This document shows positions 1 to 64,000 of a stretch of 64,000 nt of DNA, in pieces. A program made the position numbers and the translations under genes. Location: the NCBI RefSeq assembly GCF_006345805.1, contig NC_043015.1, forward strand, positions 6,200,001-6,264,000, in the 5' to 3' direction. This DNA comes from Octopus sinensis. Taxonomy: Eukaryota. Every line of letters starts with the position of its first letter. Within the stretch, counting starts at the first letter, position 1. Below the pieces are notes generated by a model that saw nothing but the letters and a program-made list of their open reading frames with translations, was not told the DNA's origin and did no database searches.

Positions 1-371
1 CTGATTGCACAGCCTCATAAAAATAACGGACAAATCCCCCTCCAATCTACTGTTTTAAAACACCAAGGCACTTTGGATGTTGCTGTCCAAATCAGCTGCC
101 ATTGACTGGATCCACTTTTATCTGAAGTCTGCTCTGTCAGAGCTAAAATGCAATATGCGTTAAATGACTGTGGTTTGCAGAACCGCAAACCTACCGAGTA
201 ATTTTCTTTTTCTTAATCATATTACATGCATGTCAACTATGCGAAACTTCGATCATTGTTCGTGAAATTAAAACACGAGTCACATAATCGCGTCAAATGT
301 TTAATCGACTCCTCTCCGCTAAAAATAATTATCTTTTTTATATATATATATTTAAGAAATCTTATGAAACA

Positions 372-1045
372 TACGTGGTCTGATCATTAAGTATCCGGAT
401 TATTACCATAGTAACGATGTTGAAGCAAGCAGAGTAAAGCTGCTGGGAACGGATTGAGCTCGAACGCTGTTGTCCATGCGCACTAAGTTTAAACGTCCTA
501 CCTTACTTTCGCTGTTTACAGCAGTGCTTGAAAGAAGGCGTGTCGCGTGTGATCGTCGAATTGGACATGTCAGAGAGAGTTGAGCTGACAATCAAATTTT
601 ACCAAAGGCTCGGCAATACCTGCTCAGAGGCCTTCGTTGTTGAGACAGTCAAGGAGATCTTGGGAACTGAAGCACGCGTGTCCTACTGGTTAGATGAAAG
701 CAGTTTTGGCGCCAACTTGGCAGACAAGCGTATCATACCCAAATCTTCAGTGATAACGGACTGAACTTAACTGTAACTAATCTGGCGATCTTCTGATAAC
801 TCACGGATGGTGATTTGACGATTTCCCTTCAGAGCTGCAGGCAAATCTGCGAAGTTTTTCTCAGTTCTGCTGGTTGCAGGTCTCCCAGAACGTTCGTCAA
901 TATCGACAATTTTCTGCAATCGTCGAAACAACTGATCCACTTGTGCACTTGTGTGTGACTCATACACTCTTCTCCTTACACTTTCTGCAACTTTGTGTAG
1001 GCCTCTGAACAGCTAACTTTGGAAGAAAATTATTATGACATAATA
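372..1045 (+). mobile_element. Decayed mariner (Tc1/mariner) transposon 5' part, with its internal 634-998 segment inverted
   Basis: TIR-like start TACGTGGTCTGATCATTAAGTATCCGGA at 372. The + strand encodes MSERVELTIKFYQRLGNTCSEA (567-633). The - strand continues CSEAYTKLQKV*GEECMSHTQVHKW..DERSGRPATSRT..ITIRELSED..ISYS*VQSVITEDLGMIRLSAKLAPKLL (HTH region plus a WVPHEL-equivalent). It contains stops and frameshifts. Confidence 0.85.
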
Positions 1046-3215
1046 TCTTCGAGAGAAAAGTTTATTTAATATCAATGCATTTAGAGATCAACACATTTGA
1101 ACATTCCAGGTACATTATTGCCATTTATGTAGAGAATTGGAATATTCAGTTCATCATTACGTAGAGGAATTCGTCTATCGAAGCAATTTATGTGTAGAAA
1201 TGTTGAAATATCTAAGTTAATTGTCTGCAGAAAAAAATATTATATTCAAATTAAATGTGATAAGAGAAATTTGTGTATTCGAGTTTTAAATAAAATTGTA
1301 TATGCACCTCACCTGTTGCTAAAGAAATTCTTTAATTAAAGTTAACATTGTAAAGTTAGATGTGTGTAATTAAATCAAGTGTGTGAGAAGTTAGAACATT
1401 CTCTGTTGCATTTCCATGTCTTTTAACTCTTTACTCTTAGCTCTTTATATATGCTTCCGCCTATGTTTTACTTTGTGTCACGGTCTTTGTCTGAATCTGT
1501 GTCTCAATATGTGCCTCAATATTTGTTTTCGGTATGTTTCTGATTTGTTTATATATATCTGTATCTTAATTTTCCTATCTGTCTCTATCCTTGCTTTCGT
1601 CTGATGCTGTGCTAACCTCATTCTCAGCACTTCTATGAGTATATATCTCAGGTTCTGGCTTGATATGTTTCTCATAAAATATTCTGAACATTCATCATGT
1701 AAATCTGTGACATATATGTGGTGAGTAGTTTCAATCTTAACCTTTTAAAACTCTGATATCTTCTCCTTCCTCTCTGGAAAATATTTTCATTTATAATTTC
1801 ATTGACGACATCGTTACTTCCTATCTAGTAATGGAATTAAACTTCAGTTAACTGTATCTATTGAACAAAACTTGGTGTTATTACATATTGACGGAAATGC
1901 CACATAATATATGGTAAACTAGGAAGTGCTTGATATTTCAATTGAAACTATATATGTTGCACAATCATCGCTCTACGATTTAAGCGTAAGCTTTCCTGAA
2001 GCTTTCCTGAATCGCGAATAACAGTTTTGAAATTTCTACCCCGTAAGCTGTCTGTCAGTGACTCGCATAAAGATATAAAGTTAAGAAAAAAAAACCAGAG
2101 AATTAAAAGTGTTCGAATACCTCATAGAGACAAAGTATTAGTAATCTAGATATAGTAATGATTCAGATACAAGTAACCTTAACATTGCCATTTTTCAAAC
2201 AGATCATATTCACTTCTTTTTTATTTTTTTCGCTGAGAAAAAGCCAGTGTACCCGATAAAATTTATTGCAATATTTGATGTAACTGTATAGGTTTTGAGT
2301 CCAGCATCCGCTGCTATCAATTTACTTTCTTTAATTCAATAAAGAAAACACAAGTGAAGCCACACTTGGTACGTTTGTCAGCTCCTAGCTATTCTGGGGG
2401 TAAGTTTGGTAAGGCCGAGAGTAGGACATGCCGACTTTTGATTTTATAGACATCTGAAGGAATTTTCAAATTTATGGCTGATTTTACAAAATTAGCTTAG
2501 ATTTTGAGTGTGGATCGTTGATAGTATTTAGTTAAGTGCTATCAGCAATCATTCCATGTTTGATAACGAAGTTGCATTCTACTCTTTTTTTCCACCGTGT
2601 ATTCTTTAACTCTAGAAAACTTGGCGGAAATTATAGCATCACAAATCCCAGCATGCTATCCGACTCAGCTATAATTAGTGAATATATTCCATCATACTGG
2701 AATATATTATGAAGACAACTGGATATAGGAATATATTTACTACGCATTGAATTAACATCTCAGCCGTTGTCGCGAATACAGAAATTCAAGACATTCACCT
2801 TACGCCTTAGCTTGGAAAAATTTCGAGAAATAATTCACGTGCATCAAGGTATATTACGACGGAAAAGGTGCCAGAACAGCTGGAGAGAATATGTAATATG
2901 ACATATACAAAATTGGCTTTGGCGAGAAATATTTTTCTCTCTTGTGGATTGTAATAACATGAATCATAACAGTTGTTTTTCTTGACGCCAGAAATCCATG
3001 AGGAACATGGACACACATCTCATTACTTATCGCGATAAAACTGGAACCGTTTCACTATATCTGTCTGTATTTGCGTGTATGTATCTATGTATGCATGCGC
3101 ATAAATATATAAGTGTGTGTATCTGGATAACTAGATGTCTTTTGACTTATTTATCTATTCATCTATATACCTGTATATATGTACTGATGTATGTATGCAT
3201 GTATGTATGTACGTA

Positions 3216-3232
<17 letters not shown>

Positions 3233-3305
<73 letters not shown>
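3233..3305. repeat. (TC)n(TA)n microsatellite
   Basis: Direct reading of the sequence. Confidence 0.95.
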
Positions 3306-3310
<5 letters not shown>

Positions 3311-3331
3311 ATTCGCTAGCCTCTGCACGCA

Positions 3332-4095
<764 letters not shown>

Positions 4096-4244
4096 TACAG
4101 CACAACTCACCATGCATCACAACTGCAGCATTATCCGCAAAATTGGCCGTCACTAAACTACTCTTCTGATGCTATATCGCAACACATTCTACTGCTTCAA
4201 GCTGCACCAGTTGTATGCCTTTCAACCTTTTTTTTTTTTTTGCT

Positions 4245-4390
4245 TCTCTATCTTTATATCCGCTCAGTCGAAGTCGACTCTCGATTACTCGATGTATCAG
4301 TGTCCTCCAGCCAGTTCTATCCTGGGTCGCTTCTTTCAGATTGGCTATGTCCATTCCCGTGTCATAAGACTCTTAATCAATGGTGTTCTC
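4245..4390 (-). mobile_element. 3' end of an RTE/BovB-clade LINE
   Basis: The minus strand reads ..DTGMDIANLKEATQDRTGWRTLIHRVIESRLRLSGY, matching the RTE ORF C-terminal pattern (L.E...DR..WR..VH.V..SR.RL), followed by an A-rich tail. Confidence 0.75.
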
Positions 4391-5046
4391 GAAGTAACAA
4401 TCTCTTCGTTTACCCGTTAGGTCATTGCAGAATGTACCATAGCGAATTTGAGACGCTACGGTTTGTCTAAGCAGGAACCCAATTGCTGCGTATGAGCACG
4501 TCTATGTATTCCAGTTGTGTGCATAACGGAATCTAACAACGATGAAACTTATTTCTGGTTTCCAGTACTTCTAAGTAGTTCAGGCCACTAGAATGTAATA
4601 TGTTCTAAGAATAAATAAATAAATATAAAATGATGCCAGAATATGATTTTCGTTGTGTCTTTGAAAAGTTAACCCATTTTCGAATATGCTTTAAATATTT
4701 TAGTAATTAATTTGAATAGAGCTGCGTTTCATTAACATTAAATTTTAGTCTGTTAAAATTTATATTTTATCTGAAAAACCAGACGTGTGAAACATAAATG
4801 AATAATGCTTTGAATGCGGGGGTTGTATGGCTTTAAAATATCCATATAGGTGTAAAACTTGTGTGTGCGTGCGTGTATGTAACACTGTGTGTGTATGTAA
4901 GTACGTACGTACTTATGTACTTATGTACGCATATGCGTCCATATATATAGCGAGAGAGAGAGAGAGAGAGAAAGAGAGACATATGTATATATACATACAC
5001 AAAGATATATATATATATATACACATATTTAGTGAGATATATATAT

Positions 5047-5107
5047 TCTCTTTTCTCTTTTACTTGTTTCAGTCATTTGACTGCGGCCATGCTGGAGCAC
5101 CGCCTTT
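5047..5107. mobile_element. Short SINE-like fragment (TTTCAGTCATTTGACTGCGGCCATGCTGGAGCACCGCC) between 36-bp direct repeats
   Basis: GC-rich island in TA-rich DNA, flanked by identical ATATATATATACACATATTTAGTGAGATATATATAT at 5011-5046 and 5116-5151. The family is recognised from memory only. Confidence 0.5.
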
Positions 5108-5138
5108 ATATACACATATATATATACACATATTTAGT

Positions 5139-5188
<50 letters not shown>

Positions 5189-5530
5189 TACACACATGTA
5201 TGGGTGCTCAAGTGTGCGTGTATATGGTATTGCGTGTTTGTGTCCGAGTCAAGCAAGGAGGCATAACAATCTCATTTTGTATGTGCTTAAGCGTGTAAAT
5301 GTATGAATTCTTATGCGAAATTTTTTTTTCAGGAATTATTGCATATTAATATAGACTTATCGGGAAAACCTCATAAACACTCGTCATATAATGAATTAAT
5401 TATGGAATTTAATTAATGATACTTGCTTATTTGTAACTCATCGATTTTACAACGCCTTTGTGTTGCTGGGAAATATTCGATGGAATATATATATCCGTGC
5501 CGTATGTTGTTGCTGCTGCAACTGTAGTCT

Positions 5531-5532
5531 TG

Positions 5533-5571
<39 letters not shown>

Positions 5572-5613
5572 TTTGTAGTAGCAGTAGTAGTAGTAGTAGT
5601 AGTAGTAGTGTTT

Positions 5614-5645
<32 letters not shown>

Positions 5646-5679
5646 TAGTAGTAGTAGTAGAGTAGTAGTAGTAGTGTTT

Positions 5680-5723
<44 letters not shown>
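5531..5723. repeat. (AGT)n trinucleotide array with recurring GTGTTT interruptions
   Basis: Direct reading of the sequence. Confidence 0.95.
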
Positions 5724-5849
5724 TGCTCCTATTGTCAATATGGCTAGTACTAACGTTCTGCTGTAGACTTCATTTGCATACACTGTATCTATTTCTGCTG
5801 TGCCGTCTTTCTATTAAACTGATGTCAGCGATCTTAATGCATAATATAA

Positions 5850-6096
5850 GGGCGGCGGCGAGGAGGACGGTGAGGAGGACGGTGATGTCGACGACGATGA
5901 AGAGGAACAAGAATGATGATGATGATGATGATGATAATGGCGACAACGTGGACGACGCTGATGAAGACGATGATCGTGATGTTGTTGCTGTTGTTGCTTT
6001 CGCTTTCATTGTTTACGATGTCGACGATGGCGACGATGGCCGAGTTACTGATGACGACGGCGACGATAATAATTGCGATGATAATGATGAAGATGG

Positions 6097-6134
<38 letters not shown>

Positions 6135-6515
6135 GTGGTTGTGGTGGTGGTGGTGGTGGTGATGATGAAGAAGACGATGATGGTGATGATGATGATGATC
6201 ATGATGACGATGACGATGATCATGATGACGATGATGGTGGTGGTGGTGGTGATGATGATGAGGATGAGGATGATGATGATGACGACGACGGCGATGATGG
6301 TGACGATGATTATCATTAATTCCAATATCCGTGATTATAATGGTAATAATGATTATTGCATTCACAATACTTATGCAGATGATGAAAGGAATGATGATGG
6401 TGATGATGATGATGATGATGAGGAGGAGGAGGAGGAGGTGATTGTCGATGAAGAGGACAATGTTTAACGGTAGTCGTGATGTTGTTGATGATGATGATGA
6501 TGATAGCGATGATGA
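5850..6515. repeat. Compound (GAT/GAC/GGT/GAG)n low-complexity block
   Basis: Direct reading. It yields poly-D, poly-M and poly-H pseudo-ORFs. Confidence 0.95.
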
Positions 6516-6621
6516 TAAAGAGCAGGAGATGGATTTGTTGGGTGGGGGGTAATGTTCGTGATAATCTTTTTCCACACTTCTGTTTCTTGCAGATAATAGC
6601 CATGGTCATTGTATGTTACAA

Positions 6622-6660
6622 TTGCTGCTGCTGCTACTGCCACCACTACTACTACTACTA

Positions 6661-6697
<37 letters not shown>

Positions 6698-6851
6698 TTA
6701 CTGCTGCTGCTGCTGCTGCTGCTACTAACATTACTGGTGCTGATTCTTTTTCTTCTCCTTCGTCTTCTTTTTCGTCTTCTACTACTACTACTACTACTAA
6801 TACTACTAATACTACTATTACTACTACTACCTCTACTACTACTATCACTAA

Positions 6852-6882
<31 letters not shown>

Positions 6883-6950
6883 ATAGCTCCTACTGCTCCT
6901 CCTACCACTACTACTACTACTACCACCACCACCACAACTACTACTACTGG
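6622..6950. repeat. Compound (GCT/ACT/ACC)n block
   Basis: Direct reading of the sequence. Confidence 0.95.
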
Positions 6951-7404
6951 TCCACAGAAATATTCAACTAGGTAATAATCAAACGAAATAGCTATTGTAC
7001 TCGATAGAAAATTAATATATATGTTTGTGCACATAGATGCGTGTATGTATAAATGTATATATATATGTCTGTATGCACGTTTATGCGTATGTACTATAAG
7101 TGTGGGTGTAGGGATGTATATATACATGGTTGTAAAGGATCTCACATATGCATACCTTAATAGAATGATATTCCCTTCATTGAGATTAATTAACGTAGTA
7201 GTGGTGTTATATTTTAATTTCTGAAATGAAAATATCTTGTGTAAATTTAAACAGAGTTGCGTTTGAGTCTGTTTGTAAATGAGACGCGGTTCTCTTCTTC
7301 ATATTAAACGGCTTGACGCATGGTTAGCAGAATCTTTGATGCACAAACTGTCTTCCAGTATTGAATTGCGTCTTTTTTTAATTTATTACTTCAAAGCACA
7401 CTAC

Positions 7405-7525
7405 GCTTCCGGCCGAACTGGCAGATTCTTTAAAGTTTTAGCTAGATTTCCTTGCAGTATTTCCGCCGGGATCATGTTACCCTTTCATCCTTTTGGGATT
7501 GATAAATAAAGTACCACTGCAGTAC
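7405..7525 (+). mobile_element. Old, diverged copy related to SINE family B
   Basis: GAACTGGCAGA..TTTCCGCCGGGATCATGTTACCCTTTCATCCTTTTGGGATTGATAAATAAAGTACCA resembles the reverse complement of 27999-28231. Confidence 0.55.
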
Positions 7526-9265
7526 AAGGTCGTGTCTTCTGTATTTCTTCGATAAATCGATTGTGGCTATATCTAGAGAAGGATTGGTTATGCTGGATTT
7601 ATAAATACCACTGGTGAACCATTTATCGAAACGGCATTCTTACACTTTCAACAAGACATACGTGTCTTACACGAGGTAAAGGATACAAAAGAAATATCCA
7701 TAAATTTCTTTGTTAACTTACTCCAACTTTGCCTACAAGAACTTTTGAAGACTTTTGGGTATATTAGCGATAATAATTTATGCAAAGGCGATGGATTAGT
7801 AGAATAAATAGTGGGAGATTAAGTCTTGTGCAACATTAAATCACACACTATTTACATTATGCGTTCAGCAGACACTGATATTAATTAATTCAGAAGGCAA
7901 CATAATACATATCCGTCATGTGCTTAACGGTCATATAGTCGATTACACCCTTCTCAATTCTTATTCAAAATCACATTCACAAAAACACACATACACATGA
8001 ACAAACACACACACACACACATGCACAGACACACACAAATACAGTTACTACACATACACACTTTTGCAAACACACATATAGTTTCAATAAGAATTCAGCT
8101 TTTAGATCAAGTGAATATTCTTACTCAAGAGAACAACGAGCAAGTAGTTGATTATTCAACAGGCAATTGTATTTCCAATATAATTCACTTGTGGAATAAA
8201 CATGAAAGATTGTAGAAGTGAAGGACGTTTGTATAACAGGTAAAATCTTGAGAGAGAGAGATAGTTAAAGAATAATCTATAGTAGTACAGGATTGGCATC
8301 TTTTTTTTATCGAACTCAAATTGATAAAAGGCAAGTGGTCGTTCAGAATGATACAAAGTGTTCAATACTCTTGCAAATATACTCTATTCGTCACCCAAAC
8401 GATTCTAACATTTCTGTGCATCTATTTTCCGATTTACAAGATTCTGATATGATCTTTGCCTCTCGTACCGGTTAGCAATTGTGTTCTAATGTATTCTCGG
8501 GTTTACCAGTACCTTGAAGCAATATCATTCACCATAGTTTCGGTTAACACAATGCTTTTCAGTGCTTATCAGAGACATTTGATTACCAACAATTATGAAA
8601 ATTACGTTGGATGCTTTGGACTGTAACAAAATCTCCTAGCCTTAATCATGCACTGGGGAAATTGTTGTGAGAATGGGTAATATTAAATGCGCAAGCGTTT
8701 GCGGAATATTTCGTCAGTTATACATTAAATCAATGAATAAGTTGATCAACTTAGCAAACAGCTGCAGAATCATCGCCGAATCTGACGAAAATCCCTTTAC
8801 TTATTACATATTCTACTTTATATACATACATTTATATGATATATACATACAGACATATATATATTGTACTGAGATTTTTTTATGAGAAAACTAGCCATTT
8901 CATCCAGAATTGCCAAGCAATAAACAAATAGCAAGCGAACAAAACAGAATGAACGAAGGAAGCAATACATTAGCTAAGTATGGCGCAGTTTCTTTAAAAA
9001 ATGTGTTTCCACCGGTTCAGTATTTTTTAGCGTTTGAAATTAAGGAGTGTGAAAGGTCAAACGTAAAATACTGTGAACTTTTAAAATAATATTCTTTTAA
9101 AAAATGGTTTGTAATGAAAAATAAGATTTAAGACAAGTTATATATACGTATGTGTATGTAAATGGATGCGTGTATGTATGTATGCATGTATGTATTTATG
9201 TACACATGTATGTATGTATCTTTATCTATGTATACATGTAAGTGACTGTATATGCACATACCTGT

Positions 9266-9344
<79 letters not shown>

Positions 9345-9345
9345 C

Positions 9346-9702
9346 GTGGAAGAGCAATGGACCAGTGGTTAGGGCAGCGGGCTCGCGGTCGTAGGATCGA
9401 GGTTTCGATTCTTAGACGGCGCGTTGTGAGTGTTTATTGAGCGAAAACACGTAATGCTCTACGACAATCCGGCAGGGTGTGCTGGCAAACTCTGCTGTAC
9501 TCTTTCACGACAACTTACTCTCATTGTTTCTTCTTGTTTCTATTGTACCTGTATTTCAAAGGGCTAGCCTTGTCACACTCTGTGTCAAGCTGAATCTCTA
9601 CGATGACTACGTTAAGGGTACACTTAACGCAATTTAATTTCGCGGCCAGGCTGTTCCGTTGATTATATCAAGTGGAGCACTAGTCGTAACCAATTGAGTA
9701 AC
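9346..9702 (+). mobile_element. tRNA-derived SINE family A (head H1, tail T1)
   Basis: A-box-like TGGACCAGTGG and B-box-like GGTTTCGATTC. The body and tail are homologous to 20829-21182 and 24447-24823. It is preceded by (TA)n. Confidence 0.85.
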
Positions 9703-9740
9703 GTAGTATATATATATATATTATATATATATATATATAT

Positions 9741-9778
<38 letters not shown>

Positions 9779-11109
9779 GTATATTCATAGCTAATATACA
9801 TAGAGCTATTTGTATACATTGATAGTCTCACACTCACACACAAGTACATATATATGTATATATATATACATTGCATATATACACACGCATTATTTATATT
9901 TGTATTATGTAGTATATTTATATTATATGTATAAATATACATTATGTATATTTATATATACATAAGGATATATAACTATTGTTTCGTGCGTGTGCTGTGT
10001 GTGCGTGAGTGTGCGTGTATGTGTGTGCGCGTGTGAGTGCGTGTTTTTGTGTTAGTAACTCTAGAGTTGTTTATTGGAAAACCTTATCGAGAATGGATGT
10101 GATGAGAAAAACATGGAATATTTCCATTTTGTAAACAGAAATTATAATGATAACTGAAATTATAATTGGGAATAAACTTATAGATCAATTTCGGGGAAAA
10201 TATTTCTCATCAAAATACATACAAGTATTAATCGACTATTCAATGGCTGCTGTATCAAATTCCTTCTGTATTGCATGGGAACAATATCAGCAATGAAATC
10301 GTCTCTACTTCACCTGCTTTATTTATGTATGTTTAACATATCTTTAAGTCCAATGAGATGCCATATAGGGTGGTATCTATGTACTCCGACACATCAACTT
10401 CACTGGAATTACCACATATCATCATATTCGATCCCCAAACGAAGCACAATGTATTTCAATAGTTGCCCTAATTCTTACGTGCTTAACCCAGCCCACCACA
10501 CAATAAACACGCATACCCACCTAAGTCACACCTAAACAAATTATATTATCTAAAGATTTCTTGGTAAAATCTAACTCTATTTTAAAAAAAGCTATTGAAA
10601 TTTCCATGAATTTATCACGTTTACACCTTCCAATTTATTAGAGGAGGTCTGATTAGCAAGAAAAAATCTCTAGTGCTTCAACAGGCTAGGTTTGATGTCC
10701 ATATCTTCTCATGGTCTAGAATGATGCATTGCCTATTCCGTCCATATATTCAAATCAATTATTTTTATTTGATGTTTCTCCTTTATTTTTCGCTTTTATA
10801 TCTATAAAACTCAAGAAGTTTCTGTTGCCTAATCATGAAGATATCTCAGTTCATCGAATCTATTTTTTCCGACTCTGTATATTATGTCATTAATCTCTTA
10901 TCATTTACTTTCAATCGTTGGACTACAGGAAAGCTGGAGAATCACCTTGAAGTGTTTAGTCAAACACATGGGCACCATTACCTATTTTCTTTAAGGCTTT
11001 ATTGTATTTCTATCGGTCTCTTTGTCGGAACTTCTAACTTAGGAGGATGTAAACAAACAAACCAGACTTGTGAAGCTGTACAAAATCAAAGATATACAAT
11101 CACATATAC

Positions 11110-11170
11110 ATTCATCCGTACAAGTGGTTGTGAAGCAAAATTCTTACCACACGGCCACACCTTCCGTATA
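11110..11170 (-). mobile_element. tRNA-derived SINE head fragment
   Basis: The reverse complement reads GGTGTGGCCGTGTGGTAAGAATTTTGCTTCACAACCAC (A-box-like head). Confidence 0.45.
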
Positions 11171-11282
11171 GTGACCATACGAGAAGCTCAAGGTATTGCT
11201 TTGCTCTAGCAATTTGGTGTAGTAACGTTATGACTCTTTACATGTTTATGCATATCCATGTAAAATATCTATGAATCTGTCA

Positions 11283-11315
<33 letters not shown>

Positions 11316-11399
11316 ACTAACCATCTCTTATATTCTATTCTATCGTCACTTTTTTTGCTCTTCATATAAACTTTATGCTCTACCTGTATCTCAACATTC

Positions 11400-11920
11400 A
11401 CCACTGAGGATGCTGCAAGGAATCGGACATCTACTTGAAACCCAAGGAATTTCAACAATTTATCTTTGATTGCGATTACTATCGATCTCTTGTAGTTTCA
11501 GCACTTTACCGAGCGAGAAACATCATTTGCATCATTGCACACTTGCTACGCAAACGTACCACTGCAGAATGATTCCTTTTTTACCTTGCCTCATTTAACT
11601 CTCTCATGTAATCTCGCACTCATCCGTAACTCCTGCTTACTATTTTCTGAACACGCAACATCCCAAAAAGATTCTAAACAACCCCTTGAAAAGTCTTTGA
11701 CATCTGCTCGTAATATTTCCTTGATACTACTTATCTACATATTATTTTCTCTCCTTGTTTCTCTCCTTGTTTTTTTCTGTGTCCCTTTCTGTAGAAGAGC
11801 GTAGGCTCGAAACATAAAATACTTTTTTTCTATTCCTGAGCGTTATACTAATACATCTGTTTGTTGTTTTATAAACCACCTGTCTTCGTCTTTTGTTTTT
11901 TTCGTAAACTCCCCTATTAT
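11400..11920 (+). mobile_element. Probable Penelope-like element remnant ending in the same hammerhead-like repeat as 3332-3510 (copy 2)
   Basis: 11745-11920 aligns with 3332-3510. The inclusion of 11400-11745 is less certain. Confidence 0.5.
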
Positions 11921-13155
11921 TAGGAAATACACTTGTCAATGAATACTGTCACGCGTTTCTATTCATCTCGGACATTATGCCAATGCTCGAACCTGAGTCA
12001 CAGTATTTTCCCACTAAATCTTATAGGTGGTCTTTCACACTCTTATCTACATCAGTATTGACAAGCTATGCTATACATTACGCATGAGGTAAAATATGAT
12101 GCTTTTTGCAAAATATTTTTATGCAATCTACTCGACACCCAGAGAGGTTTCGCCACTTCATCGACACATACCACGGTATCTCGGTTTTATGGCTATCACA
12201 GTTCCTCACATTCCGACAGGCATAAAACGAAGCAACTTAGATTTAAGCTCGACACAGCCATAACAACCAGACTTAATGAACCTCTCTTTTCTTTCCCCCG
12301 CCCTTTTTTCCCCCGAAGACTATTGAAACAAATTTTAAAATAACGGGGATTATTTATGCAAACGTCCCGTAATTCTTAATGGTATCGCTTCAAGCATTGC
12401 TCCGATTTCTTAATGCGTTTCGCATTTTTGTTTTCATCTATTCTTCTTTTGCTCCTCCATTCACATTCCTCTGTTAACTTCTCAAACAACCATTCCCTTC
12501 ATTATTTCTTTCCGTTACTTGTAAATACCAAAACTAAAATTTTTTCGCAGCTGTAAAGTAATAAATGGTGGATTGTTGTGAAACTAAAGAGTTTCAATGT
12601 TGCGTCCAGGGTTTTCAGCGAAATATTTTTGAAGTTAATCCATTTGACAAGAATTAGATAATTTACACGATAAAATTATTTAATTTTTACCCTAAGGATT
12701 AACATAGGCATTAACCGCGTACTTAGCTCTAAAAAAATATAAAAGAGAGGACGTCGTTCTGTACGAATTTTTAAAAAAAAATTCCCTTTGAAGATCTGTT
12801 TGTTATCATCTATAGTTACTAAATATATACATATTTAGTTCTTTTGATCTAAGTTTTGGTTATTGCCAAATGAATTTTAAACAGAAACAAAGAAAATCAC
12901 AACACAAGAATAGATCGAAACTCGCTATGATTGCTAGAACTGATTAAGCTGATTTCATTGATTAATTGATTGGTTATGTAACATATTCTCATCAAAATTA
13001 CTTTTTTTATATTTAGACAATTTATTAGATTAATAACAGAGATAATACTGTGAGTTGTTGATAAATTGTTTCACAAACACGACTCTATTTTTTCCTAACA
13101 GTATTATTAACAAGTTTTATTCCCATAGCGAGATACAAGTTACACATCTTCCTAC

Positions 13156-13214
<59 letters not shown>

Positions 13215-13532
13215 CTTTCACTGTCTGCGATATAACTGAATGTATCTGTACGAAAATAACACTATAGGGTGGAATTATATATTCCGGCTGCTGTCTTCCC
13301 TAAGAATGTGAGATTTAATAGAAAAATAGATGCCATTTTTCGGTAGACAAACAAACAGCTCAGGCTAATTTTAGAAACAAATTCGGTTTCATCTTTTCAA
13401 AATAACACGGAGCTATTTTTATGCACAGAACATCCTTGCGCCAAACATCTTCGAGAAAAAATAAGTCTATATCTATCTTTTTCCTATATTATCCACTGTC
13501 TCACCTATTATATATATACATACATACATACG

Positions 13533-13563
<31 letters not shown>

Positions 13564-13637
13564 TCAACCATACGCCTACACACATACAAACATATGTATG
13601 TGTATGTATACGCTCTCATATAAACCAACATACTACG

Positions 13638-13707
<70 letters not shown>

Positions 13708-14065
13708 GTGTGTATGCGTGTTCGTGTGTATGCGTGTGCCTGTCGATTTATATGAGAGTGTTTGTAAATTTCTTTCGGTATGTGTCTGCTCCAGTGGATT
13801 CAGGCTTAGAGAGAGAGACAGACAGACACAGAGAGAGAGAGAAAAGGGGGGGGGGATATATTATTACACAATGTATCTTGATATATCTTCCATCTATCTG
13901 ACGGCTTGTGAGATATTGTTTATTTCCGAAAACTGGTTTGCTTGCACCCATAAATACTCAGTGCAGTCGCTAGGCTACATTGTTCAAAGAAATATATGAA
14001 ACGCTTGTAATGAACATAGTGCTTCGGGTTCTCTATTTAGAAGGCTATCGAGTCCATATACGAGC

Positions 14066-14105
<40 letters not shown>

Positions 14106-14109
14106 CACA

Positions 14110-14117
14110 CATATCCA

Positions 14118-14156
<39 letters not shown>

Positions 14157-14165
14157 TAATATATA

Positions 14166-14202
<37 letters not shown>

Positions 14203-14302
14203 CTATATATATATATATATATATACATAAAGATATATATATACATATATATATATACATATATATATATTATATACATAAAGATATATATATATACATA
14301 TA

Positions 14303-14334
<32 letters not shown>

Positions 14335-14355
14335 TATATATATACATATATATAT

Positions 14356-14389
<34 letters not shown>

Positions 14390-14449
14390 ATATATATTAT
14401 ATATATATAATATATATATATATATTATATATATATATATCAGCATACG

Positions 14450-14492
<43 letters not shown>
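14110..14492. repeat. Long (TA)n-rich array
   Basis: Direct reading of the sequence. Confidence 0.95.
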
Positions 14493-14496
<4 letters not shown>

Positions 14497-14735
14497 ACAC
14501 ATATTGTAACGTGGTAAAGTATATTATTCCTTAATTACCTTCACTGTCTAAAAGATGTAGAATAGTAAAACCATGCAATGCTTTATCTACCTATCTATCA
14601 ATATATATATCAATTTATTTATCTATCTACTTCTCTCTCTCTTCCTCTCTTTCTCTCTCTCTTCCTCACTTTACGTATATGTATGTATGTATGTATGTAT
14701 GTATGATGGCATGTATGTATGTATATATACGTATA

Positions 14736-14800
14736 CAGTAATCCCTCGCCGTATCGTGATTCACCTAACGCAGTTCACCTATCGGAGATGGTTTTGGAGC
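14736..14800 (+). mobile_element. pogo/Tigger-like terminal inverted repeat fragment
   Basis: TA|CAGTAATCCCTCGCCGTATCGTGATTCACCTAACGC resembles the TA-flanked CAGT.. termini of Tigger-type MITEs. No partner TIR was seen. Confidence 0.5.
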
Positions 14801-14901
14801 ACATACATATTTTGTTTGTTTGTTTACGTGCATGCATTTATGTATCCATCCATCCATCAAACCATCTATCCACCCATGCATATATACATGCGTATATATA
14901 T

Positions 14902-14963
<62 letters not shown>

Positions 14964-14989
14964 AAAAAAGCAACAAGAATGGATCAATG

Positions 14990-15078
14990 CTTCGGTACAA
15001 TTGTTTCGTACGAAGACATCTTTAATAAGGCTACAAAAATTGCAGTAAATATAAGTGACCCGTACTCATCAGCCGAAA
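14990..15078 (-). ncRNA. Type I hammerhead ribozyme (minus-strand copy)
   Basis: The reverse complement reads UUUCGG-CUGAUGA-GUACG..CGUAC-GAA-ACAAUUGU-A-CCGAAG. The core is canonical, stem I has 5 WC pairs plus 1 GU, and stem II has 5 bp. Confidence 0.8.
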
Positions 15079-15266
15079 AAAACATCTGAGATCTCCAAAC
15101 ATCAAAGGGGGTGATGTTACACTCGTGTAAAGTTCTATAAAAATGAGATTTAGATAACAAATGGACTTCTAAGAAGTCCATTAGAAGTCCATTTTTATAG
15201 AACTTTCCATGATGTTTCACGAGTGTAACATCACCCCCTTTGATGTTTGGAGATCTCAGATGTTTT

Positions 15267-15355
15267 TTTCGGCTGATGAGTACGGGTCACTTATATTTAC
15301 TGCAATTTTTGTAGCCTTATTAAGGATGTCTTCGTACGAAACAATTGTACCGAAA
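15267..15355 (+). ncRNA. Type I hammerhead ribozyme (plus-strand copy)
   Basis: Stem I TTTCGG(15267-72)/CCGAAA(15350-55), CTGATGA (15273-79), stem II GTACG(15280-84)/CGTAC(15333-37), GAA (15338-40), palindromic helix III ACAATTGT (15341-48). The GUA triplet puts predicted cleavage after 15349. Confidence 0.85.
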
Positions 15356-15496
15356 CGTTGATCCATTCTTGTTGCTTTTTTCCTATTTATAATCACCCCG
15401 CATTGTCGTATGGTTAACACCATATAGATTTCTGGTGCATCCAAGTTAAGTAGCATATTCAGGTGAATTCAACAGAACTCACTTGAATCTTAATTG

Positions 15497-15563
<67 letters not shown>

Positions 15564-15643
15564 ATAAGTATGTATGTATGTATATGTATATATGTATATA
15601 TATATATATAATATATATTATATATATATATATATATTATATA

Positions 15644-15674
<31 letters not shown>

Positions 15675-18600
15675 GGTGTTTGTATATATATATATATATG
15701 TTCTATCTTCGTAAGAATTCTTTTTATTTCCCGCCAAGATGTATTGACACTGGCACTTCTGGTCTTGAAATGCTACAATAATGAAATTGGAACCTGTATC
15801 TTTATTCTATACTATTCTTGAATTTTGTTGGTGTTTTAATATGCCTTTAACAAGCTTCCAGTTCCATATATGTATGAATAAAATTACTGACATACGCACT
15901 CAGAGACACACGTAGCAGAGAGTAACACAAATACAATTATTTTAACTTAATATCTGTACTCTTAAATTCCTTAATACACGATTTGGGAAAGAACGAGCCT
16001 GTTCGTCGTCAAAGTAATCAGAACATTTGAGAAACATGGTCGCAAACATAAAGGTCATTTACTTCAAGCATCACATTTTAACTAATTATAGTTCGAAATC
16101 TGTAAACAAATTTATGTAAGTGTCGCCATTTTCTGTAACTGAACACATTTTTTTTTGCTCCTATGAATTTTGTCCGCAGTTGAGCCAATTGTTAGATATT
16201 TAGTCAACTAGGCACTAGTGGATCCTTACAGTTTTGGTAGTTCTGCTTTCTACCTTCGTTGTCTTATCTAAATCTCAACTATGATCAATAGTGTTCCTAC
16301 TGCTGTTAGAATTCAATGCGGTAGCCCTGTTCTCTTTGAATTTCTTTTGATTCAGCTCATCTTTATTCGATCATCTGTGTTCGAAAGCATACATGGTAAA
16401 ATACTTTCTCCAGTGTAGTTATTTATTTTATTTAACAGAGTAGTGTGATTTCAGAGGGAGCTAGTGACAGTCTCTATCAGATGAAGCAAATATGCAATAT
16501 TCATCCTATTGTTATTCCAAGTTGTTTCAAAGCCAAATGTTTTTACACTTTAATGAAGCTCCCGATTAAAATGGTTTAACACTAATCATGCTGTTCGTTT
16601 AGCAATAAGCAAGACTGCATTAGCCAACATATTCTTTACTTTTGAAATGATTGTCGATTGAGATTAGAGTGAGGTCTTGCATTTATATCTGATTGTACAG
16701 ATACAACGTACAAGCTATATATAAATTGATGGCTGTTACCTTAGCATACAGTAAGGAGAGGAAAACATCTCGGCTTTAATAGTCCATGGCAGAAACATTA
16801 ACTGACACACAATTATTTAAAATTTTATGACTTCCAAAACGAAGTTCATTCTGTAAAAATTCGACGTAGATCAATAATGTCCTGAGAAAATTATGAGCAT
16901 TGTTAAAACAATCAATGTCCTTCTTGAATTTATGTGAGAGATACATTATTAATCATACGTGTCATATAAATTATGATTTATCACAATCGCAAAGAGGTCA
17001 AAAATATGTCACGAGTGAGATTTAGTGTTTTCTGTTTCTACCATCATCCGGCTGCAGAATATCGACTCTACAACGATTTTATCACCAATACATCTCTTAT
17101 TTTAGTGTTTTGTAAACACCATGGTTAAAATCATAGAGATACATGACCTTCGAATTTGAGTGTTCTATGTATTTTAAGAAGATAGCCCTCATGAAAGGTT
17201 AGAGAGTCTAATGTTCAGTTAATGCCTTACAGTATGAATGTTATATCTACCCATCGGAAATGGAGAGTGCTTCACTACTTCGCCATTAGCGCTTCGCAGA
17301 TGGATGACTCTGATATAACAGAAAAATAAATGGCCCGTATAATTCGAGTTGGTTGCCTTAACACATGCATTTTCATGCATCACCTCTCACTTTGACGAAG
17401 TTCCTTTTATGCCAGATTCTGACACATATTCTCATTATTTCGGCTCAACGAAGTTGTATTGGAATATATAGATTCTGAATATTCAAAGCAGGAGTGTTAT
17501 GCTACTGGGCTATTTTTAGTGCTGCTGGATTCCCCGTTACGGACAATAAAGGACTTGACATGGGTACATGCATGTCATGAACATGTTTAAGCAGTTCCTT
17601 AATCTTTAGTGTTACTGTTCGCCATATACGGCTTTTTTAACTGGAAAAAATTCAAATTCTTCTTTTTACTGCACATCTAATAAGTCAGTGTCAATACGTA
17701 AAGGGATATTAGATATTAATTTCTCATACGATAAATTATACTAAATCTAGATGTATCTTTACCCAATAGAGCTTATGAAGTCTTTATTCCCAATGTATTC
17801 AATTGAAATCTCGGATATGTTTCGCCTTCATTGTAAGGCAGCAAATAAAAGCATGGCGAATTTTGAGTAAATGTTGAATAAGTTATAAATAGTGAAGTAC
17901 ATATGAAGAATAAAACACTTTCCCAACAATGATTGACAGAAGAAGTTCTAACAAGATTACATGGTGCTTTGTTTAGTTAGCTAATCGCAGGAACAACCAC
18001 ACAAAAATGATAAATAAATCAAATATACAAACGTAGAGAAAAATAAATGATAAATAAAAGATTTAAAACTCCATGTATTTCAATATAGCCTGCACTTAGG
18101 AAATAGAAATAAGAAATTACTAATTTTTACCTCGAGACTAGATTATCTTTAATCTTACAGTAAAAAAAAAGTGGAGGGTGGAGGATAAAAATACTACAAG
18201 ATAAGCTTTATTGATTTTCCTGAGTAGAAAATAACTTTCGAGTTAAATCTTCCTAAAAGTATCCACCAGGATTGCATTATCGTTCTTTTGTGAAGACGAC
18301 ATGTTGGAAAATTGAATGTAATATCGATAATAAAAACTTATTCCAGCCAAAAGGTATTAGCCGAATGACATTAGATGAAAACAAACATTAGAATGAGAAT
18401 ATCCTCCTCAGTTAAACCCATTACCTGTTTTAAAGAATACCCAAACTGCTATTGCTGACAGTTTTTCATGTAAATCGATGAATTTAAGCATTAATATTTA
18501 GTATTTCAGCATCAACTACAATTTTCCTCCTTCCATAAAGATATTTAATACATCGAACCTCTACGTTTGTTTGTTGTCCTTTTTATTTTCACTTCGTTTC

Positions 18601-19257
18601 CTATAATTCCACTACCCTTCCTGGAATTTTTATGCCATTTATTTTTTTCTATATTGCTCTTACATCAAATATCCTTTTCCTATATAACTATGTTTTCTCT
18701 AGTTTCTTTTTCTTTTATATATTTTTCTACTTCTTCCTCTATCTCATTTTCAAGATCTTTTATATTTGATTAATTTATGTATCGGTACATTTCATGTCTT
18801 CATATAAATATTTCAGTAAATCTACAATAAATGCAGTGTCTTACCATTGCTTATTTATGGACACGTGTGAAGGAAAGGCCAAGTTGAAGCCTGCCTGTTT
18901 CATAAACATAATGTGCAAACTCAAATTATTATTAGCCTGTAATCGATAGATCTATCATTTTCAGTAACGCATTATTCCCACATAAATTAATATGGCTTTC
19001 TTATCCATAAAATCGTATAATAGCGGAGTGAAAATTGATTGCCCAAGAAACTTGAATTTACACTGTCTCTGTTTTTTCCAACAAGTGAGAGCCAAAAAAT
19101 AAAAAAAAAAACAGTCCCCATTAAATTATATGTTTTGGCAAACAGGCATAGATGCACAAGATATGCAAAACCAATTTTCTTGCAATTACATATTCATAAA
19201 AAACAGCACAAGACACTCCACTCCATATTAGTTTTAGTACAAAAGGAAATCATAACC

Positions 19258-19264
19258 TTATATA

Positions 19265-19352
<88 letters not shown>

Positions 19353-19517
19353 ATATACTATATATATATATATATACATATATATACATATATATATATA
19401 TAATATTATATATATATATATTATACATATATATATATAATATATATATACATATATAATATATATATATACTATATATATATATATATATATATATCAT
19501 ATATATATATATTATAC

Positions 19518-19585
<68 letters not shown>

Positions 19586-19601
19586 ATTATATATATATAT
19601 T
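19258..19601. repeat. Long nearly pure (TA)n array
   Basis: Direct reading of the sequence. Confidence 0.95.
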
Positions 19602-20720
19602 ACAAAAATATAACACTGGTACAAGGCATATAGAACTATGCTTCTATGTGCAAGGAAAGTGAAAATCAAAAAGAAAATATATGATTACTCAGCGAAGAAA
19701 ATGTGTTTTGTTTTAACAGAAAAGCAACAATAGAAATAGTTTAGCTGTGAGGTGTAGATTTCTGTATATTTGTAGGAATTTCATAATTATAAAAAAACTG
19801 AGAAAAGGACTTGAAACGCAACGAGTGTTAACTCGTCGATTTAATACTATCATATGGTAGCCTGGATAAATTTAGCATTCACTCTGTCAACGGCATTCGC
19901 GTTACATATCTAGTTTTTGGTTTCCTTCCTCATTCCATTCCACCTGTCAATGCCATGGCTCTAGAAACGCATTGCCAGCAATCAGCCAATATGAATATAT
20001 AATTAGGTAAAAAAAGGTATTGCTTTTAACATTTATTTCAAATTATGTGAAATATTTTTAAAAATCGTATTGACAGCAAGGGAATATCTTGATTAAACTT
20101 GGAAAGATGACGGAGTAGTTATAATAATGTTCTACCAAAATCATATTAATCTAGGAGAGTTATAATCGCATGCCCTAAAAATATAGTCTGCAAACTTTTT
20201 GAACGCACCTCGCAAATGTATGTATATGTGTGTTTGTATGGATGTGTATCTTTGTCATTTTATGACTTTATCTCTCCATTTAGTAAAGGTGTTGTTTAGT
20301 TCCTCTCACTGCATCTAGGGACTTTCGCAAAAGCAGAAATATACATCCCACAGAATACGTAACGGATCATGCATGCATATGTCTATAATATATATATATC
20401 ACTGTATGTTTTATTTCTTTCTTGAAGTTTGCATCTATCAGTTACTGATCGTGTGTGAACTCTCAATAATCTGTCACAGATACAGGTATGTTTCTGAAGC
20501 CTCCTAAATGAAGAATATGTACGGCCATCATTTGAGATAGTGGTTGTCTTTACAATTTGATCTTTGACTAACAGGGCGATTCCATTTCAATACTTGTATA
20601 TTTAAAGAAGCAAATTTAAAAAAATAAATGGAAATCATACACCTCTATGTTTTCTACGTATATAACGTGTACATGTATATATATCTAACCATATTCTGTG
20701 TCTATCTATATATCTATCTA

Positions 20721-20762
<42 letters not shown>

Positions 20763-20828
20763 ATATGCGTGTGATTGCATGTGCATGTGTGAGTGTAGAT
20801 CTGTATGTATATATATATATATATATCG

Positions 20829-21178
20829 TGCACTCAGTCGGTTATGACAACGAGGGTTCAAGTTGATCCGATCAACAGAACACCCTGATCGTGAAACTAA
20901 CGTGCAAGGGGATAAGCATTTCAAGGACATGTGTACCCTTAACGTAGTTCGCGGGGAGATTCAGCGTGACACAGAGTCGGAATACTGTTACAATAGAAGC
21001 AGGAAGAACGTGCGAGAGAAAGTTGTGGTGAAAGACTACAGTAGTGTTCGTCATCACCCCTTGCCGTAGCATTGTGTTGTTTGCGATCAATAGACACTCA
21101 CAACGTCTTGTCTGGGAATCGAAACCACGATCCTACAATTGTGAGTCCGCTCCCCTAACCACTGGGCCATTGCGCCTC

Positions 21179-21182
<4 letters not shown>
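20829..21182 (-). mobile_element. tRNA-derived SINE family A (H1, T1)
   Basis: The reverse complement begins TGTGGAGGCGCAATGGCCCAGTGGTTAGG..GGTTTCGATTCC. The tail contains the GTTGATC-C-GATCAAC hairpin. It is flanked by (TA)n. Confidence 0.88.
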
Positions 21183-21216
<34 letters not shown>

Positions 21217-21309
21217 GTGAAATAGAAAGATGAATAATCTTGTAGTAGATTAATCAAAAGTTTAACCGATACCTTAGTAGCAAAAATCACAGCAGTATAA
21301 TTCACCAAT

Positions 21310-21356
<47 letters not shown>

Positions 21357-21429
21357 CTGTGTGAGTGTGTGCTTAGATACGTATAGATATATATACACAC
21401 GCACACACATATATATAATCATGCATACT

Positions 21430-21485
<56 letters not shown>

Positions 21486-23229
21486 GATTTATGTGTGGGA
21501 ACTTGCATTTAAATGAACAATTTTTCATCCTAACCTGAACAGTATTTATCAGTCGTTGAAAATACTCAACAATATGTATTTAAGTTATTTACTCTGATTA
21601 AACCAAAGTCAAACACTTTAAGTAGCTTAAATAATTATATTTTTTATTACATCTGCGTTTTTCATTTAAATAAGATATAAAGTTTAACTTTTCTCTTAAA
21701 ATAATTACAAATATTCTCTTAAGGAAACTTTTATCTGAAATAAACTAAAAACAGCTATTTTTTTCCCAAGCACATAAAAGAAAATACAAAACAAAATTTC
21801 AAAAACACGAAATATTCAAAATGGAATTTATTTTTAAGAAGATTAATTAAAATTTTAATGTATTTCTTTGATAAAAAAAAAGGCAAGTGAAGTATTTATT
21901 GTGTGTGATGTTTGGAACTTTAATTGCGAGTCGTGTAGAATGGCACACATTTAAGATTCTCTTGTTTTTTCATCATAACATTTCTACTAATACGATTCAT
22001 CTCACGAATATATAAAATCATAAATGACAAACAAGATTGAGAAGCAGTATCCGTCCTGCAGTTACTTCAATATCGTTCAAAAGAGCCTTAGTGCTTTATG
22101 TTCGATCACCATACCCTCTGACAGTAAGATATATATGATAAATATGTTCTTTTGCATTCATTTATATCCGTATATCTTTATATATTTGGAAACTGACGGG
22201 ATAAACGTTAACATTTATCATGCAGAATTAAGAAAATATGTACTAAGTGTGACTGATATGATTTTCTCTTTTATTATTCGTAGATATGTGCGTATATAAA
22301 TATGAACATATATACACGCTAGCGGATATAATCTTGTAGACTAGAACACGCTTTCGTTAATTGCTTTAAGTTGTTATTAGGAGAATCCTCAAAAGTTTCA
22401 CATTTGATGTGGCAGGGCAACGAGGATATGATGAATGGGGAAGAGGTGACTTCTATCACTATGCAGCTAATATTCGTTTTCAGTCGCGCAGCCTCAATAA
22501 CAGGAAATGTAGTATATTGCTCACAGACACTAGATCGGCCGCAAACTAAAAGGCCAAACGCATTATTAATCGACATCTGCTAGTTGTGATATGATTATGA
22601 ACAACGTTGTGCATGTCACAATGTTAGGAATATAATAACCTGAAGACTTTTTAGGTCGACTAATGAAAGCTGCGCAGTGATACGCATTGTATGAAGGAAA
22701 ATAATATATGCGATAAGGATACATAATGACATGATCAAGAAATGGTAATCGTTGATAACGCGGTGAAGGAGACAACTCTTCAGCAAATTTAAACCTCTAT
22801 CAAGTGAAATTTTATAGACAACCGCATTGTTTATTTAACCGAAATCAGTGTATCAGTACATTTGACAATGCGCCTGATCTTGGCGATATAAAAGAAACGC
22901 CATGTGCATTTAGGTTTTACATACCCTCCTTAGTGAAGAATATTCTTTACTAGACATAAAACCCAAGAGACATACTTAATGAATTTAACACGATATATCA
23001 AAACATGTAGTACCTAACAACTGGTTTTGAAATGTTGACTTTATCGCTTACAGTTTTGAAGCCACAGTTTTGAAGAAGTATGATGAAAGGCCACGTATCA
23101 CAATATATATCATAGTTTGCTCACACATTGTTGTCAGCACCGTGTTGGACCTTTTCTACATATATAGTTTAAGCCATTAAACTTGTACCATTATGCAAAT
23201 AATAATTTTATAACAGCAATAATAGGAAT

Positions 23230-23276
23230 ACTGGCATGTATATATATATATACACACACACACACACATACGCACA

Positions 23277-23314
<38 letters not shown>

Positions 23315-23454
23315 GCATATATATATGCACACACACATATATACACATATATATAGATATGTGTGTATGCATATATATAGGTATAAACATATATATGTAT
23401 ATATATACATATACATATATACATATATAAGTATATATAAAATACTCAATATAG

Positions 23455-23490
<36 letters not shown>

Positions 23491-23544
23491 TGAGAGAGAG
23501 AGAGAGAGAGATACATATATCCCTATATATATATATATATATAT

Positions 23545-23589
<45 letters not shown>

Positions 23590-23690
23590 ATAAATATATA
23601 TATATAAATATATATATGCATGCACGCAGACACATAGACACACCACACACGCACGCACACACACACGCACACGCGCACGCACACATATAT
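23230..23690. repeat. Compound (TA)/(CA)/(GA) microsatellite block
   Basis: Direct reading of the sequence. Confidence 0.95.
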
Positions 23691-24408
23691 GGTTTCTGAA
23701 GATTATTGTGATATATGTTAGTTAAATTATAGTAATTGCCTTACAGAAAATATTATTTGAAGTTATTTGAAATAAATATTCTTATTCATATGAAACGATA
23801 ATACATTACTTGATAGAGACGACTTAATGATGTCTGTGAACGTCTATATTAGGAAATATGTTTAATAAATGGATTGACAAATATACGAAATATTATGAAT
23901 GTATGACAATGATAAACAGTCACAGAATATATTTCATGAGAGCTAACCAATAACATCTGCCACTTACGTCATTACAAAGAAGTGAAATACAATTAATTAA
24001 TATTCTGCTGCTTTGTGCTCTGTACATTTATATACAAACATAATTTCATTATTGCGTTTTAGAATACAATTTCGTCGAAATTAATGTCCCTCAGGTTTGC
24101 TTTGGGAAACACTATCATGTGAGTTCGTCATTATACTAATGGTCACAAACGGCCATTTATATTGATTTATTGCAGCAACAAAATGGAAAGCAATGAAATG
24201 TTGTGGCTTTCATTCCCCACCATAGAATATCAATAATTCGAATGTAAATTCTCCGTCAGCGAGTACACGAACGTGTGACTGACAAAGGAGGTTAGAAATC
24301 GATATTGTTGTTTGTTAGATGTCAACTGTCATCTGGTTTAACCTTATCCTTTGGTCACTGAGTGCATTTAGCAAGCATCCTAGTGAAGAATGCGGTCAGA
24401 GGATATCA

Positions 24409-24446
<38 letters not shown>

Positions 24447-24448
<2 letters not shown>

Positions 24449-24823
24449 AAGCACTCCGTCGGTTACGACGACGAGGTCCGGTTGATCCGAATCAACGGAA
24501 CAGCCTGCTCGTGAAATTAACGTGTAAGTGGCTGAGCACTCCACAGACACGTGTACCCTTAACGTAGTTCTCGGGGATATTCAGCGTGACACAGAGAGTG
24601 ACAAGGCGGTCCTTTGAAATACAGGTACAACAGAAACAGGAAGTAAGAGTGAGAGAAAGTTGTGGTGAAAGAGTACAGCAGGGATCACCACCATCCCCTG
24701 CCGGAGCCTCGTGGAGCTTTAGGTGTTTTCGCTCAATAAACACTCACAACGCCCGTCGGGAATCGAAACCGCGATCCTATGACCGCGAGTCCGCTGCCCT
24801 AACCATTGGGCCATTACGCCCCC
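24447..24823 (-). mobile_element. tRNA-derived SINE family A (H1, T1), well-preserved copy
   Basis: Full head, body and tail are present and it sits inside (TA)n on both sides. Confidence 0.92.
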
Positions 24824-24844
24824 TATATATATATATATATATAT

Positions 24845-24904
<60 letters not shown>

Positions 24905-24929
24905 TATATATATAAATATATATATATAT

Positions 24930-25007
<78 letters not shown>

Positions 25008-25119
25008 GACATGTTTGTGTTCGTCTCTCTACATAGAAGGTACAGTCCATTTTCTGGAGAGACGTATATAACAATTTCAAGACGTACGTAATAATAAAAG
25101 AATCCTCTGATTTGAATGG

Positions 25120-25400
25120 ATTTGCTGTAACGCTGGAGCTACTTCGTGGCGGTGCCATTGAGATAATTCAATGTGAAAGTGTTGCAGCCTTCCTCTTCAG
25201 CTCGGGAGACAACCAATTGTCACAGTGATTCCATCAAAGTCTTCACTAAGGATCATTTGTTGACAGTCAGGTAAGAAACTAAGCAGCAGTTATAGTTGGT
25301 GCCCCTGCGATCGAGAAAGTTTATCATCATAAACTTCCCGGTAGACTTGCTTTTCTTGGCCTCATATAAGTTAATCCGCAAGCAGGCTGGAATATTTGAA
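25120..25400 (-). mobile_element. Decayed mariner transposase fragment
   Basis: The minus strand gives RPRKA / KSTGKFMMINFLDRRG (compare mariner SAGKVM..VF.D..G) and a downstream NAPPH-like trace. Confidence 0.55.
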
Positions 25401-27053
25401 ACATTTCTGCACCCTTTTTGTCAAATTTAACACGGAACTTTATTTCATAGCAAGCTTCCAAACGTCCCATCTACATTCTCAAATCTAGTTAACTGTGACA
25501 AGCAGGGACTAAGTAGGGTATGTTGAAAGTGATGTTATAACCATTTCCTTCAAAATGGAATAACAAATGTAGGCAATTGAGCTTATTAGACATATGGTAA
25601 TGTTATATTAAAATTACAATAACCTAGGCAAGTGCTTCTGGGATGCACCTCCAATATAAATGGGGACGTGTGTTTCCGTACATGTGTATCTGTGCATTTT
25701 TGTGAACTTATAACCACACTTAATAAATAGGCTGCCTATTTCCCTCAGCTCCACCAGGGACATTCGAAAACGAAATAAATTCCTACAAAACACACCCCAT
25801 ACTGCAATTATCCCACCAAGCATGTATATGGGTATGCGTTTACACGCTCAAGAGGTTGCTGATGCTCCCTTACTGCTGAAATAATACTGAAGTCTTGCTG
25901 TGTGGTTTTTCACCATTTTACGGCTTTTAAATGTCTTTAGAACTGCAATTCCTTCAGTTTCAGGCCATCATGTATCTTGTTGCTTACGTGTCACACGTCT
26001 TAAAAGTTCATATCCTTCGATGTTGTTCTTCTGGCTAAAACTGAAAATTTAGAACCGATAATAGGACGCAAACTAATGTTTTATGCTACGATTTTCACCC
26101 AATGCCAATTTGAGCAGCTGAGAAGAAAAAGCTCGACAATAAATACTTCAATTATTTACTAACTACTGTTAGTAAAATGCAGTTCTAGCTCACTACAATT
26201 TATTTAAATTTCATCTTCAGTTGGCCAATAAAATAAATACCAGACATCTACTGATGTCTATTGAGTTCAAACCATTATAGCTCTATTTTAGATACGCATT
26301 ACTTTAGACAAGTTTAAGAAATCAATATTTAAGTCATTAAGGAAAGCTCTGGTTCAATAAATAAATGAAAAAATATCAATAATTTGTTTCAGTTATGTGT
26401 CGATATATTTTAAAATATGACTGAAGTGACAGGGAATAATTGGTTATCGAATTGTTAAGATTTATTATATTTAGCAATTTGTATATAAAACTCTACTGCT
26501 GTGCTTTGCACAATCGTTTAACTAAACCATTTTATAAAATATTGATGAGGTACGTTTAAACTAGTCTATTACTTGAATGACATTCTGGAAAAGGACGAAT
26601 ACTGCTTGTTTCTCTTGATCGGAAATACTAACGAAATCAGAAAATTCGGTCTATCCAAATATAAAGATTCTGTGCTATGGAACTTGATTATGCAACAGAG
26701 AACACAATTCCGTAATTGCAAATATCGAGGTTAAACAAAGGCATGAGGAATAGTAACGATTTATTATACAATAGAATTAGTACCCATAAAAGTTTAATGC
26801 ATTTAATACATTCGCTTGTGTATTCAATTTTTCTTTGATTGAAATCAATATAATTTGCCAGGAGATATGATCTAGCTTTGATTTTAGACTTCAACCTGCT
26901 ATCATGCTGATGTAAATACATCCCAGGCCACCGAACACACACACACACACACAAACACACTCACTCACGTATGTATATGGGTATGTGTAAGTGTGTGCAT
27001 CTATATCAATATATCTATATCTATTAATGTGTTTGTGTATGTGTATCGACCTA

Positions 27054-27119
<66 letters not shown>

Positions 27120-27998
27120 TATACAGACTAAAGCATACTGTTACATATATGTTTGTGTGTACATGTGTGTATGTGTGTGTATTTGTGTGTGTATTCTATG
27201 GCCTGGGATATATCTGCATCGGCAAGATGGTCGGTTTAAGTAAACTATTAAAAAGAATTATATTGGATAAAATAACAATGTATGCGACGTTTGTGTCTAA
27301 GCCCAGTAACTCAACTCTCACAGCAATGAACAGAATACAGAGAGGCTTATATATATATATATTTTAGAATATACGTAGTTTTGTTCTTGCTCTAGGTCCC
27401 ATGGTGCATATCATATTTTTCTTAAAGCATCTTTAGTATATGCAGTGGAAATATGTCATATTTTGAGGAAGACTTCTTTCCTAGATCATGGGAAATCGTT
27501 CCAGCTGCAAATTGAAATCATATCATGTAATTTCGTGGATAGAACTTCATAAGTTGCTCTGCAGCTGCTAACTATTTAATTATCTCTGACTGTGTTTGAC
27601 TTGGAGACAGACTAGTCAAAAATAAATCGATAATTTGTTATTCCTTAATTTTATTTACTAATTATTTAAATTCAATAATGGTATAGCTAAAACAAGGAAA
27701 ACATCAACACACTATTCGCAATGAACATTTCCAATGTTTCAACTGCTACAAGAGATCTTGCTTTTGTCCTCAGCTAAGCCATGATAGAGTATATATATCA
27801 TAAAAGTAAGCTCACTGTGTATCCTGTCCTATTACTTATATTCTTAAGTATAGTGAATGTTAAAATTTTACATTGTTCCGCGTTTATTTTCTTTGCAAGA
27901 CAGTAAAGAAGAAAACAAAGGCTATTTGACTGATATCCATAGTAAATCAGGCTCCTATCTGCAATTCACCTCATTTCAAGAATGCTTCGAAATATATA

Positions 27999-28231
27999 TA
28001 TTTCTTTACTGCCCACAAGGGGCTAAACATAGAGGGGACAAACAAGGACAGACAAAGGGATTAAGTCGATTACATCGACCCCAGTGCGGAACTGGTACTT
28101 TATTTATCGACCCCTAAAGGATGAAAGGCAAAGTCGACCTCGGCGGAATTTGAACTCAGAACGTAGCGATAGACGAAATACCGCTAAGCATTTCGCCCGG
28201 CGCGCTAACGTTTCTGCCAGCTCGCCGCCCT
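27999..28231 (-). mobile_element. SINE family B (monomer)
   Basis: The reverse complement reads GGCGGCGAGCTGGCAGAAACGTTAGC..GTTCTGAGTTCAAATTCCGCCGAGGTCGACTTTGCCTTTCATCC..GTCGATAAATAAAGTACCAG. It is homologous to 39679-40130 and 51255-51603. Confidence 0.9.
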
Positions 28232-30098
28232 TAAAGGTATATATATATGTTTGTATATATATGTTAAGGTATATATATGTTTGTATGAGTGTGTGTGTGT
28301 GTGTGTATGCGTGTTTATGAAACCAACAGGACTTAGGCAATACTACCGCGCATGCAGTTCGTTTCTCCAATATATTTATTTTTAATAGTATATTTAGTTT
28401 TAATGGATTACTATATATTTATTTTTAATAGTTTACTTAGAAAGAAAATTCTGGCCCATTTTCTTGACAGGAGCTGAAAAAGAAATTGAGAGGTTGGAAA
28501 TGCTTAAAAGTGATGAATCAGAATTGTGGCTACATAGTGACCTAGGAAAGTGAGCTGTCAGATGAGAGTATACAAATCAGTCCTTGAACCTAAGAAGACA
28601 TGGTATTAGATATCAGCCTACACTAATAAGAACAGACTACATAGGTGTGGTAAAGAAAGAAGGTAATAATGCGAAAGACTGCAACATTGTGGCCCTAATC
28701 AAGAATATGCTTTTCTAGCAACATACCTCCAATAGGGAATACAGTTGTCTTATAAGGTAGCATGGCTCTTTGCAAAGAATGGGGGGGACAACAATGCATA
28801 AGACATTTACAGAATCCTCCAGATTCGATTGATGGGAATATGAAATATGTAAGTATTCTGGGGTCTACCATACAGCGGACGAGGTTTTGGACAATTTTTT
28901 GTAATAGAATATGCCCAATTGAAGAAGATAAAAAAAAACACTTGCTCTTGGTATACGAATACCACTAGAGAAAAAAGAAACACCGAAAGCGAAAAGCCTA
29001 ACATGTGTGATATAGAGTCATTAGTCTGTCACTACTCCAAGGAACACATTACTCAATCCGTTCCCAAATTAGGAGTGTTGGATGGTAGTTGTGAAAGAGT
29101 TGATTGCTAATTCTAGCACGCCGAGGAGCAGTCTAGACGTTCCATCATTGATTTGTAGACAACGGTTTGATGTTTGATTTCCAGATGAGGTCTGATTTAA
29201 TAGTAATATGAGAACTAGCTATCCAGCTGTTCTATTTAGGATTACATCTAGAACTGTATTGCTTTAGTTCGATCGGTAGTGAAGAATTTGAGAGAATGCT
29301 GGTTGTTACCTATCAGGGCAAAATCGGATATCAGGGCAAACCGAATTATGAACACTAACCTAACGGTTGGCCCGCTAGTCAATGTTCTACTTTAAAGAGA
29401 AAGGGAATAAATACGAATTACACATAGGTACACACATGCATACACAAATACAGGCATGCGTACTTGCACACATGTGTGTGTACGCGCGTGTTTTTGTGCA
29501 TATATGTGGGGGGGGGGCTGTGTCGCATTAGTCTCTTTATCCTTAAAATAATATCAATAATTGCATAAATAATTATTACTTTAGAAATAATTGTATGAAT
29601 TTCTAACGCAATAGATTCCACTCCGACAGCAACGAGTATATTTATCTCGAATACCATTGGTTAACTTAAAATTCAAAAATTTTCAAGCTACGTGATTTTA
29701 AATTGCTCTCTTTACGAGACTGTTGCCCATCAATGCCAACGTATTGATTAAATATGTTATGATTTTTTTCTAAAGCTTCTTTTCAATAGAATTATCTTTA
29801 AATGCCACAGCTTTCATCTCATCATTCAGAGACTTTATTAAATTGTCCATAATTTTAACTGTATAATTTCGAAAAGATTTTCCTGTATCATTACTCATTC
29901 ATCACTAATAATATCATTTAGTTTTCACTTTCTTCAACATAATGTGATGTAATTTATTTTTCACACATACACTCTTATCTACACCCTCCCACACAAAGAT
30001 AAATAATAAATGTAAAGTAAAGTATGTGTGTGCATGCATATATGTATATGTATATAGGTGTATATATGTATGTGTATGTAGGTGTATATATGTATGTG

Positions 30099-30132
<34 letters not shown>

Positions 30133-31011
30133 ATATATTATATATATATATATACATGCATGCATGCACGCACACACATACATATACAAACATATATATA
30201 TATATATAATATATATATATACACTTTTATGTGCATGCATATATATATGCATGTGTGTGTAATTTTATTTTTTACACCTTACATTAAAATATGTTTTCAA
30301 ATTTAAAATATATATATTTATACATAATAAATATGGTCTGAGATAATTAGGTTTATTAAATCTCTTTACTTCAGAGGAGTAAAATGAACCTAATTAGTCA
30401 CTAATATGTACTAAAATTAACATGTAGTAAAAGCATAGCTTTCTATATTTCCTTAAATTGGAGCTTCCATTTTAGCCAAAAAATAGGAAATGTATCTGTA
30501 TGAACACACACATATATATATATGAGTGTTTGTTTGTGTGTTATGTGTCTATGCATATACATATATATGTGTATGTGTGTGCGTGTGCACGCGCGCCTGT
30601 GTGTATGTGTTTATGTGTGTAAGTGTGTGAGTATACACGTAATACATGCTTAGAGAAAACAAAATGGGACGGAGAGAAGGAGAATTTCACTTCCTATTCA
30701 TCTGTGCTACACAAGTTCCTGGCAATTACAAGAGCTGAAATCTTGTCACTGAGTATCAGAGTAACTGCAATTCCATTGTATTCTTCTGAAGACGAAAACC
30801 CAAATACACCATTAAGCAATTCATTCAAAAGATACGTGGATCTTGTCATTCACATCTGGAAAACAGCCATCTTGAAATGGACTCAGAAGACGCAACAACA
30901 CAGTTTTCTTGGTAAAATCTTTTCCACAAAAACAGGTGTAATTAAGCAGTGTAATTTTTAGACTGTAAGAATTATTTTAATGTGTTATTCATTTAATGTT
31001 ATTAGCATTAT

Positions 31012-31112
31012 CATCATCATCATCATCAACACCGCCACCACCACCACTACCCCCACCATCACCACCACCAGCACTATTCCCATCATCATCATCATCATCA
31101 CCATCATCATTC
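31012..31112. repeat. (ATC/ACC)n trinucleotide block
   Basis: Direct reading of the sequence. Confidence 0.9.
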
Positions 31113-31139
31113 TTATTAAGGCGATAATATAACAGAATA

Positions 31140-31545
31140 GCTACCGTGCCAGGCAAAATGCTCAGCGGCATCGCACCGATGTCGACTTTGTTTTTTTATT
31201 CTTTCTTGGTCGAACAATTAAGTACCATTCAGACACTGGAGTCGGTTTAATTGACTTAATCCTTTTTCCGAAATTGCTGACCATGTGCCAAAATTTGAAA
31301 CCATTATTATTATATAAGAATTATATTTTTCTAAAGCAGGGAGCAGACAGAATTTTCAGTAGCCCCAGGCAAAATACTTAGCGGCATTTCATCCTACATT
31401 GGGTTCTATGTTTCATTTCTGCCGAGGTCTACTTTGCCTTTTAGCCATTCAGGCTCGATAAAATATGTACAATATCAGCGCTGAGGCAAGATTATCGATT
31501 TTCCTTCCCCGCAAATTTCGGGATCTGTGCCTTTAGTAGAAAGGA
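31140..31545 (+). mobile_element. Two adjacent old SINE family B-related copies
   Basis: GTCGACTTTG..GTCGA..AAGTACCA..ACTGGAGTCG and GCCGAGGTCTACTTTGCCTT..TGTGCCTTTAGTAGAAAG motifs. Confidence 0.6.
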
Positions 31546-31804
31546 AAAACAATGTTAACCATCATTGTATAACAACATTCAGAGTACATACTTATTTCAG
31601 TTTTGCAGTATCTTAGTCAATGTTGACTGCAATATACTCAGATACAGACAGCCAAACCGTGTCACTCATGAAGCAAAACTTTGAGAGAATATGTAGAGTT
31701 CTCCCTCACCAACACTTTTGAAACATGTTTGCGCGCGAGCGCCTGCAGGCGTGTGTGTATCTGTGTATGTATATATGTGTTTATCTATCTATATCATTAT
31801 TCAA

Positions 31805-31897
31805 TTTATATCAAGATTTCTTGTCAATAGAGAAAGAACCTTTTTCTTACCTAGATCCAAGGCTCCTTCACTGGAATTTCAACATCAACGACTGGGT
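31805..31897 (-). repeat. Interspersed repeat family D, copy 1
   Basis: Reverse-complement homologue of 45548-45641 (CAAGATTTCTT..AATAGAGAAAGA..ATCCAAGG..CTTCA..AATTTCAACATCA). Confidence 0.75.
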
Positions 31898-32299
31898 ATT
31901 TTTGTTTGCATGAATGTATACATGTATATATATTTACATGTATGTATGTATCCTTAGGTAGAATCCAAAACACATGTCAATATTCCTTCTTTGTTCGCGA
32001 CAAAAATTAACCTGATTTTCTCAGAATCTATATTTATTTCTGTAGTATACTCTTCCCATCTTCAAATTACTTTCCCTATTTACTTCAGATTGAGAAACAG
32101 TAGAATCTAGATCAACGTTACTCAAGTATTTTTTTACTTATGGACTCCATTGATTTCTATTCTTCGCGAGTGGACCTTCCAAGCCATGCTATGCTTAAAT
32201 AGTCCTATTAAGGTTTTATAAGTGAATATTATTAAGAATTGTATAAAAAAATTTCTAAAATATAACAAATGTATAATAGATAGATTTTAACAATATATT

Positions 32300-32344
32300 A
32301 TATTGACTCTGGAGCCTCATAGGGGCCACGGTTGAGAACCACTG
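32300..32344 (-). mobile_element. hAT/Charlie-like terminus
   Basis: The reverse complement begins CAGTGGTTCTCAACC, a typical Charlie-type TIR. The partner end was not seen. Confidence 0.55.
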
Positions 32345-32630
32345 CAGTAAACCTCTTGCTTCCAATCAAAGGGGACTTTTTACGTGCATACATACATATA
32401 AACATATAGATACACATGCAATATATATATACACATATAATACACAGACACACACACACACAAACATACATATTTATATAAAGATAGATATATAGACATA
32501 TATGTACATATGTATGTTTAAATTCAGCACTTACAGACGACACGCTATTGTATAAACCATTTACTATATATTCCTTTCGTTTTTAGATTCGGTTTGCAAA
32601 ATTCTTTATATGAGTTCGTGTGTTGAAGCC

Positions 32631-32718
32631 TATTCTGTTGTGTCTGGGGAGAGTCATTCTCTTTTAGTGTCTTATAAGGCACAAAAAGAAAATTACTCTC
32701 CCCAGACACGACAGAATA
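32631..32718. repeat. 88-nt near-perfect palindrome/hairpin
   Basis: The 44-nt arms are centred on CTTA|TAAG. By manual pairing there are 39 WC pairs, 2 GU and 3 mismatches. Confidence 0.9.
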
Positions 32719-34097
32719 TATATTCCTTTTGCAATATCTAATGCTAAAAACATGGAAGATATATTAAATGTATTTAGCAAATACCTATTTCGGCTTGTTT
32801 CCAAATTCATAGGGAGCCAACACAACGGCGTTGCAATTTTACATTTGGGTTGTAAGCCGTTAATTTTCAGAATCTCCTGATTAGTCACATGGTTTTATGC
32901 CTCAATCTTTTAATTAATAATGATAAGTATATTACTGCCCTACATTGCTGGTACTTTTCTCCTGATTGGAATAGCTAATATATTTTTTAATGACACAAGG
33001 GGCATAAACGGAACTTTTATCTTATCGGATAATTTTTTTCTACTTCAAGAACTAATTGTAATCAATTCTCAAATTCTACACTGATTCCTACAGAAGAACC
33101 AAATCACGTGCACTGTAAAACTAATTTCATATCTCGTTTCACCATCAAACCAAAGTTTGTCTCTTTCAGGATATTGAACTGCCGATTACTAACATGAATA
33201 ATGTATGAAGAATAATTACTTTACGTTACTTTAAATAAACATAGTAGCTATTTATATATGTACTCTCGAAACACGATAAATCAACGACAGTTTATGATAA
33301 TTACGTCTTCGTTATATTTGTAGTATAACTAAATATAATAAGGAACGGGGGCATTATCAAACACACTTAAATATCGTCTACTTGAAGATTTCTATTGAGG
33401 CCCTCGGGTAATGCACTTCTTAATGTGATCTGAAATAAGATTAGAAGATTTTATGAAAAGCTGAAAGACAAATTCTAGTGCAAATGGTACATGGCTTTCG
33501 TGTAGTGGAGCAATAAATTATTCAAATCTAAATCTTTATTTGGACGCAAATATTCGACGCATAAGTATAATTGAAAATAGTGGCTAGAGAGAAGAGAAAT
33601 GAAAAAAAGCAAATGATAGAATGGTACCTTTGTGTCATTCTAAATAATATCAATATAAACAGAAACGATCAAAATTTTTCATTTTACAAAGTGATAATTT
33701 ATTTCTAGATTTAAATTTAGTGTAATCAATAGAAATTGATCAATTTATGCGTCTACTTTGATCTATAAAAATGATCTAATCAATTTAATAGCTACTATAT
33801 ATGATCAATATCTTAATGTTGAAATATCGATTTTTCTCTTTGCTTTACGTCTTTAAAATGACTTTTTCTCCCATAACTTAGCGTATTCGTTTTTCGTTTT
33901 TATATATTCGTTAAATGTATACAGAAATAAATAATTTTTTTTTTTAAAGTATTTTGAAATATTTCGAAGAGAAATATGTATGATTAAGAATATGTAAATC
34001 CAGCGAAGTCTTTTATATCTGACCGTATCAGGCTAACAGAACACACCACATACAAATGCACAAGCACAAACACACACACAAACACGCACACCCTTTT

Positions 34098-34531
<434 letters not shown>

Positions 34532-35329
34532 CTGAAGCGAGGATTGGAAACAGGATCGTCGGATACGCACTCAGACGTCACCAGTTTCATGTCATCGGCC
34601 TAGTAAGTGATCAGTCAACATGGAACTCTAACACATATAAATGAAACAGATTTTATAAGCGGTCACTTAGTCAGCTAGAAAAATCATCTAATACTCACGC
34701 TATTATATTTAAATAAAAAGAATGCTCGAAATTTTGTTGTGATGATCATTGTAAGAATAATTTAATTTAACATGTTCCCCTAATATCTAAACAATAACAG
34801 CAAGCACTCGATATTAGAAACGTGTTGATAATTCCCAGTTTCCATAATTTATATGAATTTAAGAGAAAAATGCCTTGTGTTATGTTTTTCCTCGGCTTTT
34901 TCCATTCCCATCTCAAAACATGCCGGATTCAGCTTAATCTTTCCAGCCTGGATTAAATATATTCCATTGAAGTGTAGATATCCGAGTTTCTGGCTTTGCG
35001 CCTATGTAATATAATATTTTATTGTATAATATTTCCCGGAGAATTTACAAATGCTAAATAAATACATGGATTAGAATACTTGAAATTGTTAATTCAAATT
35101 CAGTAGCTGGCAGGGAGAGAACAGTTTAGACACCAGCAATAAGTAGAAGTTGGAAGTAAGAGAGAGTAATATAAGTATATGAATTACGTATCATAATTTA
35201 ATATATTTTAATTTCAGGTTAACTATAGATAAGAAAATTGTTTGTTAAGTTCACCTTCTAGGTGACCTATGAGTAAGTATACACTGAACACTGAAAAAAT
35301 CATGGTGAGACATTCCCTAACGCAGCCGT

Positions 35330-35570
35330 TGTTAACTAGGTTGAAACTCCCCAGACGAACATTCTGTATAGGCCATGTCTGCCACATAACAACCGCAATG
35401 CAAAATGTATCCTCTATGGAGACATGAAATCCTGTAAGGGACCGTTTTGCTGCCACCATGCTATGCTACAAGGATATCTGTATGAATATGAAAACATGAG
35501 AAATCAAGCAAGGTGAAATGGCGGATATGCAGAACAGGTATTTCGAGACAGTAGAGATTCACGGATGGTT
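35330..35570 (+). mobile_element. Decayed RTE-type LINE reverse-transcriptase C-terminal fragment
   Basis: Frameshifted IGHVCH / RNAKCILYGDMKS / MLCYKDICMNMK, matching the RTE pattern W.GHV.RM..RIPK.ILYGEL..LRYKD..K.DMK. Confidence 0.7.
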
Positions 35571-35757
35571 TACTCGAAAATAGGACAAACGAAAAAGAGT
35601 AAAGTACCAAATTACCAATAACTACACAAAGATATAGGAATAAGCATGGGGACTGATTCTTGCTGTCTCTCTCTCCCTCTCGCTCTCTCTCTCTATATAT
35701 ATATACACACAGAGAGATATATAGAGATAGATAGATAAATAGAAAGACAGACAGACA

Positions 35758-35902
<145 letters not shown>

Positions 35903-37114
35903 GTAAAAAATTCCTCCAAGCTTCATACAATCCCTTGCATCATTTATTTTTCTAGATGCATTCTGGCTGACTGTCCGTATTTAACAACACCAGTTTTCCC
36001 TATTAGCTATCAAACTAGAGTAAATTTGAAAAGGGTAGCCCAGTAGCATCCATGTATGTTTCTTTTTCAGTTTTTTTTCTTCCTTTTTGGACTGTAGTGT
36101 TAGCGTTTACTATACTGAATAATATTAAAATATTTGTGTTTCAGGAAATATAATACTATTTAAAAACGGTAAACATTTGCTGTGTAAACGGGTCTTCAAA
36201 TGTCAATACGACTGACGTTAGAGATTTCAAGTTAGTCTCGAACAGGAACAAATGCATCGATCTCACTTGCAACAGAGAGCATACTAAGCTATGAGTATAA
36301 CGCCATCTTGCAGACAAAAGCATTAAAAAAATATAAACAGTATCTACTAAAATCTAATTTAATCGAAGTAGGGTTGTACGAAGAATGTCGAAACAGCATT
36401 CTTCTCAAGAACTGATGAATTATATAACTTTTTTCTTTCTTCATTTATTTGTGAGCCATCACGAGTTTCCACGGATTGTATTTAATTTTTTTCTCTTTTT
36501 TTTGTAGTTATTTTAACTTCTCAGATAAAAACCTTCCATGTAAAACACATTTACTGTCAAAGAACAAACGTATACCTTTTTCTAGTTGTATATTAAATGA
36601 TTGAATATATATATGTAGATGCAATTATAACTTTATATCGTTCCAGACGCCTCCACAGTAGCATAAAGAAATACATCTAACGAGAAACATAAATGTAACC
36701 TATATTTCTCAGCAACAGCGGTTTTATAACTTGTCTTAGAGATTGTAAATAAGAAATGAGAGGCAAAGAACCTGGCGTTGAAGCAATCTAGAACTAAGTA
36801 AGGTGATACAATAACTGTCTTTGCCAAACTTCACTGAGTCATAATTCACCGTGTCTAACATTAATGTCTAACAGATGTGAGCAGTGTGCGCGTGTGTTTA
36901 TATGGATATAAATACATGTATAAACATACATGCTGGCATATATACACACATATATCTACATACACACATATATCTATATTTGTGGGTTCGAGTATATGGG
37001 TACATAAATGCGAACCGATACATACGTATGGATGTATACATACACCTACATATATGTAACATATATGTATGTGTGTACGTATATATATGTGCATCAGTAA
37101 GTCATAAATATATA

Positions 37115-37161
37115 TATATATATACAATTATAATAATATATATATATATATATATAATATA

Positions 37162-37192
<31 letters not shown>

Positions 37193-37260
37193 GTAATATA
37201 TATGTATATATATATGTATATATATATATATAGATATATATATAAAATATATATATATAT

Positions 37261-37312
<52 letters not shown>

Positions 37313-37324
37313 TTATAACATATA

Positions 37325-37388
<64 letters not shown>

Positions 37389-37392
37389 TATG
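37115..37392. repeat. (TA)n-rich array
   Basis: Direct reading of the sequence. Confidence 0.95.
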
Positions 37393-37876
37393 ATCGTCAT
37401 TATCATCGCTGGAGATGAAGAAGTTATTTGCATTAACCGTTACATGACATGGTTAACATTATAAAACTGAGAATGATTGAAAAACCAGTTAGTAAAGCAA
37501 TCCATACATACGTTAAAATACTAGATTTCAAGACGTGGAGAATTTGAGCTTTTATGGCTTGTTCCCAGATATGTTTAAATCCTTAAACTAAAAAAATTAA
37601 CTCTGTGAATTTATGTCGTTTAATTATGGTCCATAAATTCTCGATACACGCTTCGTTTCTCTCCATTCTCCTTACAGTATAGTTTTCTCGTTCTATATAA
37701 CATTTTTCAACTCGCAATCACTGTTTTCCCCCACACATCTGGCTTTACACACACACACATACGCATACACACACACAAACATATACACTCATATACACAT
37801 TGTTTTCTAAATTTATTTTTTTAGAATTTTATATTTCATCGTCTTACCTTTCTGCTGTCTGTCTGTTTCTCTTTCC

Positions 37877-37924
<48 letters not shown>

Positions 37925-37933
37925 CTCTCTCTC

Positions 37934-38001
<68 letters not shown>

Positions 38002-38237
38002 CATATATATAACTATTTATCTGTCTATATGCCTATCTATCTATGCATCTTTGTAACTATCTATGTATCTATGTATATCTATATATATATATATAACTAT
38101 TTATCTATCTATATACCTATCTATCTACTTATCTGTCTATCTATCTATCTACCTACCTAACTACTTACCTACCTATCTACCTATCTATCTATGCATCTTT
38201 GTAACTATCTATGTATCTATGTATATATATATACTAT

Positions 38238-38283
<46 letters not shown>

Positions 38284-38803
38284 ATCTATCTATCTTGCTT
38301 TTAGAGAACATAAAATATCTAATGCTGTTCATGATTTTATTATATTGTGCTCATATCTTCGAACACCAATGTATTTTTTATGAATATTGATTTCTAGCAG
38401 AAGTACTAAGTTTGCGACAGTGTTTAGACGATTAAATTGTCACGAATACTTATTACATTGAGTGGAGAATGTTGAAAAACACCAACTACACTCTTCAAGA
38501 TGCCATAATCGAAAGCAGTTTGAAAATGGGTCACACCTTTTCTGTTACATGTTCATTGCTATCCAAATTTAACGGGAAATATTGTGTACTACTTATACGT
38601 TAACCTCACATATTCATCTCAAAACAACTAATCCCTTATCGTACAGTCCTCACCAATTCTTACTTTAGTTTGGTGGTCGTGTATAGGTAGATATAATACA
38701 ACCTTCTATTTTATCTTCTTTTCAATTACTATGGTGAAGGTCATTCTGCGTATCTCTACTGCACTTCGAACTCCATGAACTACTGACAACGCTTAGTCCT
38801 TAC

Positions 38804-38876
38804 CTGTTCTTGTTTGAAAAATAACATTCTCAAATGCATTACTGATCGTAACGTTAATTTCCGGAACATAACTAAG
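38804..38876 (-). other. Candidate 73-nt internal exon of an unidentified gene
   Basis: Acceptor ATGTTTTTACAG| and donor CAG|GTAAGG. Two frames are open (LSYVPEINVTISNAFENVIFQTRT or LVMFRKLTLRSVMHLRMLFFKQEQ). No homolog was recognised. Confidence 0.3.
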
Positions 38877-38959
38877 CTGTAAAAACATCTGCCATTTACT
38901 GTTGTCGTTTCCCAAGGATGATTATTTTGTACAGATCACCTTCCTACATCAAATTGTTT

Positions 38960-39200
38960 CGCCCCCTACACACATCTCTGATCTCCTCACAAATATTCAA
39001 CACACCGTTGATAGCTTCCTCAGAACTAAGCCCAACGTTAGCCTCTCCACACCTTTCCACAGCCACACAATATTCTACTATTCAAAATTCAACATTTGTG
39101 TACTTCAAATCAGTTGTCAGAACTCGGTCAGTTCTATTCTATTTCTAGTAGTTGAAAGCAGATGCGTTCCACACTTGGCATTCAGAAATAGCCAGGCGAG
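38960..39200 (-). mobile_element. Possible very decayed LINE APE-endonuclease fragment
   Basis: Faint VWNA..KY.V.F..VE..W..KG..VGL traces spread across frames. Confidence 0.3.
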
Positions 39201-39258
39201 TACCGTATATATTCCATTCAATCATGTTCCTCCGCATTCCACATTGAGCTAGTTCCGC

Positions 39259-39617
39259 AGAATAAGGCCGATTCTCGAATTCAGTGTGGGTGATTTCATT
39301 TTTAAGTAACATTAAAAGTTAGCCGTCACTAGCAAATGAGTATGGGTCGGTAAAATATAGTATGACTTCGATACCTATGTAGTCATGAGCTGACGTAGAT
39401 ATCCTTCGAATCTCTCACCCTGTGACGGAAGAAGACATGGAGGCCGGGGATGATTGGCGTTCAGTGTGTCCGCTCCTCATTTACAGTGCAGTAAAATAGG
39501 GCAGCGTGCAAAGTAATGCCGTCGTCATGGATACAACATCTTTCAGGTTCAGGAATCGATTCCATGACGCTGTCTTTCTGAGCTAAACACACATAAATAG
39601 GACACGTGCCTTGACAC
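39259..39617 (+). repeat. Unclassified interspersed repeat G, copy 1
   Basis: 39259-39402 and 39581-39617 align with 43731-43870 and 43905-43941. Confidence 0.8.
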
Positions 39618-39678
39618 GTTCACCGTGAGGTAGTATTGCACTTGCAAAAATGCATAGCTAATAATTTTTAGATAAAAA

Positions 39679-40130
39679 AACGGTGAGCTGGCAGAAACGT
39701 TAGCACGCCGGGTGAAATGCGTAGCCGTATTTCGTCTGCCGCTACGTTCTGAGTTCAAATTTCACCTCAGCGGAATTTGAACTCAGAACGTAACGGCAAA
39801 CGAAATTCGGCTACGCATTTCGTCCAGCGTGTTAACGTTTCTGCCAGCTCGCCGCCGATTAAAAAAGTACCACTTCCACACTGGGGTCGATATAATCGAC
39901 TTAATCTGTCTGCTTGTCCTTGTTTGTCCCCTCAGTATTTAGCTTCTTGAGGGTAGTAAAGAAATAGGTATTTCGTCTGTCTGTATGTTCTGAGTTCAAA
40001 TTCAGCCGTGGCCGACTTCGTTTTTCATCCATTCGGGGATGGTAAATTAAGTACCAGTTGTGTAGTGGGGTGGATCTAAACGACTGACCCTCACCCTAAA
40101 AATGTTGGGCTTTGTGCCTAGAGTAGAAAA
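39679..40130 (+). mobile_element. Dimeric SINE family B with an internal fold-back duplication of its head
   Basis: Head (39681-39761), inverted head (39764-39856), then the remainder of monomer 1 and a second monomer ending TGTGCCTAGAGTAGAAAA. Confidence 0.88.
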
Positions 40131-40249
40131 TTAAAATTTTAAATAAATCACCTCACTTTTAAAAATCCAGATGGCAATTACAACACCATTACGTGAACCA
40201 CAATGCGTGACCACTAATTTACACAGCACTCAGTTTCAGACTGCAGCTA

Positions 40250-40720
40250 TTCCTTTGTCCAAGAGAAAACTTTTCAGAGAATCCTGACACATTGATAGGA
40301 GCTTGCTTACAATTTACTCTGTACCGAATCCGTTAAAATGATCCCTTCCGTACCACTGAACTCAGACAAGTTTAAAGCCCGTCTATATGTCGTACAGTTC
40401 AAATACAAATATTATGTTCTATACCTTGCCATTTCTTCTATTTTGCCCGTATCTCATGTTACCTCTTTTCTATTAAACCCAGAATATATCTTCACCTTCG
40501 GAAATGCATTAGTCTTTATCCTATTTAAATAGAAGAGAAACCACTCTCGTTTCAGTCATATACTAAAAACAGCTCCCCCGAAGAACTCAACTCTGTCTAC
40601 CTTCTTCAAATTCAGTAGACACGCTTTCCATTACACAATGTCATACACTGAAAGTAACTCGGATTAAACATCAATTGTACCATGACAATCTTGTATCTTC
40701 CGACAGCAACAAAAACTACA
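40250..40720 (-). mobile_element. Possible decayed LINE RT fragment
   Basis: The minus strand shows LKKVDRVEFFGG-like traces (compare LEVVD.F.YLG) and a purine-rich coding-like texture, heavily disrupted. Confidence 0.35.
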
Positions 40721-41895
40721 ATTAGTGTCCATATCAATAATGCATTATAGCTGTTCCATAATTAATTAGAGCTCCCATGATCATTTCATTAGCTTCTTCT
40801 CAATATCACTTCAAAATTGACCTGGTGGACGCACTTAACATAGTAAAATGTACATCCTAGTGTACAGAAATTCCATTTTCGTCCATAAAATACTGCATTT
40901 TCTGTCAATTAATAATCTTCTACAAACCTGACGGAAGATCCACAACTACACTATATTATTCTTCGAACATGGCACTAACCCATCAGCTTATACTTCCTAG
41001 AGGGTATCCCTAAAATTATCACCTGGCAAATTGGCGTAAAGGTACCAACATACAATCTCCAACTCACACATAGGATCACTAAATAAATACCATTCTTATA
41101 CTTGTGTTGATATAACATAGAATTTCTTTTCTCATTGGCTAACTTAAGGCAAAGATCCTACATAATGAAACATCACTTGATCCGGCCTAATTTCTCCAGA
41201 CATCTCAAAATATGACCTACTCAGAACACGAACAAGAACATAAAAGGTCTCATGTAAATATCGAAAAATTTGCTCTCTACCATTCAACTAATTCTGACAA
41301 TCCACTGTACGTTTGTGCAAGTATTAACAACAAGGAAATGACGTAGCAAATGCACGAAGAATGTTGGTTTATGTATTTAAAAGCTTGAATAACTTATCTT
41401 CTACTTTCATGTTCTCATAAAAACACACATACAGGCATATATCTATGCAAGTAGGGATACGCACTCACAAAAACTCATTAGAACCACCCAGCGAACATCC
41501 ACCATGGGTCATCACATTTGCTTAAGGTAAAAATGAATTCCTTGCTCTTTCGGAAACATCAATCTTCTGTATTGACCGCTTTCCACCACTTTGATCTGTT
41601 TTTTGTATTGAATACGTATCGCCACCGTGGGCCACTGCATCGAACACTTTGAACATATACTTCAAACTATATATCAACTATACATGAACTATATATCAAC
41701 TATACATGAACTCTAAGATGTCTGACTCCGTTGCGTATTATAAATGAATTTCTTGTGTTTGACGGCATGAGCTGTCTTTTTTTATATATAACTTTTTTTG
41801 ATAAAGTTCATTTCAGGAACTGAAACATGTTATAATGTATATATATAAAAATTAAAAATTGTATAATACAGCAGCATTTTCGAACTTAATTTTTT

Positions 41896-41988
<93 letters not shown>

Positions 41989-42020
41989 GTATGTATATAT
42001 ATATATTATATATATAATAT

Positions 42021-42051
<31 letters not shown>

Positions 42052-42366
42052 ATATATATATATATATATGTATGTACGTGTATCCAACTAGACACAAATA
42101 TGCAGACACGTGTATACATACAGCATAACACATAATATAATTGCTATAATTTGATATTTTGTGAAACATGGTCGCATTTTTAATTGTACCGCTGAAATAA
42201 TCTTTCGCTGAATAAAAAAAAAGAAACGAAAATATACTACACCCGTGAGCTATAAATTCTATTTTTTGCTTTTCGTCGGGGTATCTCCATAATATATGCA
42301 AATAAGCATAAGCTGCTAGGTTATAATGCAAATTATTTCTATACCAACAATATTTCTTTTGCAAAG

Positions 42367-42420
42367 CATGTGGTACAGACACGAAAACGCCTGGATACCT
42401 GCAGCATGTATACTGCAGAG
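42367..42420 (+). other. Candidate 54-nt exon
   Basis: Acceptor TATTTCTTTTGCAAAG| and strong donor GAG|GTGAGT. All three frames are open. No homolog was recognised. Confidence 0.25.
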
Positions 42421-43059
42421 GTGAGTCAATTTTTGAATTTGATTCAAAGTTCTTTTAATATAATATTGTATATTTCTGGAACGAAACAACATTTCTCTGG
42501 CACCAGAAGAATTATAAATACACCATTCTCTAAAGAAGGTAAGGACGTCGTGGGAATTCTTAACTGTACTTTTCAGAAAGATTTCAAATAGATATTTGGT
42601 GCTTGTTATTGCTATTTATCATACATTAACTTGGATTAAATAACGCATCTTAGAAAGTAAGTACTGCTAGCATCTCTCAGTGGAAGCACGGCTTATATTC
42701 TTCCTGCATATCTGAATAAATTGTGAACCTTTGCCATGACCGAATTGTATTATGTTACGACTCAAGATCTCGTTAGGAATCCCTTACTTTGAACTGAGAA
42801 TTGACCCGTATATACCCTGAAATCCGATATGCAGCAATTATAGAAAGTTTCGTAAGAGCTAAATAAGAAAATTAAATGAATCTTTAAAAATACTTTTCCT
42901 TTTCGCGTCCCCAAATTTAATTCTCCTTTGAATTAATTGGAAGTATCTAACTGCCAAGAAAGATAGATAAACAGCCAAGATATGATCTGTTTACAACAAC
43001 TAAAATAAATATAAATAACATATATGCATTGATTTTTTCATCGGTGTATTACACATGCA

Positions 43060-43368
43060 TGTGGAGGCGCAACGTCCCAGTGGTTAAGGCAGCGGACTCG
43101 CGGTCGGAAGATCGTGGTTTCGATTCCCAGACCGGGCGTTGTGTGTGTTTATTGAGTGAAAACACCTAAGAACTCCATAAGGCTCCGGCAGGGAGTGGTG
43201 GCGACCCCTGCTGTACTCTTTCGTCACAACTTTCTCTCATACTCTCTTCCTGTTTCTTGAGTAACGCTGCAATGGACTGGCGTCCCGTCCAGCTGGGGGG
43301 TACACATGCGCCACAGAAACCGGGAAACCGGGCCCATGAGCCTGGCTAGGCTTGAAAAGGATGACGTG
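43060..43368 (+). mobile_element. tRNA-derived SINE family A (H1, tail T2)
   Basis: It has the H1 head and body. The tail GTAACGCTGCAATGGACTGG..GAAACCGGGCCCATGAGCCTGGCTAGGCTTGAAAAGG is shared with 61654-61960. Confidence 0.9.
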
Positions 43369-43730
43369 TCATTTGACATGTATTATCATTTTTCTGATAT
43401 GTCTATTTGCTTTGTTTCCGCTGGCCTTCGGTTTCCTATTTTGATCGAATCTTTGGTTTGTATAACGACGCGTTCGATGTCTTCAACATGATGTTACATT
43501 CTGTTGGTGAGCTATGTTAGCGTATTGATTAGTACGCCCGTATCTTTGGTTCCTTAACTTTTTTTCCTTTAGATTGAACATATGCAATTAATATCTTTGT
43601 AATTCTAGTCAGAATTAAAGCATGGACAATGGATGTATTTTAATGATGATTTTGGCTTAAATATATCTGGATATTTTAGATTCCTTACACAATACACTAA
43701 AGGCTGGTAGGGAATTAAACTCAAAACCGA

Positions 43731-43941
43731 AGAATAAGGCCTATTCTCGAAATCAGCGTCAATGATTTCATTTTTAAGTAACATTAAAAGCTGGCCCTCA
43801 CTAGCGAGTATGGGTTCGTAAAATATATTATGATTTCGGTGCCTATGTAGTCATGAGCTGATGTAGATATACTGTCGACATGGTTCTAACAATCTGCCCG
43901 TTACAGCTAAACACACCTAAATAGGCAGCGTACCTTGGCAC
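43731..43941 (+). repeat. Unclassified interspersed repeat G, copy 2
   Basis: See 39259-39617. Confidence 0.8.
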
Positions 43942-44009
43942 TTTAAGCACTTTTGTCAAAACACTGTAGAAAAGAGTTATTTAGGTATCTTATATATTAT
44001 ATGAATTTA

Positions 44010-44302
44010 TGTGGAGGCGCAATGGCCCAATGGTTAGTGCAGCGGACACGCGATCGTAGTTTCGATTCCCAGACTGGGCGTTGTGAGTGTTTATTGAGCG
44101 AATACACCTAAAGCTCCACGAGTCTCCGGCAGGGGGTGGTGGCGACCCCTGCTGTACTCTACCACCACAACTTTCACTCTTTCTTCTGTTGACCTGTTTG
44201 TTTAGCCAGCGGGGTGGTGGCATTTGAAGGCTAAAACAATGCGAAGCGCATTGTGACCAGCGATGTGTAGTAATATCTGATGGTCACGGTGATCATCGTG
44301 AT
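44010..44302 (+). mobile_element. tRNA-derived SINE family A (H1, tail T3)
   Basis: H1 head and body followed by a different tail (GACCTGTTTGTTTAGCCAGCGGGGTGG..GTGACCAGCGATGTGTAG..GTCACGGTGAT). Confidence 0.85.
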
Positions 44303-45230
44303 AAGAATGTATACTTATTCTGTCAGGAGATATTCTGATCATAAAATAATATTTTTTGTAAGCCATTTTACACTATGACTGCTGCCATATGGTAATACCC
44401 AAACATTTTATTATACAAAACATTATCTTTAAAGTCTCTTTTTTTACATCCCTCTCGATATATAATATGTGAGATGTATATTGTGAGTCAGTGCTGTAAG
44501 GGAATAATTTGCACATAATATTGTATACGTAGATAAACTAAAAACATAGGAATAAACCAACACACATATTGAATTTGCGGTATGATCTCTGGAAAATATT
44601 GAATATCGACAGATATTTATAGAACGACTAGTAGAGAATTTAAGGTCATGTTGTCAAAGATACAACGCAAGAAACTCAATCGTTTTCCAGTTATGTTTTG
44701 ACATATAAGTAATACAATTACCTTTGGTACTTTGCAAGATAGCTATTTCATTTGAGTTTTTAGTTTTGTCGCCATATATATTTCACTTTATTTCTCTTTC
44801 TTAATAGACTGTCTATATTTAGACAACCATATTTGAGAATAGCAACAATGAGTCGTAATTTGATAAAATATCTACGCTTACACAGAGAAGTGCACATATA
44901 TTAGTGAATGCACGTATATATATATGTGTGTGTGAGTGTGTGTATTTATGAATGGTGTATGAATGTATGTATCTATGTCTGCGAATATATATACATAGGC
45001 ACACACATGCACATGTACTCACTTAGACACACATATACATATTGCAAGAACCTATATAAACGTTCAACAAACGTTTAATTTAACCAAATATGTACAAGCT
45101 ACAAATAGCAAAAGAAACACAATTTTAACTGCACACAATGCACTATGTATTTATATATACATACATGTGTATGTATGTGCGTGCTCGTAAGCATCATTCC
45201 TAGTTAAAGAAACCTATAACCCAAAGTTGT

Positions 45231-45279
<49 letters not shown>

Positions 45280-45547
45280 CGTGTATGTGTGTGTGTGTTT
45301 GTGTATATGCTTGTATGGGTATGTAACTGATTGTGTGTTGTGTATATGTGCACTTATGACCATCCATTTATCTAGGTACATGAATATTAACGCGCATACG
45401 TACGCACCTAGGATAATTTATGTAACTATGGTCAGCTATATCATGTCTAGATATGCAATTATATGCATAAGACATACATGAAACAAAACATACAAATCTG
45501 CACGCATACATACATACATACATACATACATACATACATACAAATGT

Positions 45548-45641
45548 ACCCCATTGATGATGTTGAAATTCAGATGAAGGTGCCTTGGATGTGGATTAGA
45601 AACCGGCTCTTTCTCTATTGGTAAGAAATCTTGAAATATAA
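45548..45641 (+). repeat. Interspersed repeat family D, copy 2 (decayed hammerhead-like CAGATGA..GAAACCGG)
   Basis: Homologue of 31805-31897. Confidence 0.75.
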
Positions 45642-48104
45642 CCGAGCAATGGCATACATGCATGTTACTATGCATTTTTGCCTTTCTATTGAAAACTTGC
45701 TAACAAGCCACGCTTATTTATAATTTTCACTTTTACCATTTATGAAATCAACGTATGATATCTACAGTGATCTTATAAGCAGATAAGGCGAGTTAAATGT
45801 AACCCTAGTTGCGGGTAAGAGCCACTGACGAATATTAATATAAATGCAGGTGTTGGTGGAACTTGCCTCCCTTGTCATTTATTAAGATAGTGTTTATCGT
45901 GGCTCTGAGTTGTTTTGACTCTTATTTCTAGCAATACTGCTGCTGAATAGTGCCTTTAGTCGCTTTAGTGGCGTGTATATCTTTGCGTTTCAGTTGAAAA
46001 ATTGTTAACAAGCTACCCTTAAAAAGCATCGAGATATCCTTCAATTTAATGCAGTATATGTGTAACTGTCTCTCTGTCTGTCTCTCTGTCTGTCTGTATG
46101 TATGTATGTTTGTATGTATATACGACTTCCCGTTCTGTTCTCAATACCTTGTGGCTCCCAAAGCTATCCCAAAGAAAATCTGCCTATCGTACAGTCACAT
46201 GGGTGCGTAGAGGTCTTTTGAATCGTGAAGCTGGCCTAAATCCTCAACCCTCGTACTTTTTACTTGGATGAATACAGCACGAAATCACATCTGTGCTATA
46301 CGATTATAGGAAGGCATCGTATGCGTCAATGTTGTTTGTTGAAAATTCTCTTTTAATCTATTATACGTTTTATTTTTCCCCCATTACTTATCGCACTTGT
46401 GGTACGTCAAGCTTCGCGAGAATATAATAAGCATCAGTAAATTGTCTGAATTCATGCGAGTAACACGTTTATTCTGGCTGAGTGAATGATGAATAGATAT
46501 GAACGTGCTTTTTGTTTGTCTACTTCATTTTGTTTTAAGCAATTAATATTGCCTTGGAAACTTCTTTAGAAACATCCTTTCTCAAATCGTTGTAATAGAT
46601 TGATTCACCTCGACCTAGTTTACATCATAATGAGTTCGCTTTTTAGGTGAGATTAACACAAAACAAATTCCAATCTATAGAGTTGTTAATTAGCATGGAT
46701 TACTAAAAAAAATCATTTATACTCTTATTATTAATTTCCGTTTTCTTCATAATTAATGAGTTTCGCTGCTGTTTTAGTAGTCTTAGACAACGTGGAATGG
46801 AGTAGAGTAAGGATATGGTGAAACCTTAGAAATACATTTAAGTATATGCATACATATATACACGTATATATACATATATAATTATATATATTTATACATA
46901 CACACACATATATTTATGTACAAATACGTACATATGCATATGTAAATGTGCATGTGTGTGTTTGTAAGTGTATATTTATGTATATATACATATGTACGCA
47001 TGTGTATGGTCTCCTCATTGATGAACACTCGACAAGTTAAGATAGCAGCGACTCATCTCCCGTTAGCGATGGAAATATTCCCTAGAAACCCAGAAGTGAA
47101 AGTCTTGCTCTCTATATAGTAAATATAGTTTGGAGCTGATATGTGATGAAGATACGTAGGTTTCAAAAGATTGTATACCAGTATGGAATTGGGAAGGGAT
47201 CCCTAACATTGCAAATAGACTATTTTATCTATAATAATAAATGTCAAATTTTTGCGTTTGAGAATTTGTTACTTTAACCCCTCCGAGACTATCCAAAAGA
47301 CCTTGATGAAACATGACACGTGTGGGGGGCTTATGCCCATGCGATCACTTACGCACTTGGAATTTTTAAAAAATCGATTTTTAATCAGCATCGATTTTTC
47401 AAAAACCTCGGAATTTTTCGCGCTAGCCATCGTGACATCAGTTTCATGAGAAATGCGGAATTTTGACGAAAATATTTCATAGGTAGAACAAACAGCTTAT
47501 GAACGGAAACTTATTTAGGATTTGCTAATTCTTCATTTCAATGCGAATTGTTTTGATTTGCTAAAACTTATTATTTCAATTCGTTGTTTTAATTCCACAG
47601 CGTTTCAGGTTTTGATTAGGTAAGAGTATTTTATTTCTCAAGCAAGATTTAGGCATCTTGTTCACTAGCCGTCGTAACATTACTTTCACGAAATCTGCCC
47701 GAAAGCGTAAAAGTTCGCCATTTTACGCACATGTAAAAAATTACGACGACACGAGTTCGCAACAAGACTCTGCTTATTTTTTCGTCAAATTGGTCATACT
47801 CGTCAATATAGATTTTAAATTTTTGAAAAATTTCGAAATTTGACGAAAAATGTTTCATTGCAATAAACAGATATCTTATTAACGGTAATTTATTACCGGG
47901 TACATCAGCTAGTTAATAAATATATACCCCCATACCATTTATTAGATCCTCTCCTCAATGAGCTTTCTTGATTTGTTTAAGCTTTCGCTTGTTATCACCC
48001 TGCTAGCTAGGCAGGTGGGCAGTCCAGTATTCCCCTGCCATTACGTTGTATGAGAGACAATAGATGACGACCTGCTGAAAACACCGTACCAGCGGTCTGG
48101 GAAA

Positions 48105-48514
48105 TCTTTATATATAAAAGTGAGGTTGTGTGTCTGTCTCCTACGATTTAGATTCCTAACTACTCCCACATTTTGCGGTGCAGTGTAACCAAAAGCGGGT
48201 ATCTTATAGTCGTGATTCATATCGAGCCCTTCTGGGTATTAGCGCGCGTCTACAATGAGTCTGCGATTAAAAAAAGAAATTACCATCATTTTTTTCCATT
48301 TTAATGCATTTTTTCGTTATTATATAAGGGACGTAACTCTCTAAACATGTCTACAAAATGTCTACGATGAGTCAACAATTTAAAAAAAAATTTACCATAA
48401 TTTTTTTTTCCATTTTTAATGCATTTTTTGCTATTTTTTTGGCTATAACTCTCTAAAAATGCTTATATAATTATTTCCCTTACAAACCCGAGCAACGCCG
48501 GGCGATACTGCTAG
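48105..48514 (+). mobile_element. Non-autonomous Helitron
   Basis: 5' A|TC (TCTTTATATATAAAAG), subterminal GC hairpin CCCG(A)GC-AAC-GCCGGG at 48487-48502, and 3' CTAG|T at 48511-48515. There is no TSD. Confidence 0.9.
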
Positions 48515-48843
48515 TCTGCCATACAAGTAAAACAATTTTTTGTTTTAAATTTGACCATTGAAGCAATTATAATTAATGGAAACAGATTATCTGAAATAAT
48601 GGTGAAATGTCGATATCTGCCGTTCTGATTCACCTCACTTGGGGCGGAAATGAGTTTCGTTCCGGAGCATAATGCGTCGTTTTTTTTTGTTATTTTCTTA
48701 GCACTATATTTCTTTAAGGGAGCACTCCTTGAACAAAATACCACGTCAAAAAAGCCTTTAAAAACACACATCGATAATATTTACATTACATAGCTGCATC
48801 TAACACAAAATTTAACAGCATACAAAGATACACACTCACATGT

Positions 48844-48888
<45 letters not shown>

Positions 48889-49119
48889 TATATATATATG
48901 TGTGTGATTATTATGTATACACACGTGCGCGCATGTATTTATATATATAAATATATATAGATATACATATATATACACATATATATATCTATATTAGTAT
49001 ACTTATATATATTTATATCGATGTATATATATATATATTATATATATATATATATATATTGATAGATAGGTACATACAACGTACATATACACGTACATAC
49101 GTGTATATATATATGTATT

Positions 49120-49156
<37 letters not shown>

Positions 49157-49789
49157 TAAATATTACATATGCACGTAACTATATGTGTGTATGTGCATGT
49201 GTGTCTACGTGTGTTTGTATGTGACTGTGTGTGTCTGTGTCTGTGTGTTTCGAAGAACTTATGTGTTTTCTGTATATCACGGAACATTTACTTCAATACT
49301 CTTTGATACAGATTCATACTGCAGCCCATATGGTTGAGAAGCGATGACAACATTGAAATGTTCGGTTTCAATGGAAGCGCAGCATGTGATGCTAGTAAAG
49401 TTGAAAATGTAATATATTAATATATTCAATGGAGAGGTAAATATACATACCATTTCGAAACTGGTTCGTTGTCGAGGAAATCAATTTCAAAAGATGCATT
49501 TACGTACGTACATGTCTTGCATGCTTGCAGTAAAGAAAGAAATTCGAAGCAGAAACACGTTGACCACTTACCTACAAAATTGAAATAAATAAGCTTTTAA
49601 GAATGTTTCTGAAATTGGTATAATTTGTTACGTTCTATTATTATTTATTTTGGTATTTTTAATGTATTTTATCTGATTCGTTGCAAAACGTATGCTATTA
49701 CTCTCGATAGAAACAGCATAAAACTTAAGAAAAGAGAAAAAGACAGGAGAGAGAAAGCGAGAGAAGGACAGAAAGTAGATTAGTGAATC

Positions 49790-49790
49790 T

Positions 49791-49860
<70 letters not shown>

Positions 49861-49904
49861 CATAAGTATATTACTATATAAGTATATATATATGTATATA
49901 TATG

Positions 49905-49968
<64 letters not shown>

Positions 49969-50041
49969 ATATACATATATATATATACATATACATATAT
50001 ATATATATATATATGTACATATATATATATATATATTGTAC

Positions 50042-50118
<77 letters not shown>

Positions 50119-50220
50119 CTATCTATATAATATATGTGCATATATATATATATATTATATCATGCATACATACAGATACATAGGTAGACAATATATATAA
50201 TATATATATATATGTATGTA
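49790..50220. repeat. Long (TA)n-rich array
   Basis: Direct reading of the sequence. Confidence 0.95.
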
Positions 50221-51254
50221 TATTCACTTAAGGAAATGCAATGGGGAATGTGTAAATGCAATTTCTGAATTAAAGGGAAAATTATACATCTGTATTTAAG
50301 TGTAGAAATGTGTAGGAAACGTAGCAAATATACAAAAGACAGAATAAGCATTAAAGTTGGTGACGTAATATGATGGATATCATGTGGTGTTTTTTGTGGA
50401 GATTCTTATTCTATATAGGTACTCTGAAGGATGAAAGACGAGTATACTTCTTTTACAAATACAATAATTGTAATAGAATATACAGAAATAAGTGTGTGAA
50501 GCTACATATGTATGCGTGTTTTTGTGTTCTCGAGTGCGTTTATGTGTGTGTGTGTGTGTAAGTGTATGTGTGTTTGTGTACAGATATTCATATATAAATC
50601 TACGAGAGTTAATACGTAGAAACTTAAATACATACAAGCCTAGATACATCGTCATTATATTATGTTGCTTATTCGCACTATTTCTTTAAGTGTTTGTTTA
50701 TGTTCAATCATAAATGCCTATGTGATTTACTAAAATAAATATGCATTAATATTAATTAGTTTAGTAACATTAACCAAACACATTTTATCATTTTACATTG
50801 CCAAATTTTACATCATAACTTTATGTTTGGTGTTTCAAAATTAATATTTTTGAGAAATAATTTTTTCAAATTCAATATTTATGTAAATTTCTGGTTATTG
50901 GTATTACCATCTTGTATTTTCTCAGGGAATTTTAACATGTTTGTATTAATTTACAAAATAAAGCAATGAATATCACTGATAATGGTTTTCTTTCCTGCAG
51001 TTATGTCTTTTAATTATATAAACACATTCTTAACGTTCGGAATTAGAAACCTGTCGCAAATGGACAGTGTCTTTTATTTTCGTATGAACGAAGAAATAGA
51101 TTATAATTATGTGCCAGTGGCGATTATATTAATTGTTTCCAGAAACCAGAATCCTTAGTGCAAAGTTACAGTTCAATATCTAAGAAAGAAAAATGTCCTT
51201 AAAGCTCGTTAATATTATATACAACATTTACATATCTTTGATATGGTTTTCCCC

Positions 51255-51603
51255 TTTAATACTGGGTTCAAATGGTGAAACAAGGCCGGCAGTTTAGCGT
51301 GTGGTTGCAGTGCTAAGTCGAATAAATCGATACCAGTGTACACCTGGTACTTTATATCCCGTGAAAGGATAAAATGCAAAGTCGACCTCGGACGAATTTC
51401 AACTCAGAACGTAGCGGCATACGAAATACCTGTTTCTTTACTACTCACAAGGGGCTAAACACAGAGAGGACAAACAGGGAAAGACAAACGGATTAAGTCG
51501 ATTATATCGACCCCAGGGCGTAACTGGTACTTATTTAATCGACCCCGAAAGGAAGAAAGGCAAAGTCGACCTCGGCAGAATTTGAACTCAGAACGTGGCG
51601 GCA
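51255..51603 (-). mobile_element. Dimeric SINE family B, 5'-truncated
   Basis: Two tandem AAAGTCGACCTCGG..AACTCAGAACGT units with a linker homologous to 27999-28231. Confidence 0.85.
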
Positions 51604-54307
51604 AGCATTAATCAATAGCGACGTAAACAGAACAATATGATCCCGGAATCATATGGCTTGGCATCAAACTTCCTATCACAAACTGATAAGTTAGAAATAT
51701 AGAAGCATAGACAAAGGAATGGTTAATGGATTATGTTTACTTGTACTTTTAATATAATTGCTTTTATGTTAGTCAATAAAGGTGAAAGAAGCTTCTTACA
51801 TTTGTAAATATTTCCACACTGATTATGTGAATACCATTGCCACTATTATTTAATGCGGTGAGAGAACTAGAACATTTGTTCGACATTTCGGAATAGCATG
51901 AATTCTGCTAAAGGAACCCAATTTCTTAAATCGAGCGGCGTTTTAGGAATACCCCACCACTACCACCACCACCAAGAGAGAAGTGCGGAAAGGGGAGAAT
52001 ACTGAAAATTTAGTACGAACACTTGAAAATTACGTTTGCAGGAAATATAAGCGCGCTTACAAGAGCTTATCACGTCACGAAAGTGCAACTCATGCGGGTA
52101 TTTAATCTCAGCACTGACATTTAATAAAACACCTTGTACAAAATATAGCATGTTCTGACGTTTACTGTTGAACGTTTTACCTCCCACGATATCTCACTTT
52201 CAAGCAGGTAAAACTAGCTGCTAATTTTGTAGATAGTATCTTATTGTGTTAATGACAAGATGCTTATCTCAATCTCTGAGCCTGCCTATCTCTATCTAAA
52301 TACAACAGGTTGTACAATCTACTTCTCTAATCTGAAGAAACAACTCTGTTATCAAATCGCGCTTCGAGGTGAAGTTGGGAAAAGCATTCAGTGTAGACCA
52401 AGGTAACTAAGATACGGTTCAAGAAAGAATCCAGCCAAGTATCCTAAGCATCCCCAGAGAGAGCCTATACTTGGTGGGCCATCCTATTTGAGAGCGAAAG
52501 AGAAAAAGAGGAAAAATAGGGGGAGAGGGAGAGAGCAATGGAATCCATGTCTGGTTGCACTTTACTGATGTGGGAAATTGCCGTATATCATAGGCAATAT
52601 TGAATTACAAATATTATATCTTTGAAAACTAAATTTGGATGCTCACAGCTGGAATACATTTGATCATAGGTTTGCTTCTTCAGGAATGACTTGAGTCTAG
52701 ACAAAATAACGATGATGCCAAAGGAAATGAGAGCAGCTAGCGGACAAAAATATGTGGTAATATGTCAACCACCTAAAACTGTTGAAACTGGTATTGAATA
52801 TTTTACTACTCAGGAAATTAAAATTTGTCAAAGTGGGTTTAAAACCCGAAGCGGAAAAGATTAAAGTAAATGAAATTATAAATACTGTCCACAATTAAAA
52901 ATTTCCCTTTACTTATAGATTCAATAATATAAATACGGTTTAAATTAGAAGTCTTGTTCTACAATTCCTATTTCTAAAGAAAATTTTATCGTAACAGTAA
53001 AAATCAGGCTATACGATTGTTTTTGGAAACAAATTAAAGTTAGATTTGAAACATAGTGTTTATGATATACAGTCATTGGTTTATACTTTAAACAACGAAT
53101 AAAAAGGAACAGAATTATTTTTCAAACTACAATATGGACAATCTGGAATCAAATCATGATGTTGAGAGGTTTGAATTAGAACTGAATTGATGTAGAAAGC
53201 TTACTACGAAAGGAATGCACATTGAATTAACTAAACACCATTCTGAAATAGAAAACTGATAATTCGGTTAACAAAAATAAAATCTATTTATTCCATATCT
53301 GTTCTTTTCTTTTTTTTTTCTGTTCTGGCTGATGCTCAGACCAGGTGAGATCATGAGCAGACTATTATCAGACATCAGTGTCTTATCTAATTTTCTGATC
53401 ATGTATGTAGAACGATGTTATTTAATATGCCTCTTCTTGTTTATACACACTTCTTTATTTTTTATTTTGCCTTCAACATTTACTGCTTTATGAAAGGCGT
53501 AAATACTAATTATATATTGGAAACAAGTTGGTAAGCAAATACATTGAAAACTAGTTGGTAAGCAAATGATGGTAAATAGACTTCACGATTTCACTATGAT
53601 CCAGATTGTGGCCCAAACCAAGAAATTGGTAAATCATAGTATTTACTTATTGTGGAAAACAATTGCTCAATATCCTAAACAGTTGAAGAGAATAGAAAAC
53701 CAGAAAGTTTCTGTCGCAAACCTCTCGTCCGTTATTACCGTGTATTAGTATTCACGATAGATTATCCAAAAGGGCTCCAAAATCCATAAATAAATAAAGG
53801 CATCGAGAAGATTTCTGTGCTAAATTAACAGTAATTATACTAAGATGCAAAGGCATATTTGCCTGGTTAAGACTGCCGCATAGTTAATATCACGTAAATG
53901 AATATAGAAAGAGATCGGATTTATCATCACATGTGTACACTTGTATAGTCTCTATATTCAGCGATATGAAATGAAGAATTGAATCGATATATGTATTCCC
54001 CTTTATGCAGTCTTGATAATACACGCAGCTGTTTTGAAGGATATTGTGTCAAAATAGTGAAGGAACGGAATTATTTTTCAAAATATAATATCGAATATAA
54101 TCCTGTAGTCATATCCGCAATAAATAATATATTTCAGATTGAATATATATAATAACATTAAGTTTAAACTGGGACTTGTTTGCATTGAAGTAGCTTTAAG
54201 GAATATAAAATCCATTTAGAGAATATTTCATTCTTGAAAACATATATTCTTAAAGATGGTTATATATACAAACACTCCGAAAGACATAAAGACTTGTATA
54301 TATATTA

Positions 54308-54349
<42 letters not shown>

Positions 54350-54522
54350 ATATATATATAAGCTCACTCACCACACACGCACAGACACACAAACATACAC
54401 ATATATCTCGATCTATATCATCTTGAAAGTAACTTATAAACATCTAATTATTAAAGTAGAAACATAATCAGAAAGTTAATTTCTCTCTCTCTCCCTCTCT
54501 CTCCCTCTCTCTCCCTCTATCC

Positions 54523-54604
<82 letters not shown>

Positions 54605-54619
54605 TATATATTATATATA

Positions 54620-55173
54620 TTGGGTTGGCAACAAGTCATACCGTTTTTAAAATTATGGAATTTATTGCGTTGTATTGCATTTTTTTATATTTGGAAGGTA
54701 TTTTTTTCGGGAATTCTATCTTTGAATCATTATCATTTTCAAATCTTTTTTTTTTAATAATTTTTTATCTATTTTTCAGATCATTAAAATGGAATGTCAA
54801 ATTAAGAAAAACGACACCTTCTTTTTGCTTTTAATCAAGGTTCTAAGGCCGCAAAAGCTGTGTATGGAGAAGTAGCCATAGCTAAAAGAGCAGCTCGTGA
54901 TTGGTGTGCCAAGTTCAAAAATTTCCAATTTTGACCTCCAAGACGCACCTTGATCGTCTAGTTGAGTTCGATGGAGAGCGATTAAACCACGCTTTACACG
55001 AAATTTCTCGTCAAATGACAGGGGAACTGGCATAGGAAATGGAATGCTCCCACACTGCTGTAGAGAAGCATCTTCACACGATGGGAAAGGTACAGAAGTA
55101 TGGAGCATGGGTTCCGCATGCTTTAAGTGACAACAACAAAAATCAACGTGTCACAATCTCCGCTGGTTTCCTT
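54620..55173 (+). mobile_element. Decayed mariner transposon 5' half (Hsmar1/cecropia-like)
   Basis: TIR TTGGGTTGGCAAC.. after (TA)n. Frameshifted MECQIKKN../ VYGEVAIAKRAARDWCAKFK / MECSHTAVEKHLHTMGKVQKYGAWVPHALSDNNKNQRVTISAG, containing the WVPH(E)L motif. Confidence 0.92.
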
Positions 55174-55474
55174 GTGTTACATGTGTTGTATGTTAGCTCA
55201 TGTTGTCTGCACTACAGTTTAAATGTGAAAGTGAATGAAGAACAAAGTAAGATTTTGTGTTTTGATTGGGAATACAATACGCCCCCTATTCCAAGAATTG
55301 AATCCATGATCGCGAGAACGAGAGTTCAATACCCTGTCCACCTGGCTTTTCACACCCATATATATATATATACACATACATATTATACATATATATATAT
55401 ACATGCTATATAACATATATTATTTACTAGATATTATATATGTACACATACGTGGCACACACACAAACACACAC

Positions 55475-55553
<79 letters not shown>

Positions 55554-56445
55554 TACCTATTTTAAAGTGTATATATATATATCTTATATATTATAAATAC
55601 ATTGCTGTTGTTTATAGATGTTCGGTGTTGAACTCAGTAAAGCCGAACCGCTAAGGACCGTGCTAGATTATATCTTGTGTGTACAAATGTATGTATGGCT
55701 GCGTATGTTATGTGTTTGTATATTTTCATATGTTTGCTTCTTCCTGTTATTGTTGTCCATATTACCCACATACGTTCTTGCTCCCACCCCCGTTTCGTCA
55801 TTCAATTCTATTCTCTTTCCTCTCTCCTTTTTCCTCTCTTTATCCTGTATTTGTCTACTTCGTGTCTTTTGCTTTCCATTTCCCGCTTGCTTCTTACTTC
55901 AGTTCTCTTTCACTGACAATTGCTCGCTCTTTATTTCCTTTTTAAAGCAGTTACAGAATCTCCCACCATCTCTCCTACTCTTGACATTAGCTCCCAGTAA
56001 CTGAATGCAATAAAGTGTTCCCTGATGATCCGATCTGCTCATGCTTCCATATGTTCCTGGAGCATCCAACGTAATGTTCCAAGCAATTATAGTGATGCAA
56101 CTTACGTTGGAACTAATGATATAATGTTTGTAGTATTCTTTTCATATATATATATATATATGATGCATGTATTTATGTATATCAGGATTCCGGTGAATCA
56201 TGCTAACGTACAGGATCGGGTTCGGTCGATAAATACACAACAACAATATAGGAATACATACGCGGGTACAGTTGCACAAGCAGGAAGAAATCTAACGTTG
56301 CCACTATTATGTAAAATGATATTCTTTAATATCCAAATATATGACATGTTATACAATGTGTAGCAAACAGAGTAGCAATAGCGATGCTAGATTGTGATAG
56401 AGAATGCCTTCGGTGTTTGTTCCTGGTAACTATTTTTGTGAAACT

Positions 56446-56655
56446 GGTACTCAGTCGGTTACGACGACGAGTCATTCAGGTGATCCGATCGACGGAACAG
56501 CCTGCTCATGAAATTCACGTGCATGTGTATGAGTAGAGACACGCGTACCCTTAGAGTATTTCTCATACTCATTTTTGTTACTTGAGTGGACGGTAGCAAC
56601 GTGAAATAAACTGTCTTGCTCAGGAACACAACGAGTCGCCTGGAATCGAACTCAC
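56446..56655 (-). mobile_element. SINE with a different (CORE-like) body but tail T1
   Basis: The reverse complement has GTTCGATTCCAGG..TGTGTTCCTGAGCAAGACAGTTTATTTCACGTTGCT, followed by the T1 tail (CAGGCTGTTCCGT..GATCGGATC..TCGTCGTCGTAACCGAC). Confidence 0.7.
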
Positions 56656-57899
56656 TAAGCGATCTTTGTTCTGATTACGAACTGATATTTACGGCGGTCG
56701 TGATAGAAGTGATATATATGGACTAGAATCAAATCATTTTTTTTTTTTTGCTATTTGAATCACAGCCTTATTTTCACTCATACATTGTTGCTGTGAAGCC
56801 GCTACTTTACCCTATGAGAAGAGTTGGGACAATTACTAGCTGCGTAATGTTTTCGTGAAATTGACTTCGTGTGCGTGATCGTATAGTAATCTTTTCTCGT
56901 TGAAAAACTAATATACTAATGGAACTGTCCAAAAAAACAAATCGAAGTGCAATACGAAACGGAAATAAAAAGGTCTAGATATTCTTGTTGTGCTGTAAGT
57001 GCAATTGAGTCAGCATTATCAAAAGCACTTACACTTTGACAAACCTCACGACCTAACATGTATTTCTGAGTCAAAGTAAGGCCATCTTAACGGTCACACA
57101 ATCTAGCAGAAATAGCAGCAAATATTTCCAGCAGTCACAACCTGAACGGTTACATTAGATAATTTAGTCATAGTTACCACTAAAAATAAGACAAGCTGAT
57201 GTTCAATGCTGGGATCCTTTTTTCAACATTCAACTACAACATCAGGAATGCTCTAAGGCTAAATAGTAACTTGAACGACAGCAGCATCTATTTCATACAA
57301 TCAAAATAGCTGACATAGTTTCGGTAATCATTAAAGATGCTCTCTTTCCATATCTTAATATAAAATGCGCTTCAAATTGTATATCACTACGGGCAATGAC
57401 TACGACATAGACTCTATATATACATAAACAGAGACACGCCACATACATACATTCGTTGAAGAACGCAGCCACATTCTCACAAGCACATTTACTCACATGT
57501 ATACGCACAATCAAAATAGGATTTGAACAACTGCGTACATTTTCTGAAAATAACTATATTTCAAGCGACAAGCTGAAATATTCCAGAATTAAAATAACCT
57601 TTACTCTCTCTAAGTAAAGACATGCTTTCTATTTCCCTCTCTGAAATACTCTTAGTTTCTTTCTCGACTTATCTCACTGTTTATCTATGTTAATCTATTC
57701 TCTTTTCTATTACCTTTCTCACTCAGTCTATCCATACTCTCTCATTCTGTCTGTAATTATCTCTCAATCTATCTATCAAAAATTTATTCAAGATTTAATA
57801 TAACTTTTCCGATGGTAGTCTCAAAAATCTAGCCTTCTTTTACCTCTCTTCCACTCTCTTTCTTCCTCCTTCATGATCTCTCTCTATCGTTTCTCAAAG

Positions 57900-57930
<31 letters not shown>

Positions 57931-58714
57931 TATATATGTCTTACTTCCCCTCGTTCTTTCTTTATCACTCCATCAAAAACATATTTTAGAATTATAATAA
58001 GTTTTCCAATCATTGTTTCAATGTGATCTTCTACTTTATCCACCCTTCTCCAACTGCGCCCTCTCTCTCTCAATCTTCCTCTCTTCGACATTTTATCAAA
58101 ATTTCTGTTCTATCAGAAATACAATACAGACAAAAATCAAATACCATTTCTTGACGTAGTTAAAGCATAAAATATATAACTCTCTTCTACTCATGAGCTA
58201 TTAAAATTTGCAAGTCACACAGCCAGAAGAAATGGCGGAAATCGTTTCCTCTAGTTAATATTTCGATGCAGGCATTTAAAACACGAGGACAATGCATGAA
58301 ATCTGAACCCATACTGTTGCGGAAAGCAATATAACAAAAGAATCAATTAGATTTAGACAGGGACATTTTCTCGGCTTTCAGCATCTGATAAATGGACTTG
58401 AAAATTTATTCTAGTGAGACATTGTATTTTCTAACGGTCTACTATCAAAGAACGTTCGACTTCTTCAAAGCAAAGGAAGATATTTCAATTTCAAATACGG
58501 TTATTATGGTGCTGGCTACTCTGCATTATGCCATTATACAACACACAGCAAGCATTAAATGCACTTGCCAATATTCTTTATATAGAGAATACAGAGAATG
58601 AATGAATAAGCCATATATAGTAACCACAAGCTTACAAAATACACATATACGTATGCATTCACATACATAAATACATACTTACGTATACATGCATATATAC
58701 GTATATGAGAATGT

Positions 58715-58790
58715 GTGTATGTGTATATATGAATAAGTATGCCTGTATGTAGATATATGCATGTGACTATGCGCATATATATATATAAAA

Positions 58791-58824
<34 letters not shown>

Positions 58825-59004
58825 ATATATATATATATCTATATATATATATTTATATATATATGCATATATGTATATATGCATATGCGTACACCTTTAT
58901 ACACATGCACGTGAGTGTGTGCCTGTGTCTGGGTATATATGAATAGGTATGCATGTATGTAGATATATGCATGTAACTATGCGAATATATATATATATAA
59001 TATG

Positions 59005-59037
<33 letters not shown>

Positions 59038-59095
59038 ATATGCATATGTGTACACGTTTACACACACGCACGTGAGTAGTGTATGCCTGTGGCTG
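58715..59095. repeat. Tandem duplication of a ~210-bp microsatellite-containing unit
   Basis: GTATATATGAATA(A/G)GTATGC.TGTATGTAGATATATGCATGT.ACTATGCG..ATGCATATG.GTACAC..CACGTGAGT occurs twice in series. Confidence 0.8.
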
Positions 59096-60779
59096 TGTAC
59101 GCGATTGTTTGTGTGTATTTGTATCTATGGTCAGAGAGATACACATATGGCTATGTATTGTAATGCTTAGATGTGTCACAGTGTACGCTATTGCAAAACA
59201 TGCATCGAGTGTGTGAGAATGTACAGCGGTAGCATATTTGATATTTGCTTCAATGCTTAACGGGAGAATTTATATCAATATATGCGTTTGCCTATTCCGT
59301 TCATCTGTTGGCAGTATTCTAGGTCTCATATATTGCAGTATGCTGCACACGTTAAGTCTGTTCTTCGTAGACACATCGGCTATATATCGAAAAATGTAAC
59401 TTTTTTTTTCTCTCCCCAGTCGCAGCAGATTACTCACGTAAAAATATACATATTAACCAATAAAATATAGATGAAACATTGCTATAAAGTTGTAGCTATT
59501 GGAGCAGGATGGACGTAGACAGATATACATCAAACATTTCTATGTGCATCTCTATATTTCACTCTCCCAAATGGTCATTGCATTATTATCTCCCTTTTTT
59601 CTGTATTTCTCTGACTCTCCTTGTCAATTCACACGCACACAAACACACAGGCACACACATACGGACACACAGAGCACACACATACACACACAACATATGC
59701 ATGTGGAAATATGTAGACATACATATGTATTTATACAAATATATATACATATATATGCACAATATATACACATACATATAAATATTTATAAAGGCTCGTA
59801 TATTTATACAATTGTATATATAATTATAAACAGGTATATATTTATTAAAAAATATTTATATACATATATATATATATATACTAATATATACATATATATA
59901 TACTTATATATATATATACTTATTAATACATATATATATATATACTTATTAATACATATATATATATACTTATATATACACACATATATATATATATATA
60001 TACTTATATATACACACATATATATATATACACATATATACACACATATATACACACACACACACATACATGTATATATATATATATACATACCCCATAA
60101 ATATAGAAATATATTTATATATCTGGTATATAAATTTATATATAAGTGTTTATTGTGTGTCTCTATACATATATGCTTACACACACATACGCACCTATAT
60201 ACAAAAATGTATCTGAGTGTGTGTGTGTATATCTATGCATGTATGTATATTATACATATATGTAAGTATGTATGCATTTATGTATTCACACACGTGTATG
60301 GCAAGATTTATGTTTTCACTGATCAGCAATAAAGCACTTTTTTGTTTTTTATTTTCTTCTCTCCCAATATTTGTTTCTTGAATATGATCAAAGTAAGACT
60401 ATCATCAAAAGAACTTTACAACTATGACATACCATACAAACACAAGTAGAAGACAAAACAAAAAAGCGAAGACAAAAAAAAAAAAACTACGCCTCAATCT
60501 GTTTTCCGGACTTGAGTGTTGCCTATGTGATATGTCGTCGCCTGTTTCCATTTGCCTACGTGATGCCGTATGTCCTGACATTATCATCTTCTTTCACTGT
60601 ATTTAGCCACTTATATCCGGTAGTCCATCAGTCTATCGTATTCTCTTTCCTGTCAACCTCTTGTTCAACAGTTCCAGACATACTCTCGCTCGCAAACGGA
60701 CACTCACATGTACATATATAAAGAGATACATACACACACATGCACTCACACGCCTACACGCGTATGCTGGTATGTCTGT

Positions 60780-60876
60780 GTATATAATATATATATATAT
60801 ATATATAATATATATATGTGTGTGTGTGTATATATATGTATGTATATATGTATATATATACATGTATATACATCTG

Positions 60877-60909
<33 letters not shown>

Positions 60910-60940
60910 GTATATATATGTATATATGTATATATATATG

Positions 60941-61021
<81 letters not shown>

Positions 61022-61043
61022 ATAATATATATATGTGTATATA

Positions 61044-61090
<47 letters not shown>

Positions 61091-61145
61091 TACGTATATA
61101 TATAAATATACGTATAGGTATATGTTTTTATATGTATATATATAC
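60780..61145. repeat. (TA)/(TATG)-rich array
   Basis: Direct reading of the sequence. Confidence 0.95.
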
Positions 61146-61384
61146 ACGCACACACACACAACCACGCACACGTATTTTAGATTTATTCATGCATGTGGTC
61201 GTTCGAATGTAAATATTAACAAATATTCTGAGGTAACTTATCCTCCATTTTCTCTCGAATCTCAGATTCGATATCGCGGAACTACTTAATTCATAATTGT
61301 TAAATTAAGTTAACCCACATCTAACCATCAACTATGACAGTGTATCTAGGCCGAATTATTCTTAAAGCGTGCCAAAACAAATTT

Positions 61385-61530
61385 GATAAGTAAAATACCT
61401 CTTTCTGTTATAGGCTCAAGGCCATAAATTCTCTTGTGGCTTACTAATTTATCATCCGCGAAAGGATGAAATTGACAGTGAACCCCGGCAGAATTCATAT
61501 TTTTCAAATGGCTATGCACGTTATGCCGTT
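61385..61530 (-). mobile_element. Old SINE family B-related copy
   Basis: TATAGGCTCAAGGCC..TTTATCATCCGCGAAAGGATGAAA..CCCGGCAGAATT resembles the family B minus strand. Confidence 0.5.
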
Positions 61531-61653
61531 CGATAAATAAAGACGTAAAAAATCGCATAAAAATATATGCATACTTACACACACATAAATTATATATCGA
61601 TCTATCCATCCCTATGTGTAAATATATATATATATATATATATAAACGATAAA

Positions 61654-61960
61654 CGTCGCCCTTTTCAAGCTTAGCTAGGTTCATGGGCCTGGTTTCCCGG
61701 TTTCTGTGGCGTAGGTGTTCCTTCCAGATGGCCGGGAAGTCAGTCCATCGCGGCGTTACTCAAGAAACAGGAAGAGAGAGTGAGAGAAAGTTGTGGCGAA
61801 AGAGTCCAACAGGCGTCGCCACCATCCCATGCTGGAATCCGTGGAGCTATTAGGTTTTTTCGCTCAATAAATATACACAACGCCCGGTCTAGGAATCGAA
61901 ACCGCGATCCTCCGACCGCGAGTCCGCTGTCCTAACCACTGGGTCATTGCGCCTCCACAT
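61654..61960 (-). mobile_element. tRNA-derived SINE family A (H1, tail T2)
   Basis: Reverse-complement homologue of 43060-43368, inside (TA)n. Confidence 0.9.
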
Positions 61961-61977
61961 ATGTGTGTATATATATA

Positions 61978-62043
<66 letters not shown>

Positions 62044-62242
62044 TATATATATATGTATATAGAAATATACATACACATACACACACATACATGTATGTAT
62101 ATATACATATACACACATATATAGTCACGCTCGTCCATGCGTGATTATAGATTCACAAACATACTTACATACATGCATATCTAAGTCTATATAATGAAGA
62201 AACAACATGTATAGACACATAAGCGTGCAAGAGCACTTAAAT

Positions 62243-62291
<49 letters not shown>

Positions 62292-62583
62292 CAAGCGTAC
62301 TGATGTGTACGCGTGTTACCATTGCTTTTGTTAGTTTCGGCTTTCATTTAAGAAGCATTCCAGGTAAACAGTACGTGCAATGGATTTTTGTCATTAACAC
62401 AAAAACGAATAGAATATAAAATAAAAATCAATGTGAAAACATACTATGATTCAATGAATTAGCTACAACAGAGATAGGAAACTTTGCCAGCAAATCGCTA
62501 TTCGTTTAGTATACCACTCATACTTTGGTAAATAACACGTGCAAGTATTGACTGCTTCTGAAGTGTTTCAAAACTCCACTCAC

Positions 62584-62685
62584 CCAGTAAGAAGTATGTC
62601 CCACCATACGCATTAAAGTAGGTGATAAGTAGATAGTTATCATTAAAAGTTATTGTATTTCCTTTTTTCTTGGGCAATTTGTATT
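62584..62685 (-). other. Candidate 102-nt phase 1-1 exon
   Basis: Strong donor TGG|GTGAGT and weak acceptor CTTAATACAG|. The open frame reads YKLPKKKGNTITFNDNYLLITYFNAYGGTYFLL. Confidence 0.2.
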
Positions 62686-62844
62686 CTGTATTAAGCACTT
62701 CCAGATGACTTCAAGACTATATCTTAACAATTAATAAGAATTTCTGGAAAATATGGAGACATGTGTTCAGCTATAAAATCGTCGAGCACCGTTGTTAATA
62801 TTCCTACTGCGTGCAAAAATTTGTAATAGTTGAATCTATGCCCA

Positions 62845-63070
62845 TACATTCTTACATACATATATACATACATACATTCTTACATACATACATACATATA
62901 TGCATATATACATACATACATACATACATATATACATACATATATACATGCATGCATGCAGGTATGTGCATGAGGAAACATACATAAAATAAAACATACA
63001 AATGTGCACCATACACACATATATATACATGCATACATGCATGCATACATACATACTTTCATACATACAT
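62845..63070. repeat. (CATA)n-rich array
   Basis: Direct reading of the sequence. Confidence 0.9.
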
Positions 63071-64000
63071 ACAAAACCAACCTGTTGTTGATTCGTAATG
63101 GGCAGGGAATCTTGAATTAAAACTAAATAATGACATACATAAAACTCAACCAGGCAGATATTTTTTGTGTGGCCATAAAGTAGAAATATGGTTGCACATA
63201 TGATCGTCACCGATTTTAAAATATGTGCACAATTTTTTTTTTTTTTTCATATCTGTTAAATCCTCTCTATTCGTAAATTTTCATGAGGCACTTCTTAGAA
63301 AGTAATTCTTGGAAATTTACTTTTGTGATGTCACAATTTATACGATGTACCCGTCCCAAGAGGAAGTAACTCTCCGAAAACTTTCACTTAAATAAACAAA
63401 TAATTCACTGAATAATTTTTAACAAACTTTGAACGGAGATGTATGACAGTACAGAAATACCAACGAAACAGTCGATATATCATTGCACTTGATTTGTTAC
63501 CTTAATCTAACTTCATAATATTGCTATCAACTTAGTAATATCAGCATGAATATTGATGACAAATTATAACTGAATTCTTTTATATATTTATTTTGAGAAT
63601 TTTATATGTACTTATTTTGAGAATTAAAGGATGACACTCACGTATCAACAGCAACAACAATGACAATAACAACGGCAAATTTATATATTACTATCTAAGA
63701 GTATAAGACACAAATAACTAGGTTGATCGTAAATATTAAATTCCCAAAACCTCATCTACATAATTGCAAAATTAATTTGTATTGCTCTGTAGCTTCAAGG
63801 ATTTGATATACGACTGATAAAAGGATTTTTCCTTCTTTTCGAATATATTATTTAGCATTGCATGATAAAAGGTTTAATGAATTCATAACATGACAGCTTA
63901 TCTTCATTTGCCTTTATAATACCTTCAATAAGCCCAAGTGGCACGCTTTCTGAACCGAGTACAAAAAGCGAAGCTGAAATATTTATATTAAATATAAATT

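What the first reader, a model, noticed from the sequence alone, without database searches (positions are those of the whole stretch)
14964..15381. Loop-less ~420-bp palindrome carrying two intact hammerhead ribozymes, one on each strand
Seen in sequence: 14964-15127 and 15218-15381 are reverse complements at 161/164 nt, symmetry continues with indels to a 1-nt centre (15171), and each arm contains a complete type I hammerhead. Any transcript crossing the locus, in either direction, therefore carries one sense ribozyme plus its near-perfect antisense. Established: Penelope-like elements and retrozymes carry type I hammerheads with palindromic helix III in their terminal repeats, and PLE insertions often have an inverted 5' pLTR. 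Inference: this is a recent non-autonomous foldback element whose RNA can either self-cleave (co-transcriptionally or as a dimer) or snap into a ~190-bp dsRNA that silences the ribozyme and is a potential ADAR/Dicer substrate. That would be a fold-controlled, bidirectional self-cleaving unit, which I do not know to be described in cephalopods.
Basis: partly seen in the sequence, partly recalled or inferred. Interest (0 to 1): 0.92.

Follow-up and report, generated by a model that had tools for sequence, protein, structure and literature searches.

The report
Inverted retroelement fragment pair with hammerhead motifs
The 418-bp palindrome and its two hammerhead ribozyme motifs are real, but they look like the ordinary head-to-head double insertion that Penelope-like/retrozyme retroelements often leave behind, not a purpose-built ribozyme switch.

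Summary
Arms 14964-15130 and 15215-15381 are reverse complements (163/167). Symmetry continues, with three indels, to a 1-nt centre at 15171. Each arm carries a complete type I hammerhead motif on the strand that reads outward: full core, 6-bp helix I, 5-bp helix II with G10.1-C11.1, and a 2-bp helix III with a palindromic AAUU loop. Rfam Hammerhead_1 matches both arms over the whole model, but at 22.6 and 21.0 bits, below the gathering score of 34. A 48-nt insert in helix II lowers the score.

The anatomy fits published Penelope-like element insertions: two 5'-truncated copies head to head, 3' ends outward, no ORF, abutting a (TA)n tract. The ribozyme has the shape of the invertebrate retrozyme type.

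The proposed fold-controlled bidirectional ribozyme is not supported. In any read-through transcript the antisense arm is made first. The full hairpin is about -320 kcal/mol against -18.5 for the hammerhead fold. Weak-helix-III hammerheads need a second sense copy, which this locus never puts on one RNA.

I found no other copy in the window or in the collections I could search. Family membership and copy number are therefore untested. This is most likely a new member of a known kind, of modest interest.

The parts
14964..15381 (.). Whole palindrome (418 bp): two head-to-head copies of about 208-210 nt of one hammerhead-bearing sequence
   Evidence: As RNA it folds into a single hairpin of -322.6 (+) / -315.4 (-) kcal/mol.
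14964..15130 (-). Left arm. The sense (ribozyme) strand is the - strand, with its 3' end at 14964.
   Evidence: 167 nt, 163/167 complementary to the right arm.
15215..15381 (+). Right arm. The sense (ribozyme) strand is the + strand, with its 3' end at 15381.
15131..15214 (.). Rearranged centre. The two 5'-truncated ends meet here. There are three indels, including an 11-nt AGAAGTCCATT duplication on the right. A perfect 11-1-11 palindromic core lies at 15160-15182, centred on A15171.
   Evidence: Alignment; sequence.
15267..15355 (+). Type I hammerhead motif, right arm. Helix I 15267-15272 / 15350-15355 (UUUCGG/CCGAAA). Core CUGAUGA 15273-15279. Helix II 15280-15284 / 15333-15337 (GUACG/CGUAC). 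48-nt insert 15285-15332. GAAA 15338-15341. Helix III ACAAUUGU 15341-15348. A17 at 15349, with predicted cleavage 15349|15350.
   Evidence: Rfam RF00163, 22.6 bits, E 0.0013, model 1-45, below the gathering score of 34. Descriptor hit. Pairs listed.
14990..15078 (-). Type I hammerhead motif, left arm, the mirror image of the right one. Core CUGAUGA at 15072-15066. A17 is the complement of 14996, with predicted cleavage between 14996 and 14995. The outermost helix I pair is U-G instead of U-A.
   Evidence: Rfam RF00163, 21.0 bits, E 0.0041, model 1-45. Descriptor hit.
14903..14960 (.). Left flank: compound (CA)n(TA)n microsatellite abutting the palindrome, followed by G and an A8 run (14962-14969)
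15382..15497 (+). 116 nt of unique sequence between the right arm and the next (TA)n tract. It is either a 3' extension of the right copy or original host sequence; this is undecided.
   Evidence: No counterpart on the left and no other copy in the window.
15499..15562 (.). Right (TA)n(TG)n microsatellite. Together with the left flank it would form a (CA)n(TA)n(TG)n tract if 14961-15498 is the insertion.
   Evidence: (I4-I7)

Best explanation
The locus is a short, non-coding, dead-on-arrival fragment of a hammerhead-bearing retroelement. The element belongs to the Penelope-like element (PLE) / non-LTR retrozyme lineage. The fragment is present as two 5'-truncated copies joined head to head, with both 3' ends pointing outward.

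Most likely both copies arose in one integration event. A PLE-type enzyme cuts and primes reverse transcription on both target strands. Two cDNAs then grow toward each other and are joined by a template switch at microhomology, or one cDNA snaps back on itself. Small indels at the centre came later.

The hammerheads are passengers inherited from the parent element. At this locus they are expected to be silent. A transcript that crosses the palindrome folds into a dsRNA hairpin of about 200 bp. A transcript of one arm alone carries a weak-helix-III ribozyme with no second sense copy to dimerise with.

Shown: the palindrome, the motif and its orientation, the energies, and the absence of an ORF or a second copy in the window. 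Inferred: the PLE/retrozyme parentage, the formation mechanism, and the lack of activity.
For: (1) Motif. Every invariant hammerhead core base is present, with a G10.1-C11.1 pair, a 6-bp helix I, and a 2-bp helix III capped by the palindromic tetraloop AAUU. This is the architecture published for metazoan type I ribozymes and 'invertebrate HHRs' (PMC4209133; PMC7229834).
(2) Chance. The descriptor gives 2 hits in the window and 0 in 40 Mb of random sequence. Rescaling the Rfam E-value to one family gives about 1.6e-4 per 64-kb window.
(3) Orientation. Both sense strands read outward, so the 5' ends meet at the centre. PLE insertions 'often' have an inverted 5'-truncated copy adjacent, carry the hammerhead near the 3' end, and favour microsatellites including (TA)n (PMC8557442).
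(4) Mechanism. [quoted passage not shown]
(5) Context. Retrozymes are reported to be derivatives of PLE pLTRs (bioRxiv 10.64898/2026.07.22.740005).
(6) Coding. There is no long non-repetitive ORF, no tRNA and no Pfam hit nearby.
(7) Age. The arms differ at 4/167 positions, none in the core, so the duplication is recent.
(8) Not an artefact. The symmetry stops at 14964 and 15381, the flanks differ, and the arms differ by substitutions and indels.
Against: No homology to any PLE, pLTR or retrozyme could be shown. No eukaryotic genome or repeat library was available, and there is no other copy in the window. Pattern scans of the metagenome, viral and prokaryote collections gave only chance matches or nothing.

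Both covariance-model scores are below Rfam's gathering score. By the same E-value, a 3-Gb genome should hold several chance hits of this score.

Helix II carries a 48-nt insert, which is not the usual short stem-loop, and loop-loop tertiary contacts cannot be recognised.

Abutting (TA)n is weak evidence, because (TA)n tracts of at least 8 units cover 4.75% of the window.

Two independently primed copies would not be expected to truncate at almost the same point. The near-equal arms therefore favour a snap-back or a DNA-level inverted duplication over simple twin priming.
Confidence: 0.6

Rival explanations
1. A solo hammerhead-bearing retroelement fragment was duplicated in inverted orientation later, at the DNA level. 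The route would be a replication template switch or hairpin-mediated break repair, not reverse transcription.
For: The arms are nearly equal (208 against 210 nt), with a perfect 11-1-11 palindromic core at the centre. Two other near-loopless palindromes built from unrelated repeats lie in the same window, at 39681-39854 and 32631-32718. Inverted duplication may therefore be a general feature of this genome.
Against: The symmetry does not extend into unique flanking sequence: the 116 nt at 15382-15497 have no left counterpart. The outward orientation of both 3' ends is what the PLE mechanism predicts.
Confidence: 0.17
2. The palindrome is a foldback or MITE-type DNA transposon whose long terminal inverted repeats happen to contain a captured hammerhead-bearing sequence. 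It would move as a unit, which is the first reader's 'foldback element'.
For: Almost the whole unit is inverted repeat. It is short, non-coding and AT-rich.
Against: No target-site duplication is visible at 14963/15382. There is no second copy in 64 kb of very repeat-rich sequence. No terminal motif of a known superfamily was recognised.
Confidence: 0.1
3. The hammerhead is a chance motif inside an unrelated inverted duplication. The duplication simply doubled it.
For: Both Rfam scores are below the gathering score. The two motifs are one event, not two. By the Rfam E-value (about 3e-7 per 123 nt for one family), I estimate a handful of such hits per 3 Gb by chance. The hammerhead fold is not the minimum-energy fold of an isolated arm.
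Against: The motif is well above my descriptor's minimum: helix I of 6 bp, helix II of 5 bp, and a self-complementary ACAAUUGU helix III. It has family-typical details, namely G10.1-C11.1 and a palindromic loop 3. Genomes that carry PLEs or retrozymes hold thousands of true motifs (PMC4209133, PMC7229834), which far outnumbers the chance expectation.
Confidence: 0.06
4. The locus is a working RNA gene. It would be either a long hairpin RNA feeding Dicer/ADAR, or a switch in which hairpin formation gates the ribozyme.
For: A read-through transcript would form a near-perfect dsRNA of about 200 bp. The ribozyme cores are untouched by the four arm differences.
Against: There is no evidence of transcription and no promoter information. 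Four differences are too few to show selection. The order of transcription and the energy gap of about 300 kcal/mol leave no realistic 'on' state. The Rfam miRNA-type hits are generic hairpin matches far below their gathering scores.
Confidence: 0.04
5. The palindrome is an assembly or chimeric-read artefact.
For: Palindromes and PLE insertions are known to trouble assemblies (PMC8557442).
Against: The arms differ by 4 substitutions and 3 indels. The symmetry is confined to 418 bp with different flanks. A missed-adapter chimera would mirror the flanks as well.
Confidence: 0.03

Closest known systems
Penelope-like element (PLE) insertions: pLTR/3'-terminal hammerhead with an adjacent inverted 5'-truncated copy (Cervera & de la Pena 2014, PMC4209133; Craig et al. 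2021, PMC8557442)
   Same: The type I hammerhead lies near the 3' end of the unit. Two 5'-truncated copies sit in inverted orientation with 3' ends outward. The insertion is next to a microsatellite. There is no poly(A) tail.
   Different: There is no RT/GIY-YIG ORF and no full-length partner; both copies are only about 210 nt. Sequence homology to any PLE was not shown. The ribozyme has a real helix III and a 6-bp helix I, so it is not the 'minimal' PLE variant. Helix II carries a 48-nt insert.
Metazoan non-LTR retrozymes (Cervera & de la Pena 2020, PMC7229834; Li et al. 2026 preprint, 10.64898/2026.07.22.740005)
   Same: It carries a canonical-style type I hammerhead with a 2-bp helix III and a tetraloop, as in 'invertebrate HHRs'. 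It has low GC (about 37%). The unit length of roughly 200-300 nt is in the retrozyme range. It is non-coding.
   Different: Retrozymes are direct tandem repeats, which is what allows double-hammerhead cleavage and circular RNA formation. Here the two copies are inverted and there is no tandem partner.
Satellite and SINE-like hammerhead repeats of newts and schistosomes (Rfam Hammerhead_1 seed type; from my own knowledge)
   Same: It is the best Rfam match. It has the same core and a short palindromic helix III, which in those systems requires dimers (Forster et al. 1988, as cited in PMC4209133).
   Different: The score is below the family's gathering score. Helix II has a long insert. It is not in a tandem array.
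Hammerhead arms of viroid-like circular RNAs with ribozymes in both polarities (Avsunviroidae; from my own knowledge)
   Same: On one strand, a sense ribozyme lies opposite the complement of the other-polarity ribozyme, and their pairing suppresses cleavage.
   Different: Those are type III ribozymes in imperfectly paired RNA replicons. Here there is a 98% perfect DNA palindrome of type I motifs, best explained by a recent duplication.

Membership tests
Hammerhead ribozyme, type I (Rfam RF00163) | Invariant core C3-U4-G5-A6-N7-G8-A9, G12-A13-A14, A15.1-U16.1, H17 | tested here: met
   CUGAUGA ... GAAA ... U-A is present in both arms. Every core column matches in the cmscan alignments and in the descriptor hits.
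Hammerhead ribozyme, type I (Rfam RF00163) | Three helices around the core, helix I open-ended, with a G10.1-C11.1 pair | tested here: met
   Helix I has 6 bp, helix II has 5 bp (GUACG/CGUAC), and helix III is A-U, C-G plus an AAUU loop.
Hammerhead ribozyme, type I (Rfam RF00163) | Covariance-model score at or above the curated gathering score (34 bits) | tested here: not met
   The scores are 22.6 and 21.0 bits. There was no hit in the gathering-mode search or in the 551-nt E-value search.
Hammerhead ribozyme, type I (Rfam RF00163) | Core conservation and compensatory changes among related copies | tested here: inconclusive
   Only the two arms are available. They differ at 4 positions, one of which turns a helix I U-A pair into U-G. 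This is too few to show constraint.
Hammerhead ribozyme, type I (Rfam RF00163) | Site-specific self-cleavage | not testable with these tools
   This needs in vitro transcription. The hammerhead fold is 4.7-7.5 kcal/mol above the minimum-energy fold of an isolated arm.
Penelope-like element (insertion or fragment) | ORF with a telomerase-like RT and a GIY-YIG endonuclease | tested here: not met
   There is no non-repetitive ORF next to the palindrome. The ten best ORFs of the window have no Pfam hit. The locus can therefore be at most a truncated or non-autonomous derivative.
Penelope-like element (insertion or fragment) | Hammerhead in the terminal repeat, and complex insertions with an inverted 5'-truncated copy | tested here: met
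   Both sense strands read outward and the 5' ends meet at 15171. The feature is as described in PMC8557442.
Penelope-like element (insertion or fragment) | Sequence homology to a PLE pLTR or consensus | not testable with these tools
   No eukaryotic genome or repeat library was on hand. The scans that were possible found nothing related.
Penelope-like element (insertion or fragment) | Insertion bias for microsatellites | tested here: inconclusive
   The left end abuts (CA)n(TA)n, and (TA)n(TG)n follows 116 nt after the right end. However, (TA)n tracts cover 4.75% of the window.
Non-LTR retrozyme | Direct tandem repeats of 150-450 bp, each with a type I hammerhead | tested here: not met
   The two copies are inverted. 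No direct copy exists in the window.
Non-LTR retrozyme | Low GC, non-coding, expressed as circular RNA | tested here: inconclusive
   GC of about 0.37 and the lack of coding capacity meet the first two criteria. Expression is not testable.
MITE / foldback DNA transposon | Terminal inverted repeats plus a target-site duplication, in many copies | tested here: not met
   Inverted repeats are present, but no target-site duplication is visible at 14963/15382 and there is no second copy in the window. Genome-wide copy number is untested.
microRNA / hairpin-RNA gene | Match to a curated family, or small-RNA evidence | tested here: not met
   MIR2934 scored 44.9 against a gathering score of 100, and other hairpin-type hits are also far below their gathering scores. 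Small-RNA data are not available.

The most novel reading that the evidence does not exclude
The palindrome could be the DNA copy, or the gene, of a self-complementary rod-like RNA that carries a type I hammerhead in both polarities. This would be a viroid-like or retrozyme-like replicon, or a hairpin-RNA gene. In it, pairing of each ribozyme with the complement of the opposite-polarity ribozyme would keep the monomer uncleaved, and cleavage would occur only in nascent or multimeric RNA.
Probability: 0.04. Interest if true: 0.8.

Novelty: new member of a known kind. Interest (0 to 1): 0.27.

Why it matters
If the parentage is confirmed, the locus is a clean, young example of how Penelope-like/retrozyme integration produces head-to-head copies. 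Its junction (15131-15214) records the template switch. It would also add a hammerhead variant with a 48-nt helix II insert to the metazoan catalogue, possibly from a lineage where these ribozymes have not been explicitly described. I found no paper describing hammerheads in octopus genomes beyond the general statement that canonical PLEs carry them.

It also makes a useful general point. Inverted PLE insertions automatically pair each ribozyme with its antisense, so hammerhead motif counts in genomes overstate the number of ribozymes that can ever fold. Any function of this locus itself is unlikely.

Tried and rejected
1. The Rfam gathering-score search of the whole window gave nothing. The 551-nt E-value search gave only generic hairpin hits to miRNA and sRNA families, far below their gathering scores. 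I reject these as meaningless. The hammerhead appeared only in the 123-nt searches.
2. I looked for relatives with exact-pattern scans built from the hammerhead. The metagenome scan gave one hit and the prokaryote-genome scan gave three. On reading, the metagenome hit lacks helices I and III. I take the three prokaryote hits as chance matches from their number and source, without reading them. The viral contigs gave none.
3. I hoped gene callers had translated other copies, so I searched the 100-aa ORF spanning the palindrome against the 5.8-billion-protein collection. It found no candidate. Exact look-ups of three ORFs over the locus found none on record. No independent assembly of the locus could therefore be examined.
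4. A sensitive blastn and nhmmer search of the right arm plus the 116-nt extension against the rest of the window found nothing beyond chance.
5. A literature search for the core strings returned only unrelated primer sequences.
6. I checked for a tRNA-derived SINE origin and found no tRNA in the window. I looked for a PLE or other TE protein nearby and found no Pfam hit for ten ORFs.
7. I considered (TA)n target preference as strong evidence and rejected it, because (TA)n tracts are too dense here.
8. I considered a missed-adapter artefact and rejected it from the sequence, because the arms and the flanks differ.

Full report
**1. The observation**

The repeat finder reports arms 14964-15130 and 15215-15381, 167 nt each, 98% complementary, with 84 nt between them.

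A global alignment of the two halves carries the symmetry through three indels to a perfect core, AATGGACTTCT-A-AGAAGTCCATT (15160-15182), centred on A15171. As RNA, either strand folds into one hairpin with a 3-nt loop, at -322.6 (+) and -315.4 (-) kcal/mol.

The symmetry ends sharply at 14964 and 15381. The flanks differ and the arms differ by substitutions and indels. A missed-adapter or chimeric-read artefact is therefore unlikely from the sequence alone.

**2. The hammerheads**

On the + strand, the right arm reads as follows:
- Helix I: UUUCGG (15267-15272), paired with CCGAAA (15350-15355).
- Core: CUGAUGA (15273-15279).
- Helix II: GUACG (15280-15284), a 48-nt insert, then CGUAC (15333-15337).
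- GAAA at 15338-15341.
- Helix III: ACAAUUGU (15341-15348).
- A17 at 15349.

The left arm is the mirror image on the - strand (15078-14990). Its outermost helix I pair is U-G instead of U-A.

Rfam gave no hit at gathering scores for the whole window. It also gave no hammerhead hit in a 551-nt E-value search. When 123-nt stretches were searched, Hammerhead_1 (RF00163) aligned over its whole length with every core column matching. The scores were 22.6 bits (E 0.0013) and 21.0 bits (E 0.0041), both below the gathering score of 34. The long helix II insert is the obvious penalty.

My own structural descriptor finds exactly these two sites in the window and none in 40 Mb of composition-matched random sequence. 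A relaxed descriptor adds nothing.

I rescaled the Rfam E-value to one family. That gives about 1.6e-4 expected hits per 64-kb window, but several per 3-Gb genome. The motif alone is therefore not proof at genome scale. The two motifs are also one event that was doubled by the duplication.

The fine detail counts in favour of a real motif. Published descriptions of metazoan type I hammerheads give a 6-bp helix I, a conserved G10.1-C11.1 pair, and a 1-2-bp helix III capped by a small palindromic loop (PMC4209133). The 'invertebrate' form has two pairs and a tetraloop (PMC7229834). This motif has all of these features.

Genomes with such elements carry thousands of copies. Published counts are about 2,000 in Schistosoma, about 5,000 in a mussel and about 120,000 in axolotl. 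True motifs therefore far outnumber chance ones.

**3. Anatomy and surroundings**

Both ribozyme-sense strands read outward. The two copies therefore meet 5' end to 5' end at the centre, and their 3' ends sit at 14964 and 15381. Each copy ends ...GCUUUUUU.

There is no coding capacity. The ORFs over the locus are short and the neighbouring ones are low-complexity. There is no tRNA in the window and no Pfam hit for the ten best ORFs.

The left end abuts (CA)n(TA)n. On the right, 116 nt of unique sequence (15382-15497) precede (TA)n(TG)n. No target-site duplication is visible. No other copy of the arm, the centre or the 116-nt stretch occurs in the window.

The window is very repeat-rich. It holds 109 (TA)n tracts of at least 8 units (4.75% of the window), several dispersed repeat families, and two further near-loopless palindromes built from other repeats.

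**4. What it most likely is**

The arrangement matches published PLE insertions. [quoted passage not shown]

A purified PLE protein cleaves and extends both target strands, unlike R2 and L1 (PMC11167929). That directly predicts two cDNAs growing toward each other with 3' ends outward.

Animal retrozymes, whose ribozyme shape this motif resembles most, are reported to be non-autonomous derivatives of PLE terminal repeats (10.64898/2026.07.22.740005). I could not verify the organism.

The nearly equal arms and the palindromic core suggest a snap-back or a switch from one cDNA to the other, not two independent truncations. A later DNA-level inverted duplication is the main rival.

I put 0.6 on the retro-integration reading and 0.17 on the DNA-level duplication. 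Both readings agree that the unit is a relic of a hammerhead-bearing retroelement.

**5. How it behaves**

The proposed switch does not follow from it, for three reasons.
- Order of synthesis. Because both ribozymes face outward, the antisense arm is always transcribed first. The hairpin nucleates at the centre, and the ribozyme strand is zipped up as it emerges. Helix I cannot close until position 15350 is made.
- Energies. The gap is about 300 kcal/mol: -322.6 for the hairpin against -18.5 for the hammerhead fold. Even an isolated arm prefers a different fold by 4.7 kcal/mol (right arm) or 7.5 kcal/mol (left arm).
- Dimer requirement. Hammerheads with this weak helix III are reported to cleave efficiently only as dimers of two sense copies (PMC4209133; PMC7229834). 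ACAAUUGU could form an 8-bp intermolecular helix III (-6.4 kcal/mol). An inverted pair, however, never puts two sense copies on one RNA.

Activity would require transcription starting between the centre and the ribozyme, for which there is no evidence. This paragraph rests on inference from the structure and the energies, not on experiment.

**6. Comparison and novelty**

The locus works like, and probably descends from, PLE/retrozyme hammerhead repeats. The membership tests gave these results:
- Hammerhead family: core and helices met; the curated score not met; covariation inconclusive; cleavage untestable.
- PLE: the inverted truncated structure met; the ORF not met; homology untestable.
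- Retrozyme: the defining direct tandem arrangement not met.
- MITE: no target-site duplication and no other copies in the window.

I therefore file it as a probable new member of a known kind, namely a truncated, inverted, hammerhead-bearing retroelement fragment. Its one unusual feature is the 48-nt helix II insert.

The most novel reading not excluded is a self-complementary rod-like RNA with hammerheads of both polarities, or a hairpin-RNA gene. I give it about 4%.

**7. Dead ends**

- Pattern scans of the public collections gave only chance matches or nothing.
- The protein-word search with the ORF across the palindrome found nothing.
- Exact look-ups of three ORFs over the locus found nothing on record.
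- The literature string search returned only unrelated papers.

As a result, copy number, parent element, empty site and independent confirmation of the assembly all remain open. They are the decisive next steps.

Noticed in passing
window 39681-39854 (related copies at 27999-28229, 39856-40085, 51314-51603, 31362-31486): A second near-loopless palindrome (81-nt arms, 90% complementary, 12-nt spacer). It is built from a repeat family of about 115 nt that elsewhere occurs in direct tandem. Rfam mir-8489 matches it on both strands at 52-55 bits, below the gathering score of 99. It has no hammerhead core.
   Followed up: partly
window 32631-32718: A third small palindrome: 44-nt arms, no spacer, 89% complementary. 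It is unrelated to the other two.
   Followed up: no
window 9171-9750, 20701-21216, 24403-25007, 43051-43367, 43991-44205, 56449-56564, 61653-62130: A dispersed repeat family of up to about 600 bp, with at least seven copies at 68-85% identity on both strands. Its translated fragments have no Pfam hit.
   Followed up: partly
whole window; densest at 14000-15700: Microsatellite density is extreme. There are 109 (TA)n tracts of at least 8 units, covering 4.75% of the window, often compounded with (CA)n or (TG)n. This weakens any argument from 'inserted next to (TA)n'.
   Followed up: yes
window 55036-55410 (+): An ORF fragment with a 'GAWVPHALSDNNKNQRV' stretch that I recall as resembling mariner-type transposases. 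The Pfam scan gave no hit at E <= 0.01, so this is unconfirmed.
   Followed up: partly
window 14962-14969 and 15376-15381: Each ribozyme-sense copy ends in an oligo-U run (8 on the left copy, 6 on the right), which would read as an RNA polymerase III terminator. Whether the run belongs to the element or to the target is unknown.
   Followed up: no
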